Positions 1 through 64,000 of a DNA stretch of 64,000 nucleotides are shown here, piece after piece. The notes under the pieces are model-generated. The model worked only from the letters and a program-made list of their open reading frames with translations, made no database searches and was not told the DNA's origin. This DNA is from Acidobacteriota bacterium (lineage in GTDB: Bacteria; Acidobacteriota; Thermoanaerobaculia; Gp7-AA8), in NCBI GenBank assembly GCA_019244185.1, contig JAFATB010000019.1, forward strand, positions 282,574-346,573. The letters run 5' to 3'. How positions within the stretch are numbered: position 1 is the stretch's first letter; each line of letters opens with the position of its first letter. A program made the position numbers and the translations under genes.

Positions 1-1
1 C

Positions 2-361
2 GATGAGGCGCCGAAAGGCTCGCGCTTCCGCGCGGCGGTCGAGAAGAGCTTCCCGAGCTACGACATCTGGAAGACGGACTTCGTCGGCGTCGGCAAGATG
101 CGCGGCGTCGGCTGGGCGATCTGCTTCCTCGATCCCGCGACCGGCAACGTCTCGAACCACTGGATCACGCTGCACGAGACCGGCAACGTCGCGGGCTTCG
201 TTCCGCTCGTGGTGATGGACGTCTGGGAACACGCGTTCCTGCTCGACTACAAACCGGCCGAGCGGCCGAAGTACATCGAAGCGTTCCTCTCGAACATGGA
301 CTGGGACGCGGTGGAGTCGCGACTCGCGCAGCACGTGCCGGAGACGGCCGGCGCGCGCTGA
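2..361 (+). CDS. Fe/Mn superoxide dismutase, C-terminal part (5' truncated by window edge)
   Basis: Frame open from position 2; GVGWA and metal-binding DVWEHAFLLDY motifs of the Fe/Mn SOD C-terminal domain. Confidence 0.88.
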   Translation, partial: DEAPKGSRFRAAVEKSFPSYDIWKTDFVGVGKMRGVGWAICFLDPATGNVSNHWITLHETGNVAGFVPLVVMDVWEHAFLLDYKPAERPKYIEAFLSNMDWDAVESRLAQHVPETAGAR

Positions 362-366
362 CCCGC

Positions 367-397
367 GAAAACATTTCGCCCCGAGGCCTCGTATCTT
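367..397 (+). promoter_or_regulatory. Candidate promoter for ABC operon: ECF-like GAAAAC-N17-CGTA overlapping a TATCTT -10
   Basis: GAAAAC 367-372, CGTA 390-393, TATCTT 392-397, ATG at 404, no SD. Confidence 0.4.
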
Positions 398-403
398 GTT
401 CCC

Positions 404-1351
404 ATGACGACGCTGATCGAGGTCTCGGGCCTCCGCAAGCAATACCGGTCGTCGTTCGGCAAGCCGCCGATCACGGCGCTCGACGGCATCGACTTCACGG
501 TCGGTGAAGGCGAGCTGTTCGGCCTGCTCGGCCCCAACGGCGCCGGAAAAACGACAACCGTCAAAATTCTCCTCGGCCTCACGCGCGCGACCACCGGCCG
601 CGCCGCGGTGTGCGGGCTTCCGGTCAGCGATCCCGAGTCGCGCCGCCGCGTCGGCTATCTGCCGGAAGGGCACAAGATCCCGAACTACCTCACCGCGCGC
701 CAGGCGCTGTCGATCTTCGGCCGCATGTCGGGGATGGATTCCGGGGCGATCAAGGCGCGCATCCCGATGCTGCTCGAGCGCGTGCGCCTCTCGCAGTGGA
801 TCGACGTGCGCATCAAGAAGTTCTCGAAAGGCATGACTCAGCGCCTCGGGCTGGCGTGCGCGCTCATCCACTCGCCGCGGGTGCTGCTGCTCGACGAGCC
901 GACCGACGGCGTCGATCCGGTCGGACGCCGCGAGATCCGCGATCTGCTGCGCGAGGAAGCGAAGCGCGGGGCGACCGTGCTGCTCAACTCGCACCTGCTC
1001 TCCGAAATCGAGCTGACCTGCGATCGCGTGGCGGTGCTGCGTAACGGCAAGGTCGCGGCGTTCGGCACCGTGGACGAGCTGACGCGCAAGAGCGCGTCCT
1101 ACAAGATGGTCGCGACGCCGATCGACGACAGCCTCGTGGCGGCGTTCCGCGAAACCGGTGCCGGCGTCGAGCGCGTCAACGGACACGTCGTGCTCTCCGT
1201 CACCGACCTCGCGCATCTCAACGCGCTCGTCGATCGCCTCCGCGCGAACGGCGGCGTCCTCAGCGAGCTGTCGCCGATGCGCTCGACGCTCGAGGACGTG
1301 TTCGTCGATCTCATTCGCGCGGAAGGCCGCGCCGAGGAGGTGCACCCGTGA
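404..1351 (+). CDS. ABC transporter ATP-binding protein (exporter type)
   Basis: Walker A GPNGAGKTT, signature FSKGM, Walker B LLLDEP, H-loop NSH. Confidence 0.93.
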   Translation: MTTLIEVSGLRKQYRSSFGKPPITALDGIDFTVGEGELFGLLGPNGAGKTTTVKILLGLTRATTGRAAVCGLPVSDPESRRRVGYLPEGHKIPNYLTARQALSIFGRMSGMDSGAIKARIPMLLERVRLSQWIDVRIKKFSKGMTQRLGLACALIHSPRVLLLDEPTDGVDPVGRREIRDLLREEAKRGATVLLNSHLLSEIELTCDRVAVLRNGKVAAFGTVDELTRKSASYKMVATPIDDSLVAAFRETGAGVERVNGHVVLSVTDLAHLNALVDRLRANGGVLSELSPMRSTLEDVFVDLIRAEGRAEEVHP

Positions 1352-2205
1352 AGGCGCTGGCCGCGAACATCGAAGACGTCTTCCGCGAGGCGGCAGCCCG
1401 CTGGACGTTAATCGCCTACTTTTTTCTGTCGACGATATTCATCATCATTTTTGCGTCTGCAATCAATCTCGATATTGTCAACGGGGCGCTCGCCGGAGCG
1501 AAGCTGTTCGGCAAGGAAGTGCAGATGGGCGGCGACAGCGGCCTCTCCATCGAGAAGCTCGTGCTCGGCTTCGAGGCCGGCTTCTCGGGCTTCCTCTACT
1601 TCCTGGCGACGTTCCTGGCGATCTTCGCCACGGCGCATCTCGTGCCGCGCATGCAGGAGAAGGGCACCATCGATCTCTACCTCTCGCGCCCAGTCGGACG
1701 CGTGAAGCTCCTGCTCTCGCGTTACATCGCCGGGCTGCTGCTCGCGGGGAGCAATCTCGTTTATCTGATCGGCGCGATCTGGCTGATCGTCGCGTGGAAG
1801 ACGCACGTGCTGCACGCTCGTTTTCTGCTCGGCGGCGCGATCATCTTTCTCGTGATCGCGGTGCTGCTCGCGTTCGCGTTCTTCATCGGCGTGTTCACGT
1901 CGTCGACCGCGGTCTCGATCATGGCCTCGTACGGCATCTTCTTCTTCGGCCTCATGCTGGCGGCGCACGAGCGCATCGCGGCGGCGGTGTCGAAGGAGTG
2001 GCAGGCCGCGCTCATCAACGGTTTGTACTGGATCTTTCCCAAGACCGCGGAGCTGATGCAGGCGGTCGTGGCATTCGTCGGCGGCGAGCAGATGCCGGAG
2101 CAACTGCTGCGCAATCTAACTCCCGCTCCGTTCATCACCACCGCCGCGTTCGGCGTGGTCTGTCTCGTTCTGGCCTCGTGGCTCTTCACCCGAAAGGAGT
2201 TCTGA
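1348..2205 (+). CDS. ABC-2 type transporter permease
   Basis: About 6 hydrophobic helices, EKGTIDLYLSRPVGR motif, GTGA overlap with ATPase gene. Confidence 0.85.
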   Translation: MKALAANIEDVFREAAARWTLIAYFFLSTIFIIIFASAINLDIVNGALAGAKLFGKEVQMGGDSGLSIEKLVLGFEAGFSGFLYFLATFLAIFATAHLVPRMQEKGTIDLYLSRPVGRVKLLLSRYIAGLLLAGSNLVYLIGAIWLIVAWKTHVLHARFLLGGAIIFLVIAVLLAFAFFIGVFTSSTAVSIMASYGIFFFGLMLAAHERIAAAVSKEWQAALINGLYWIFPKTAELMQAVVAFVGGEQMPEQLLRNLTPAPFITTAAFGVVCLVLASWLFTRKEF

Positions 2206-2210
2206 ACCTC

Positions 2211-3203
2211 ATGAACCGCAAACCGTTCCTCCGCCTGTCTCTCGCTCTCGCCGCGACGGCCGCGCTGGCGCTTCCCGCGCTGGCGAGTCCGGACGCGCTC
2301 GGACTCGTACCGCCGAACGCCGCCTCGGTCGGGATGGTGAAGCTGCGCGACATGCGCAGCAGCCCGCTCTCGTCGATGCTCTTCCAGCAGACCGACAAGA
2401 TGTCCACCGACGGTGAAGCCGAGAAGTTCCTCACCGACGCCGGCCTCGCGCCGTCGAAGGACATCGACGTGCTCGTGGTCTCCACGACGCCGCGCACGAA
2501 CCTCGGCTCGGACGCCGACGTGCTCGTCGCCGCCGAAGGCCGCTTCAACGCACAGCGCCTCACCAGCGCGCTCCTCTCGCGCGGCGCGGTGAAGAAGGGC
2601 GCGTACCTCCTGCTGCCGGACGATCACGACGGCGACGCCAGCGACAGCGGCGCGGTGGCGTTCCCGAGCTCCTCGCTCGTGCTGGCGGGCAATGAGCGCG
2701 CGGTCGCCGCGGCGCTCGCCGCGTACGCGAACGGCGGCAGCGGCTTCCGTTCCGCCGGCGCGCTGGCGATGGACCTCAATCGCATCGACCGCAACGCCAC
2801 GGCGTGGGCGCTCGTCGACGTCGCGCGCGCATCGCGTTTGGCCAAGACGAACGCGACGCCGACCGGCCACGGCCCCCAGGGCGCGGCGCTCGCGTCGGCG
2901 CTCAAGAGCCTCTCCACGATGGCCGTCTGGGCCACCGACACCGGCGACGCGCTGCAGCTCGGCGCGATCGGTCTCTCCAGCGACGGCGAGACGCTGCAGC
3001 TCATCGAAGACACCGTCCGCGGCGCGCTCTCCGCGCTGCGTCTCGCGGCGCAGGACAAGGCGCCGGAGATGGTCACCGTGCTGCGCCGCTTCGACGTCAC
3101 GCGCAAGGACGACTCGATCCGCATCGAAGGCTCGATTCCCGCGAGCACGCTGCGCGACGTGATGGCGAAGAAGCACGCCAGCGTCAGCACCGGCACGAAC
3201 TGA
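2211..3203 (+). CDS. Secreted/periplasmic hypothetical protein
   Basis: ATG at 2211 after AAGGAG; signal peptide MNRKPFLRLSLALAATAALALPALA; typical codon usage. Confidence 0.72.
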   Translation: MNRKPFLRLSLALAATAALALPALASPDALGLVPPNAASVGMVKLRDMRSSPLSSMLFQQTDKMSTDGEAEKFLTDAGLAPSKDIDVLVVSTTPRTNLGSDADVLVAAEGRFNAQRLTSALLSRGAVKKGAYLLLPDDHDGDASDSGAVAFPSSSLVLAGNERAVAAALAAYANGGSGFRSAGALAMDLNRIDRNATAWALVDVARASRLAKTNATPTGHGPQGAALASALKSLSTMAVWATDTGDALQLGAIGLSSDGETLQLIEDTVRGALSALRLAAQDKAPEMVTVLRRFDVTRKDDSIRIEGSIPASTLRDVMAKKHASVSTGTN

Positions 3204-3225
3204 GTCTGCTCATCGACCAAGCCTG

Positions 3226-3256
3226 CGAGCTGTCGCGCATCGCGCGCGGCAGCTCG
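3226..3256. terminator. GC-rich hairpin between convergent genes (possible bidirectional terminator)
   Basis: CGAGCTGTCGCGC / GCGCGGCAGCTCG 13-bp stem with one G-U pair; no U tract. Confidence 0.4.
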
Positions 3257-3267
3257 GGGGCACGCGG

Positions 3268-3975
3268 TCAAACGAAGCGCTTGAGGTGCTCGCGCCACCA
3301 CGGCCAGTCGTGGCCGAAGACACCCGGCCAGACCTCGAGCACGTTCGGAATCCCCTTCGACCAGAGCAGCGCCGAGAAGTCGCGGTTCTCCTGAATCAGC
3401 GAGTCGTGTTCGCCGGTCGCGATGACCCAGCCGACACGCGAGAGCTTGCCCACCCATTCCGCGTTCATGTTCGGGATGTACGACACGGGATTGTGGAAGT
3501 AGCAGTTGTCGTCCCAGTAGCCGTCGAGGAACGAGCGGATGTCGTAGACGCCGGAGAAGCAGATGGCGCGGCTGACGACGTCCGGATAGCGCGCGGCGAA
3601 GTTCGCGGCGTGATACGCGCCGAAGCTCGCCCCGTAGACGACCAGATCTCCGCGCTGCGCGCGGTTGTAGATGTACGGCACCATCTCGTGGCGCAGGTAC
3701 GCGTCGTACTGCGTGTGGCGCGCCGCACGCACGGCGGGGTGGACGCTCTTGTTGTACCAGCTCTCGTTGTTGACGGTGTCAACCAGGACGAGCTGGATCT
3801 CGCCGGCGTCGACTTTCTCCGCCAGCGAGCCGGCCAGATGAAAGTCCTCGTTCTCGTAGTAGCGTCCGGACGACGTCGGAAACAGCAGCACCGGCCGGCC
3901 GAACTTCCCGAACCAGAGCGCCTCCATGTCGCGTCCGAGGGAGGGTGAGTACCACTTCACGTATTCGCGATACAT
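3268..3975 (-). CDS. Alpha/beta hydrolase, putative esterase
   Basis: Nucleophile elbow GASFG, FSGVYD, C-terminal GHDWPWW; divergent from ATP-grasp gene. Confidence 0.85.
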   Translation of the reverse strand: MYREYVKWYSPSLGRDMEALWFGKFGRPVLLFPTSSGRYYENEDFHLAGSLAEKVDAGEIQLVLVDTVNNESWYNKSVHPAVRAARHTQYDAYLRHEMVPYIYNRAQRGDLVVYGASFGAYHAANFAARYPDVVSRAICFSGVYDIRSFLDGYWDDNCYFHNPVSYIPNMNAEWVGKLSRVGWVIATGEHDSLIQENRDFSALLWSKGIPNVLEVWPGVFGHDWPWWREHLKRFV

Positions 3976-4029
3976 AGATTGCCCGGAAGCGGGCGGATTC
4001 TATACGATCGCCCCCTTTTGGGAGACGAC

Positions 4030-4989
4030 ATGAGCAAGAAACGCATCGGCATCATCTTCGGTATGGAAGACACGTTCCCGTGGGCGCTGATCGAAGCGAT
4101 CAACGCGCGCGGCGGAGACGATGTCGAGGCGGGACCCGCGGAGCTGTCCTTCCTGAAAGACGACGGCATCTTTCCGTACGACCTCATCCTCGACCGCATC
4201 AGCCACGAGGTGCCGTTCTACCGCACGTATCTGAAGTGCGCCGCGGCGTCGGGCGTGCGCGTCGTCAACAACCCGATCTGGTGGTCGGCCGACGACAAGT
4301 TCTTCGACAACCTCGTCGCGAAATCCGTCAATGTCGCGGTGCCGAAGACGGTGCTGCTCCCGCACAAACAGCATCCGCCCAACACCGAGGCGAAGTCGTT
4401 CCGCAACATGCGCTTCGTCAACTGGGACGACGTCTTCGCGTACCTCGGCTGGCCGATCTTCATGAAGCCCGCGTACGGCGGCGGCTGGAAGGACGTGTAC
4501 AAGGTGCACGACCCCGAGGAGTTCTTCGCCGCGTACGATCAGACCCGCGACCTCACGATGATGGCGCAGGAAGCGATCGAGTTCGAGCTCTACTACCGCT
4601 GCTACGTCCTCGGCCGCTCGCGCGTGCGCATCATGGCCTACGACCCGAAGGCGCCGTTCCACGAGCGCTACGTCAAGAATCCGCCGCCGATGAATCCGGA
4701 GTTCGAGGCGCGGATCCATCGCGACGCGCTCGCGCTCTGCGAGGGACTCGGCTACGACATGAACACCGTCGAGTTCGCGGTGCGCGGCGGCGTGCCGTAC
4801 GCGATCGACTTCATGAACGCCGCGCCGGACGCCGACGTGCATTCCGTCGGCCAGGAAAACTTCGACTGGATGGTCACCAACATGGCCGAGGTGTTGCTGG
4901 AGATGGTGCGGGGCGAAAAGAAGTTCGAGCTGACCGGCAACTGGCCGCAGACGCTCAATGTGACCAAGGACGTCGCGACGCCCGTGTAA
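4030..4989 (+). CDS. RimK/glutathione-synthetase-like ATP-grasp ligase
   Basis: ATG after GGAG; DDKFF, VPKT, FMKPAYGGGW, QEAI, AIDFMN ATP-grasp motifs. Confidence 0.82.
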   Translation: MSKKRIGIIFGMEDTFPWALIEAINARGGDDVEAGPAELSFLKDDGIFPYDLILDRISHEVPFYRTYLKCAAASGVRVVNNPIWWSADDKFFDNLVAKSVNVAVPKTVLLPHKQHPPNTEAKSFRNMRFVNWDDVFAYLGWPIFMKPAYGGGWKDVYKVHDPEEFFAAYDQTRDLTMMAQEAIEFELYYRCYVLGRSRVRIMAYDPKAPFHERYVKNPPPMNPEFEARIHRDALALCEGLGYDMNTVEFAVRGGVPYAIDFMNAAPDADVHSVGQENFDWMVTNMAEVLLEMVRGEKKFELTGNWPQTLNVTKDVATPV

Positions 4990-4998
4990 ACTGCCGCC

Positions 4999-6105
4999 AT
5001 GCCACAGCCGACGTTCACTCTCGGGATCGAGGAAGAGTTCCAGGTCATCGACCCCGTCACGCGCGAGCTGAAGTCGCACATTCAGGAGCTCTTCGCGGAA
5101 GGCGAGAAGCGCCTCAAGGAAGAGATCAAGCGGGAGATGCACGATCCCGTGATCGAGGTCGGCACGCCCATCTGCCGCAACGTGGCCGAGGCGCGGCGCG
5201 AGATCACGCGGCTGCGCAAGGAGATCATCACGCTGACGCGCGACGCCGGACTGCGCATCGCGTCGGCGGGCACGCATCCGATCTCGCACTGGGCGAACGT
5301 GGCCATGACGTCGGCGCCGCGCTACGACCAGATCCTGTACGAGCTGCAGATGCTCGCGCGCGCGAACCTCATCTTCGGCCTGCACGTGCACGTCGCGGTG
5401 GAAGACCCCGAAACGCGCATCGCGCTCATGAACATGGCCAGCTACTTCCTGCCGCACGTCTTCGCGCTGTCGGTGAACTCGCCGTTCTGGTGCGGACACA
5501 ACACCGGCTGGAAGAGCTATCGCGCGAAAGTGTTCGAACGCTTCCCGCGCACCGGCCTGCCCGATCACTTCGACCGCCTCAGCGACTACGAGGCGTACGT
5601 CGAGATGCTCGTGCAGACGAACTGCATCGACAACCCGAAGAAGATCTGGTGGGACGTGCGTCCGCATCCCTTCTTCCCGACGCTCGAGTACCGCATTTGC
5701 GACGTGCCGATGCGCGTCGACGAGACGATCTGCTTCGCCGCGCTCTTCCAGGCCATCACGGTCAAGCTCTACAAGCTCTACAAGCAGAACCTCGGCTGGC
5801 GCGAGTACCGCCGCTCGCTGCTCAACGAGAACAAGGCGCGCGCGGCGCGGTTCGGCACGGGCGGCAAGCTGATCGACTTCGGCCGCCGCGCGGAAGTGCC
5901 GTTCGGCGAGCTGCTCGACGAACTGCTCGCGTTCATCGACGACGTCGTCGACGAGCTCGGCTCGCGCGACGAGGTCTACTACGCGCGCGAGATCGTGCGG
6001 CGAGGTCCGGGCGCCGACCGCCAGATCGCCGTCTACAACCAGCGCAACGACCTGCGCGATGTGGTGGACTACATCGTGAACGAGACGGAACACGGGGTCA
6101 TCTGA
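4999..6105 (+). CDS. ybdK: Carboxylate-amine ligase, YbdK/GCS2 family
   Basis: TLGIEEEFQ, GTHP, FGLHVHV, SPFW, IWWDVRP, TLEYRICD motifs. Confidence 0.92.
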   Translation: MPQPTFTLGIEEEFQVIDPVTRELKSHIQELFAEGEKRLKEEIKREMHDPVIEVGTPICRNVAEARREITRLRKEIITLTRDAGLRIASAGTHPISHWANVAMTSAPRYDQILYELQMLARANLIFGLHVHVAVEDPETRIALMNMASYFLPHVFALSVNSPFWCGHNTGWKSYRAKVFERFPRTGLPDHFDRLSDYEAYVEMLVQTNCIDNPKKIWWDVRPHPFFPTLEYRICDVPMRVDETICFAALFQAITVKLYKLYKQNLGWREYRRSLLNENKARAARFGTGGKLIDFGRRAEVPFGELLDELLAFIDDVVDELGSRDEVYYAREIVRRGPGADRQIAVYNQRNDLRDVVDYIVNETEHGVI

Positions 6106-6113
6106 CGCGAGCG

Positions 6114-7091
6114 ATGCAAGGCCACGAACTTCATCATCCGACGGACTTTTTCGAGTACATCCGGCTCGAAGACAACTCGCTCCCCGCCGCCTCACGCGAC
6201 CGCATCGACGTCGCGCTGCTCGACATGAACCATTCGTGGCCGAACGTCGGTCACGACGCGCTCGTGCGCGTGGTGCTCGATGCCGCCGAGTCGCTGCAGG
6301 ACGAGCTGCGCGCGATCGGCGCGAAAGTGCGCGTGCTGTCGTTCGACGTGCGGCAGCGCGAGCTCATCCCCGAATCTCCGAACGGCCGTTTCCGGCTCTA
6401 CGTCGGCACGGGCGGTCCCGGCCATCTCGATCCGCGTCAGAACGACGGCGTCGCGGAATGGAGCCAGGGCATCACCGAGACGACGAGCTGGGAAGCGCCG
6501 CTCTTCCGCCTCTTCGACGACATCCTCGGCTACGAGCGCGCGGCGCTCTTCGCCGTCTGCCATTCGTTCGGCCTCGTCTGCCGCTGGTCGGGCGTGGCGC
6601 AGCCGCAGCTGCGCGCCGAGAAGAGCAGCGGCATGCCGGTGAATCGCCTCTCGCGCGAGGCGCTGCGGCATCCGTGGTTCGAGCAGTTCGCGCGCGCGCT
6701 GCCGGACGGCCAGCATTTCCGCGTCATCGACAACCGCCTTTTCGATCTCGTGCTCGAGAGCGAAGGCAAGAGCCTGCCGATCGCGTTCGAGGCCGCGGGC
6801 AGTCCCGCGCTGACGATGATCGAGCTCGCGCGCGATGCGGGCGGCGCGATGCCGCGCTTCCTCGGCGTCAACCATCATCCCGAGATCATCGACCGCGAGC
6901 ACATCATGCGCGTGCTCGACGAGAAGCGCGACCACGGCGAAGTCAGCGACCAGTGGTACCGCGAGCGCGCCGACACGATGCGCGATCTCTTCCACGGCGA
7001 GAACGAGCGGCAGAGCCGCCTCACGTCGCACTACACGCTGCTGGAACCGCTGCGGCACCAGCTCGCGCGCATCGTCGAAGAGCGGCGCTGA
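6114..7091 (+). CDS. Class I glutamine amidotransferase-like protein (divergent)
   Basis: GTGGPG oxyanion motif, nucleophile VCHSFG, NHHPE His-x-Glu motif. Confidence 0.72.
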   Translation: MQGHELHHPTDFFEYIRLEDNSLPAASRDRIDVALLDMNHSWPNVGHDALVRVVLDAAESLQDELRAIGAKVRVLSFDVRQRELIPESPNGRFRLYVGTGGPGHLDPRQNDGVAEWSQGITETTSWEAPLFRLFDDILGYERAALFAVCHSFGLVCRWSGVAQPQLRAEKSSGMPVNRLSREALRHPWFEQFARALPDGQHFRVIDNRLFDLVLESEGKSLPIAFEAAGSPALTMIELARDAGGAMPRFLGVNHHPEIIDREHIMRVLDEKRDHGEVSDQWYRERADTMRDLFHGENERQSRLTSHYTLLEPLRHQLARIVEERR

Positions 7092-7119
7092 CGGCGCGCG
7101 GCGTAGAATCGCGCCGCGC

Positions 7120-8172
7120 ATGAGCAGCGGCCTCGACATCGTCGCCATCGGCGGCGGCACCGGACTCTCGACGCTGCTGCGCGGTCTCAAAACCTACGTC
7201 GCCGCCGACGGCGGCTGGACGATCAACCACCTCGGCGCGATCGTCACGGTCACCGACGAAGGCGGCAGCTCCGGCGTGCTGCGCAAGGAGTTCGGCGTGC
7301 TGCCGCCGGGCGACATCCGCAACTGCATCGTCGCGCTCGCCGAAGAAGAACAGCTTCTCTCGCGGCTGTTCGCGTACCGGTTCGACACCGACTCCGCGCT
7401 CAAAGGCCACTCCCTCGGCAACCTGCTGCTGATGGCCATGACCGACATCACCGGCAGCTTCGACGAGGCCATTCTCGCCGCGGCGGAAGTCCTCGCCATC
7501 CGCGGCTCGATCTATCCGTCGACGCTCGACGACGTGCGCCTCCGCGCGACGCTCGAAGACGGCGCGGAGCTCGTCGGCGAAGTCGCGATCAGCGGCTCGG
7601 TCATCGGCGAGGCGCCGCGCACGACCAGCCGCCACGCGCGCATCACGCACCTCGCCATCGAGCCGCCCGACGCGCAGCCGACGGCGCGCGCGATGGAAGC
7701 GCTCGAAGCCGCGGACCTCATCATCATCGGCCCCGGCTCGCTCTACACCTCCGTGCTGCCGAACCTCGTCATCGAGCCGCTGGCGAACGCGCTGCGTGCC
7801 GCGCGCGCGCTGCGCGTCTACATCTGCAACGTGATGACGCAGCCGAACGAGACCGACGGCTACACCGCGTCCGACCACCTGCGCGCGATCGTCGAGCACG
7901 CGGGGCTCGTCGTCGACGTGATGGTGATGAACGGCCGGCGTCCGTCGGAATCGATCCTCGACGCGTACGCGGCGATGAATCAGGTGCCGGTCGAATGCGA
8001 CGTCGACGCGGTGCGCGAGCTCGGCGTCACGCCGTTCTTCGGCGACATCATCGCGGAAGAAAACTACGTGCGTCACGAGCCCGCGGCGCTGGCGCAGACG
8101 ATCTTCCGGCTGTACGAGACCTACGGCCGTTCCGTGGAGCGGATGCGGCGCGCGAGTCCTCCGACCGTCTGA
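7120..8172 (+). CDS. yvcK: Gluconeogenesis factor YvcK/UPF0052 family
   Basis: AIGGGTGLS, VTDEGGSSG, PGDIRNC, GHSLGN, GPGSLYTS, NVMTQP. Confidence 0.93.
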   Translation: MSSGLDIVAIGGGTGLSTLLRGLKTYVAADGGWTINHLGAIVTVTDEGGSSGVLRKEFGVLPPGDIRNCIVALAEEEQLLSRLFAYRFDTDSALKGHSLGNLLLMAMTDITGSFDEAILAAAEVLAIRGSIYPSTLDDVRLRATLEDGAELVGEVAISGSVIGEAPRTTSRHARITHLAIEPPDAQPTARAMEALEAADLIIIGPGSLYTSVLPNLVIEPLANALRAARALRVYICNVMTQPNETDGYTASDHLRAIVEHAGLVVDVMVMNGRRPSESILDAYAAMNQVPVECDVDAVRELGVTPFFGDIIAEENYVRHEPAALAQTIFRLYETYGRSVERMRRASPPTV

Positions 8173-9058
8173 AGCGCGTCAGCAGCGCGGTCAGCCCGAT
8201 CGACATCACCGCCGCCGCGATGACCAGCCACAGCTCGAACTTCTGCTCGTGTCGCATCACCTCGAGCAGCGCGCGCACATCGCTCGAGTAGACCTTCACG
8301 GTGAACGTCAGCAGAAACGCGAGCGCAAACGTGAACGGAATGAAGCTCGCGCGTTCCTCGTCGCGCGGCACCGGTTGCGTCCAGAACAGCCGCGCGACGA
8401 TGTACAGCGCCACGCACGACGCCGCGGCGATCGTGGCGAACGCCCGCGGCACGTCGAGCCGGTGCATGACGCCGAGGAGATCGACCAGCGCGAGCACGAG
8501 ACTCACGCACGCCGCGAGCGCCGCGAGCACGCGCCGCCGCGTCTCCTGCTCCACGACAGAGAGCGTCGCATAGACGAGCAGCACGACGGCGGCGCCGAAC
8601 GCCGCGATCACGATCGACGCCGGATGCCCGATGAACGCGAGGACCTCGCGCGGCGTGACGGCGCGCAACGCGACCGTCAGCGACGCCGCGATCATCAGCC
8701 AGGCACCGTACGCGCGGCGCCGCTCCGACCACACGCCTTCCCAGAAGAACGCGCCCGAACACTGCACGACGAGCAGCAGAAACATCCCCGTTTCGAGCAG
8801 GCCGAGGAAACGGTGCCGCGTCGGCACGAGCAGCAGCTCGCAAACCGCGGCCGCGGGCAACAGATGCGAGAGCATTCTGCCGACCAGCGGCCCACCACCC
8901 ACGAGCGTCACGCCGGCGTAGTCGATCGCGATCAGGACCATCAGCAGCGCATACAGGCAGGCGTGCACGATGGTCGCGATCACGGAGAGCCTGCTCAGCT
9001 CGAGCAGCGCGATCACCGCGAGTGCAAAGAGGAGGTCGCGCAGCGTCGTGATCGTCAT
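8048..9058 (-). CDS. Hypothetical multi-pass membrane protein
   Basis: About 9-10 hydrophobic segments; ATGA overlap with upstream gene; 3' end overlaps yvcK. Confidence 0.6.
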   Translation of the reverse strand: MTITTLRDLLFALAVIALLELSRLSVIATIVHACLYALLMVLIAIDYAGVTLVGGGPLVGRMLSHLLPAAAVCELLLVPTRHRFLGLLETGMFLLLVVQCSGAFFWEGVWSERRRAYGAWLMIAASLTVALRAVTPREVLAFIGHPASIVIAAFGAAVVLLVYATLSVVEQETRRRVLAALAACVSLVLALVDLLGVMHRLDVPRAFATIAAASCVALYIVARLFWTQPVPRDEERASFIPFTFALAFLLTFTVKVYSSDVRALLEVMRHEQKFELWLVIAAAVMSIGLTALLTRFRRSEDSRAASAPRNGRRSRTAGRSSAPAPRARDARSFLPR

Positions 9059-9642
9059 TGCCCGTTCTTCCCGAGGAGTTGCCCGACGATCCGTGCGCTG
9101 AGGATCTGCTCCTCCGTTTTCGGCGGCACGGACTGTCCCACGAGATAACGCGCGGCGACGCGGCGGAGCTCCTGATCCTCACGATCGTTCGCGGCCACGG
9201 CCGTGGCCAGGTCGACCAGCTCGCGCCCCTTCACGCGGTCGAACGCGTCGTAGACGTACGCGGGATAGTGGCCGGTGCGGTCGCGGCGCCGGTGCGCGAC
9301 GAAGTCGACGAAGTCGTCCGTGTGCATGGCGAAGATGTCCGCCTGCACGTTGCGGCCGCGGTAGTCCGCCGCATGCGCGACGTACGTCTGCCAGAACGCC
9401 TTGTCGAACGCGACGCGCATGTCGCTGGTGAGCTTGCGGTCGTCGATGTGATCTTCCGCGTAGCGGCGCACCTCGGCGTTGCGCGAATGCACGTACACGC
9501 TCGCGAGCGCGTCATGTCCGGCGACGTCCTTCGGCACGAGGCTCCGCCAGCCGAGGCCGAGCGAGAGGAGCATCGACGCCATCAGCAGAAACAGCGTGAA
9601 GGCGACGCGGAGCAGGGCCAGAAGACGGCGCAGGCGATCCAT
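9055..9642 (-). CDS. Hypothetical membrane-anchored protein
   Basis: N-terminal TM helix then soluble domain; TATACT 9 nt upstream of ATG. Confidence 0.6.
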   Translation of the reverse strand: MDRLRRLLALLRVAFTLFLLMASMLLSLGLGWRSLVPKDVAGHDALASVYVHSRNAEVRRYAEDHIDDRKLTSDMRVAFDKAFWQTYVAHAADYRGRNVQADIFAMHTDDFVDFVAHRRRDRTGHYPAYVYDAFDRVKGRELVDLATAVAANDREDQELRRVAARYLVGQSVPPKTEEQILSARIVGQLLGKNGQ

Positions 9643-9697
9643 TTTTAAGGAAGTATACCTGAGACGTTGCGCGTGTCCGGCATATGCTTCCCGCCGC

Positions 9698-11086
9698 ATG
9701 AACGAGAACCTCGAAGTGATCATCCTCGCCGCGGGCCTCGGCACGCGCATGAAGTCGAAGACGATCAAGATCCTTCACCGCGCCGCCGGCCGCCCGATCG
9801 TCGACTACGTCCTCGATCTCGCCGCCGAGCTGACGCAGCGGCGGCCGGTCATGGTCGTCGGCCATCAGCGCGACGCCGTGCAGCAGTCGGTCGGCGACCG
9901 CGCGCGCTACGCCGTCCAGGAAGAGCAGCTCGGCACCGGACACGCGGTGCTGCAGGCCGCCGCGCTCGTCGAAGCGGACGGCATCGACGGCAAGCGCATC
10001 CTCGTGCTCTCGGGCGACGTGCCGCTCACGCGCGCGGAGACGCTGCGCCGATTACTCGATGAACATGCGCGCGCCGGCAACGCGCTCACGCTGCTGACGA
10101 TGAAGCCGGACGATCCGGCGATGTACGGCCGCATCGTGCGCGACGACGCCGGCGCCGTGCAGCGCATCGTCGAGGCGAAGGACGCGTCCGATGACGAGAA
10201 GCGCATCGGCGAGGTGAACGCCGGCATCTACGTCTTCGACGGTGAGCATCTCTTCGACAACCTGCGCAATCTGAAAACCGACAACGCGCAGAAGGAGTAC
10301 TACCTCACCGATCTGCTGCAGGTGCTGCGCGAGCGCGGACATCGCGTGGGCGCCGTCGTCGCCGAGCCGATCGAAGCCCTCGGCGTGAACTCGCGCTCCG
10401 AGCTCGCGCAGGTCGAGTCCGAGATCCAGCGCCGCGTCATCGCGAAGCTCATGTCCGACGGCGTCACGTTCCGCAATCCCGCAACCGTCGTCATCGACTC
10501 GACCGTGCGCATCGGCGCCGACACCGTCGTCTATCCGTTCGTCACGCTCGAAGGAACGACGACGATCGGCGAAGGCTGCGTCATCGATCCCGGCGTGCAT
10601 CTCATGAACGTGCGCGTCGGCGACAACGTGCATCTCAAGACCGGCACCGTCGCCGACGACGCGGTGATCGAGGACGACGCGAACGTCGGTCCGTACGCGC
10701 ATCTCCGCCCCGGCTCGCACCTCGGCAAACACGTGAAGGTCGGGAACTTCGTCGAGACGAAGAAGGCGGTGTTCGGCGACGGCGCGAAGGCGTCGCATCT
10801 GTCGTACATCGGCGACGCGGAGGTCGGCGCGGACGTGAACATCGGCGCGGGCACGATCACCTGCAACTACGACGGCGTGCACAAGCACAAGACGATCATC
10901 GAAGACGGCGCGTTCATCGGCTCGGACACGCAGCTCGTCGCGCCGGTGCGAGTCGGCCGCGGCGCGTACGTCGGCGCGGGCTCGACGATCACGAAGGACG
11001 TGCCGGCCGAATCGCTCGCGCTGAGCCGCACGCCGCAGCGCATCGTCGACGGCTGGGCGCGCCGCAAGCAGAAGAAGAGCGAGTGA
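9698..11086 (+). CDS. glmU: Bifunctional UDP-GlcNAc pyrophosphorylase/glucosamine-1-phosphate acetyltransferase
   Basis: LAAGLGTRMKS, QLGTGHAV, EYYLTD, GNFVETK, hexapeptide repeats, CNYDG. Confidence 0.97.
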   Translation: MNENLEVIILAAGLGTRMKSKTIKILHRAAGRPIVDYVLDLAAELTQRRPVMVVGHQRDAVQQSVGDRARYAVQEEQLGTGHAVLQAAALVEADGIDGKRILVLSGDVPLTRAETLRRLLDEHARAGNALTLLTMKPDDPAMYGRIVRDDAGAVQRIVEAKDASDDEKRIGEVNAGIYVFDGEHLFDNLRNLKTDNAQKEYYLTDLLQVLRERGHRVGAVVAEPIEALGVNSRSELAQVESEIQRRVIAKLMSDGVTFRNPATVVIDSTVRIGADTVVYPFVTLEGTTTIGEGCVIDPGVHLMNVRVGDNVHLKTGTVADDAVIEDDANVGPYAHLRPGSHLGKHVKVGNFVETKKAVFGDGAKASHLSYIGDAEVGADVNIGAGTITCNYDGVHKHKTIIEDGAFIGSDTQLVAPVRVGRGAYVGAGSTITKDVPAESLALSRTPQRIVDGWARRKQKKSE

Positions 11087-11092
11087 CGCGCG

Positions 11093-12406
11093 TCAGCGCC
11101 GCTGCAGGTCGACGCGCATGCGGCCGAAGTCGATCACGACGTTGAAGTTCTGGAGGAAGTTCTCGCCGAGAATTCCGACGTCTTCTTCCTTCACGTCGTT
11201 CTCGTACATCGGCAGCGTCTTGAACGTCCCCGCCCAGCGGTCGATGCCGACTTCCACGTTCTCGACTTTGCCGCCGTGCTTCATCGCGCCGCCCAGTCCC
11301 TGCAGAGTCGCGCTGTGGGCGCCGGAGCCGAACATCTGGATCGGCAGGGTCGCGAGCCGCGCCTGATTGAGGAACGTGATCTCCGAGCCGGTGTCGAGCA
11401 CGAAGAGGAACCAGCCCTTGCGATTCACCGCGCCGCGCACGTGCGGCCGGAAGTTTTCGATGAAGAGGTTCTGATCGCGGTCGGCAACGTGATCTTTCGC
11501 CGTGAGGCGCGTGAAGCGCGCGTGTTTGCGGTCGAACCGCAGCTCGAGCCGGAACTCCTTGAGCAGGTTCGAGCCGAGGAGGAAGTCGATGTTGAGCTGC
11601 GTTCCTTCTTTCTTGTTGACGAGGAACTTCATCTTGTCGTCCGGCATGATCGCGACCGGAACGTTCTCGATCACGATGGCGCCGAGCTCGAGTCGTTGCA
11701 GCAGCGCGAACTGCACCTGAATCGGCTCGCCGAGCAGGCCGAAGAACGTTCCCTCGCTCGGCGAGATCGCCTGCAGTCCGAGCTCGTTCGCGACGCGCCG
11801 CGAGACGATCGACAGCACGGCGCCGGAGTCGATCACCGCTTCGATCTGATGCGTGCCGTTCGCGCGCACGTTGATGCGCGGCACGACCGGATGCTCGAAC
11901 TTGAACGGGATGTCGTCGCTCGGCGCGCCGCTGAAGCGGTACGCCTGCACGTTGGACATGGCGCGCAGAAAGTCGGTGTGCCACTGGCGCACGTTGACGC
12001 CGTGGTCGACGGCGATCTCCGCCCACTCGAGGCTGGCGTCGTAGTTGTTCTGCAGGTACTCGAGCTGCGCGAGGTCCCACGCCACCTGCGCGTGCGTCGC
12101 TCGGAACGGCTTGAGATCGAGCGCGTCGCGCAGGATCTTGCGGGCGTCGTCGTAGCGTCCCGCCGCGAGATACGCCTCGCCGAGCGACGCGAGGTCGACC
12201 GGATTCGGATGCTCGCGCTTCGTGATCGTGTCCGTGAGATCGATCGCGCGCAGGTAGTCGGCCTTGCGCAGCATCGACTGGATGTCGGAGCCGCGCTCGA
12301 TGTTCGACGGCAACAGATTCAGCGGACCGACGGTGACGTCGTTGTAGAGCGAGCAGCCCGCGAGGGCGAGCAGTAGCAGCGGCGCGAGGATGGATTTCCG
12401 GCGCAT
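11093..12406 (-). CDS. Lipoprotein with TPR region and two retropepsin-like aspartyl protease domains
   Basis: Lipobox LAGC; TPR-like helices; VIDSGA...LLGSNLL and VLDTGS...GILGENFL. Confidence 0.82.
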   Translation of the reverse strand: MRRKSILAPLLLLALAGCSLYNDVTVGPLNLLPSNIERGSDIQSMLRKADYLRAIDLTDTITKREHPNPVDLASLGEAYLAAGRYDDARKILRDALDLKPFRATHAQVAWDLAQLEYLQNNYDASLEWAEIAVDHGVNVRQWHTDFLRAMSNVQAYRFSGAPSDDIPFKFEHPVVPRINVRANGTHQIEAVIDSGAVLSIVSRRVANELGLQAISPSEGTFFGLLGEPIQVQFALLQRLELGAIVIENVPVAIMPDDKMKFLVNKKEGTQLNIDFLLGSNLLKEFRLELRFDRKHARFTRLTAKDHVADRDQNLFIENFRPHVRGAVNRKGWFLFVLDTGSEITFLNQARLATLPIQMFGSGAHSATLQGLGGAMKHGGKVENVEVGIDRWAGTFKTLPMYENDVKEEDVGILGENFLQNFNVVIDFGRMRVDLQRR

Positions 12407-12453
12407 TCGCCCCGATTGTACGGGGATCGCGGAGCTCGGTTGTGACGGACCGC

Positions 12454-15400
12454 TTACGCTCTGACGAGAATTCCGAGCTCGCGGATCTGATACGCGAGCG
12501 CCTGCCGCGACATCTTGAGGAGCGACGCGGCGCGGTTCTGATTGCCGCGCGCCTCGAGGAGCGAGCGCTCGATGAGATCGCGCTTGAAGCGCGCCACCGC
12601 GTCCTGATACGAGCCGGCGGCGACGCGCGCGGGGGCGACGTTGCGCAGCCGCTCGGGCAGATGCTCGACGTCGATCTGCTTCGCGTCGCCGGCCATCGCG
12701 TGCGCGGCGCGGATCGCGTTCTGCAGCTCGCGCACGTTGCCCGGCCACGCGTACGCGGTGAAGATCGCCTCGACGTCGGGCGCGAGCAACGCCGGTCCGC
12801 CGCGGTGCTTCTCGCGCTCGGATGCGAGGAAATGCGCCGCGAGCAGCAGCACGTCCGTGCCGCGCTCGCGCAGTGGCGGAAGCGCGAGCTCGACGCCGCG
12901 GATGCGGTAGTAGAGATCGTCGCGGAAGCGTCCTTCTTCGACCGCCGCTTCGAGTTTGCGATTCGTCGCGCTGACGATGCGCACGTCGGCGGAGCGGTTC
13001 ACGGTGTCGCCGACGCGGCGAAACTCGCCTTCCTGCAGAAAGCGCAGCAGCTTCGCCTGCGCCGCCAGCGGCAGCTCGCCGATCTCGTCGAGGAAGAGCG
13101 TGCCGCCATCGGTCGTCTCGATGAGCCCCGCGCGATCGCGATCGGCGCCGGTGAATGCGCCGCGCACGTGGCCGAAGAGCTCACTCTCGATGAGGTTCTC
13201 GGGAAGCGCGGCGCAGTTGACCGCTGTGAACGTCTTCGTGCGGCGCGTCGAGTTGCGGTGGATCGCGCGCGCGGCGAGCTCCTTCCCGGTGCCGGACTCG
13301 CCGAGGATGCAGACCGGGACGTCGCGGCGCGCGACGCGCGCGATGAGCGCGTAAATGTCGCGCATCAGCGGCGACTGCCCGACGATGCCGTCGACCATGT
13401 CCGCACGCGCGGGCTTCGCCGCTGCTTCCTCCTGTTCGAGCACCCGGCGCAGGCGCTGGTTGTCGGCACGCGTGCGAAAGAGCGCGGCCACGGCGTCGCG
13501 GCCGTCGGTGCTCCAGCGCGCGCAGCCGTCGAGGAAGAGCAGCTCGCGCTCGCTACAGGCGATCCAGTCGTTCGCCCCCGACGCGAGGATCGCGTCGAAC
13601 GTCGCGGCATCGAACGTCTGCGAGCCGATGGCGTTCCACTGCCCGAGGCGGTTGCGCGTGGCGAAACACCATGCGAGATCGAAGTCGTGCGGCGCGAACG
13701 GGAACTCGCGCGTGGCCGCGAGGCGCAGAATGCGCAGCTCGGACTCGACCGGCGCGGGCGCGGCGTCGAAGACGAGCGCGTATTCGGCGGCGAGCGCGCG
13801 TGCGGCCGCGTCGTCGCGCGTGGCGACGGCGAGGCGGAAACGCTGCAAGGCGCCGGGAACGCCGTCGCTCGTCGACGTCGCGTCATGGCGCTGGATCCGT
13901 TCGTGGCGGCGCGTGAGCTCCGCGTTGCCGGACCGGCCGTTGGACCGTAACGTCGAGCGCGCGCCTTCCATCCAATCGAGCTCGTCGAGGATCAGTGCGG
14001 CGGCTTCGCGAATCTGGTCGTGCGCGTCGCGCGCGGCGTACACCGCTTCGGCGGCGCGGCGCGCGTCGGCGAAGCGGCCGCGCGAGAAGTCGAGATGCGC
14101 GGTGAGCAGGTCGATCTCGCCGAGCCGGATCGCGTCGTTCGTGCCGGCGTAGTAGCGGCGGAGGCGCGCGATGCGCTGCGACGCGTGCGCCCACTGCCCT
14201 TCGTCCGCCGCGAGATACGCGAGCGTGAAGAGGATGCCGCCGGCAGCGCGGTCGCCCTGCGTCTCCTCGACTTCCTGCAGCGCCTCGACGGCGATCGCGC
14301 GCGCGAGGTCCCACGAGCCGGCGGAGAACGCCGCGAAGACGCGGTCGAGCGACGCGTCGACGCGCTCGGTCATCGTGCGCGCACGAGCGTGCGACTCCCG
14401 CGCGCTCCGCGCCGCGCGGTCGTAGTCGCCGCGTTCGAGCGCGCGATACGTGTCGAGACGCGCGGCGAGGTAATACGTCTCCGGAAGCACGACGTCGACG
14501 CCGTGCAGCGCGCGTTCGTAGTCAAGCCGCGTGCGTTCTTCGTCGTTCGCGGGCTGCAACGCGTCGAGCAGGCGTTGCGCGTCGGATTCGCGATTCGTGA
14601 GGCGCAGCAGCTCGGCGCGGAGGAGCTCCGCGTCGAATGAGCGAGCCTCGATTCGTTCGAGACGCGCCAGCGCCGTCGCGTAGTCGCCGGTGTGACGCTC
14701 CGCGCGCGCGAGGACAAAGTCGGCCTCGCCCGGCGCGACGTCTCGCGCGTCGCGATAACGCCCGCAGTCGACGAGCGCGTGCGCGTAACGCGTCGCGAGC
14801 TCCGGCGTGAGGATCGCGCGCGGCACGCGCCGCAGCGCCTGCACGGTCTCGTTCGCGTCGCTCCACGCGGTCCGCTCCAGCGCCTCGGTTGCCCGCGCCG
14901 GCTCGCCCGCGTCGAGCCAGAGCAGCGCCGCGCGGACGCCGTCCGCGTGCGACGCCGCGACGCGGCAGATCGCGGGGCGCGACGCGGTCGCAATGCGGCG
15001 CGCGGCTTCCTCGCGCGCGGCGTCGCTCACAAAGACGAACGTCTCGCCGTCGAGCGACGTCACGCCGTCGACGACCAGCTCTTCGAGCGCGCCGCGGAAG
15101 AGAAAGTCGCCGAGAAAATCCGACGCGAGCTTGCGCGGAATGCGCGTGCCGAGGAGCGCGAGCGCGCCGATGAAGGACCGCGCGGGCTCGGCGAGCGCGG
15201 GCAGCGACGTCGCCGGCGGCGGCACGTCGCCGTGCGCGAGATAGGCGGCGAACGCGCCCGAGTCGACGAAGGCTTCGAGCGCGCCAGGATCGAGCGAGGC
15301 GCGCAACTGCGCGGCGCTCGCGAGCCGCGGCGCGACGATGAACGGTTGCGCATCCGGCAGACGGTTCTCGTCCGACGGCAAGAGCCAGGTGCCGTGACGC

Positions 15401-16230
15401 GCGTGCGCGAGCAGCTCCACGACTTCCGCCGACGCCGCGTCGAACGCCTCGCGCTCCGCGACGACGAAGAGATGCCGCGCGTGCGCCGTCTTGGCGAGCA
15501 CGCGCTCCGCCGCCGCCGCGGGATCGAGCGTGCGATCGCTCACGAGCGCGCCGAACGCGGAGTAGCGTTCAAGCGGCGACGCGCCGCGCAATACGACGAC
15601 GCGCAGCGAGCCGTCGAGCTCCGCGAAACGCTCAACCGCCGCGATGCACGCGTCATCGCTGTAGCCGAAGCGGCCTCCGTCCGACGCGAGCATGCGCAGT
15701 CCTTCCGGACCGGGCGCCGCGATGGCACCGCACGCCGCGCGGCGCGCCCAGCGCAAGTCCGCCGCGACGTCGCCCGTGAGCCGCGCGAACGCTTCCGTGT
15801 AGATCGCGTCCGCGCGCGCCCACGACTGCTGCAGGATGTCGAGCTCCGCGCCGACGAGCTCCGCGAACTGCTGCGCGAGCGTGAGCGCGGGCGGCGCGGA
15901 CGAGACGTCGCACGCGCGCGCCGCGACGCGCACGAGGCGCACGTCCGAGCCGCGCTTCTGCACCACCGCCCACTCCGCCGGATCGAGCTCGCCGTCCGCG
16001 ATGCCCGCGAACTGCAGCAGCGCCGCGTGCGCCGCGAACTGCGCGAGCAGCGACAGGCGGTCGCGCGGACCCGTTTCGCGCAGCTCCGCGAGCGGCGTCG
16101 CGGCGAGCGACTCGCCGAACGGCAGCGACGCGTGGCGCAGCGTCGCCAGCAGCGCGCGATCCCAGCGGAACGCGTCCGCGCAGATCCGCACCGCGTCGCG
16201 CCCGCGACGGGTAGGAACCCTCATGCTCAT
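12454..16230 (-). CDS. Large sigma54-dependent Fis-family activator with degenerate kinase/STAND-like and TPR N-terminus
   Basis: C-terminal [31 protein letters not shown] and Fis HTH; start uncertain (16230 or 16272). Confidence 0.85.
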
Positions 16231-16288
16231 TGGATGTGCGCAGGATAGTAACTTAAACGCGTCTTTATGCAAATCGCGCTACAAAGCT

Positions 16289-16326
16289 GAATGAAGAATG
16301 CAGAACGCAGAATGAAGAATTGAGAA
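16289..16326 (+). repeat. Degenerate heptamer tandem repeat (GAATGAA/GAATGCA type)
   Basis: GAATGAA GAATGCA GAACGCA GAATGAA GAATTGA GAA in divergent intergenic region. Confidence 0.75.
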
Positions 16327-16354
16327 AGCCGCCTTCCCCTAAAATGCCGCGCCA

Positions 16355-17179
16355 ATGACCGACGTCGACATCGCCATCGCCGCCGCACGCGCCGGCGCGC
16401 GCGTCCTGCTTCACTATTGGGAACGCCTCAACAAGGACGACGCCGATCTCAAGGCGCGCAACGACTGGGTCTCCGACGCCGACCGTGAAAGCGAGCAGGC
16501 GATCGTCGCCGCCATCCGCGAGCATTGCGCCGACGACGCGTTCCTCGGCGAAGAGAGCGGCCGCAGCGCCGGCTCGTCCACGCGCACGTGGGTCATCGAT
16601 CCGCTCGACGGCACGTCGAACTACCTGCAGCACTTTCCGGTGTGGTCCGTCTCCATCGCGCTGCGCCGCGAAGTCGAGACCATCGCCGGCGTGATCTACG
16701 AGCCGCTGCGCGATCTCTTCTTCACCGCCGAGCGAGGCGCGGGCGCGTTCCGCAACGGCGAGCGGATGCGCGTCTCGTCGCACGACCGCGTCGAAGCATC
16801 GTTCCTCGCGACCGGCTTCCCGTTCCGCGCGCAGGAGTACGTCGAAAGCTACGTCGCGATCTTCACCGACATCATCCGCGTCTCGAAGGGCGTGCGTCGC
16901 GCCGGCTCCGCCGCGCTCGATCTCGCGTACACCGCGGCGGGCGTCTTCGACGGCTTCTTCGAAATGCATCTCGCGCCGTGGGACGTCGCCGCGGGCGCGC
17001 TGCTCGTCACGGAAGCCGGCGGCGTGGTCACCGATTTCTCCGGCGGCCAGCGCTGGCTCGAGCGCGGCAACATCGTCGGCGCCACGCCCGGCGTGCATGC
17101 GGAGCTGCTGCGCGTGATCGCGCGGCACACCAACGAAGACGCGCTTGATCACCGCAAAGGGTCGCGGTCGAATCTGTGA
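16355..17179 (+). CDS. suhB: Inositol monophosphatase family protein
   Basis: WVIDPLDGTSNY, GSAALDL, WDVAAGALLVTEAGG. Confidence 0.92.
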   Translation: MTDVDIAIAAARAGARVLLHYWERLNKDDADLKARNDWVSDADRESEQAIVAAIREHCADDAFLGEESGRSAGSSTRTWVIDPLDGTSNYLQHFPVWSVSIALRREVETIAGVIYEPLRDLFFTAERGAGAFRNGERMRVSSHDRVEASFLATGFPFRAQEYVESYVAIFTDIIRVSKGVRRAGSAALDLAYTAAGVFDGFFEMHLAPWDVAAGALLVTEAGGVVTDFSGGQRWLERGNIVGATPGVHAELLRVIARHTNEDALDHRKGSRSNL

Positions 17180-17790
17180 AACCGAAGAAGCTCGCGCGCG
17201 AGTTCTATCTGCAGGACACCGTCGGCGCCGCGCGCGCGCTGCTCGGCTGCACGCTCTGGCGCCGGCTCGACGACGGCATGCTCCTCGCCGCGCGCCTCGT
17301 CGAAGTCGAGGCCTACCTCGGCGCGAACGACATGGCCAGCCACGCGCGGCGCGGCCTGCGCTCGCCGCGCAACGAGTCGATGTATCTCGAAGGCGGACAC
17401 GCGTACGTCTACTTCACGTACGGCATGCACTGGTGCTGCAACGTCGTCATGCAGGAAGCGGACATCGCCGAGGCGGTGCTGCTGCGCGGCGCGGAGCCGG
17501 TGCTCGGCGTCGAGGTCATGCGCGAGCGGCGGCCGAAGGCGAAGAAAGACCACGAGCTGATGAACGGCCCCGGAAAGCTGTGCAGCGCGCTCGACATCGA
17601 CAAGCGGCTCAACGGCGCGAGCCTGCGCGGCGACTCGCTCTGGCTCACCGCGCGCGACGTCGCGATCTCCGACGACGACATCGCCGTCAGCGCGCGCATC
17701 GGCGTCGAAGGCGCGGGCGAGCCGCACGCGTCGTGGCCGCTGCGTTTTTATCTGCGCGGCAACCGCCACGTGTCGCAGTACCGCAAATGA
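17176..17790 (+). CDS. DNA-3-methyladenine glycosylase (MPG/AAG family)
   Basis: VEVEAYLG, AYVYFTYGMHWC, GPGKLCSAL, RIG motifs. Confidence 0.92.
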   Translation: MKPKKLAREFYLQDTVGAARALLGCTLWRRLDDGMLLAARLVEVEAYLGANDMASHARRGLRSPRNESMYLEGGHAYVYFTYGMHWCCNVVMQEADIAEAVLLRGAEPVLGVEVMRERRPKAKKDHELMNGPGKLCSALDIDKRLNGASLRGDSLWLTARDVAISDDDIAVSARIGVEGAGEPHASWPLRFYLRGNRHVSQYRK

Positions 17791-18380
17791 ACGATCACTA
17801 CCGGACGCTCGCCGCGCGCGCCGAGTTCCGGCAGAAGATCGAGCGCTCCGAGTTCCTCGGCATCGCGTTTCCCGTGACGAGCGAAGACGCATTCTTCGCC
17901 GAGCTCGCGGCCGCGCAGAAGCGCGACTTCGACGCGACGCATCATTGCTGGGCGTTTCGCCTCTTCCACGACGCGCGCACGCGCAGCTCCGACGCGGGCG
18001 AGCCGTCAGGCACCGCAGGCAAGCCGATCCTCGCCGCGATCGAAGGCGCCGCGCTCTACGACGCCGGCGTGATCGTCGTGCGCTGGTACGGCGGCATCAA
18101 GCTCGGCACCGGCGGACTCGCGCGCGCGTATCGCGAGACCGCGGCGGAAACGCTGCGCGGCGCGCAACTCGCCGATCGCTACGTTTACGCGCGCGTCCGC
18201 GTCATCGTGCCGTTCGACGCGTTGAGCGTCGTCTACCGGCTCGTCGAGCCGCCGCACGTCGTGCTCGCGGAGGAGCGCTACGGCGACGAGAACGAGTTTC
18301 TCTTCGACGTGCGCGCGTCGCGCGTGAACGCGTTCGCCGCGCAGCTGACCGAGCGCCGGCTGCGCTTCATTCTTCCGTGA
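17787..18380 (+). CDS. yigZ: YigZ/IMPACT family protein
   Basis: ATHHCWA, SDAGEPSGTAGKPIL, VRWYGGIKLGTGGLARAY; ATGA overlap. Confidence 0.9.
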   Translation: MNDHYRTLAARAEFRQKIERSEFLGIAFPVTSEDAFFAELAAAQKRDFDATHHCWAFRLFHDARTRSSDAGEPSGTAGKPILAAIEGAALYDAGVIVVRWYGGIKLGTGGLARAYRETAAETLRGAQLADRYVYARVRVIVPFDALSVVYRLVEPPHVVLAEERYGDENEFLFDVRASRVNAFAAQLTERRLRFILP

Positions 18381-18765
18381 CGTTCGTGCGCGCGAGGCGG
18401 TCGCCCGTGCGTGCCTTGCCGGCGACGATCAGCACGACCTCGAGCAGGTTCCACGCGGGAATCACGAGCGGCAGGTTGCGCGCGACCGAACGTCCCCAGC
18501 CGCATCCTTCGCCGCGCGGCGTCAGCAGGCGGAGGCCGAGGAGCTGCTTGCCGATCGAGCGGCCGCGGAAACCGTCGCGGAAGAGCATGGCGATCGTGAG
18601 GATCCCGAGCGCGGACCACCAGACGAACTGAATGCCGCGCGGCGAGCCGGCCCAGGTGAGGCCGTAGCTGACCGCGGACGCGGGAAGGATGAGCACGACG
18701 GCGATCGTGAGCGCGTCGACGAGAAAGGCGGCGATGCGTAGGAGTTTGGTCTGGGACCCGTCCAT
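18367..18765 (-). CDS. RDD family membrane protein
   Basis: RIAAFLVD, SIGKQLLGLR, RTGDRLART motifs; SD GGAGAGG. Confidence 0.85.
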   Translation of the reverse strand: MDGSQTKLLRIAAFLVDALTIAVVLILPASAVSYGLTWAGSPRGIQFVWWSALGILTIAMLFRDGFRGRSIGKQLLGLRLLTPRGEGCGWGRSVARNLPLVIPAWNLLEVVLIVAGKARTGDRLARTNVTEE

Positions 18766-18790
18766 GAAACCTCTCCGCGCGATTGTCGTA
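18765..18790 (+). promoter_or_regulatory. ECF (SigW-like) promoter TGAAAC-N16-CGTA
   Basis: TGAAAC 18765-18770, 16-nt spacer, CGTA 18787-18790, 19 nt before DUF4097 gene ATG. Confidence 0.55.
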
Positions 18791-18809
18791 CAACCGCAGC
18801 AGGTGTCGT

Positions 18810-19622
18810 ATGAACAGGCGCAACCCAAAGCTTTATTTGCTCGCCGCGATGATGTTGGCGGCGGCGTGCGGCGGCGGCGAGCGGCGCCATCACTTCGGTG
18901 ACGGCGGCGCGACCGCGCAGGTCACGCGCTCCTGGCCGGCATCGTCCATCCACACGCTGCGCGTCCGCGAAGTCGACGGCAGCGTGACCGTCGAAGCCTC
19001 GCCGACGAACGAGATCACCCTCACCGCCAGCGCGCGCGGCGATCTGCAGATCGACAAGAAGGCCGAGAACTCCGGCCTCTTTCAGACCGAAGTCGACGGC
19101 GACGTGCTGCGCATCGGCCGCAAGGAACGGCACCGCGGCCACTTCAACTTCAACTTCATCTTCGGCAACGACGACGTGCGCATCGACTACGTCCTGCGCG
19201 TGCCGCCGAGCGTCGAGCTCGACATCGGCACGGTCAACGGACGCATCGCGCTGCACGGCGGCGAAGGACGCACGGCGGCGACGACGGTGAACGGCACGAT
19301 CGACATCGAGACCGCGGGCACCGAGGAGCTGCAGGCGACGACGGTGAACGGGCGGGTGCGGGCGAAGTTCCTGCGATCGTTCAGCGGCGCGCGCTTCAAG
19401 ACGGTGAACGGCGGTGTGGAAGCGCTGCTGCCGGAAGGCGCCTCGTTCAGCGTCGATCTCGCGCAGGTGAACGGCGACTTCGAGGCCTCGTTCCCGCTGA
19501 GCATCCACTCGAACCCGGGAACGCGACGCGTGTCGGGCGACATCAACGGCGGGCAGCACGAGCTGAAGATCGTCACCGTGAACGGCGACGTCGAGCTCGG
19601 AAAGCTGCAGGCCGCGCGGTAA
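18810..19622 (+). CDS. DUF4097 beta-strand repeat lipoprotein
   Basis: Lipobox LAAAC; repeated TVNG motifs. Confidence 0.82.
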   Translation: MNRRNPKLYLLAAMMLAAACGGGERRHHFGDGGATAQVTRSWPASSIHTLRVREVDGSVTVEASPTNEITLTASARGDLQIDKKAENSGLFQTEVDGDVLRIGRKERHRGHFNFNFIFGNDDVRIDYVLRVPPSVELDIGTVNGRIALHGGEGRTAATTVNGTIDIETAGTEELQATTVNGRVRAKFLRSFSGARFKTVNGGVEALLPEGASFSVDLAQVNGDFEASFPLSIHSNPGTRRVSGDINGGQHELKIVTVNGDVELGKLQAAR

Positions 19623-19632
19623 GCTCTCGCGC

Positions 19633-21003
19633 GTGCCGCGCGCGTATCGCCTGCTCGTCTTCCTGATCCTCGCGCTCGCGGCGATCGCTCCGCTCCGCAA
19701 CTACGATCTCTTCTGGCACCTGGCGACCGGTCGCTGGATCGTCGAGCATCGCGCGCTGCCGCTGCACGATCCGTTCGCGCTGGCGAGCGCGCGCGTGCCG
19801 TGGATCAACGGCGAGTGGCTGTTCGAGCTCGTCGCGTACGCGTTGCATGCGGTCGTGGGACTGGCGGGACTGTCGGTCGCGCGCGGCGTGCTGATGGCGC
19901 TCGTCTTCGCGCTCGCGTCCGACGGCACGCCGGCGTCGCTGCTGCTGTCGGCGATCGGCTTCGCCGGCGCGATGCCGTTGTTCGACTTTCGTCCGGCGTC
20001 GTTCGCGGCGCTGTTGGTGGTGCTGGCGATGCGCGCGAAGACGCCGCTCGCGCATGCGCTGGTCGCGCTGGTGTGGATCAACGTGCATCCGTCGGCGCTG
20101 CTCGCGCCGGTGATCGCGTTGTGTTTGACGCGCAACGCGAAGACGACGCTGGCGAGCTTCGCGGCGCTGTTCGTGAATCCGTTCGGGTACCGCGCGCTGC
20201 TCGCACCGCTGTCGCTGGCGTCCTTCGTGAGCGGCGGCGGATTCGTGAACGCGGAATGGCTTCCGAGTCCGCCGCTCGTCTTTCCGCTGCTCTACGTCAG
20301 CATCGTCGTCGCGCTGGTCGTCTTCGCGACGGCTGAGACGCGCGACGCGGGGCGACTGCTGCTGTTCGCGCTCTTCGCGTTTCTCGCCGTGCGCTACGCG
20401 CGCAACCAGCCGCTGTACTTTGCGGCGTTTCCGCTGCTCGTCGCGCCGCACGTGCGGCGCATTCCGGCGAAGCTCGCGTATGCCGCGGCGGCCGTCGTCG
20501 TCGCGTTTGCGGCGCTGGTGAGCGAGCATCGGCCGGGACTGATGCGCGGGCGTTTTCCGGTCGACGCGGTTGCACGTTTGAAAGCCTCGCCGCTGCGCGG
20601 GAACTTCTATAACGCCGACCAGTTCGGCGGATACCTGATCTGGTCGTTCTATCCGCAGCGGCGCGCGCTCGTCGACGGGCGCAACGAGCTGTATCGCGCG
20701 TTTCTCCCCGAGTACGCGCGTGCGCGAGAGGATCAGCGCGCGTGGAACGCGTTGCTGCGGAAGTACCGCGTCGATCTCGCCGTCGACGAATATCTCCCAC
20801 CGCTGCACGTCATCGACGCGGGCAGCGGACGCGCGCGCGATCTGCCGGCGTCGCTTGCGTATTGGCCGCGCCGCGACTGGGCGCTCGTCGCGTACGACGA
20901 CGCGGCGATGGTGTTCGCGCGGCGCGCGGCGTTCGGTGCGGAGTTGTCGAAGTGCGAGATCCGCGGCGTCGTGCCCGACGCGCGCGCGGAGCGAGATCGT
21001 TAA
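19633..21003 (+). CDS. Polytopic membrane protein, possible GT-C-like glycosyltransferase
   Basis: DLFWHLATGRWI after TM1, DPF..EWL, many TMs, C-terminal GGYLIW/DGRNELY soluble domain. Confidence 0.6.
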   Translation: MPRAYRLLVFLILALAAIAPLRNYDLFWHLATGRWIVEHRALPLHDPFALASARVPWINGEWLFELVAYALHAVVGLAGLSVARGVLMALVFALASDGTPASLLLSAIGFAGAMPLFDFRPASFAALLVVLAMRAKTPLAHALVALVWINVHPSALLAPVIALCLTRNAKTTLASFAALFVNPFGYRALLAPLSLASFVSGGGFVNAEWLPSPPLVFPLLYVSIVVALVVFATAETRDAGRLLLFALFAFLAVRYARNQPLYFAAFPLLVAPHVRRIPAKLAYAAAAVVVAFAALVSEHRPGLMRGRFPVDAVARLKASPLRGNFYNADQFGGYLIWSFYPQRRALVDGRNELYRAFLPEYARAREDQRAWNALLRKYRVDLAVDEYLPPLHVIDAGSGRARDLPASLAYWPRRDWALVAYDDAAMVFARRAAFGAELSKCEIRGVVPDARAERDR

Positions 21004-21306
21004 CTAGTTGACCATCTCGTGCGGCGAGGTGTAGCGCAGCTCTTCATCGGGCCAGCGCTGCTGCAGCACGCGGTCGAAGTGGGGACGCACGACGTTCTCG
21101 TAGCGGCGCTCGAAGCCGGGGAAGAGCTCGAGCACGGCCTTGCGCGCGCATTCGACCAGGCAGCGCGCCTCACGGTGCGAAACCGTGCGGTCGCTGCTGA
21201 TGAGATTGAGGGTGAGCTCGACGATCATGCGAACACGGCGCATTCTGCGGCGCTCGAAGAACGCGGAGGGATCCTCCGTGTGCGATTCGTGTTCGAATTT
21301 GGGCAT
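21004..21306 (-). CDS. Small hypothetical helical protein
   Basis: 100-aa ORF co-oriented with upstream genes; ARKAVLELFPG...PHFDRVLQQRW. Confidence 0.6.
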   Translation of the reverse strand: MPKFEHESHTEDPSAFFERRRMRRVRMIVELTLNLISSDRTVSHREARCLVECARKAVLELFPGFERRYENVVRPHFDRVLQQRWPDEELRYTSPHEMVN

Positions 21307-21381
21307 CGTAGTCACCCGCCACAAACCGGGCTTGCACGCGTTGCATTCCGGCAGTCAAAAAAGCAACTGCGCGCGTGCGAA

Positions 21382-22020
21382 TCAGGCGTGCTCGCGGTCG
21401 CCGTCGGCCCAGATCTCTTCGGCCACGACGTCGTCGACAAGTGACTCGTAGTAGCGGATCGCGCCGCGCGCGACGGCGTGCACGGAGACGTAGTTGAGCG
21501 CTCCGCCGGAAATCGCGCCGACGAACGGCACGAACTTCGTGAGGCGCTCGCGCAGGAAGCGCGCGCCGATCTTCTCCGCGATCATGCCGCCGTCGATCGT
21601 CGCCGAGCCGAGCATCGCCGCCACGCCCTGCTTCCCGATCCCCACGCCCGAGCCGAACGCGAGACACGACAGCGCCTCGGTGAACCGCTCGCGCCCATTC
21701 GGCTCGTGTCCATAGATCGTGGCGATGCCGACGACGAGGCGGAACTGCTGGTAGACGAGATAGGCGAGGTCGGCGCCGAGCGTGCCGATCGCGGCGAATC
21801 CGAGCGGCAGTCCGGTCACCGCGCCGGCCGCGGCGCAGCGGATGGCCGTGCGGCGCGCGAGCATGCGCGCGTGCTGCGCGGCGTCGAAGTCGGGCGCGGT
21901 GTCGCGCAGGTCGTCGATCTCGCGGCGCAGCTTCTCCATGTCGATCTCTTCGAAGAGAGACCGGAACACTTCTTCGAGCACGCCGTCCGCGCGGCGTTTC
22001 AGTTTCCGTGCGCTGACCAT
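21382..22020 (-). CDS. EcsC family protein
   Basis: GAVTGLP, ADL, IATIYG, FVPFVGAISGGALN motifs. Confidence 0.75.
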   Translation of the reverse strand: MVSARKLKRRADGVLEEVFRSLFEEIDMEKLRREIDDLRDTAPDFDAAQHARMLARRTAIRCAAAGAVTGLPLGFAAIGTLGADLAYLVYQQFRLVVGIATIYGHEPNGRERFTEALSCLAFGSGVGIGKQGVAAMLGSATIDGGMIAEKIGARFLRERLTKFVPFVGAISGGALNYVSVHAVARGAIRYYESLVDDVVAEEIWADGDREHA

Positions 22021-22037
22021 GGAGAGAACCGCGCTGC

Positions 22038-22343
22038 TCAATCGGCCGCCTTGCCGCCGCCGTCGCTCTTCGACTCGGACTTCGTCTCGCTCTTCGTTTC
22101 CGGCTTCGCGTCGCTCTTCGATTCGCTCTTGGACTCGCCCTTCGACGAGGACGCCTTCGAGCTCGAGCTCGCGTAGTCGGTCTTGTAGAACCCCGAGCCC
22201 TTGAACTGGATCGCGGGCGAGGAGATCAGCTTCTTCATCGTGCCGCCGCATTTCGGACAGTGCTCCAGCGGCGCATCGGAGATCGACTGCAGGATCTCCT
22301 GCCGCTCGCGGCAATCGTTGCACTGGTATTCGTAGATCGGCAT
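22038..22343 (-). CDS. FmdB family zinc-ribbon protein
   Basis: MPIYEYQCNDC...CPKCGG...FKGSGFYKTDY with Ser/Lys/Glu-rich tail. Confidence 0.92.
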   Translation of the reverse strand: MPIYEYQCNDCRERQEILQSISDAPLEHCPKCGGTMKKLISSPAIQFKGSGFYKTDYASSSSKASSSKGESKSESKSDAKPETKSETKSESKSDGGGKAAD

Positions 22344-22391
22344 CGCGATGGAGTAAACGTTGTGCGGAGGGTCTGCGATTTCAGCGCGGAT

Positions 22392-22994
22392 TCAAGAACC
22401 GAGCCGCCCGACGCGCGCGTCCGACGACTCTTCGGCAGCGAGCACTTTCCCGTCGCGGAAGTAGACGCCGGCGATGCCGCCGTCGCGCGTCCGGTAATAC
22501 CACGCTTCCATCGTCGCCTCGCCGCGCTCGCGGCGCACGGACCAGCCGGGCAGCGGCTTGCCGAGGAGCGAGGCTACTTCGTGCTGGGACATGCCTTTGG
22601 CGAGCGCGAGGAGCTTCGCGTGGGTCACGGCGAGCCGGTCGGCCGCGAGGGCCATGCCGCGGCGCGCGACGTCGTTGGCCGGATCGTGCGTGAGGATCGA
22701 CGAGTAGAGGCGGATCGCATCCTGATAGCGACCCATCGCGGCGAGGTCGCCCGCGAACTCGAGCTGCATGCGGATCCACACCTCGCGTGCGCGGCTGTGA
22801 TTCGGATGCTTGACGACGAACGCGCGCAGCGAGTCGGCGTAGAGCTGCTTGTGCGCGTTGGTCGCGCCCGGCGCGGCGGCGGCCTTCTTCTGATCGAGCA
22901 CGGTCCGCCACTCGGCCTGATGATCCGGCTGCGCGGCGTCATTGCCGCAGCGAAGCGCGACCAGAACGACACAAGCGAACGCGAACCGACGCAT
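22392..22994 (-). CDS. Exported TPR protein with C-terminal SmpA/BamE-like domain
   Basis: Signal/lipobox-like N-terminus; TPR; KGMSQHEVASLLGKP...WYY. Confidence 0.65.
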   Translation of the reverse strand: MRRFAFACVVLVALRCGNDAAQPDHQAEWRTVLDQKKAAAAPGATNAHKQLYADSLRAFVVKHPNHSRAREVWIRMQLEFAGDLAAMGRYQDAIRLYSSILTHDPANDVARRGMALAADRLAVTHAKLLALAKGMSQHEVASLLGKPLPGWSVRRERGEATMEAWYYRTRDGGIAGVYFRDGKVLAAEESSDARVGRLGS

Positions 22995-23080
22995 TGACGG
23001 ACAAGGTAGCACAGGTGAATAATCGCTGAGCTTTGCGACCGCCCGTTCGGGCGCGTCAACCCATAGCAACCGGAGGATTT

Positions 23081-24622
23081 ATGGCCGTGCGGGGCGAGGA
23101 AGTCGCGGGCTCGATCGACGCTCAGGTGCGCGAGTCGATCGAGAGGATGGTGTCCGAGATCCGCTCGTCCATCGAGGACGTCCGCGTCGCCGTCGACCAG
23201 CAGTTGAAGGCCGCCCTGCAAAGCGTCCAGGCCGACGTCAACTCGATCTCCTTCCTCCCGCAGATCCAGAAATCCATCACCGACCTCGAAGAGGCGATTG
23301 AAGCGGATCGCCCGCCCGTCGCCGCGGCCGCACCCGCGCAGGCGCCCGGCTCGGCCCGCGTGAAGAGCGCCGTGCAGGCCATCGAGCGCGGCAAGTCGCA
23401 GGTCGACGTGCTCAACGGCCTGCTCGAACAGGCGCTCGGCTTCGGCTCGCGCGCCGCGCTGCTCATCCTCCGCGGCGAGACCTTCAGCGGCTGGAAGGGC
23501 GTCGGCTTCTCCGCCTCCGGCGGCAACGACGAAATGGTGAAGCGCTTCAACGCCGCGCCCGGCCTCATCCCCGAGCTCGACCGCGTGCTGCGCAGCGAAC
23601 AGGTCGTCTCCTGGGACGGCGCCAACCTCTCCACGCGCCTCGGCGTCCCCGCATCCGCGCAGGCGGTCCTCGTGCCGATGGTGATCAAGGACAAGGTCGC
23701 CGCCGCCGTCTACGTCGACGCGGTCGAAACGGACGCGGAGAAGTTCGACCGCGCGTCGATCGAGCTGCTCGTCTTCACGACCGGTCTCCTCGTCGACACG
23801 CTCGCGATCCGCAAGAAGACGCCGTCGCCGAGCCTGTCGGATTCCGACGCGGAGCCGACCATCACCGGCAACGCGAACGCAACGCGCATCGCGGCGTCAC
23901 CCGTGCAGGCGCCCGCGCCTGCGCCTGCTCCAACTCCGGCACCCGCACCCGCTCCGCAACCCGCCGCTCCTGCTACACCGCCGCCCGCACCACCCACGCC
24001 TCCGCCCCCCGCGCCCGCGCGCGACGCCGCGGCGATTCCGACGCGCACGGATCCGGGCACGGTCGCGATCAACGCCGCGCAACTGCGCGAGCTGATGGCG
24101 GCGCAGCGTCCCGGCTTCAACGTTCCGTCCGCGGAAGACTTCGGCGGCGGAACGCCCGCGACCGCGAAGATGCCGGTCGCCGAACCGCCGCGTCCGACGC
24201 CTCCGCCGGCCGCTCCGACACCCGCACCCGCACCCGCACCCGCTCCCGCTCCCGCCGCCGCCGCGAGCGCCGCACCCGCGGCGGCGGAAGAACGCCCGTC
24301 GACGCAGTACATCCCGCCGCCGAATCTCGCGCGCGGCGGCGCGGGCGCCGGCGGCGCGGCGAGCGACGATGCGAAGAAGCACGACGAGGCGCGCCGCTTC
24401 GCGCGCCTGCTCGTCTCCGAGATCAAGCTCTACAACGAGACGAAGGTCGAGCAGGGACGCCGCAACAACGATCTCTACGAGCGACTCAAGGAAGACATCG
24501 ACCGCAGCCGCCAGATGTACGACGAGCGCATCAGCGACGACGTGCGCAAGGTGTCGAACTACTTCTACGACGAGCTGGTGCGCATCCTCGCCGACGGCCG
24601 CGCCGAGGCGCTCGGCCTGTAA
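23081..24622 (+). CDS. Hypothetical protein: N-terminal helix, GAF-like domain, Pro/Ala linker, C-terminal helical domain
   Basis: GGAGG SD; VLVPMVIKDKVAAAVYVD GAF-like strands; PA repeats; HDEARRFARLLVSEIKLYNE. Confidence 0.8.
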   Translation: MAVRGEEVAGSIDAQVRESIERMVSEIRSSIEDVRVAVDQQLKAALQSVQADVNSISFLPQIQKSITDLEEAIEADRPPVAAAAPAQAPGSARVKSAVQAIERGKSQVDVLNGLLEQALGFGSRAALLILRGETFSGWKGVGFSASGGNDEMVKRFNAAPGLIPELDRVLRSEQVVSWDGANLSTRLGVPASAQAVLVPMVIKDKVAAAVYVDAVETDAEKFDRASIELLVFTTGLLVDTLAIRKKTPSPSLSDSDAEPTITGNANATRIAASPVQAPAPAPAPTPAPAPAPQPAAPATPPPAPPTPPPPAPARDAAAIPTRTDPGTVAINAAQLRELMAAQRPGFNVPSAEDFGGGTPATAKMPVAEPPRPTPPPAAPTPAPAPAPAPAPAAAASAAPAAAEERPSTQYIPPPNLARGGAGAGGAASDDAKKHDEARRFARLLVSEIKLYNETKVEQGRRNNDLYERLKEDIDRSRQMYDERISDDVRKVSNYFYDELVRILADGRAEALGL

Positions 24623-24681
24623 GTAGCCGCTCGCGGCAATCGCGCCTTCAGCCACAACCCCTGAAGAAGCCTGGGGCAACC

Positions 24682-24705
24682 AGCGCAGCCGGCCGCGCCG
24701 GCCCG
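24682..24705 (+). repeat. Partial copy of the REP-like arm found at 27045-27188
   Basis: AGCGCAGCCGGCCGCGCCGGCCCG vs AGCGCTGCCGGCCGCGCCGGCCCG at 27156-27179 (one mismatch). Confidence 0.6.
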
Positions 24706-24736
24706 GCTGGCGTAGGGCTCGCACAGTGCCCAGACT

Positions 24737-27043
24737 GTGTTGCAGTTGCTGCGCGGCCGGCGGTGGATCGTGCTCGTCGTGGTGCTGGTGGTCATCGCCG
24801 GCATCGGCGTCGTCACGTTCCTGCAGCGCGGACGCCTCGTCAGCCCGCGCAAGGAAGCGAACGTCCCGCAGAAGCCGGAGGCGCCGCCCGATCTCGCGAA
24901 GCTGCGCGACGCGTTCACCGCGGGCGTCGAAGCGATGGCGCACGACGACGGCGCGGAAGCGGTCAAGCGCTTCTCGTCATTCACCTTCGGCAACCGCGCG
25001 GTCGAGGAGTACCGTCTCTACTATCTCGCAAACGCGTATCAGCTGACCGGCGACAGCGAACGCGCGCGCGTCACGCTGGCGGCGCTCTGGCGCCGCGATC
25101 CGCAACTCATCTACGCGCACGACGCCGCATTCAACCTCGCGAACCTCTACACCGCACTGGGCGACCGCGATCACGCCGCAGACGTCTACGCGACGCTGGC
25201 GCGACGCGCCGGCGAGCCCGCGGTGGCCGCGTCCGCGCGCTGGGCGACGACGGTCGCGCGCGTGCAGACCGGCGACGTCTCCGGCGCGTTCTTCGCCGCG
25301 CGCAACATCCTCATCGAGAGCCCGCGCGCGCCGGAGGCGGCGAACGCCGTCGCGTTCGTCCACGCCATCACCGGCACGACCGACAACGACCCGCTGCCGC
25401 TCACGCCGAGCGAGCGTGTCACGCGCGGCGTGGCATTCCTCGCCGCGGGCGATCCGCAGAACGCGCTCGATGAACTGAACCTCGTCGCGCCGTCCGCGCC
25501 GGCGTCGCTGCATCTGCAGGTCGAGCTGCAACGCGGCCTCGCGCTCAGTCAGCTGCGCCGCTACGAGGACTCGAACAAGATCCTCGAGCCGCTGACGTCC
25601 GTCTACTTCAAGTACTCGATCCCCGCGCTGCGCTGCGCCGCGCGCAACTACGCGATCCTCTCCGCGTCAATCGATCCGAATGTCAACAAAGTCATCAAGG
25701 AGAAGAAGCAGGTCGGCACGACGAAGGTGCGCGTCGGCAAAGGCAAAGCGAAGAAGACCGTCACGAAGCCGAAGTTCCAGACGGTCTCGAAGACCGTGAA
25801 GCTGGTCGATCTCGCGAAGAAGAAAAAGAAGGACGAATACGACCGCCTCGCGAGCGAGCGGCTCAAGGACCTGCTCTCGCTGCCGATCGACGACGACGTG
25901 CGCTTTGAGACGCTGAACGCGCTCGCCGACCGCGCCATCGCGAAAAACCAGATCGACTATCTCCAGCAGGTCGTGCCACAGATCGTGAAGCTCGACACGT
26001 TCGCCGATCCCGCGCTGCAGTATCTGTGGGACCGCGCCTGGGCCGCGTACACGCGCAGCGATCTCGCCGGCGCGCGCACGCAGTTCCGCTTCATCGCCGA
26101 TACCTACACGCAGGCCAACGTCCGCCGCCAATCCGAATACTGGTACGCGCGCACCGTCGAGCGCCTCGGCGGCAAGGCCGAAGCGGCGGCGATCTACCAG
26201 AAGCTCGCCAACGGGCCGTACGTCGATCTCTACGCGCGGCACTCCATCGCCCGCGGTGCGAAACGCGTGGATATCAAATCAAATCCGCTCGAGAAGCAGG
26301 GGGCCGACTGGCGCGAGATCGCCGAGAAGCAGATGCCGCGCGAGCTCGAGCTCGCGTACGAGCTGACCGCGCTCTCGTCGATGCGCGACGCGCTGCTCGA
26401 GACGCGCAAGAACACGAACCGCTCGAACACGCGCTTCGCCGAAGCGCTCATGGCCGACTACTACAACAGCACCAGCGACGAGCAGCTGATGTACCGCTCC
26501 CTCAAACGCGCGTGGCCGCAGCTCGCGACCGTCGATCAGGACACGGTGCCCGCCTACTTTTTGCGCATGTACTACCCGCTGCGCTACGGCGACGACATCG
26601 AGAAGTATTCGAAGAAGAACGGCGTCGATCCGAACGTCGTGCGCGGCCTCATCCTGCAGGAGAGCTACTACAACCCCGAGGCAAAGTCGGGCGTCGGCGC
26701 GACAGGCCTCATGCAACTTATGCCCGCCACCGCCGCTGAACACGCGCGCCATCTGCACGTGCCGTTCGCGACGTCACGTCTCGAGAATCCCACGGTCAAC
26801 GTGGAGCTCGGCACCTACCACCTGCGCATGCTGATGAATCTCTTCGGCGGCAACGTCGATCTCGCCGTCGCGTCCTACAACGCGGGGCAGGGCAACGTGA
26901 TGAAGTGGCGCCGCGCCGCGCCGCACAAGCCGATGGACGAGTTCCTCGAGTCGATCCCGTTCCCCGAAACCCGCAACTACGTGAAACGCGTGCGCATGCT
27001 GCAGAGTTCGTACGCTCGGATCAACGGAGAGGGAACGACGTAG
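24737..27043 (+). CDS. slt: Soluble lytic murein transglycosylase (Slt family) with TPR-like region and N-terminal anchor
   Basis: Catalytic QES, GLMQLMP, ASYNAG, ETRNYVK motifs. Confidence 0.88.
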   Translation: MLQLLRGRRWIVLVVVLVVIAGIGVVTFLQRGRLVSPRKEANVPQKPEAPPDLAKLRDAFTAGVEAMAHDDGAEAVKRFSSFTFGNRAVEEYRLYYLANAYQLTGDSERARVTLAALWRRDPQLIYAHDAAFNLANLYTALGDRDHAADVYATLARRAGEPAVAASARWATTVARVQTGDVSGAFFAARNILIESPRAPEAANAVAFVHAITGTTDNDPLPLTPSERVTRGVAFLAAGDPQNALDELNLVAPSAPASLHLQVELQRGLALSQLRRYEDSNKILEPLTSVYFKYSIPALRCAARNYAILSASIDPNVNKVIKEKKQVGTTKVRVGKGKAKKTVTKPKFQTVSKTVKLVDLAKKKKKDEYDRLASERLKDLLSLPIDDDVRFETLNALADRAIAKNQIDYLQQVVPQIVKLDTFADPALQYLWDRAWAAYTRSDLAGARTQFRFIADTYTQANVRRQSEYWYARTVERLGGKAEAAAIYQKLANGPYVDLYARHSIARGAKRVDIKSNPLEKQGADWREIAEKQMPRELELAYELTALSSMRDALLETRKNTNRSNTRFAEALMADYYNSTSDEQLMYRSLKRAWPQLATVDQDTVPAYFLRMYYPLRYGDDIEKYSKKNGVDPNVVRGLILQESYYNPEAKSGVGATGLMQLMPATAAEHARHLHVPFATSRLENPTVNVELGTYHLRMLMNLFGGNVDLAVASYNAGQGNVMKWRRAAPHKPMDEFLESIPFPETRNYVKRVRMLQSSYARINGEGTT

Positions 27044-27044
27044 A

Positions 27045-27188
27045 GGCCTCCGGCGGGCCGGCGCGGCCGGCGGCGCTAAGGGCCTAGCCCAGACGGACGT
27101 GCGGCTGCGCTGAACGTGCTGACTGCAGCCGCACGTGCGTACTGGCTATGCCCTTAGCGCTGCCGGCCGCGCCGGCCCGCCGGAGGCC
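27045..27188. repeat. Long imperfect inverted repeat (REP doublet/REPIN-like hairpin)
   Basis: 64-nt arms 27045-27108 and 27125-27188, 58/64 complementary, 16-nt loop, between convergent genes. Confidence 0.85.
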
Positions 27189-27200
27189 CCTCGGTCGTCC

Positions 27201-27797
27201 TTACGGTCGTCCACTCTTGTACTTGATCGAGCAGCCGAACTCGCGCGTCACGGGCGTGGCGACTTCGCGGCCGTCGAGGATTGCGGTGAGCGCGTTCGTG
27301 AGACCCGTCGTCTTCCGTTCCTCGGGGCGCGCGGAATCGTCGACGTAGCCGCGGTAGCGGACCACGCCGGTGCCGTCGACGACGTACACGTGCGGCGTCA
27401 CGCGTGCGCCGTACGCGCGGGCGATCGCGCTGTCGGCGTCCTTGAGGTACGGATACGGATACGACTTCGCCGTCGCGCGCGACTTCATGTTCGCGAGCGT
27501 CTCCTCGGGATACGCCATGTCGTCGTTCGAGTCGATCGCGTAGAAGCGCACGCCCTTCTGCTGGAACTGCTGCGCGATCTCGATGAGGCGCGGCTCGAAC
27601 GCCTTCGCGAACGGGCACTGATTGCAGGTGAAGAAGACCACTTTCAGCTGCCCGTCGTCGGGCTTCATCGCGACGGTCTTGCCGTCGATGGCGTTCACGA
27701 GCGAGAAGCGCGGCGCTTGGGCGCCGACGGCGAGTTGTTCCTGCGCGCAAGCGGCGCCGGCGACGAGCAGCAGGGAAAGCAGCAGAGCGTTTTTCAT
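27201..27797 (-). CDS. Exported thioredoxin/AhpC-TSA family redoxin
   Basis: Signal peptide; CNQCPF; YGARVTP; YRGYVDD; C-terminal GCSIK. Confidence 0.88.
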   Translation of the reverse strand: MKNALLLSLLLVAGAACAQEQLAVGAQAPRFSLVNAIDGKTVAMKPDDGQLKVVFFTCNQCPFAKAFEPRLIEIAQQFQQKGVRFYAIDSNDDMAYPEETLANMKSRATAKSYPYPYLKDADSAIARAYGARVTPHVYVVDGTGVVRYRGYVDDSARPEERKTTGLTNALTAILDGREVATPVTREFGCSIKYKSGRP

Positions 27798-28285
27798 CGA
27801 GTCCTCCTCAGCAGATCGCGCAGTCGCGCGATGAAGGCGTTACGTGCGACGGGTCCTTGATTGCGCCACAGCTCGTGGCCGGCGCGGTCGTAGACGATCG
27901 TGATCGGAATCTCGCCGGTGATGTGCAGGTGTTCGCCGAGGGCGTCGGCGTTGCCGGTGTAGTAGATATTGGGATAGCTGATTTTCTGCGCGTCGAGGAA
28001 CGACGCGACCGGCTTCGGCGTCGAATCGGGGAGCATGTCGTCGAGCGAGATGCCGGCGAAGGCGATCTCGTCGCCGAAGGCCGCGTCGGCGGCGCGGAGG
28101 TCCGGCATCTCCGCGACGCACGGCGCGCACCATGTCGCCCAGACGTTCAGCACGCGCAGCTTCGCGTTCGCGCGAAAGACGCTCGCCAGCTTCGCCGGAT
28201 CCTTCATCGGGCGCAGATCGGCCGCGTGCAGCGATGCCGCGCAGAGCACGGCGGCGAGCAGCGTCGCGTTACGGGATGTAGCCAT
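27794..28285 (-). CDS. TlpA-like thiol:disulfide oxidoreductase
   Basis: NVWATWCAPCVAEMP; cis-Pro IP motif. Confidence 0.88.
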   Translation of the reverse strand: MATSRNATLLAAVLCAASLHAADLRPMKDPAKLASVFRANAKLRVLNVWATWCAPCVAEMPDLRAADAAFGDEIAFAGISLDDMLPDSTPKPVASFLDAQKISYPNIYYTGNADALGEHLHITGEIPITIVYDRAGHELWRNQGPVARNAFIARLRDLLRRTR

Positions 28286-30077
28286 GGATCGTTCTCACGC
28301 GGGCGTCGGCGCGGTTCACCTTCACCTCGATCGTGCGGTACGCCTGATCCTTCTTCGAGCTCTCGGCGAGATAGCTGAGGAGATACTGCGAGCGGAGCTC
28401 CTTCTCGAGCTGCTTGTACGTCTCGCCGAGCTGGTTCACGTTGCGGATGAAGTACGCGACGCCGCCGGTCTCCGCGGCGAGACTCTTCATCGGGCCGCCG
28501 CCGAGGGAGAGGCCGATGCCGACGAAATAGAGCGGCACGCGTGCGGCGCGGGCGTAGGCGAGCATGTCGTTGTATGCGATGCGCGAGGTCGTGTCCTCGC
28601 CGTCGGTGATGACGACGAGCGCCTTGCGTCCCTGAATGTTGCGGAAGCGATAGAGCCCGGTGACGATCGCGTCGTAGAGCGCGGTGCCGCCGCCCGCTTT
28701 CGGGATCGCGTTGACCTGCGACTCGAGCGAGCTCACGTCGGAGACGAACGGCGCGTTCCTGGTCGGATCGCTCGCGAACGCGGCGATGAACGCGCGGTCG
28801 GTCGGCTTGATGATGTCGCGGAAGAACTCGACCGCGGCCGCTTTCGCCGCATCCATGCGCGGCTCCATGCTGCCGGAGTGATCGAGCAGCACGCCGACGG
28901 TGAGCGGCAGGTTCGACGCGAAATTGAAATCGGAGAGCGTCTGCGGCTTGCCGTTCTCGTTGACCGTGAAGTCGCTCCGCGTGAGGTTCGCGATCGGATT
29001 GCCGGACGCGTCGCTGACGGACACCGGCAGCTCGACGAGGTTCACCTCGACTTCTTCCATGAGGCGATCGCCGTTGAGGAACAGCAAGTCGCTGGCCTCG
29101 TAGCCGCTGTCGTCGATGACCGACGCGCGCACGAATTCCTCGCCGCCGAGGCGCGCGGTGGGAAGGTCGAGCGCGTACGGCGGATGCGCCCACTCGTAGA
29201 TCTTCTTCTGTCCCGCGAAGAGCGCCGCGCTCTTGATGCCGGCGCCGCGCGGGTTCTGCAACGACAGCTTGAAGTGCGACACGCCATCGGGGGTTTGCGT
29301 GCGCGTGATCTTCACCTCGAGCTGCGCGTCTCGCTCGCTGACGACGAACGCGTCGGCGTCGACGTAGCGTCCCGCGGCGTCGAAGCCGACGGCGCGCACT
29401 TCGACGCGCTTCGGCAGCTTGCCGAGGTCGAGCTCCGCGTCGTACGGCGGCGCGTTGCGCGCGAGGATCTTCTTGCCTTCGACCCAGAACTCCACGCGTT
29501 TGACGGGCGCCTGCACGTCGACGCTAACGATGAAGAGGTTCGGCGCGACGTCGCGGCGCGGCGCGCGGATCTTCACGGCGCCGACGGTCTCGGGAACGAG
29601 CCCTTCGGCGATGACCGCGTCCGCGGCGGCATTCGTGCCGGCCACGTAGGGTTTGTTCGTCTTCGCGATCGTGAACGTCTCGGTCGTCTTCGCGATCAGC
29701 ACGGGCGGCGTGTCTTCGTCGACCGGCAGCAGCAGCCGCGCCTCGACTTCGGCGGTGCCGGGCATGAACGTCTGGATCCCCGAGAACTCGGTCTGATCTT
29801 GCGGGAGGGGATAGCGGAAGTTGCGGATCACCTGGCCGTTCTGGAGGATCGACCCCTGGAGCACGAGCTGCGCTTCGGGCGCGGCTTCGACCGGCGTCGC
29901 GAAACGGAAGCCGATGCGCGCGACGACGCCGGTGTCGTTGTCGCCGAGCGGCTCGAGCGTGATGGTGAGCGGCTTCGGCGCGGCCGCGGCGTCGGGGGCG
30001 GCCGGTTGCGCGGGCGCTTCCTGTCCGAGGGCGACGGTCGAAAGCGCGAGCAGCAGCGCGGCGAGCGTTTTCATCAT
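28269..30077 (-). CDS. Secreted VWA domain protein (acidobacterial VWFA-related) with Ig-like domains
   Basis: Signal peptide; MIDAS DHSGS, TALYDA, ITDGED; LAAETGG; QYLLSY. Confidence 0.85.
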   Translation of the reverse strand: MMKTLAALLLALSTVALGQEAPAQPAAPDAAAAPKPLTITLEPLGDNDTGVVARIGFRFATPVEAAPEAQLVLQGSILQNGQVIRNFRYPLPQDQTEFSGIQTFMPGTAEVEARLLLPVDEDTPPVLIAKTTETFTIAKTNKPYVAGTNAAADAVIAEGLVPETVGAVKIRAPRRDVAPNLFIVSVDVQAPVKRVEFWVEGKKILARNAPPYDAELDLGKLPKRVEVRAVGFDAAGRYVDADAFVVSERDAQLEVKITRTQTPDGVSHFKLSLQNPRGAGIKSAALFAGQKKIYEWAHPPYALDLPTARLGGEEFVRASVIDDSGYEASDLLFLNGDRLMEEVEVNLVELPVSVSDASGNPIANLTRSDFTVNENGKPQTLSDFNFASNLPLTVGVLLDHSGSMEPRMDAAKAAAVEFFRDIIKPTDRAFIAAFASDPTRNAPFVSDVSSLESQVNAIPKAGGGTALYDAIVTGLYRFRNIQGRKALVVITDGEDTTSRIAYNDMLAYARAARVPLYFVGIGLSLGGGPMKSLAAETGGVAYFIRNVNQLGETYKQLEKELRSQYLLSYLAESSKKDQAYRTIEVKVNRADARVRTIHGYIP

Positions 30078-30138
30078 GGCGAACAACGAGGATACGCCCC
30101 GCTCCCATCCGCCCGTCTGTTGCAAAACGCGAAATGCG

Positions 30139-30636
30139 TCAGGCCGGCCACGGCGGCGCGGGCCGCCGATACCAGAGCCACGCGATGTAGTCGACGAGCG
30201 GCGGCTCGCCGCCGATCTCGCGCAGACGCGTGTTCACCTGGCCGCGGTGATAGATGCTGTGCATCGCCACCTGCATCAGCGTCTCGTCGAGCGAGACCTC
30301 GGCCGGTGAGTCGATCAAGCGCGCGGCCCACGGAAGAGAAACGCTGCGGGCGAGCGCGGCATCGTCAATGCTCCCGACGAACGCGTGCAGCTCCGCGTAG
30401 AACGCGCGCGCCCATGCTTCGAGCTCGGTGAGGTTGCGTTCGGCGAAGAGGTCCTTGCGATCGAGCGGACGCTCGAGCCAGATCGTGAGGAACGACCACT
30501 GCACGGAATGAATGTGGCGCAGACGGTCGAGCAATTTGTCGTCGCCGCCGCCGTGTGCGCGCACGGCGTTCCACACCGTGGCGTCCGCCCACTCCATGTG
30601 CGTGAGGAGATCGCGAAGGCTGCCGAGCGCATGCAT
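30139..30636 (-). CDS. DinB family protein
   Basis: HMEWAD, HIHSV, HSIYHRGQV; TACACT 6 nt upstream of ATG. Confidence 0.85.
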   Translation of the reverse strand: MHALGSLRDLLTHMEWADATVWNAVRAHGGGDDKLLDRLRHIHSVQWSFLTIWLERPLDRKDLFAERNLTELEAWARAFYAELHAFVGSIDDAALARSVSLPWAARLIDSPAEVSLDETLMQVAMHSIYHRGQVNTRLREIGGEPPLVDYIAWLWYRRPAPPWPA

Positions 30637-30672
30637 GCACGCAGTGTAATCGGCCTTAGAATCGTCGGCTTC

Positions 30673-31335
30673 ATGGCAACGCTTCGGTATCACGCGGTGC
30701 TGTTCGATCTCGACGGAACGCTCGTCGACTCGTACGCCGCGCTTACCGAGGCGGTGAACCACGCGCGGAAAACGCACGGGATGGGGGAGCTGGGAGAGAC
30801 GCGCATCCGCGAGCTCGTCGGCGACGGCATCGAGCGGTTGCTGCAGCGCGCGTTCGAGCGCACCGACGTTCCGGGCAGCGTGCGCACCGCGTTCGAGTCG
30901 CGTTACGACGAGGTGTGCTGCGCGGAATCGCGCGTGCTCGCGGACGTCGAAGTCACGCTGGCGAAGCTGCACGAGCTGCGCGTGGCGATGGCGGTGTGCA
31001 CGAACAAACCGACCGTTTTCTCGAAGAAAATTCTCGATTTTCTCGGGTTGTCGCGTTTCTTCCACGCCATCGTCGGACCCGATCTCGCGGGCGCGCGCAA
31101 GCCGGACGCGCAGCATCTTTTGTACACGCTGCAGTCGGTCGCGCGCGCACCGCACGAGGCGCTGTTCGTCGGCGACATGCCGATCGACGTGCGCGCGGCG
31201 CGCAACAGCGGCATCGACGTCGCGGTCGTGCCGACCGGCTCGTCGTCGCGCGAGCAGCTCGTCGACGCCCAGCCCGATCACTTCCTCGAGCGCTTCGGCG
31301 ATTTGCTGAAGATCGTGCGTCGCGAGGCGGCGTGA
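30673..31335 (+). CDS. HAD-IA hydrolase, phosphoglycolate phosphatase-like
   Basis: FDLDGTLVDS, CTNKP, KPD, VGDMPID. Confidence 0.88.
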   Translation: MATLRYHAVLFDLDGTLVDSYAALTEAVNHARKTHGMGELGETRIRELVGDGIERLLQRAFERTDVPGSVRTAFESRYDEVCCAESRVLADVEVTLAKLHELRVAMAVCTNKPTVFSKKILDFLGLSRFFHAIVGPDLAGARKPDAQHLLYTLQSVARAPHEALFVGDMPIDVRAARNSGIDVAVVPTGSSSREQLVDAQPDHFLERFGDLLKIVRREAA

Positions 31336-31982
31336 GCGCGAAGTTCCGCTTCGTCTTCTTCGACGTCGACTCCACACTGGTCAAGATCGAAGGCATCGAC
31401 GTGCTCGCGAACGGCAACGCCGAGATCGTGCAGCTCACCGAAGCCGCGATGAACGGCGAGGTGCCGCTCGATGAGGTGTACGCGCGGCGCCTCGCGATCA
31501 TCAGGCCATCCCGTGCGGACGTCGAAGCCCTCGGCGCGCGCTATGTCGCCTCGCTCGTCGACGGCGCGGAAGAAACGATCGCGACGCTGCAGTCGCTCGG
31601 CGTGCAGGTCCAGCTCGTCACGGCCGGAATCGCGCAGGCGATCGCGCCGCTCGCGGAACATCTGCGGATTCCGGCGCGCGCGGTGCACGCCGTGTCGCTC
31701 GTGTTCGACGACGACGGCGCATACCGCGACTTCGACCGCGCCTCTCCGCTCGCGCGCAACGGCGGCAAGGAGCTCGTGGTGCGCAACCTGCTCGCGCGCG
31801 CGAAAGGCAAGGCCGCGTTCGTCGGCGACGGCGTCAGCGATCTCGAGACGAAGCCCGTCGTCGACCTCTTCGTCGGCTTCGGAGGAGTTCACACGCGGGC
31901 GCGCGTGGAAGAGAATGCGGAGGCGTACGTGCGCGAGAAGGATCTGCGCGCGGTGCTCGCATACCTGATCGATCATGACTGA
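31332..31982 (+). CDS. serB: Phosphoserine phosphatase (HAD-IB)
   Basis: FDVDSTL, TEAAMNG, VGDGVSD; operon with serA. Confidence 0.82.
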   Translation: MSAKFRFVFFDVDSTLVKIEGIDVLANGNAEIVQLTEAAMNGEVPLDEVYARRLAIIRPSRADVEALGARYVASLVDGAEETIATLQSLGVQVQLVTAGIAQAIAPLAEHLRIPARAVHAVSLVFDDDGAYRDFDRASPLARNGGKELVVRNLLARAKGKAAFVGDGVSDLETKPVVDLFVGFGGVHTRARVEENAEAYVREKDLRAVLAYLIDHD

Positions 31983-33054
31983 GCCAGCGAACTTCTTCGT
32001 CCCCGGTCCCACGTGGGTGCGTCCCGAGATCCTGCAGGAGCTGGCGCGGCCGATGATCGGCCACCGCAGCCCGGAGTTCCGCGATCTCTTCCACGCCATC
32101 AACATGCATCTGAAGACGCTGTTCGCGACGCGGCAGAGCACGTTCGTGGTGACGTCGTCCGGCACGGGCGTGATGCAGGCGGCGCTCGAGAACTGCGTCG
32201 CGCGGCGCGTGCTCGTCACGACCTGCGGCGCGTTCAGCGAGCGCTGGTACGCGATCGCGGAGTCGCTCGGCCTCGAAGTCGATCGCCTCGACGCCGGCTG
32301 GGGCCGCGCGGTCGATCCCGACGATCTCGCCGACCATCTCGCGCGCCACAGCCGCGCGCACTACGACGCGGTGACGATCACGCACAACGAAACGTCGACC
32401 GGCGTCACGAACGACGTCGCCGCGCTCGCCGCCGTCGTGCGCGAGGAAGCGCCCGACGCGCTCGTCCTCGTCGACGCAGTCTCCTCACTCGGCGGCATCC
32501 CGATGGCCTTCGACGACTGGCGCCTCGACGTCTGCCTCGCCAGCGCGCAGAAAGCGATCGCGCTGCCGCCGGGCATCACCGTCGTGGCGATGTCCGACGC
32601 CGCGATCGAGCGCGCGAAGAAGCATCCGTATCGCGGCACGTACTTCGATCTCGTCACATACAAGCAGAAAGCCGACGACGACGGCGTGCCCTCGACGCCG
32701 TCGATTCCGCACTTTTACGCGCTGGCCGCGCAGCTCGACCACATCATCAACGTCGAAGGACTCGAGGCGCGCTACGAGCGGCACCGGCGCATGCGAGAGA
32801 TCACGCACGCGCGAACGGGGCGCTACGCGAAGCTCGCCGCCGATCCCGCGCATGCATCGGCGACCGTCAGCGCATTGACGCCGTCGATGGCGCCCGACGC
32901 GATCCGCAAGGCGATGAAGCAGCGCGGCTACACGCTCGGCGGCGGTTACGGCGAGTGGAAGGACACGACGTTTCGCATCGGCCACATGGGCGACATTCCG
33001 ATCGCGGACCTCGAGGCGATGCTCGACGCGCTCGACGAGGTGACCCGCGCATGA
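31975..33054 (+). CDS. Class V PLP aminotransferase (AGXT/serine-pyruvate type), probable phosphoserine aminotransferase by context
   Basis: PGPT, SSGTG, HNETSTG, DAVSS, SAQK (PLP Lys), FRIGHMG. Confidence 0.88.
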   Translation: MTEPANFFVPGPTWVRPEILQELARPMIGHRSPEFRDLFHAINMHLKTLFATRQSTFVVTSSGTGVMQAALENCVARRVLVTTCGAFSERWYAIAESLGLEVDRLDAGWGRAVDPDDLADHLARHSRAHYDAVTITHNETSTGVTNDVAALAAVVREEAPDALVLVDAVSSLGGIPMAFDDWRLDVCLASAQKAIALPPGITVVAMSDAAIERAKKHPYRGTYFDLVTYKQKADDDGVPSTPSIPHFYALAAQLDHIINVEGLEARYERHRRMREITHARTGRYAKLAADPAHASATVSALTPSMAPDAIRKAMKQRGYTLGGGYGEWKDTTFRIGHMGDIPIADLEAMLDALDEVTRA

Positions 33055-34643
33055 CGGCCGCCAAACAGCGCGTGCTCGTCACTGACACGCTCGCGGAGTC
33101 GGGGCTCGAGATCCTCCGCGCCGCGGATGACATCGAGCTCGATTACCGCGCCGGACTCAAAGGCGACGAGCTGCTCGAGGCGGTCCGGCAATCCGATGCG
33201 CTCATCACGCGCAGCGGCACCGCGGTGACCGAGGAGCTCGTGAACGCGGGGACGCGACTGCGCATCGTCGGACGCGCCGGTGTCGGTCTCGACAACGTCG
33301 ACGTCGACGCCTGCACGCGCCGCGGCGTCCTCGTGATCAACGCGCCGACGGCGAACATCATGTCCGCCACGGAGCACACGATGGCCATGCTGCTGTCGTT
33401 GTGCCGCAACATCCCCGAGGCGCATGCGAGCGTGAAACGCGGCGAGTGGACACGCTCGAAGTTCATGGGCATCGAGCTCGATGGCAAGACCCTCGGCGTC
33501 ATCGGACTGGGGCGCATCGGCTCGCGCGTCACGACACGTGCGCGCGCGTTCGGCATGCGCGTCATCGCGTACGACCCGTACATCAACGACTCCGCATTTC
33601 AGAACGCCGGCGCCGCGAAAGTCACACTCGATCAGCTGCTCGCGCAGGCGGACGTCATCACCGTGCACACGCCGATGACCGACGAGACGCGCGCGCTCAT
33701 CGGCGCGGACGAGATCGCGAAGATGAAGGACGGCGTGGTCGTCCTCAACATCGCGCGCGGCGGCATCTACGACGAGCGCGCGCTGGCCGACGCGCTCAAC
33801 TCCGGCAAGATCGCCGGCACGGCGATCGACGTGTACGAGGACGAGCCGCCGGGCAAAGAGCATCCGCTGCTCAACGCGAAGAACGCGATCCTGTCGCCGC
33901 ACATCGGCGCGAACACGATCGAGGCGCAGGACCGCGTCGCCGTGCAAACGTCCGAGATGGTGCTCGAGGCGCTGCGCGGCTCGATCTTCGTCTCCGCGGT
34001 AAACCTGCCGTTCGAAGGCACCGCCGACGCCGACGCGGCGCCGCTCATCCGCCTCGCGGAGAAGCTCGGCCTCTTCGCCGCGCAGGTGCTCAACGGGCCG
34101 CTGCATCGCGCCGAAGTCGAGCTGTGGGGCGTCGAAGAGCGGCTGACGAAAATCCTCTCCGTCGCCTCCCTGAAGGGATTGCTCGCGCCGTTCCTCGCCG
34201 AGTCCGTGAACTTCGTCAACGCCGAACAGATCGCGCACGCGCGCGGCGTCGCCATCAGCTCGACGATCCATCCGTCGCCGCGCGACTACAGCAATCTCAT
34301 CACGCTGCGCGCGTCGTCCGCGACCGAGGAGATGTGCGTGTCCGGAACGGTCTTCCACGAGAAGAACCAGCGCATCGTGTCGATCAACAACTTCCGCGTG
34401 GAGTTCAAGCCGGAAGGGCACCTCATCTACATCATCAACCGCGACGTGCCCGGCGTCGTCGGCAAGGTCGGTACGCTCCTCGGCGACCGCGAGATCAACA
34501 TCGCCGAGTACAACCTCGCGCGCACCGGCAGCGGCGGCCGGGCCATGGCCATCATCACCGTCGACTCGCCCCTCGATCCCGAAACGCTCGGCTTTCTCCG
34601 CTCGTACCGCGAGATGATCGAGGTCAAGCAGGTAAAGTTGTAG
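33051..34643 (+). CDS. serA: D-3-phosphoglycerate dehydrogenase (long type with ACT domain)
   Basis: RAGVGLDNVD, GLGRIG, ARGG, PHIGA, C-terminal ACT (DVPGVVGKVG). Confidence 0.95.
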   Translation: MTAAKQRVLVTDTLAESGLEILRAADDIELDYRAGLKGDELLEAVRQSDALITRSGTAVTEELVNAGTRLRIVGRAGVGLDNVDVDACTRRGVLVINAPTANIMSATEHTMAMLLSLCRNIPEAHASVKRGEWTRSKFMGIELDGKTLGVIGLGRIGSRVTTRARAFGMRVIAYDPYINDSAFQNAGAAKVTLDQLLAQADVITVHTPMTDETRALIGADEIAKMKDGVVVLNIARGGIYDERALADALNSGKIAGTAIDVYEDEPPGKEHPLLNAKNAILSPHIGANTIEAQDRVAVQTSEMVLEALRGSIFVSAVNLPFEGTADADAAPLIRLAEKLGLFAAQVLNGPLHRAEVELWGVEERLTKILSVASLKGLLAPFLAESVNFVNAEQIAHARGVAISSTIHPSPRDYSNLITLRASSATEEMCVSGTVFHEKNQRIVSINNFRVEFKPEGHLIYIINRDVPGVVGKVGTLLGDREINIAEYNLARTGSGGRAMAIITVDSPLDPETLGFLRSYREMIEVKQVKL

Positions 34644-34646
34644 CGC

Positions 34647-35633
34647 ATGCATTACCGCAAGCTCGGCAACACCGACATCACGGTCAGCGAGATCGGCTTC
34701 GGCGGCTGGGCCATCGGCGGCGCATCCGACGCCGGCGGCACGCCGATCGGCTGGGGACGCACGAGCGACGAGGAGTCGCTCGCCGCGATCCGCCGCGCGC
34801 GCGAGCTCGGCGTCACGTTCTTCGACACCGCCGACTCCTACGGCTTCGGCCGCAGCGAGTCGCTGCTCGGCATCGTGCTCTCGCGCCGGCGCAAGGAAGT
34901 GGTCATCGCGACGAAAGCCGGCGTCGCGCGCAGCTCCGACGGCCGCGTGCGCAAGGACTTCTCGCGCGAGCACATCTCGCACGCCGTCGACGGCTCGCTC
35001 AAACGCCTGCGGACCGACTACATCGATCTCTATCAACTGCACAATCCGACGCTCGACGAGCTGCGCCGCGACGACATCCACGAGGCGATGGACCGCCTGC
35101 AGGAAGCGGGAAAGATCCGCTACTGGGGCGTCTCCATCACGACGCCGGACGAAGGACTGGAGATCGTCCGACGCGGCTGGGGCTACGCGCTGCAGGTGCT
35201 CTACAACGTTCTCAATCAGGCGCCGGCGCAGGAGCTCTTTCCGCTGGCGAAGGAGAAAGGCTACGGCATCATCGCGCGCGTGCCGCTCGCGTCGGGCCTC
35301 CTCAGCGGCAAGTTCCGCCCCGACAGCACGTTTGCGAAAGACGACATCCGCCAGAACTTCCTCACGCCGAAACGCCTCGAGGAAGTGCTGCCGCGCGTCG
35401 ACGAAGCGAAGTCGCTCATCGGCGGCACCGCGCGTTCGCTGGCGGAAGGAGCGTTGCGCTTCATCCTCGCGAACGACGCCGTGTCGACGACGATCCCCGG
35501 CGCGCGCAACGTCCGCCAGGTCGAAATGAACGCGTCCGCCGATGAAGTGCGCATCCCGCAGGAGATCGTCGACAAGCTCCGCGCGCGCCTCGGCGACTAC
35601 AACTTCTATCAGCGGCACGGGATCAAGATTTAA
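34647..35633 (+). CDS. Aldo/keto reductase
   Basis: IGFGGW, FDTADSYG, IATK, DYIDLYQLH, GKIRYWGVS, PLASGLL. Confidence 0.93.
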   Translation: MHYRKLGNTDITVSEIGFGGWAIGGASDAGGTPIGWGRTSDEESLAAIRRARELGVTFFDTADSYGFGRSESLLGIVLSRRRKEVVIATKAGVARSSDGRVRKDFSREHISHAVDGSLKRLRTDYIDLYQLHNPTLDELRRDDIHEAMDRLQEAGKIRYWGVSITTPDEGLEIVRRGWGYALQVLYNVLNQAPAQELFPLAKEKGYGIIARVPLASGLLSGKFRPDSTFAKDDIRQNFLTPKRLEEVLPRVDEAKSLIGGTARSLAEGALRFILANDAVSTTIPGARNVRQVEMNASADEVRIPQEIVDKLRARLGDYNFYQRHGIKI

Positions 35634-35641
35634 GGAAGCCC

Positions 35642-35698
35642 TGCTACAATCGATCGACTCCCCAACGAGCGCACGTCGTCGTTTCTTCGCGGGGAGTC
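35642..35698 (+). promoter_or_regulatory. Extended -10 promoter plus structured 5' UTR pairing with the SD
   Basis: TGCTACAAT 35642-35650; GACTCCCC 35656-35663 complementary to GGGGAGTC 35691-35698. Confidence 0.6.
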
Positions 35699-36001
35699 AT
35701 GTCTGAACGCATCTATCACCGGATTCAGGGCCGTGAGCTCAACGAGCTCATGCAGCGCACTGGCAAGGTCGGCGGGCGACGCATGCGGAACATCGGCTCT
35801 GGCATCTTGCCGCGGGTAAAGGCCTACGACGGCCCATTGCCGCCGGAGTGCACGGGAATCGAGTTCACGACGGAGGTCGAGCCGTATTCCGGGTCGATTC
35901 CCGGGAAGCCGACATGGCGGCAGGGGGACGCAGGGGTTGAGGTCGCTGAGCTGAATGAACTGGTCCTGATCCCCGTTACCATCATCAGGAGGCAGGATTG
36001 A
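35699..36001 (+). CDS. Hypothetical 100-aa protein, toxin-domain-like
   Basis: Strong SD GGGGAG; IYHR, VKAYxGPLP, GIEFTT pattern recalled from polymorphic-toxin tips (unverified). Confidence 0.6.
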   Translation: MSERIYHRIQGRELNELMQRTGKVGGRRMRNIGSGILPRVKAYDGPLPPECTGIEFTTEVEPYSGSIPGKPTWRQGDAGVEVAELNELVLIPVTIIRRQD

Positions 36002-36003
36002 CG

Positions 36004-36471
36004 ATGCGTAATGCATCCCCCGACGCGCTTCGTTCCGACATTCGTCCGGCTCTGGTTGCCCATCTCGGTGCCGCCGAATTCGAGAACGTCTTTCGCGTCG
36101 ACTTTCAGGATCTCGACCCGTTCGACGCCGCGGAGCCATCACGTGCGGCTTTGGTGCGCCTCGACAGCGGAAAGCTCATCGTCGTCGAATATGGCCTCAG
36201 CACCTCGACGTTGACGGTATCGGTGCCGGAAGACGCCGACGTGAACGAGACGGTGTGCGACCTCCTGCAGGAAACAGGAATCGACACGGACACCATCGAC
36301 TGGCTGGTTGACGAGATCCTGCCCGAAGGTCCGTTCCTGTACGACAACAACAGTCCGTCGACGACGATGATGGAACTGCGGCGTCGTACCGGACAACGGC
36401 GCGGAGCGAGGGAGTCCGATCAGCGCTCTGCCTCGCAACAGATGCCGCTGACCACCAGCCGAAAACCGTAA
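36004..36471 (+). CDS. Acidic hypothetical protein, immunity/antitoxin-like by context
   Basis: SD AGGAGG, starts 2 nt after upstream stop (or TTG at 35998); Asp/Glu-rich alpha/beta core. Confidence 0.6.
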   Translation: MRNASPDALRSDIRPALVAHLGAAEFENVFRVDFQDLDPFDAAEPSRAALVRLDSGKLIVVEYGLSTSTLTVSVPEDADVNETVCDLLQETGIDTDTIDWLVDEILPEGPFLYDNNSPSTTMMELRRRTGQRRGARESDQRSASQQMPLTTSRKP

Positions 36472-36480
36472 CGAGAACGC

Positions 36481-37428
36481 ATGACCAGCGGGAGGGCGAG
36501 CGTCGGGCGCTCCATTCGGGAACGACGCACCCACTGCGCCCTCTCGCTTGGCGTTCTCGCCGATCGCGCCGGCATCTCCCCGCAGGAACTCTCCGCCATC
36601 GAGCATGACGCGCAGCGGCCGTCGGACGCGGCGCTGACGCGCATCGCGACCGAGCTGTCTCTCGACGTCGCGCGGATTCACACGATGCACGCCATGGCGG
36701 ACCGCGCGCGGGTGTTGCGAGGTGCACCGCCCGAGGATGCGGCGGCCGTGATCGATGACGTGTTGCGCACGCATCCCCGCGCGTTCGTCGCACGCGATCG
36801 ACAGGACATCGAGAAGCTCGCCGCGAAGGTTCGCCCGAACCTGCCTCTGACGAATGATCGCCTCTTCGCCTCCTCCCTGTTCGAACACTTGACGCAGCTC
36901 GCGGTAAGGGTCGGCAACGACGAATACGCGGTGGACACGGCGGTCCAGCCTCTCGCGAGAAGAGTCGAAGCGTGTACGCGCGTGGACGTTCGCCGGCGCG
37001 TCTTCCAGATCAACCTGAGTCCCGAGGCGTACCAGCAGATGCATCGGCGCGGCAGTCCGCGAATGCTGTTCACCATTTGCCACGAGCTCGGACATTTGTT
37101 CCTTCATCGGAGCGAGCTGATCGCGGCGGGAGGGCGCGGTGAGATACCGGAAGGTTCGCCGCCGCGGCATCTCGACGTGGAACGGCAGGCCGACGCATTT
37201 GCAGGCGCACTGATCGCGCCGATTGAAAGCGTGTTGGCGTTGCACGACCAGATGGGTCACATCTCCGCGGTCGATCTGTCGCGCGGTTTCGGCTACTCCG
37301 CGCGTGCGGCTGAAGTCCGCATCGAAACGATTCAGAGCCTGCGGCCGGGACGCCTGACGCTCTTCGATCCTCAGTGGCGCCTCTTCCCAAAACTTTCCGC
37401 CGCCGAGGACGTTCTAAAGCGTCGATGA
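36481..37428 (+). CDS. XRE-family HTH fused to ImmA/IrrE (M78) zinc metallopeptidase
   Basis: HTH SLGVLADRAGISPQELSAIE; RMLFTICHELGH (HExxH) and VERQADAFAGALIAP. Confidence 0.85.
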   Translation: MTSGRASVGRSIRERRTHCALSLGVLADRAGISPQELSAIEHDAQRPSDAALTRIATELSLDVARIHTMHAMADRARVLRGAPPEDAAAVIDDVLRTHPRAFVARDRQDIEKLAAKVRPNLPLTNDRLFASSLFEHLTQLAVRVGNDEYAVDTAVQPLARRVEACTRVDVRRRVFQINLSPEAYQQMHRRGSPRMLFTICHELGHLFLHRSELIAAGGRGEIPEGSPPRHLDVERQADAFAGALIAPIESVLALHDQMGHISAVDLSRGFGYSARAAEVRIETIQSLRPGRLTLFDPQWRLFPKLSAAEDVLKRR

Positions 37429-38864
37429 AAGCCCGCGCCGCCGCCGCGTTGCTTGCCGCCATCTCGTTCGTGCTTCCGCTGCACGCGCTCGATACCGAGG
37501 CGTGGCTGGCCGACTTTCACCAGGTGCTGGCGGAGATGTCGTCGCATTACGCGAACCTCGACTCCGCCATCGACGACCGCGGGATGGATCTGCGGGCGCT
37601 GCGCAAGCGCTACGAGCAGCGCATCCGCGACGCGAAGTCGGATGCGGAAGCGCGCGCGGCCATCGACGAGTTTCTCGCGGCGTTCGGCGACGGACACGTG
37701 CGCGTCGACTGGAACGTCGCCGCGCCTGCTCCATCTTCGACCACGCCGGCACGCGACACGCGTCCGCTGTGCGAACGCCTCGGCTACGCCAGCGGCGCCG
37801 ACACGCGTGCGCTCGATTTCTCGCGCATCGCGGAGTACCAGCCGCTCGTCGATGCCGACGCCGCGATCTTTCCCGGCGGCATCCTGCGGCTCGACGGCAA
37901 GCGCAAGGCCGGCATCCTGCGCATCCGCCTCTTCATGGAGACGACGCAGCCGCAGCTCTGCGAGGCGGCGACGAAGTCGCTCGCGCTCGCGAACGATGCG
38001 GAATGCGACGGCAATTGCGCGTGGAGCGTGCAGCTCGCCGCCGGCGATCTCATGACGGCCGCGCTGGAGCGCCGCGTCGAAGCGTTGCGCCGCGCGGGCG
38101 CCACGACGCTGACGGTCGATCTCACCGGCAACGGCGGCGGCTCGAACTGGGTCCAGCCGGCGGCGCGCGTGCTCACGCCGGTGGCGCTGCGCGGCGCGCG
38201 GCTCGCCTTCATCCGCCACGAACACTGGGTGAAAACGCTCGGCTCGTTCCTCGACGACGTCGACTACGACCTCGCGCACGACGCCGCGCCGCGTGCGCAG
38301 CTCCTCGCCGCGAAGACGACGCTGACGCGCGCGCGGGAAGAAGCGCGCGGCACGTGCGATCGCAGCGGCATCTGGAGCGATCCGATGCAGCGTCCCGACT
38401 GCTCGCTCCTCGTGCGCGGTCTCCTCTTCGCGACCGGCGTGCTGCCGTACGCGAAGACCGGCGCGTTCCCGCGCGAGCTGCACGCGCACGGCTCGCTCTT
38501 CGATCCGTCGAACTACGCGTACACCGAAGGCGCGAACCAGTTGCCGCTGGTGATCCTCGTCGACGACAACACCGCGTCCGCCTCGGAAGAGCTCGTCGCG
38601 ATGATGCAGGACAACCACGCCGCGACGATCGTGGGCAGCGCGACGCACGGCTCCGGCTGCGGCTACACCGACGGCGGCATTCAGGCAACGCTCGCGAAAT
38701 CGGGCGCGTCGCTCTTCCTGCCCGACTGCGTCCGCCTGCGCGCCGACGGCACGAACGAAGTCGTCGGCATCACGCCCGACGTCCTCGTGCCGTTCCGCCG
38801 CGCCGACAGCCGCCATCAGAAAGCGCTCAAGGTGCGGCAGGCGCTCCTGCAGATCGCGAAGTGA
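37425..38864 (+). CDS. Secreted S41 family peptidase
   Basis: Signal peptide; FGDGH, DLTGNGGG, TASASE catalytic Ser, GITPDV; ATGA overlap with IrrE-like gene. Confidence 0.82.
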   Translation: MKARAAAALLAAISFVLPLHALDTEAWLADFHQVLAEMSSHYANLDSAIDDRGMDLRALRKRYEQRIRDAKSDAEARAAIDEFLAAFGDGHVRVDWNVAAPAPSSTTPARDTRPLCERLGYASGADTRALDFSRIAEYQPLVDADAAIFPGGILRLDGKRKAGILRIRLFMETTQPQLCEAATKSLALANDAECDGNCAWSVQLAAGDLMTAALERRVEALRRAGATTLTVDLTGNGGGSNWVQPAARVLTPVALRGARLAFIRHEHWVKTLGSFLDDVDYDLAHDAAPRAQLLAAKTTLTRAREEARGTCDRSGIWSDPMQRPDCSLLVRGLLFATGVLPYAKTGAFPRELHAHGSLFDPSNYAYTEGANQLPLVILVDDNTASASEELVAMMQDNHAATIVGSATHGSGCGYTDGGIQATLAKSGASLFLPDCVRLRADGTNEVVGITPDVLVPFRRADSRHQKALKVRQALLQIAK

Positions 38865-38902
38865 TCGGGATGAGAGTGCGCGGCTGACGCGTTCTCATCT
38901 CG

Positions 38903-41644
38903 ATGCCCAATCGCACGATCTCCATCCGCGGCGCGCGGACGCACAACCTGAAGAATGTCTCGGTGGACATCCCGCAGCGGCAGCTGACGGTGATCACCGG
39001 ACCGTCCGGCTCGGGCAAGTCGTCGCTGGCGTTCAACACGCTCTACGCCGAAGGGCAGCGCCGCTTCGTCGAGTCGATGTCGACGTACGTGCGGCAGTTC
39101 CTCGAGCGCATCGACCGCCCCGACGTCGACGAGATCGACGGCATCCTCCCCGGCATCGCCATCGAACAGAAGAACTCGGTGAAGAACGCGCGTTCCACCG
39201 TCGCGACCGCCACCGAGCTCGCGGACCACATCCGCCTCTTCATGACGTACTGCGGCGAGACGTGGTGCCCCGACTGCCACGTGGTGGTACGCAAGGAAAA
39301 CCCGGAGTCGATCACCAACGCGATCCTGGCGCGGCTCAGCGGCAAGCGCGCGGTCGTGCTCGCGCCGGTCTTCTTCGAGGCCGAGCATCGCGCGATCGTC
39401 ATCGACCAGCTCGTGAAGGCGGGCTTCTTTCGCGTCTGGATCGACGGCGAAGTGCGCGACCTCAACGACCTCGACACGAAAGGCTTCACCTCGCTCGAGC
39501 TGGTGATCAACCGGCTGCGGCTCGACGCGGAGCGGCGCACGCAGATCACCGAGGCGATCGAGCAGGCGTTCGAACTATCGAAGGGGAATGTGAACGTGCT
39601 GCAGGAGTCCGACGAGGGCTGGCTCTCGCATCGCTTCACGTCGCACTTTGCGTGCAATCAATGCGGCACCGAGTTCCTCGAGCCGACGCCGCATCTCTTC
39701 TCGTTCAACTCGCCGCTCGGCGCGTGCACGCATTGCCAGGGCTACGGCCGCATCATCGGCATCGATCTCGACAAGGTCATCCCCAACCGCGCGCTGCGTC
39801 TCGACGAGCTGCCGATCGCGCCGTGGAACTCGCCCGGTTACGAGGACTGCTACGAAGACCTCGAGAAAGCGGCAAAGAAATACGGCCTGCGCCTCGACGT
39901 GCCGATCGCCGACCTCACGCCCGCGGAGTGGACGCTGCTCCACGACGGCCGCGGAAAGTGGTACGGCATCAAAGGCTTCTTCGAGTGGCTTGAGACGAAA
40001 AAGTACAAGATCCACGTGCGCGTGAAGCTGGCGAAGTACCGCAGCTACGAGCGCTGCCCCGAATGCCGCGGCTCGCGGCTCAAGAGCGTCGTGGACAACG
40101 TCAAGTTCCGCGACCTCACCATCGGCGAGCTCTTCGCGATGAACGTGCGCACCGCGCGCCGCTTCTGGGAGTTCCTGGCGATGTCGAAGGAAGAAGAAGC
40201 GATCGCCGGACATCTCCGCCGCGAGATCGTGAACCGCCTCGTCTACCTCGATGAAGTCGGCCTCTCGTATCTCACGCTCGACCGCCAGACGCGCACACTC
40301 TCCGGCGGCGAGTCGCAGCGCATCAACCTCGCCGCGGCCCTCGGCAGCTCGCTCACCGAGACGATGTACGTCATCGACGAGCCGACGGTCGGACTGCACG
40401 CGCGCGACAGCGAGCGATTGCTGAGCGTTCTGCGGCGTCTGAAGAACGCCGGCAACACGGTCGTCGTCGTCGAGCACGATCCGACGATCATCGAAGGCGC
40501 CGACTACAACGTCGAGCTCGGACCGGGAGCGGGGGAGTTCGGCGGAACAGTGCTCTACGCCGGCGCTTCACGCGGACTCGACGCGGCGCACGAGCCGATC
40601 GCCGCGAACGACGTCGAGAACGCCGGCGCGATCCGCATCGTCAACGCGCGCGAGCACAACCTGCGCGGCGTCTCGGCGGAGATCCCGCTCGGCAAGCTCG
40701 TCGCCGTCACCGGCGTCTCCGGCTCGGGCAAGTCGACGCTGATCCGCAACTGTCTCTACAACCGCTATCAAAGAGACATCCGCGGCGTGGCCGGACTCGA
40801 GACCGGCAAAGTGGATGCGCTCGAAGGCACGGACCTCGTCTACGACATGGAGTTCGTCGACCAGTCGCCGATCGGCCGCTCGTCGCGCTCGAATCCCGCG
40901 ACCTACATCAAGGCGTGGGACGAGATCCGCAAGCTGCTCGCCGAGACGACCGCCGCAAAACTGAACGGCGTCACCGCCGGCATGTTCTCGTTCAACACGA
41001 CGGGCGGCCGCTGCGAAACGTGTCAGGGCGCAGGCACGGTCACGATCGACATGCAGTTCCTCGCCGACGTCGAAGTCGTCTGCGACAAATGCGACGGCCG
41101 CCGCTTCGGCGACCAGGTCATGAAGGTCACGTTCAAAGGGAAGAACGTGAACGACATCCTGCAGATGACCGTCGACGAGGCGTCGAAGTTCTTCGTCGCG
41201 AAGCGCGCGCTGCTCAAGCGGCTCGACGCGCTCCGCTCGGTCGGCCTCGGCTACCTGCGGCTCGGACAATCCACCGACTCGCTCTCCGGCGGCGAGGCGC
41301 AGCGCCTCAAGCTCGCGTCGTTCCTCGCTGAGAGCGCCGCGAAATCCGACAAGCCGCGCCTCTTCCTCTTCGACGAGCCGACCACCGGCCTGCACCACAC
41401 CGACGTGCAGGTGCTCATCAAGACGTTCCGCGATCTCATCGACCGCGGCAACAGCGTGCTGGTGATCGAACACAACACGCAGCTCATCGAGCAGTCCGAC
41501 TGGATCATCGACTTGGGACCCGAAGGCGGCGACGGCGGCGGCGAGATCGTCGCGGTCGGAACGCCCGACGACATCGCCGCGAATCCGCGCTCGATCACCG
41601 GAAAGTACCTGCGAGTGCAGCGCCGCACGGCCGCCGCGGTTTAG
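38903..41644 (+). CDS. uvrA: Excinuclease ABC subunit A (UvrA family)
   Basis: GARTHNLK, GPSGSGKS, FSFNSP zinc fingers, LSGGE twice, GVSGSGKS, DLGPEGG. Confidence 0.93.
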   Translation: MPNRTISIRGARTHNLKNVSVDIPQRQLTVITGPSGSGKSSLAFNTLYAEGQRRFVESMSTYVRQFLERIDRPDVDEIDGILPGIAIEQKNSVKNARSTVATATELADHIRLFMTYCGETWCPDCHVVVRKENPESITNAILARLSGKRAVVLAPVFFEAEHRAIVIDQLVKAGFFRVWIDGEVRDLNDLDTKGFTSLELVINRLRLDAERRTQITEAIEQAFELSKGNVNVLQESDEGWLSHRFTSHFACNQCGTEFLEPTPHLFSFNSPLGACTHCQGYGRIIGIDLDKVIPNRALRLDELPIAPWNSPGYEDCYEDLEKAAKKYGLRLDVPIADLTPAEWTLLHDGRGKWYGIKGFFEWLETKKYKIHVRVKLAKYRSYERCPECRGSRLKSVVDNVKFRDLTIGELFAMNVRTARRFWEFLAMSKEEEAIAGHLRREIVNRLVYLDEVGLSYLTLDRQTRTLSGGESQRINLAAALGSSLTETMYVIDEPTVGLHARDSERLLSVLRRLKNAGNTVVVVEHDPTIIEGADYNVELGPGAGEFGGTVLYAGASRGLDAAHEPIAANDVENAGAIRIVNAREHNLRGVSAEIPLGKLVAVTGVSGSGKSTLIRNCLYNRYQRDIRGVAGLETGKVDALEGTDLVYDMEFVDQSPIGRSSRSNPATYIKAWDEIRKLLAETTAAKLNGVTAGMFSFNTTGGRCETCQGAGTVTIDMQFLADVEVVCDKCDGRRFGDQVMKVTFKGKNVNDILQMTVDEASKFFVAKRALLKRLDALRSVGLGYLRLGQSTDSLSGGEAQRLKLASFLAESAAKSDKPRLFLFDEPTTGLHHTDVQVLIKTFRDLIDRGNSVLVIEHNTQLIEQSDWIIDLGPEGGDGGGEIVAVGTPDDIAANPRSITGKYLRVQRRTAAAV

Positions 41645-41757
41645 CGTTTCGTCACGCAACAGCGAACGAATCGGCACCTCCCGAGCGATTAACGCTCGGT
41701 GAGCGTTGCACTTGCTGCGCTACAATCGCGCTCACTTTACCCAAGAGGGAGACTCGC

Positions 41758-44136
41758 ATGAGCTCTGTCCCGCAAGGCCTTCCGGATCGAGTCGGGTGGG
41801 AACCCGATCAGCCGGCACCATTCACGCCGTACATCCCCGCCGAGACGCAGCTCCGCGAACTGACGGTGCTGCCCGTCATCGTCGGCACCGTGCTCGGCGT
41901 GATCTTCGGCGCGTCGTCGCTGTATCTCGTGCTGAAGGTCGGTCTCACCGTCAGCGCCTCGATTCCCGTCGCCGTCATCTCGATCACGCTCTTCCGCATC
42001 CTCTCGAAGATGGGCATGCGGAACGCGACGATTCTCGAGAACAACGTCGTGCAGACGGCGGGGTCCGCGGGCGAGTCGATCGCGTTCGGCGTCGGCGTCA
42101 CGATGCCGGCGATCCTCATCCTCGGCTTCGACCTCGAGATCACGCGCGTGATGCTGGTCGCGATCCTCGGGGGCCTCATCGGCATCCTGATGATGATCCC
42201 GTTGCGGCGCGCGCTCATCGTCGCGCAGCACGGCGTGCTGAAGTACCCGGAAGGCACCGCGTGCGCCGAGGTGCTGAAGGCGGGCGCCAGTGACGAGTCG
42301 CGAGCGGCGGCGTCGGAAGAAGCGAAGCGCGAACAGGAAGCGCTCGGCGGCGCCGGCACCAGCGGCAAGACGATCTTCACCGGCTTCGGCATCGGCCTGG
42401 TCTACAAGACCGTGATGGTCGCGCTGCGCGGCTGGAAGGACACGCCGAGCAAAGTCTTCGGCGCGCCGTTCACCGCGGCCTCGCTCTCGGTCGAGATCTC
42501 GCCCGAGCTCCTCGGCGTCGGCTACATCATCGGCCCGCGCATCGCCGCGGTCATGTGCGCGGGCGGCGTGCTCGCGTACCTCGTGCTCATCCCGATGATC
42601 AAGTTCTTCGGGTCGTCGCTCGTGGCGCCGCTCGCGCCCGAAGCCACGATGCTCATCCGCGACATGGGACCGGGCGACATCCGCAACGCGTACGTGCTCT
42701 ACATCGGCGCGGGCGCGGTCGCGGCGGGCGGCATCATCAGCGTCTTCCGCTCGCTGCCGATCATCTGGCACGGCATCAAGGGCGGCATGCGCGACATCTC
42801 GAATGCGCGCGGCGGCGCCGACACGCCGACCGTGCCGCGCACCGATCGCGACCTCTCCATCAACGTCGTCCTCATCGGCATCGTCGCGCTGCTGCTCGTC
42901 ATCGCGTTCGCGAACCCGCTGTACGTCGGCGGCACCGGCATCGCCGCGCGCGTCGCGGCCGCGGTGCTGATCATCGTCTTCGGCTTCCTCTTCGTGACGG
43001 TTTCCTCGCGCCTCACCGGCGAGATCGGCTCGTCGTCGAATCCGATCTCCGGCATGACCGTCGCGACGCTGCTGCTCACCTGCCTCTGCTTCGTCATCCT
43101 CGGCTGGACGGGCAACAACTACTTCGTCACCGCGCTGTCGATCGGCGCGATCGTCTGCATCGCCTCGTCGAACGGCGGCACGACCTCGCAGGATCTCAAG
43201 ACCGGCTTCCTCGTCGGCGCGACGCCGAAGGCGCAGCAGATCTCGATCCTCATCGGCGCGCTCGCCTCCGCGCTCGTCCTCGGGCCGATCCTCCTCAAGC
43301 TCAACGACGCGTACTCGGTGTACGTGCCGGTCGGCGCGACCGGCAGCGGCATCACGTCCGGCTCCGCGAAAGCGGGCGAGATCGCGCAGCGCAAGGACTT
43401 CCACGGCCGCGCGCACGTGCAGGGCATGCTGCTCAACGGCGGCACCGACGCGAAGGAGTACAACGTCTGGTTCCGTCAGGGCGACACCGGCGCGAACGCG
43501 GAGAAGTACCTCGTCGACGACGCCGGCAAGCCGGTCTACTACGTCGACCCCGGCATCAACGGCTCGATCCGCAAGCTGCCAAACGGCACCGACGTCACGA
43601 AGTTTGACGCGCCGAAAGCCACGCTGATGTCGTACATCATCAAGGGCATCCTCGGCGGCAAGCTGCCGTGGGGACTCGTCCTGCTCGGCGTCATGATCGC
43701 GGTCGTGCTCGAGCTCTCCGGCATCCCGTCGCTCGCCTTCGCGGTCGGCGTCTACCTGCCGCTGTCGTCGTCGACGCCGCTCCTCGCCGGCGGCCTCGTG
43801 CGCTGGGGCGTGGACAAGTGGATTGCGAAGAAGCACGCGGGCAAGCAGCTCACCGAAGACCAGCTCGTGGCGGAAGGCGACAAGAGCCCCGGCGTACTGC
43901 TCGCGTCGGGCTACATCGCGGGCGGCGCGATCGCCGGCATTCTCATCGCGTTCCTCGCGGGCGTGCCGTCGATGGCCGGCATCAACAAGACCATCGGCGA
44001 CATCGCGGCGAAGAATCCGTTCTCGGAAGGCGCGTCCTCCGATCTGCTGTCGCTCATTCCGTTCGCGATCATCATCGCGCTGCTCTACCTCACCGGACGC
44101 GAGACGATCCTCGCGCATCGCGAAGGCGACGTGTAA
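41758..44136 (+). CDS. OPT family oligopeptide/metal-chelate transporter
   Basis: [42 protein letters not shown]; SD GAGGGAG. Confidence 0.92.
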
Positions 44137-44163
44137 GGTTTCCGCGCAATTCGCGCGACAATG

Positions 44164-44192
44164 AAGGCGGGCCGCACGGCCCGCCTTTTTTT
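44164..44192 (+). terminator. Rho-independent terminator after OPT gene
   Basis: AAGGCGGGCC-GCAC-GGCCCGCCTT ending in a run of 7 T (44186-44192). Confidence 0.8.
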
Positions 44193-46829
44193 ATGGCGGA
44201 CGCTCTTGCACTGTTGATCGCGGTGATCGCGCTCGTCGTCGTCCTGCGTTTGCGGCGCGCGATCGCAGAGCTGCGCGCGTTCATCGCGCTGACGCGCGGC
44301 GCGCCGGAGCCGCCGAGCGTGGCGCCTCCTGTTGCGGCCACTGCCGCGCCGCCGCCCGCCGCTGCCGTCGAGCCGGAACCGCGGCCTGCCGCACCTCCGC
44401 CGCCACCGCCCGCCGCCCAGCCCGAAATCCCGATCTACACACCGCCTGCTCCGCGGCCTTCCGCCGCTCCGCAGGTGCCACCTTCCATCGCCACGAACAA
44501 CGCCTGGGCGATCGACTGGGAGAACCTCGTCGGCATCAAGCTCTTCTCCTGGATCGCCGGCATCGCGCTCGTGCTCGCGGCCGTGTTCCTCTTCAAGTAC
44601 TCGGTCGAACACGGCTGGCTGCGGCCGGCGATTCGCGCGGGCTTCGGCCTCGTAACCGGCATCGTGCTGCTCGTCGTCTGCGAGCTGCGCGTCGCGCGCG
44701 ACTACCGCTTCACCGCGAACGCGCTCGACGGCGCCGGCATCGCCATCCTCTACGCGACGCTCTACGCGCTGCACGCACGCTGGCACCTCTGGCCGGGCGG
44801 CGTCGTGTTCGTCGGGATGCTGCTCGTCACCGCGGCGGCGGTCTTCCTCTCGACGCGGCGCGACTCCGTCTTCGTGGCGCTCCTCGGATTGCTCGGCGGC
44901 TTCGCCACGCCCGCGCTGCTGTCGACGGGGGAGAACCGTCCCATCGAGCTCTTCTCGTATCTGCTGCTGCTCAACGGCGGCATCTCGTGGATCGCGTGGC
45001 GCAAGCGCTGGCCGCTGCTGACCGGGATCAGCGTCGTGCTGACCGTCATCTATCAGTGGGGCTGGATCTCGCGCTTCCTCGACGCGTCGCAGCTGCCGCT
45101 CGCGGCGGCGATCTTCGTCGCGTTCGCGATCGTCGCGGCGACGTCGTTCTTCACGCGAGGCGAAGACGGCGAGCGCACCGCGGTCTTCCGCCGCATCGCC
45201 GCCGCGGGCGCGGTGCTGCCGCTGCTCTTCGCATTCTTCACCGCGATCGTGCCGGCGTACGGTGCGCGCTTCAACGTGCTGTTCGGCTTCCTCATGCTCG
45301 TCACCGCGGGACTCGCGGCCATCGCCGCTTGGCGCGGACCCACATGGCTGCACGACTTGGGCGCGCTGGCGACGCTGCTCACGTTCTTCATTTGGCTCAC
45401 CGTGTCGTACACCGCCGCGTCGTGGCCGTGGTCGCTACTCTGGCTCGCGGGCTTCATCGCGCTGTATCTCGTGACCGGCGTCCGCGTGCGCAGCGTGGCC
45501 ACGCTGGCGGCGGGCTTTCTGTTCTTTGTTTTCGTCGGACTGGCGTTCCGCGAGACCTCGCATGCGACGACGCTCGCCGGCGCGATGTTCGCGCTGCTCG
45601 CGATCGTCTACCTCGCGTCGCTGCTGATGCGGCAGTACGCGCTGCTGGTGCCGGCGATCGCCTTCAGCGCGATCGCGGTGTTGGCGCTCGACAACCTCTC
45701 GTTCGGCGCGTCGCTCGCCGCGCACACCGTTCTCTTCACGGCGGCCTTCGCGCTGGCGTGGATCGCCGACTGGTCGTGGATCGCGCTCGCCGCGATCCCG
45801 TTCTACGCCTGCGCGATCGGCTTCGCTCCGACGCACGGCAACGTCGAGCCGCTCGTCTTCGCGGCCGCGATCTACGCGCTCTTCCTCGCGTATCCGCTGC
45901 TGCTCGGCGCGCGCGTGAAGCGCTCGCCGTTTCCGCATCTCGCGGCAGTGCTGGCGAGCCTCATCCTCGCCGTGCGCGCGTACTACGCGCTCGAGAAGCT
46001 CGGCTACGACGACGTCATCGGTCTTTTGCCGCTCGGCGTCGCCGCGCTGCTCGTGCTGCTGCTCTGGCGCCTCTTGCGCGACGAGCCGTCGGTCGTCTCA
46101 CGCACGGCGTTCGTCGCCGGCAGCGCGCTCGCGTTCATTACCGCGGCCGTGCCGCTGCAGCTCTCGAACGAATGGATCACGATTGCGTGGGCGCTCGAGG
46201 GCACGGCGCTGGCGTGGCTTTTCCAGCGCATTCCGCATCGCGGCCTCCTCGTCTGGAGCGGCGGTCTCTTCGCCGCCGTCGTCGCGCGGCTGCTCCTCAA
46301 TCCGGCCGTCCTCGACTATCACGCGAAGAGCGCGACGCCGATCGTGAACTGGTACCTCTACACGTATCTCGTCTGCGCGATCGCGATGTACGCCGGCGCG
46401 CGGTTCTTCGACGCGCACGCCGCACGCGGCGCCATCGCCGCGGGCGCGACCGCGCTCCTCTTCGCGCTCGTCAACATCGAGGTCGCCGACTGGTACTCGA
46501 CCGGCGACACGCTGACGTTCAACTTCTTCTCGTCGACGCTCGCGCAGGACCTCACGTACACGTTCGCGTGGACCCTCTTCGCGATCGCCATGCTCGTCAT
46601 CGGCATCGCCTTCCGCGTGCGCGGCGCGCGCGTGGCCGCCCTCGGCCTGCTGCTCGTGACGATCCTCAAGTGCTTCCTGCACGACCTCGCGCGCCTCGGC
46701 GGGCTCTATCGCGTGGCGTCGCTCTTCGGCCTCGCCGTCTCGCTCGTGCTCGTCGGCGTGCTGCTGCAGCGCTTCGTCATGATGAGGAGCGCGTCCGAAA
46801 CCTCCGGCGCTCCGACGGGCACCACGTAG
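44193..46829 (+). CDS. DUF2339 domain polytopic membrane protein
   Basis: Pro-rich N-terminal loop, WENLVGIKLFSWIAG, GGFATP, more than 20 TMs, C-terminal K..LHDL..LGGLYRVAS. Confidence 0.85.
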   Translation: MADALALLIAVIALVVVLRLRRAIAELRAFIALTRGAPEPPSVAPPVAATAAPPPAAAVEPEPRPAAPPPPPPAAQPEIPIYTPPAPRPSAAPQVPPSIATNNAWAIDWENLVGIKLFSWIAGIALVLAAVFLFKYSVEHGWLRPAIRAGFGLVTGIVLLVVCELRVARDYRFTANALDGAGIAILYATLYALHARWHLWPGGVVFVGMLLVTAAAVFLSTRRDSVFVALLGLLGGFATPALLSTGENRPIELFSYLLLLNGGISWIAWRKRWPLLTGISVVLTVIYQWGWISRFLDASQLPLAAAIFVAFAIVAATSFFTRGEDGERTAVFRRIAAAGAVLPLLFAFFTAIVPAYGARFNVLFGFLMLVTAGLAAIAAWRGPTWLHDLGALATLLTFFIWLTVSYTAASWPWSLLWLAGFIALYLVTGVRVRSVATLAAGFLFFVFVGLAFRETSHATTLAGAMFALLAIVYLASLLMRQYALLVPAIAFSAIAVLALDNLSFGASLAAHTVLFTAAFALAWIADWSWIALAAIPFYACAIGFAPTHGNVEPLVFAAAIYALFLAYPLLLGARVKRSPFPHLAAVLASLILAVRAYYALEKLGYDDVIGLLPLGVAALLVLLLWRLLRDEPSVVSRTAFVAGSALAFITAAVPLQLSNEWITIAWALEGTALAWLFQRIPHRGLLVWSGGLFAAVVARLLLNPAVLDYHAKSATPIVNWYLYTYLVCAIAMYAGARFFDAHAARGAIAAGATALLFALVNIEVADWYSTGDTLTFNFFSSTLAQDLTYTFAWTLFAIAMLVIGIAFRVRGARVAALGLLLVTILKCFLHDLARLGGLYRVASLFGLAVSLVLVGVLLQRFVMMRSASETSGAPTGTT

Positions 46830-47124
46830 CGGCGATCCGGCGCGCGCTCCAGCGCGGCAGCGCGCGCACGAGCGCCACGTGCACGAGGATCGCGGCGTTG
46901 ACGAGCTGCAGCAGCGCCAGCGACTCGCGCCGGTTCGCGAACGGCATCCGCGCGTCCGGCCAATGCACGAAGAGATAATCGACCGCGACGAGCAACGCGA
47001 GCTGCACGAAGTCGCGCAACAGCGCGCGGCGGCGCGCGGAGCGAATCGCCACGCGCGCGTCGCAAACGACCTGCGGCGGGCATTCGCGCGTCGTGACGCC
47101 GGGGAGCAGCTCGGATGTCGGCAT
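46777..47124 (-). CDS. Small hypothetical membrane protein
   Basis: Two hydrophobic segments; co-oriented with downstream-coordinate genes; overlaps DUF2339 3' end. Confidence 0.5.
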   Translation of the reverse strand: MPTSELLPGVTTRECPPQVVCDARVAIRSARRRALLRDFVQLALLVAVDYLFVHWPDARMPFANRRESLALLQLVNAAILVHVALVRALPRWSARRIAATWCPSERRRFRTRSSS

Positions 47125-47173
47125 TGTAGAAACACCGACATCCAACTGCAGATAACTATTCCTTACGGCTGAG

Positions 47174-48448
47174 TCAGCGATTCCGCAGGCGGATCGTCTG
47201 CGCCACGAGGTTGCCGCCCGCGTCGCGGAACGCTTTCACGACGACCGTATCGCCCGTGCGCAGATTGCCCGCGGTCGTGTACGTCGTGCCCTTCGTCCGC
47301 ACGACGAAGTCATCCGTGGCCCACAGCTGCACGATGCGATTGGTCGTGCGGTCGCGCAGCGAGAGCGTGCCCGCGTCTTCGAGCGTCTCCGTGACCGTGC
47401 CGGTGATCGTCACCGCGGCGTAGCGCGCATAGTCATCGGCGGGCGCCGTCGTCGACGGATACGGCGTGCCGGAGCCGCTGCCGCCGGTTGCGCTCGCATA
47501 GCGCACCGTCGACGCGAGGAAGAGATCGCCGTTCTGATTGAAGCTGCCGCTGATGTCGAGCCGGTCGCCGATGCGCAGATCGCGCGAATGCATGACGTCG
47601 CCGGTCGCATCGTTCGCCTGGCTCATGTCGACGCGCACTTCACCGCGCCCGTCGTCGACGTACGCCGCGTCCGCGTTCGGATCGAGGCGCGTCACGCGTC
47701 CTTCGAGAATCGTCACGGTGCCGCCGGACGGCGCGACGATGCCGCCTTCCTGCACGGAGCGCGTCACGGTGATCGAGCGCGCGCTGATCTCGTTGCGATC
47801 GCCGTAGCGCGGATCGATTGCGACGGTGATGTGATCGCCGACCTCGAGGTTCGCCACGCGGTACTGCTGGCCGCGATACGTGACCGGCGTCGTGCGCGAC
47901 GTGCGCACGGTCAGCATCTGCCGATCGCTCGTCTGCACGACGAGCCGTCCTTCATCCGTGTTGATCTGGCGGATCGTGCCGTCGAGCGACGTCGGTGTCG
48001 CGGCGTTGTCGTTGACGCCGGTGGCGCGGTCGTCGGTCGGCGTCGACATGCTGTTCGGATTGCGCGTCTGGCCGACGCCCGTCGTGGGCGCGGCGACTTC
48101 GCGGCCGAGAAGCGTGATGCGGTCGGCTTTGTAGACGTTCTGACCGCGGCTCGCGCCGCGAATCTCGACGCGGTCGCCGAGGCGGAGATTCGAGAAGCCG
48201 CTCGAGCCGGTGAAGATTTCCGGCTTGCCGGCGATGACGGTGCCGAAGCCGTAGTACGTCGTCGACACGGAATCCGCCTCGATGGTAAGGCGCGACGCAT
48301 AGTCGTCGTCCGGCTCGATCTGCAACCGGCTGCGGCCTTCGTCAACGTCGACGACCGTCCCGCTGAGCGGACGCTCTTGCGCGTATGAGGACAGCGATGC
48401 AAACGCCAGCATCGCGAAAATCGCGGAAATCCGCAGAGTGCGTGTCAT
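47174..48448 (-). CDS. Secreted protein with repeated DUF5666/OB-fold-like domains
   Basis: Signal peptide; four repeats ending L(R/E)xGDxV; SD AGGAGG. Confidence 0.72.
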   Translation of the reverse strand: MTRTLRISAIFAMLAFASLSSYAQERPLSGTVVDVDEGRSRLQIEPDDDYASRLTIEADSVSTTYYGFGTVIAGKPEIFTGSSGFSNLRLGDRVEIRGASRGQNVYKADRITLLGREVAAPTTGVGQTRNPNSMSTPTDDRATGVNDNAATPTSLDGTIRQINTDEGRLVVQTSDRQMLTVRTSRTTPVTYRGQQYRVANLEVGDHITVAIDPRYGDRNEISARSITVTRSVQEGGIVAPSGGTVTILEGRVTRLDPNADAAYVDDGRGEVRVDMSQANDATGDVMHSRDLRIGDRLDISGSFNQNGDLFLASTVRYASATGGSGSGTPYPSTTAPADDYARYAAVTITGTVTETLEDAGTLSLRDRTTNRIVQLWATDDFVVRTKGTTYTTAGNLRTGDTVVVKAFRDAGGNLVAQTIRLRNR

Positions 48449-48474
48449 GGGGCCTCCTGTTCGAGCGGAGACGG

Positions 48475-48490
48475 CGCAAACGCCGCGCCT
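48475..48490 (-). promoter_or_regulatory. Candidate sigma54 (-24/-12) promoter
   Basis: Minus strand AGGCGCGGCGTTTGCG = GG-N10-GC with TTGC. Confidence 0.5.
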
Positions 48491-48505
48491 AGGTGGCGCG
48501 GGCCC

Positions 48506-49792
48506 TCAGCTCCGGTCTCTGGATGAGACGAGCTGCCCGGCGATAAAGCTTCGCGAGACCGCGCGGTCGTCGCCCATGAAGATGAGGCCCGCGAGCAGGT
48601 CTTCGAGCGACGACGCGCGCGCGGTGCGGATCGTGAGCAGCGGCGTCGCGTGCAGATCGAGCACGAGAAAGTCCGCCGATTTGCCCGGCTCGAGGCTGCC
48701 GGTCTCCGCGTCGAGCGACAACGCGCAGGCGCCGCCGAGCGTGGCGAGATACCAGAGATGAAACGGACTGAGCGACACGCCCTGCACCTGCTGCACTTTG
48801 TACGCGTCCGCCATCGCGTTGAACATCGACGGCGTCGTACCCGCGCCGATGTCGCTGCCGAGTCCGACGACGACGCCCGCGTTCAGCACGCGATGCAGCG
48901 GGAAGAGTCCGCTGCCGAGGAAAAGGTTCGAGTTCGGGCAGTGCGCGATGCGCGCGCGGCGGCGCGACAGCAGGTCGAGCTCTTCCGCCGTGAGCCAGAC
49001 GCCGTGCGCAAGCACCGTCTTCTCATCGAGCAGACCATAGTGGTCGTACACGTCCGCGTACTCGGCCTCGGGGAAGAGCTCCTGCACCCAGCGCACTTCG
49101 TTCGTGTTCTCGGAGATGTGCGTGTGCACCCACGCGTCGGGAAACTCGCGTTTGAGCTGCCCCGCGTATTCGAGCTGCTCGGGCGTCGACGTCGGCGCGA
49201 AGCGCGGCGTGATCGCGTAGCGCAAGAGTCCGCGTCCGTGCCATTTCTCGAGCAGCGCGCGGCTTTCCTCGTACGACTGCCGCGGCGACTTGTCGAGCAG
49301 ATACTCGGGCGCGTGGCGATCCATCATCGTTTTGCCGACGATGCCGCGGAAGCCGCGGCGCTCCGCTTCCTCGAAGAAGATGTCGGTCGCCTCGTAATGA
49401 ATCGTCGAGAACACGAGCGCGGCGAGCGTGCCGTTGCGCAGCAGCTCGTCGTAGAACGCGCGTGCGACGCGGCGCGCGTGCTCCAGATCCTCGAACTTCC
49501 GCTCGGTCGGAAACGTGTAGCGATTCAGCCACTCGAGCAGATGTCCGCCGTACGAGCCGATCATCTCCAGCTGCGGCGCGTGGAGATGCGTGTCGATGAA
49601 GCCGGGCGCGATGAGCGCATCGCCGCAATCGACGGTCTCGCCTTCCGGCGCGTTGTCGCGTTCGCCGATTGCAGCGATACGGCCGTCCTGCACCGCGACG
49701 AAGCCGTGCTCGAAGTAGCGATACGAGGTTGAAACGTCGTGTGCGAACGGATCCGCCACCGGAGTGAAGACGCGCCCGCGGTAAACGTGCAC
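48506..49792 (-). CDS. guaD: Guanine deaminase
   Basis: PGFIDTHLHAPQ, LLEWLNRYTFPTE, TPRFAP, HISEN, HCPNSN, GSDIGAG. Confidence 0.93.
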   Translation of the reverse strand: MHVYRGRVFTPVADPFAHDVSTSYRYFEHGFVAVQDGRIAAIGERDNAPEGETVDCGDALIAPGFIDTHLHAPQLEMIGSYGGHLLEWLNRYTFPTERKFEDLEHARRVARAFYDELLRNGTLAALVFSTIHYEATDIFFEEAERRGFRGIVGKTMMDRHAPEYLLDKSPRQSYEESRALLEKWHGRGLLRYAITPRFAPTSTPEQLEYAGQLKREFPDAWVHTHISENTNEVRWVQELFPEAEYADVYDHYGLLDEKTVLAHGVWLTAEELDLLSRRRARIAHCPNSNLFLGSGLFPLHRVLNAGVVVGLGSDIGAGTTPSMFNAMADAYKVQQVQGVSLSPFHLWYLATLGGACALSLDAETGSLEPGKSADFLVLDLHATPLLTIRTARASSLEDLLAGLIFMGDDRAVSRSFIAGQLVSSRDRS

Positions 49793-49794
49793 GC

Positions 49795-53292
<3,498 letters not shown>

Positions 53293-53295
53293 GTC

Positions 53296-53484
53296 ATGCC
53301 TCTCTATCGCTCGCGGCGTTACAAGATTCTCGGCGGAGTCTGCGGCGGCATCGCCGAATGGCTCGGCTGGGATCCTACCGTCGTGCGCATCCTCTACGTC
53401 GTCGGCTCGATCATCTCCGTCGCGTTTCCAGGCGCGATCGTCTACGTGGTGTTGTGGGCGCTCATGCCGAACGCGCCGGCGTGA
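53296..53484 (+). CDS. pspC: PspC domain protein
   Basis: LYRSRRYKILGGVCGGIAEWLGWDPTVVR plus TM. Confidence 0.88.
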   Translation: MPLYRSRRYKILGGVCGGIAEWLGWDPTVVRILYVVGSIISVAFPGAIVYVVLWALMPNAPA

Positions 53485-53871
53485 TCACGCGGTTTCGCGC
53501 GTGCAGCGGCTGCGGATGTAGGCGGCGACGTCCGTCGGCTCGATCGGCTTGGTGAAGATCGCCTTCACGACGTAGCGATCCGCGGGATCGGCGAACAGCA
53601 CGCGATCGGGGAACCCGGTCACCGCCACGACCTCGAGGTCGGGGTTCGTGCGCGCGATGTGCGTCACGACCGAAGAGCCGTGGATGTTCGGCAGCAGCAT
53701 GTCGAGCACGACGCAGCAGTAGTCGCCGCCGTGCGCGTCGACGTGCTGCACGGCTTCGCGCCCGTCGGCGGCGACGTCGACATCCAATCCCGCCTTCTGC
53801 AGTGCCTTCTCGAACGCGTAGCGCAGACCTTCATCATCTTCGACGAGAAGCACGCGATGGGACTTTGCCAT
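53485..53871 (-). CDS. Single-domain response regulator
   Basis: LLVEDD, VLDMLLP phosphoacceptor, VTG, KP. Confidence 0.88.
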   Translation of the reverse strand: MAKSHRVLLVEDDEGLRYAFEKALQKAGLDVDVAADGREAVQHVDAHGGDYCCVVLDMLLPNIHGSSVVTHIARTNPDLEVVAVTGFPDRVLFADPADRYVVKAIFTKPIEPTDVAAYIRSRCTRETA

Positions 53872-53911
53872 GGGCGCGCGAATATAGCAGGTTTGCTATC
53901 CTCCGCGTCGC

Positions 53912-55021
53912 ATGAGCACCGCGCGCCGTATCGGCGAAACGTTTCTCGCCGAGCCGCCGAAAGCGCTCGAGCTCCCGGACGGTTTTCGCTTCTCGCACGG
54001 CCAGACGCTGGCGCCGTTCACCATCGTCTACGAAACGTTCGGCACGCTGAACGCGGACCGCTCGAACGCGATCCTCGTCTGCCACGCCCTCTCCGCGAGC
54101 GCGCACGCGGCCGGCAAGTACACCGACGATCCGAACGAGAAGCCCGGGTGGTGGGATGGGCTCATCGGCTACGGCAAGCCGATCGATCTCGATCGTGACT
54201 TCGTCGTCTGCGTCAACTTCCCCGGCTCGCCGTTCGGCACCACCGCGCCGAAGTGGATCGATCCGGCGACCGGCACTCCGTACGGCTCGCGCTATCCGTG
54301 GCCGACCATCGAAGACATGGTCGCGTCGCAGAAGCTCGTCCTCGAACACCTCGGCATCACGCATCTACGCGCCATCGCCGGCGGCTCGCTCGGCGGCATG
54401 CAGGCGCTCATGTGGGCCGCGATGTATCCCGACATGGCAGACGCGATCGTGGCGATGGCCACCGGTTGCGCCGTTCCGGTGACCGGCATCTCGTGGCATA
54501 TCCTCGGCCGCAAGATCGTCGAAGCCGATCAGCGCTTCAACGGCGGCGACTACTACGGCGATCCCGAGCCGCTGCGCGGCCTCGAGGTCGCGCGCATGCT
54601 CGGGCACATGACCTATCTCTCCGCCGAGTCGCTGCAGCGAAAATTCGGACGCCGGCGCCGCGGCAACACGCGGCAGTTCGAGATCGACTCCTACTTCGAA
54701 CACCAGGGCCGCAAGTTCGCGACCGCGTACGACGCGAACTGCTACATCCGCGTGCAGGCGGCGATGGACGAGATGGATCTCGCCGAGCAGTACGGCAGCC
54801 TCGAACAAGCGTTCGCGAACTGGCGCGGGAAGACGCTGCTCGTGTCGTTCGACACCGACTGGCTGTTTCCGCCGCGTGAGAGCGAGCGCGCCGCCGCGGC
54901 GATGCAGTCGCTCGGCATCGACGTGCGGCACGAGGCGATCGCGTCCGCGAACGGACACGACACGTTCCTCATCGACTATCACCTGATCAACGACGTCGTG
55001 CGCGACTTCCTGCAGAGCTAG
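53912..55021 (+). CDS. metX: Homoserine O-acetyltransferase (MetX family)
   Basis: YETFGTLN, VCHALS, GGSLGGMQAL, DWLFPP, GHDTFL. Confidence 0.88.
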   Translation: MSTARRIGETFLAEPPKALELPDGFRFSHGQTLAPFTIVYETFGTLNADRSNAILVCHALSASAHAAGKYTDDPNEKPGWWDGLIGYGKPIDLDRDFVVCVNFPGSPFGTTAPKWIDPATGTPYGSRYPWPTIEDMVASQKLVLEHLGITHLRAIAGGSLGGMQALMWAAMYPDMADAIVAMATGCAVPVTGISWHILGRKIVEADQRFNGGDYYGDPEPLRGLEVARMLGHMTYLSAESLQRKFGRRRRGNTRQFEIDSYFEHQGRKFATAYDANCYIRVQAAMDEMDLAEQYGSLEQAFANWRGKTLLVSFDTDWLFPPRESERAAAAMQSLGIDVRHEAIASANGHDTFLIDYHLINDVVRDFLQS

Positions 55022-55338
55022 CGAAAGCTCTCGTCCGGCTCGCTGAGGAACTCGACGTCTTCGAGCGGCGCGATACCGCTGCCGCCGTCGAGCATGCGAT
55101 AGCCGACCGCGACTTCGCCGTCTTCGAGGCGCTCGACCTGGATCACGATCACGGGCGTCGCCTCGCCGATCCCGTCCTCGCGCACGATCGCGCACGACGG
55201 CAGATCGATCTCGACGACCGCATCGCCGCCGACGGCGAAGACCGCGCGGCCTTCCGCGACGTCGCCTTCGTTCGCGGGTCGACCTTCCATCGCCGGCGTT
55301 TCGCGCCAGCGCTTCATGTCGATCGGGTCGTCGAGCAC
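55018..55338 (-). CDS. Small acidic hypothetical protein
   Basis: GTG start 4 nt after topA stop; typical codon usage. Confidence 0.6.
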   Translation of the reverse strand: MLDDPIDMKRWRETPAMEGRPANEGDVAEGRAVFAVGGDAVVEIDLPSCAIVREDGIGEATPVIVIQVERLEDGEVAVGYRMLDGGSGIAPLEDVEFLSEPDESFR

Positions 55339-55342
55339 GGCG

Positions 55343-57781
55343 TTATTCGTTCGCTGCGGCAGGCGGCGCGATCGGCGCGCGGTAATCGCACTCGGGATTG
55401 TTGCAGTACTCGATGTGCCCCTCGCGCTTGGTCTCCTTCTCGAGGAGATACGGCGCGTGGCACTTCGGGCACTCGCGGGCGACCGGGCGATTGTTCAGCG
55501 TGAACTCGCACTTCGGATAGCGGTTGCACGAGTAAAAGACGCCGCGGCGCGAGATGCGCTCGACGAGCTCGCCCTCGTTGCAGCTCGGGCACTTCACGCC
55601 GGTCGGCTTGGGCGGCGTTCCCTTGCGTCCGATCTTGCGAATCGTTTTGCAGTCGGGATAGCCGGAGCAGGAGTAGAACGGGCCGTAGCGGCCGCTCTTG
55701 AGCACCATCTCCTTGCCGCAGTTCTCACACGGCGGCTGCGGCTCGGTCGGCAGGTTCGCCGCCTGCTTCATGAGCTTCGGGTCTTTCGTGTTCTTGCAGT
55801 CGGGATAACCCGTGCACGCGAAGAACTGGCCGAAGCGCGAGCGCTTGAGCTGCATCGGCTTGCCGCACTTGTCGCAGATGACCTGCTCGTCGTCCGACGT
55901 CGCTTCCGCGGCGTCGCCTTTCGCCATTTCCTTCGTGGTCTTGCACTCCGGGTAGTTCGAGCAGGCGAGGAACTCGCCGAAGCGCCCGAACTTGATGACC
56001 ATCGGCGAGCCGCAGTTCTCGCACTTTTCCTCGGTCTCGAGGCCGGTGCCTTTGACCTGCGTCATCTCTTTGCCGGCGCGGGCGAGATCCTTGTTGAACT
56101 TGCCGGAGAACTCGCGCATCGCGGCGGTCCACTCGAGCTTTCCGTCCTCGATCTCGTCGAGCTCCTCTTCGAGGCGCGCGGTGTACGACTCGTCGATGAT
56201 GTCGCCAAAGGACTGCTTGAGCAGTTTCACGACGAGCGCGCCGAGGTGCGTCGGGTGGAACTTGCCGTCGTGCTTGTAGGTGTAGTCGCGGGCCTGGATC
56301 GTGGTGAGGATCGAGCCGTAGGTCGACGGGCGGCCGATGCCGTTCTCTTCGAGCGCCTTCACCAGCGTCGCCTCGGTGTAGCGCGGCGGCGGTTGCGTGA
56401 AGTTCTGCTTCGTCTCGAGGTCGAGCAGCTCGAGCACGTCTCCTTCGTTCATCGGCGGCAGCGCCTTGTCGTTCTTCTTCTCGGCATCTTCGTCGTCGTC
56501 TTCGGCAGGCGCGTCCTGGAAGACGGCGAGGAAGCCGGCGAACTTCTGCACTTCACCGGAGGCGCGGAGCGTCAGGTTGCCGTTGGCGATGTCGACGTCG
56601 GTGACGTCGAAGAGGGCCGGCTTCATCTGCGAGGCGACGAAGCGGTCCCAGATCATCTTGTAGAGGTTGTACTCCTCGCGCGTCAGGAAGTCCTTGACCT
56701 TCTCCGGCTCGAGCTCCATCGACGTGGGACGGATGGCCTCGTGCGCTTCCTGCGCCTGTGCAGCTTTCTTGACACGATATACGTTCGGCTTTTCGGGAAG
56801 GATATCGTCGCCGTATTTTGTGCCGATATAGCGTCGCACTTCACCGAGCGCGTCATCGCTGATGCGAACCGAGTCGGTGCGCATGTAGGTGATGAGACCG
56901 GCGAAGCCGAAGGTGCCGAGCTCTTTGCCTTCGTACAGCTTCTGCGCGATCTGCATCGTGCGCTTCACGGGGTACTTGAAGCGGTTGTACGCGGTGCGCT
57001 GCAGCGTCGAGGTGATGAACGGCGGCGCGGCGGACTGCTTCTTTTCCTTGCGCGCGATCTCGGCGACGACGAACTGTCCGCTCTTCAGCGCCGCTTCGAT
57101 CGCCCGCGCCTGCGCCTCGTTCGGCACGTCGGCTTTCTTGCCGTCGACCTTCGAGAGCTTCGCGGTGAACGGCGGCGGCGTGTTGCCGGAAAGGCGCGCG
57201 GCGAACGACCAGTACTCTTCCGGCACGAACGCTTTGATCTCGTCTTCGCGGTCGACGATCATCTTCATCGCCACCGACTGCACGCGTCCGGCGGAGAGAC
57301 CGCGGCGCACCTTGTCCCACAGCAGCGGCGAGAGCTTGTAGCCGACGAGGCGGTCGAGCACGCGCCGGGCCTGCTGCGCGTTGACCTTGTTCATGTCGAT
57401 CTCGCCCGGCTGTTCGATGGCCTTGCGGACCGCGTTCTTGGTGATCTCGTGGAAGAGGATGCGGCGGACTTTCTTCTTCGCGTCGCCGCCGAGGAGGTTC
57501 ATCACGTGCCACCCGATCGCCTCGCCTTCGCGATCAGGGTCCGACGCGATGTAGATGGTGTCGGCGTTCTTCGCCGCGGCGCGCAGTTCGCTGACGACCT
57601 TCTCTTTGCCTTCGAGCACCTCGTACTTCGGCTCGAACGATTCTTCGTCGACGCCGAGCTCGCTCTTCGGCAGATCGCGCACGTGACCGACCGACGCCTT
57701 CACGACGTAATCCTTGCCGATGAATTTGTTGATCGTCTTCGCTTTGGCGGGAGACTCGACGATGACGAGGTGCTTGCTCAT
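55343..57781 (-). CDS. topA: DNA topoisomerase I with C-terminal zinc ribbons
   Basis: VIVESPAKAK, DPDREGEA, SAGRVQS, LITYMRTDS, GIGRPST, C4 zinc-ribbon repeats. Confidence 0.97.
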   Translation of the reverse strand: MSKHLVIVESPAKAKTINKFIGKDYVVKASVGHVRDLPKSELGVDEESFEPKYEVLEGKEKVVSELRAAAKNADTIYIASDPDREGEAIGWHVMNLLGGDAKKKVRRILFHEITKNAVRKAIEQPGEIDMNKVNAQQARRVLDRLVGYKLSPLLWDKVRRGLSAGRVQSVAMKMIVDREDEIKAFVPEEYWSFAARLSGNTPPPFTAKLSKVDGKKADVPNEAQARAIEAALKSGQFVVAEIARKEKKQSAAPPFITSTLQRTAYNRFKYPVKRTMQIAQKLYEGKELGTFGFAGLITYMRTDSVRISDDALGEVRRYIGTKYGDDILPEKPNVYRVKKAAQAQEAHEAIRPTSMELEPEKVKDFLTREEYNLYKMIWDRFVASQMKPALFDVTDVDIANGNLTLRASGEVQKFAGFLAVFQDAPAEDDDEDAEKKNDKALPPMNEGDVLELLDLETKQNFTQPPPRYTEATLVKALEENGIGRPSTYGSILTTIQARDYTYKHDGKFHPTHLGALVVKLLKQSFGDIIDESYTARLEEELDEIEDGKLEWTAAMREFSGKFNKDLARAGKEMTQVKGTGLETEEKCENCGSPMVIKFGRFGEFLACSNYPECKTTKEMAKGDAAEATSDDEQVICDKCGKPMQLKRSRFGQFFACTGYPDCKNTKDPKLMKQAANLPTEPQPPCENCGKEMVLKSGRYGPFYSCSGYPDCKTIRKIGRKGTPPKPTGVKCPSCNEGELVERISRRGVFYSCNRYPKCEFTLNNRPVARECPKCHAPYLLEKETKREGHIEYCNNPECDYRAPIAPPAAANE

Positions 57782-57892
57782 TGCGGAACGGCCAAATGCG
57801 TTCGGGGACGACCGTTATTCCGCGGCAAACCTTAACAGAGCAGTGCGATCCGCGCCAAAACTCCTACAACCAGTGGAGTTAGCGGCGCGGCG

Positions 57893-59265
<1,373 letters not shown>

Positions 59266-59269
<4 letters not shown>

Positions 59270-59931
59270 CGTGCTCCCAGAGGCAACGACAGCCGAAGGG
59301 TGACCTTATCACTTTCCTCCACGGCGTTCAGCCCGCCGCCGTAGGTCTCGGCGACGAGACGCGCGACGGCAAGCGAAAGGTCGGGATTCCCGGATGGGTC
59401 AGTGTAGTAGAACTTGAAGATCTTGGTGACCTCGAAGTCGGCAGGCTCGGGCGTGCCCGCAATGGCGACGCTGAACCGCGTCGCATCGTGTTCCGCGCTC
59501 GCCCGCAAGCCGTCCGCGGCGAACAGTTTCGTCGCGCCCTCGAAGAACAGCTTCATCGCCTGCCGGATTCTCGCTTCGTGTGCGTCGATCATGACGGGCC
59601 CGTCAAATTCGAGCGCCACTCCGGCCGACGATGCGGCACCCGCGGCGATCGACGCGATGTCGAGCGGCACCGGCAGCCCTTCATTGCGCGGCGGCGTCGA
59701 GAGCAGAAAGAACGCGTCGAAGATGCGTCCCATGCGGCGCAGCTCGAGGTCGATCGCCTGCGTGTAGCCGTTCACCTTGTCGTCTTCTTCACCGCCGAGG
59801 AGCTTGCGCAGACGCATGCGCAGCAATTCCAGATTGAGCACCGCCACGTTGAGCGGTGTCTTCAAGTCGTGCGCAGTGTCGGCGCTGCGCCGAAAGTTCG
59901 CGTGCGCGAAGTGCTCGAGCCAGGGTTCCAT
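59266..59931 (-). CDS. Sensorless histidine-kinase-like protein with degenerate HATPase domain
   Basis: H-box AHDLKTPLN near N-terminus; N, G1 and G2 boxes degenerate; ATGA overlap with regulator. Confidence 0.72.
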
Positions 59932-59957
59932 GGTGTGTTGAACCGCGGCGAGCCTAA

Positions 59958-59973
59958 TGCAAACTTTCGGCCG
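59958..59973 (-). promoter_or_regulatory. Candidate sigma54 (-24/-12) promoter
   Basis: Minus strand CGGCCGAAAGTTTGCA = GG-N10-GC with TTGCA, 26 nt before ATG. Confidence 0.55.
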
Positions 59974-59980
59974 AGCCTGC

Positions 59981-60397
59981 CTACATGTCGCGATGCACGT
60001 TGATCATCGCGACCGACTCTTCGAGACGCGTTTCGAGAATCGCGAACTCCGGATCGTGCGCCGCGAGGAGCGCGATCTGGCGCTCGGCCAGACGACGCTC
60101 CTCCTCGGCCGCCACCGCATCGATCTCCGTCGGCAGAAACCCACGCTCGGCGAGCACGATCACGCGGTCCGGCAGCACCTCCGCGAATCCCCACGAGATC
60201 ACGAGGCGCTCGACTTTCGTGCCCGTGCGGTAGCGCATCTGTCCGATGCGCAGCATCGCCAGCAGCGGCGTATGACCGGGAAGAATGCCGATCTCGCCGT
60301 CCGTCGCCGGCAGGACGACTTCGTCGACCTGCACGTCGATGATCTTTCGCTCACGCGTGACGACGGTGAGATCGAGTTTCGTCGGGAGATCGGCCAT
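59981..60397 (-). CDS. atpC: ATP synthase F1 epsilon subunit
   Basis: GEIGILPGHTPL, GFAEV; position after atpD. Confidence 0.93.
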   Translation of the reverse strand: MADLPTKLDLTVVTRERKIIDVQVDEVVLPATDGEIGILPGHTPLLAMLRIGQMRYRTGTKVERLVISWGFAEVLPDRVIVLAERGFLPTEIDAVAAEEERRLAERQIALLAAHDPEFAILETRLEESVAMINVHRDM

Positions 60398-60405
60398 CGT
60401 CGTTC

Positions 60406-61872
<1,467 letters not shown>

Positions 61873-62736
61873 TTACTGTGCGGCTGCCGCGGCGCCGGAC
61901 ACGATCTCGATGATCTCCTTCGTGATCGACGCCTGGCGGATGCGGTTGTAGGTGAGCGTGAGGTGAGCGATCACCTCGGTCGCATTCTTGGTTGCGGCTT
62001 CCATCGCCGTCATGCGCGCGCCGTGCTCCGCCGCGATCGACTCGAGCAACATGCGGTAGAGCTGAAACTCGATGTGCTTCGGCAGCAGATCGTTGAGGAT
62101 CCGCTCCGGCGACGGCTCGTAGAGATACTCGATCATCGCCTCCGGCGGCTGCTCCGCCGGACGATCGAGCGGCAAGAGCCGCTGCAGCGTTACGCGCTGC
62201 GCGATGATCGACTTGAATTCGTTGTAGATGACGTAGACGGCGTCGAACGTGCCGGCGAGATAGTCTTCGATGAGCGACTGCGCGATCTCGTGCGCGGTCT
62301 CGAGCGACAGCGCCTGAAAGACGTGCGCGGCCTGGCGACGAACCGGATACGGCCGGCGCTTGAAGAAGTCCATCGCCTTGCGGCCGATCGGCAGGATCTC
62401 GACGTTCGTCCAGCCGTGCTGCGCGATCTCGTTCTGCGCGGCGCGGATGACGTTCGCGTTGAACGCGCCGCAGAGGCCGCGGTCCGCCGTGATCACGACC
62501 AGCAGGATCTTCGACTCCGTCTCGCGCGGCGTGAGCAGCGGATGCTGCGACACGTCCACGCGCATGGCGACGGAGGCGAGCACCTCGCGCAGCGCGGCCG
62601 AGTAGGGACGCGCCGCCAGCATGCGCTCCTGCGCGCGACGCAGCTTCGCCGCGGCGACCATCTTCATCGCCTTGGTGATCTGCTGAATGTTCTTGACGCT
62701 GCGGATGCGGCGTCGAAGGTCGATCGTGCTGGGCAT
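61873..62736 (-). CDS. atpG: ATP synthase F1 gamma subunit
   Basis: ITKAMKMVAAAK, DRGLCGAFN, RQASITKEIIEIVSGA. Confidence 0.97.
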   Translation of the reverse strand: MPSTIDLRRRIRSVKNIQQITKAMKMVAAAKLRRAQERMLAARPYSAALREVLASVAMRVDVSQHPLLTPRETESKILLVVITADRGLCGAFNANVIRAAQNEIAQHGWTNVEILPIGRKAMDFFKRRPYPVRRQAAHVFQALSLETAHEIAQSLIEDYLAGTFDAVYVIYNEFKSIIAQRVTLQRLLPLDRPAEQPPEAMIEYLYEPSPERILNDLLPKHIEFQLYRMLLESIAAEHGARMTAMEAATKNATEVIAHLTLTYNRIRQASITKEIIEIVSGAAAAAQ

Positions 62737-62742
62737 GTTCGT

Positions 62743-63999
62743 CTACGCCGCGAGGACGTTCGCGTTTTCCTTCACGTACTGGTCTTTGAAGGTGCTGATC
62801 GCCGTGCGCAGCGCGCCTTCGAGCTCCGCGTCGAACTTCGTCGCGGTCTCGAGCTTGTCGACGAGCTGCGCGTGTTCGTCGGCGAGGTACTGATGCAGCG
62901 CCGCTTCGAACGGACGCACCGCGCTCACCGCGAGGTTGTCGAGGAAGCCCTTCGTGCCCGCGTACACCGACGCTGTCTGAAGCCCGACGCGCAGCGGCTG
63001 ATACTGCCCCTGCTTGAGGATCTCGACGAGGCGCTGTCCGCGATTCAGCTGCTGCTGCGTGACTTTGTCGAGGTCGGAGCCGAACTGCGCGAACGCCGCG
63101 AGCTCGCGGTACTGCGCGAGGTCGAGACGCAGCGTGCCGGACACCGAGCGCATCGAACGTACCTGCGCGGAACCGCCGACGCGCGAGACCGAGATGCCGA
63201 CGTTGATCGCGGGACGGACGCCGCTGTGGAAAAGGTCCGTCTCGAGGAAGATCTGGCCGTCGGTGATCGAGATGACGTTCGTCGGGATGTAGGCCGACAC
63301 GTCGTTGCCCTTGGTCTCGATGATCGGCAGGCCCGTGAGCGAGCCGCCGCCGAGGTCGTCGGAGAGCTTCGCGCAACGCTCGAGGAGGCGACTGTGCAGG
63401 TAGAACACGTCGCCGGGGTAGGCCTCACGGCCGGCCGGGCGACGCAGCAGCAGCGAGATGTTGCGGTAGGAGTCGGCCTGCTTGGACAGGTCATCGAAGA
63501 CGATGAGCGCGTGCTCGCCGTTGTACATCCAGTGCTGCGCGATCGCGGAGCCGGCGTACGGGGCGATGTACTTGAACGCGGCCGGGAACGCCGCAGGGGC
63601 CGCCACGATGGTGGTGTACTCCATCGCGCCGGCTTCCTCGAGTGCCGCCTGGACCTGGGCCACCGTCGACGCCTTCTGGCCGATCGCGACGTAGACGCAC
63701 TTCACGATCTGCTTCTTGTCGCCGCTCTTCCAGCCGTCCCGCTGGTTGATGATCGCGTCGAGCGCGACCGCGGTCTTGCCGGTCTGCCGGTCGCCGATGA
63801 TCAGCTGGCGCTGTCCGCGGCCGATGGCGGTCATCGAGTCGATGGCCTTGATGCCGGTCAGCAGCGGCTCGCGGACCTCCTGGCGCTGCACCACGGTGGG
63901 GGCCTGCAGCTCCAGGGCGCGCCGCTCGTCGGAGGCGATCTCGCCCTGCCCGTCGATCGGGTTGCCCAGCGGGTCGACCACGCGGCCGAGGTAGTTGTC
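62743..63999 (-). CDS. atpA: ATP synthase F1 alpha subunit (5' truncated by window edge; apparently mosaic)
   Basis: [41 protein letters not shown]. Confidence 0.96.
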
Positions 64000-64000
64000 G

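Follow-up and report, generated by a model that had tools for sequence, protein, structure and literature searches.

We find that the 64,000-nt stretch of acidobacterial DNA analyzed here (the window) carries an islet of three genes, the first two of which (ORF1 and ORF2) very probably encode a toxin-immunity pair. ORF1 consists of a domain that recurs at the C-terminal tips of polymorphic toxins and is modeled with an ADP-ribosyltransferase (ART) fold, and ORF2 belongs to a partner family that follows this domain from locus to locus. On balance, we favor the reading that the pair is a two-gene cassette from polymorphic-toxin systems which would act intracellularly, like a type II toxin-antitoxin (TA) system, with ORF3 as an added regulator. 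The features of the islet and its flanks are as follows.

34647-35633, 5′ flank of the islet: aldo/keto reductase (AKR) gene (Pfam Aldo_ket_red, E 4.7e-60; GC 0.669, GC3 0.90)
35642..35650, + strand: TGCTACAAT, extended −10-like box between the AKR gene and ORF1 (65-nt gap); candidate islet promoter
35656..35698, + strand: 8-bp inverted repeat GACTCCCC ... GGGGAGTC, the 3′ arm of which covers the Shine-Dalgarno-like GGGGAG before the ORF1 ATG
35699..36001, + strand: ORF1, 100 aa; free-standing minimal ART-fold toxin domain with the candidate triad R8, T21, E55 (GC 0.620, GC3 0.78)
36004..36471, + strand: ORF2, 155 aa; putative cognate immunity protein/antitoxin (GC 0.611, GC3 0.72)
36004-36327, + strand: acidic folded domain of ORF2 (residues 1-108, pI 4.05), beyond which lies a basic disordered tail (pI 11.5)
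36481..37428, + strand: ORF3, 315 aa; XRE-type helix-turn-helix (HTH) fused to an M78 ImmA/IrrE-type metallopeptidase (GC 0.656, GC3 0.77)
36505-36669, + strand: HTH of ORF3 (residues 9-63; HTH_31 and HTH_3 matches)
37054-37323, + strand: Peptidase_M78 of ORF3 (residues 192-281, E 1.8e-10; HELGH at 37081-37095)
37425..38864, + strand: S41 peptidase gene (Peptidase_S41, E 2.6e-15; signal-peptide-like N terminus; GC 0.703, GC3 0.90)

The original prediction had described three tightly packed, co-oriented ORFs between the AKR and S41 genes, and the coordinates, spacing, and flanks were confirmed. The ORF1 stop codon (35999-36001) is 2 nt from the ORF2 ATG, ORF2 and ORF3 are separated by 9 nt in which no promoter was called, and the ATG of the S41 gene overlaps the ORF3 stop (ATGA). 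For ORF2, the program had called a TTG start (35998..36471, +, 157 aa); judged from the sequence, the ATG at 36004 (155 aa) is likely the start. An AGGAGG lies ahead of this ATG at 35988-35993, within the 3′ end of ORF1, and the homologs have M at its position in 15 of 15 cases, followed by R in 13 of the 15. The suspected shift in composition was borne out at third codon positions, with a GC3 of 0.72 to 0.78 for ORF1 to ORF3 compared to about 0.90 to 0.92 for the flanks (uvrA, a further neighbor, has a GC content of 0.654 and a GC3 of 0.91). The S41 gene sides with the flanks. It occurs in 2 of 35 genomes of the genus and is absent from the metagenomic locus L052, where uvrA directly follows the ORF3 counterpart; it is a neighbor within the same insertion that stands outside the conserved trio. 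Since a 7503-nt contig from a run of another study (X4) spans positions 34002-39600 in collinear fashion (208 differences, 4 gaps), the islet is no assembly artifact. Integrase, tRNA, and flanking repeats were looked for at the islet, and none was found.

An exhaustive phmmer search for relatives of ORF1 returned 241 proteins at E<=1e-3. Among the best 152 of them, 86 are <=135 aa long, 61 are proteins of 137-1319 aa that end in the domain, and the remaining 5 are laid out otherwise. This domain of about 100 residues has no model in Pfam, NCBIfam, PADLOC, or PHROG. A Pfam scan of 20 longer relatives detected RHS_repeat in three, a weak RHS core in two, PT-TG in two, and PT-HINT in one. The ORF1-type domain was found in the RHS_repeat proteins P0030, P0117, P0057, and L072, in the PT-TG proteins P0095 and P0052, and in the PT-HINT protein P0041. 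In long delivery proteins, it forms the extreme C terminus, after RHS DPxGL motifs or pretoxin domains; P0117 ends in ...PDPLGL-x16-DPLGL and then the domain. These 61 C-terminal occurrences, RHS, PT-TG, and PT-HINT proteins included, bear out the earlier suggestion that ORF1 resembles the tip of a polymorphic toxin. The suggestion that it stands without a delivery domain also held. The domain profile spans residues 4-100 of its 100 residues, and an N-terminal trafficking or delivery region is absent; therefore, by its sequence, ORF1 is a member of a polymorphic-toxin domain family and not itself a polymorphic toxin.

The AlphaFold (AF2) model of ORF1 had a pLDDT of 94.8. A wide structure search with VIA returned TreTu (7zhl_A) as the top match, with 84 residues aligned, an rmsd of 3.8, and a Z score of 5.8, which is under the tool's caution line of 8. 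The next matches were CNFy domain 4, tRNA 2′-phosphotransferases, CARDS, Tne2, RhsP2, Scabin, and TreX, and further ones were diphtheria and pertussis toxins, PARPs, MbcT, DarT, and ParT. Of the 50 VIA-align matches listed, at least 45 bear titles of ART-fold proteins. Foldseek with the ORF1 model returned nothing at E<=0.001, and ORF1 had no sequence match to a solved ART. The dominance of ART-fold chains in the structure search agrees with the ART-like strand order proposed at the outset; as modeled, ORF1 has the split β-sheet ART fold, and the match is modest. Residues conserved within the family are R8 (122/126), S/T21 (131/143), E55 (145/152, the other 7 being Q), F56 (152/152), W73 (145/147), H7 (105/126), and Y/F/W43 (142/152). 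In the model, R8 falls within strand E6-9 and E55 within E53-57, and T21 lies just ahead of E23-27. Assigned by conservation and secondary-structure position and not by residue-level superposition, the candidate triad reads R-[ST]-E (R8, T21, E55) or H-Y-E. We consider it probable, going by the model, that ORF1 uses NAD+-dependent ART chemistry.

TreTu is the C-terminal ADP-ribosyltransferase of Salmonella Rhs1, and its immunity protein TriTu is a β-sheet lid over the NAD+ site (PDB 7zhl/7zhm); CNF-gamma and archaeal RNA 2′-phosphotransferase are given as the nearest structural neighbors of TreTu in PMC9825190. Like the modeled ORF1, TreTu has the ART fold in minimal form (about 100-113 residues), its immunity gene lies directly downstream, and the predicted contact of ORF2 with R8 resembles the TriTu lid. 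In contrast, TreTu sits at an Rhs C terminus, whereas ORF1 is free-standing, with no Rhs/T6SS context and no detectable sequence similarity to TreTu. The conserved residues are R8, S/T21, and E55 in ORF1 versus R6/S25/E12/H31/W68 in TreTu, and TriTu was not among the ORF2 fold matches listed. Another ART of similar size, Tox-ART-HYD1 (PF15633; about 97 positions), is RHS/HINT linked and occurs with Imm-My6CBD, and its pattern H, [RK], [FY], [DE], as set out by Zhang et al. (2012, PMC3482391), resembles H7, R8, Y43, and E55 of ORF1. Assignment of ORF1 to this family was rejected, as there was no Pfam match at E<=1. The PF15633 model matched none of 53 short ORF1-family members, none of 20 long ones (E<=0.01 and E<=0.001), and nothing in the whole genome that holds the window (G000) at E<=10. 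A search of 401 genomes brought up no PF15633 member, and the control genomes were also without a match.

An ORF2 homolog lies directly downstream, with likewise tight spacing, of all 13 other full-length ORF1 homologs in related genomes (12 loci in 7 congeners and 1 in another genus; 3 of the 13 are from the unpublished genome G002). For the metagenomic relatives of ORF1, 41 of 48 loci with a downstream ORF carry a partner of the ORF2 superfamily, which is of the close ORF2 type in 8 cases and of a type with a "DDLD" motif in 33. The profiles of the two types aligned over 93 columns in hhalign (probability 97.5%, E 8.6e-12). At L072, such a partner is found directly behind an RHS-repeat toxin. 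The predicted complex of ORF1 and ORF2 reached an ipSAE of 0.81, compared to 0.00 for the best of three controls; the ipSAE mark was attained by 58 of 80 solved complexes and by 2 of 110 mismatched pairs in the benchmark. Contact agreement between the runs was at least 97%, the partner pLDDT was at least 86, and the predicted contacts join R8 and I9 of ORF1 to A43, E44, and P45 in a conserved acidic loop of ORF2. Because no solved homolog exists by sequence, the score is unlikely to stem from a memorized structure.

The fold search with ORF2 itself gave generic α+β matches only (best Z 8.2, half of a CYTH tunnel). ORF2 had no match to a Pfam immunity family, and its family has no model in Pfam, NCBIfam, PADLOC, or PHROGs. 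Several partner proteins, ORF2 included, have basic tails. Fusions of the ORF2 domain occur as well, with an ECF sigma factor (Sigma70_r2 plus Sigma70_r4_2) in G006 and with AAA_14-DUF4143 in L102. That ORF2 is a cognate immunity protein had been proposed from its size and acidity; in silico, the proposal is now backed by the 13/13 adjacency, the RHS-toxin partner, the ipSAE of the complex, and the pI of the N-terminal domain.

Of 41 genomes, 9 proved to have ORF1, namely, G000 and 8 of 24 congeners but none of the 16 genomes outside the genus, with 1 to 3 copies per genome; ORF3 was found in 1 of 34 congeners. The islet, as anticipated, does not consist of core genes shared by all relatives. 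Pfam scans of the flanks at 9 of the 13 other loci revealed unrelated housekeeping genes and no RHS core, and the neighbors of the pair differ among these nine. Orphan partners of the ORF2 type also occur, without a toxin in L013 and beside a 40-aa toxin remnant in L012. The gap between the AKR gene and uvrA varies from 21 nt to about 5.8 kb in 18 congeners, with varied content, and constitutes an insertion hot spot. G007 carries the pair at this same site, with unrelated genes behind it, among them DinB_2 and an amidohydrolase. The pair thus displays several traits of type II TA systems: small adjacent co-directional genes, tight spacing, and a patchy, multicopy, locus-independent distribution.

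Two other roles for the pair have to be considered. ORF2 might guard against RHS toxins of neighboring bacteria, with ORF1 kept as a silent cassette that could recombine into an rhs gene. In favor of this, both the toxin family and the partner family are found with true RHS toxins, contigs C2, C6, C7, C11, and C26 of G000 carry large RHS-repeat ORFs, orphan partner genes exist (L012 and L013), and stand-alone toxin cassettes recombine into polymorphic toxins, as described by Zhang et al. (2012, PMC3482391). However, ORF1 starts with an ATG of its own behind a Shine-Dalgarno-like site, it is the sole family copy found in G000 and lies on a contig separate from all RHS matches, and the three differences listed between it and its counterpart in the other strain (X4) are all third-position and synonymous. 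With 86 of the best 152 family members standing alone and housekeeping flanks without an RHS core at the nine loci scanned, a role in interbacterial warfare appears improbable. We regard it as very unlikely that ORF1 is a regulatory, nonlethal ADP-ribosyltransferase (or a noncatalytic NAD+-binding protein) which ORF2 inhibits, the two forming a signaling pair and not a killing one. Against this reading stand the position of the domain as the terminal toxin module of RHS, PT-HINT, and PT-TG proteins, whose payloads are lethal, the strong conservation of R8, S/T21, and E55, the patchy, multicopy distribution, and the toxin remnants next to intact partners. The signaling role would nevertheless fit the fusions in G006 and L102, the basic tails, and the CNF-gamma ART-like domain, which is described in PMC9825190 as being without confirmed ART activity.

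The original prediction had also given the islet its own promoter. A sigma-70 consensus scan of positions 35300-37800 returned 0 sites, which does not support this claim; in its favor, CCTGCTACAAT is identical upstream of ORF1 in the diverged relative L052, so that the TGCTACAAT box is conserved there, and the CCTGCTACAAT/TGCTACAAT box is missing from G007, which has the ORF1-ORF2 pair only. The promoter-like box upstream of ORF1 was thus seen only where ORF3 occurs (G000 and L052, not G007). Because the consensus scan did not call the box, we infer its role as the islet promoter. The GACTCCCC/GGGGAGTC hairpin appeared in both the minimum-energy and the centroid folds, and its counterpart in L052 is CTCCCC...GGGGGG; however, the 96-nt stretch with the hairpin was no more stable than its shuffles (z −0.12), and the case for a functional hairpin ahead of ORF1 is weak.

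ORF3 was found to be as predicted, with intact Pfam HTH and peptidase domains, HELGH at residues 201-205, and the downstream Glu ligand in ERQADAFAGALIAP. Its best PHROG match was phrog_2439, a phage transcriptional regulator (E 1.4e-18). A PADLOC check for a defense system gave a divided answer: ORF3 matched RmrA (1.2e-12, with models that have no curated cutoff), capP (1.4e-12), and capH (1.7e-4), the capP/capH similarity being at the domain level only, whereas ORF1 matched no family and ORF2 gave only a weak AbiEi match (E 0.025). The expected co-occurrence of all three genes likewise held for the adjacency of ORF1 and ORF2 but not for the HTH-M78 gene. At none of the 13 other genomic loci is there an ORF3-like gene up to about 3 kb from the pair. 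L052 alone among 59 metagenomic loci has one; counted over the loci with 700 nt or more of sequence past the partner gene, this makes 1 of 24, as detected with a home-made M78 profile that distant members may escape. At L052, the trio is located between the same flanking genes, with identities of 72% for AKR, 64% for ORF1, 55% for ORF2, 38% for ORF3, and 83% for UvrA. The ORF3 counterpart retains HTH_31 and Peptidase_M78, and the gap before it is 24 nt, compared to 9 nt in G000. Since G000 and L052 share the insertion site, the association of the three genes has a single origin, and it could be mere coinheritance. The nearest relative of ORF3 among the congeners (G017) is a split XRE plus M78 pair, upstream of which the frames translate like a tRNA gene. 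A split XRE and M78 arrangement near tRNA-like sequence is typical of mobile-element regulators.

A functional coupling of ORF3 to the pair is plausible, if not quite probable. The pair could instead be an autonomous TA-like cassette and ORF3 an unrelated neighbor, either an HTH-M78 regulator in its own right or a solitary antitoxin of the RmrA kind, which a different mobile element left in the hot spot and which is coinherited through adjacency alone; this is possible but rather doubtful in our view. The absence of ORF3 from all 13 other genomic loci and from 23 of the 24 long metagenomic ones speaks for such independence, as do the varied content of the AKR|UvrA hot spot, the different genes behind the pair in G007, the S41 gene inserted right behind ORF3 in G000 and not in L052, the split relative with tRNA-like frames in G017, and the PHROG match to a phage regulator. 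Yet the order and tight spacing of the trio have been kept in two lineages in which ORF3 is only 38% identical, the gaps of 9 and 24 nt before ORF3 are short and hold no called promoter, the box upstream of ORF1 goes with the presence of ORF3, and the low GC3 is common to all three genes, unlike the S41 gene.

RosmerTA consists of the toxin RmrT and the HTH/Zn-peptidase antitoxin RmrA (Millman et al., preprint 10.1101/2022.05.11.491447; PMC10440598), and RmrA-type proteins pair with many unrelated toxins, the toxin gene being first in 58%, according to the NetFlax study (PMC10440598). ORF3 shares the domain plan of RmrA, as reflected in its best PADLOC E value. The islet differs from RosmerTA in having three genes, in a toxin that already has a dedicated predicted binding partner, in the lack of a PADLOC RmrT model match to ORF1 or ORF2, and in that the pair usually occurs without an RmrA-like gene. 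DarT-DarG, ParT-ParS, and MbcT-MbcA resemble the pair as cytoplasmic ART-fold toxins with an adjacent neutralizing partner, and their toxins are among the ORF1 fold matches; however, DarT, ParT, and MbcT reached a Z of only 2.7-3.5, are larger, show no sequence similarity, and have unrelated antitoxins. DarG is a macrodomain hydrolase. Omega-epsilon-zeta and paaR2-paaA2-parE2 are three-gene TA operons with a separate regulator. They are like the islet in combining a toxin, a dedicated neutralizer, and a third DNA-binding protein, and differ in that the islet has the order toxin, immunity, regulator and a metallopeptidase domain in the regulator, with no homology between them. ORF3 as a switch of the ImmR/ImmA, DdrO/IrrE, or CapH/CapP kind was rejected, as these have a separate HTH repressor, whereas HTH and peptidase are one polypeptide in ORF3. 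Nor was the context of these switches seen at the islet, where no integrase, tRNA, or flanking repeats were found and the neighbors are the AKR gene, the S41 gene, and uvrA.

The mechanism that we infer from the family relationships, fold class, linkage, and distribution of the two genes is that of an intracellular cassette. ORF1 would be a toxin that, with NAD+ as its substrate, modifies something indispensable in the cytoplasm; its nearest structural neighbors suggest translation or RNA as the likeliest target. ORF2, presumably produced by translational coupling directly behind ORF1, would neutralize it by 1:1 binding, with the A43-E44-P45 loop predicted to plug the NAD+ cleft, and its basic disordered tail may serve as a nucleic-acid-binding or degradation handle. 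ORF3 would be a lineage-specific addition, probably cotranscribed from the conserved candidate promoter TGCTACAAT, and most likely a repressor of the operon through its HTH, with a peptidase domain that may react to a triggering signal in the manner of RmrA, ImmA, and IrrE-type switches. The original prediction had gone further, to a protease-gated module for abortive infection or stress; with all three genes as its components, this would amount to a RosmerTA-type switch grafted onto a complete interbacterial toxin-immunity pair, and we hold it to be unlikely. In such a module, an RmrA-like HTH-M78 sensor would keep the ADP-ribosyltransferase and the immunity protein silent, and a phage or damage cue would take off the brake via self-cleavage or via cutting of the disordered basic tail of ORF2.

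In this soil bacterium, the toxin domain stands free beside genes for an antidote and a regulator and therefore looks like a part of a weapon turned into an internal module. One toxin-immunity family would thus serve in two roles, as the secreted warhead of RHS-type toxins and as a free-standing, mobile intracellular cassette, and the islet may offer a concrete case of warfare modules becoming addiction or defense modules. It also brings to light two families that lack models in Pfam, NCBIfam, PADLOC, and PHROGs: that of the minimal ART-fold toxin domain, with 241 or more relatives, and that of its partners, for which the fusions with an ECF sigma factor and with an AAA ATPase may point to uses in regulation. 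With its HTH-M78 gene, the locus constitutes a tractable test of whether a peptidase switch may control a toxin that already has an inhibitor.

Three tightly packed, co-oriented ORFs of 100, 155 and 315 aa lie between an aldo/keto reductase gene (AKR) and an S41 peptidase gene, and the ORF listing, the spacing and the Pfam assignments of both flanks agree with the original prediction on this arrangement.

35699-36001, + strand: ORF1, toxin-like, 100 aa (ORF listing)
35998-36471 as listed, + strand: ORF2, immunity-like, likely start ATG 36004, 155 aa from that ATG
36481-37428, + strand: ORF3, XRE-type HTH and M78 peptidase, 315 aa (ORF listing)
37425-38864: S41 peptidase gene, signal-peptide-like start MKARAAAALLAAISF..., its ATG overlapping the ORF3 stop (ATGA)

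The ATG at 36004 is the likely start of ORF2 because it is preceded by AGGAGG at 35988-35993 and because the homologues begin there in the alignment (M in 15/15, MR in 13). The spacing is thus 2 nt from the ORF1 stop to the ORF2 ATG and 9 nt from ORF2 to ORF3. As had been noticed, the composition of the islet is unlike that of its flanks: GC3 is 0.78 for ORF1, 0.72 for ORF2 and 0.77 for ORF3 versus 0.90-0.92 for AKR, S41, uvrA and serA. A soil-run contig of 7503 nt from another study is collinear with 34002-39600 at ~96% identity; since this second study reproduces the arrangement collinearly, it is not an assembly artefact.

ORF1 gave no family match in Pfam, PADLOC, NCBIfam or PHROG, and exhaustive phmmer searching retrieved 241 relatives at E<=1e-3. 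Among the best 152 of these 241, 86 are stand-alone proteins of <=135 aa, 61 are proteins of 137-1319 aa that end in the domain, and 5 have other layouts. Pfam was run on 20 of the longer proteins and identified RHS repeats in three, a weak RHS-core match in two, PT-TG (pre-toxin) in two, PT-HINT in one, pentapeptide repeats in one, and a CAP12-type TIR with an RNA polymerase alpha CTD and GUN4 in one; the other 10 had no family. In the relative P0117, the ORF1-type domain directly follows the canonical ...PDPLGL-x16-DPLGL end of an RHS core, and in the metagenomic RHS-repeat protein L072 it forms the C-terminal end. The homologue search thus bears out the suggested likeness of ORF1 to RHS-type C-terminal tips, and by its relatives ORF1 is a toxin-tip domain of a polymorphic-toxin family. 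In P0093 (689 aa), which is a conflict-type protein of several domains and not an RHS toxin, the ORF1-type domain is flanked by the CAP12/Pycsar-type TIR plus RNA polymerase alpha CTD on one side and by GUN4 on the other. Word-index searches of the collection returned two relatives of ORF1, two of ORF2 and five of ORF3, and single-protein scans of the genome contig collection returned nothing for ORF1 or ORF3. Viral contigs searched with alignment A5 gave no match, and a profile of short ORF1 members (A1) gave just a chance antibody match among PDB sequences (E 0.026). The ESM Atlas clusters nearest ORF1 were unnamed, with scores <0.9 (an Arr-ms cluster, ranked 24 with 0.87, serves only as a lead), and for ORF2 no usable feature match was obtained.

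The AlphaFold model of ORF1, built on 53 short members, reached a pLDDT of 94.8. Foldseek searches of the PDB with the ORF1 and ORF2 models returned nothing at E<=0.001. An exhaustive VIA-align search with the ORF1 model listed chains almost wholly of the ADP-ribosyltransferase (ART) fold, led by the Salmonella Rhs1 toxin TreTu (Z 5.8, rmsd 3.8, 84 residues). Next came CNFy domain 4, tRNA 2'-phosphotransferases, CARDS, Tne2, RhsP2, Scabin and TreX, followed by diphtheria and pertussis toxins, PARPs, MbcT, DarT and ParT; according to the available text of PMC9825190, TreTu itself has the same nearest neighbours, CNF-gamma and an archaeal RNA 2'-phosphotransferase. The individual Z values are modest, and our confidence in the predicted ART fold, which had been suspected from strand order, comes from the consistency of the match list and not from any single score. 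The conserved residues R8 (122/126), S/T21 (131/143) and E55 (145/152, with Q in the other 7) fit a candidate R-[ST]-E triad; H7 (105/126) and Y/F/W43 (142/152) are also conserved. These positions resemble the H,[RK],[FY],[DE] pattern of Tox-ART-HYD1, as given in the available text of PMC3482391; however, ORF1 was kept out of that family because its model, PF15633, gave no match to ORF1 or to any of the members scanned. PF15633 also had no match in the window's own genome or in 401 genomes of the phylum, where the controls were likewise silent.

ORF2 is modeled as a confident alpha+beta domain (residues 1-105, pLDDT ~95) followed by a disordered tail, with pI values of 4.05 (acidic) for the domain and 11.5 (basic) for the tail. 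An ORF2 homologue lies directly downstream of 13/13 other full-length ORF1 homologues that were fetched; 12 of these places are in seven congeners, and one is in a different genus of the same family. Three of the 13 loci come from the unpublished genome G002, and the count without it is 10/10. Fifty-nine metagenomic loci were found with the ORF1 alignment, 48 of which have a downstream ORF: eight of these ORFs are close ORF2 types and 33 have an acidic motif of the DDLD type. In hhalign, the DDLD and ORF2 profiles aligned with a probability of 97.5% (E 8.6e-12, 93 columns), and a partner of the DDLD-set/ORF2 type also comes next after the RHS toxin L072. The predicted ORF1-ORF2 complex scored 0.81, a mark reached by 58/80 solved complexes and 2/110 mismatched pairs, versus 0.00 for the best of three controls; at least 97% of contacts agreed between runs, with a partner pLDDT of at least 86. 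This modeling supports binding of the two proteins. The lowest-error contacts place the most conserved ORF2 loop, A43-E44-P45, on R8 and I9 of ORF1, where it is predicted to act as an active-site plug, the same principle as described for the immunity protein TriTu in the available text of the TreTu paper (PMC9825190). The fold matches of ORF2 are generic (CYTH half-tunnel, TBP-like, RnlA NRD; best Z 8.2), and no immunity family, TriTu included, is among the matches listed, which excludes none. Adjacency, acidity and the modeled complex thus uphold the proposal of an acidic, immunity-like ORF2, the putative cognate partner of ORF1.

Several partners have further domains or neighbors. On contig C76 of genome G006 (L008/L029; L029:2075-3088, - strand), the ORF immediately downstream of an ORF1 homologue joins an ORF2-type immunity domain to an ECF sigma factor (Sigma70_r2 + Sigma70_r4_2), which suggests that the contact between toxin and partner can be linked to transcription. 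In one metagenomic locus, the ORF2-like partner forms a fusion with AAA_14 + DUF4143 (L102:2772-4238, + strand), and in another, the gene after the partner encodes a HEPN (pEK499_p136) protein (L099:2131-2964, + strand).

The islet genes are not core genes of the relatives. ORF1 is present in 9/41 genomes, namely, the window's own, 8/24 congeners and 0/16 outside the genus, with at most three copies per genome, and its family profile matched 3/401 genomes across the phylum, all of the window's own family; ORF3 was found in 2/35 genomes of the genus. The ORFs flanking nine other pair loci vary, with Pfam naming an exosortase, ABC-2 permease, enoyl-CoA hydratase, DAHP synthase, Lgt, lipid A acyltransferase and M1 peptidase; 4/18 scanned flanks had no Pfam family, and none was an RHS, secretion or mobility gene. 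G002 also underlies six of these flank annotations, the others being from G003, G006, G007, G010 and G019, and it contributes rows to alignments A3, A4 and A5. In its behavior the pair resembles a mobile toxin-antitoxin (TA) cassette. One locus (L013, G088:C55) has an ORF2-type gene with no ORF1 homologue upstream, and another (L012, G118:C31) has one beside a 40-residue remnant of a toxin C-terminus. The window's own genome also encodes very large RHS-repeat ORFs on contigs C2, C6, C7, C11 and C26 (frames of 1679-2348 aa, one of 7325 aa), all on contigs other than the window's; none bears an ORF1-type tip, since the ORF1 family has a single match in this genome.

The AKR gene is core (34/35 genomes), and the gap from it to uvrA is an insertion hot spot of highly variable size and content. 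Across the 18 congeners with both genes on the fetched stretch, it measures 21 nt (G022), 40 nt (G015) and up to ~5.8 kb, and none of these gaps holds ORF1, ORF2, ORF3 or S41. In genome G007, the gap is 5.7 kb with the pair at its start. Other contents (L033-L051, L016), read from translations with a Pfam scan for G007 alone, include amidohydrolase-like, methyltransferase-like, response-regulator-like and small XRE-like ORFs; the 257-nt gap of L040 (G011:C28) holds a long imperfect palindrome of repeated GCTCTACAG/CTGTAGAGC units. Because congeners have near-empty sites, the whole of 35634-38902 is regarded as an insertion. One X5 contig links 35533 with 38903 (side 68, likeness 85, intervening letters unknown), which only hints at a relative that lacks the islet. 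Searches for flanking repeats and tRNAs gave no meaningful repeat and no tRNA. We weighed S41 as a fourth member and discarded it; despite the overlap of its ATG with the ORF3 stop, it is treated as a later arrival because it is rare (2/35 genomes of the genus), host-like in GC3 (0.90) and missing from the metagenomic locus L052.

ORF3 has all the elements ascribed to it: an XRE-type HTH (residues 9-63), a Peptidase_M78 domain (192-281) with HELGH at 201-205, and the downstream Glu in ERQADAFAGALIAP. In PADLOC, where ORF1 has no family, ORF3 matches models of the RosmerTA antitoxin RmrA (1.2e-12) and capP (1.4e-12). It also matches a PHROG phage regulator (1.4e-18) and, far below the family cut-off, the NCBIfam spr1629 repressor/antitoxin family. 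HTH-ImmA proteins are described as hub antitoxins that pair with many toxins in the available text of the NetFlax paper (PMC10440598). The proposed linkage of all three genes held for ORF1-ORF2; against a three-gene system, none of the 13 other pairs has an ORF3-like gene nearby, and in G007 the pair occupies the identical site and is followed by unrelated genes. In favor of such a system, the trio recurs in L052, a metagenomic contig from a more distant relative, in the same order (AKR 72%, ORF1' 64%, ORF2' 55%, ORF3' 38% and uvrA 83% identity); its 312-aa ORF3' (HTH_31 + M78) follows a gap of 24 nt, compared to 9 nt in the window, and uvrA comes next with no S41 gene between. These identities indicate that ORF3 has stayed intact and in place over a long divergence; since both trios occupy the same site, they represent one origin and not independent recurrence. 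There was room for a third gene in 24/59 metagenomic loci, which were scanned with an M78 profile built from six sequences; L052 was the one locus with an ORF3-like gene. ORF3 is the uncertain member of the islet. Also counting against a three-gene system, its closest congener relative, the other copy in the 35 genomes, is a split pair (L010, G017:C393, 1116-2103) of a 119-aa XRE HTH and a 207-aa M78 peptidase, which looks like a mobile-element regulator pair; the reading frames upstream of it translate like a tRNA gene (from translation only).

The islet had been credited with its own promoter. A consensus scan called no promoter in the region, whereas a promoter-like box, TGCTACAAT at 35642-35650, is kept in a diverged relative. 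The CCTGCTACAAT box 5' of ORF1 is common to both trio loci and absent from the pair-only G007, which counts in favor of a three-gene system. The scan found one terminator-like site, on the minus strand, versus a chance expectation of 1.6. An 8-bp inverted repeat, GACTCCCC/GGGGAGTC (35656-35698), would sequester the ORF1 ribosome-binding site and has a CTCCCC/GGGGGG counterpart in L052; the leader RNA fold is no better than shuffled controls (z -0.12).

In the mechanism that we propose, which reaches beyond the observed family relations, fold class, gene linkage and distribution, ORF1 would act in the cytoplasm as an NAD+-using toxin, and ORF2, made right behind it, would neutralize it by plugging its active site; the pair may persist as a cassette with an addictive or defensive role. 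ORF3 may, in this lineage, act from the TGCTACAAT region as a repressor of the operon, and its peptidase would serve as a trigger-responsive switch.
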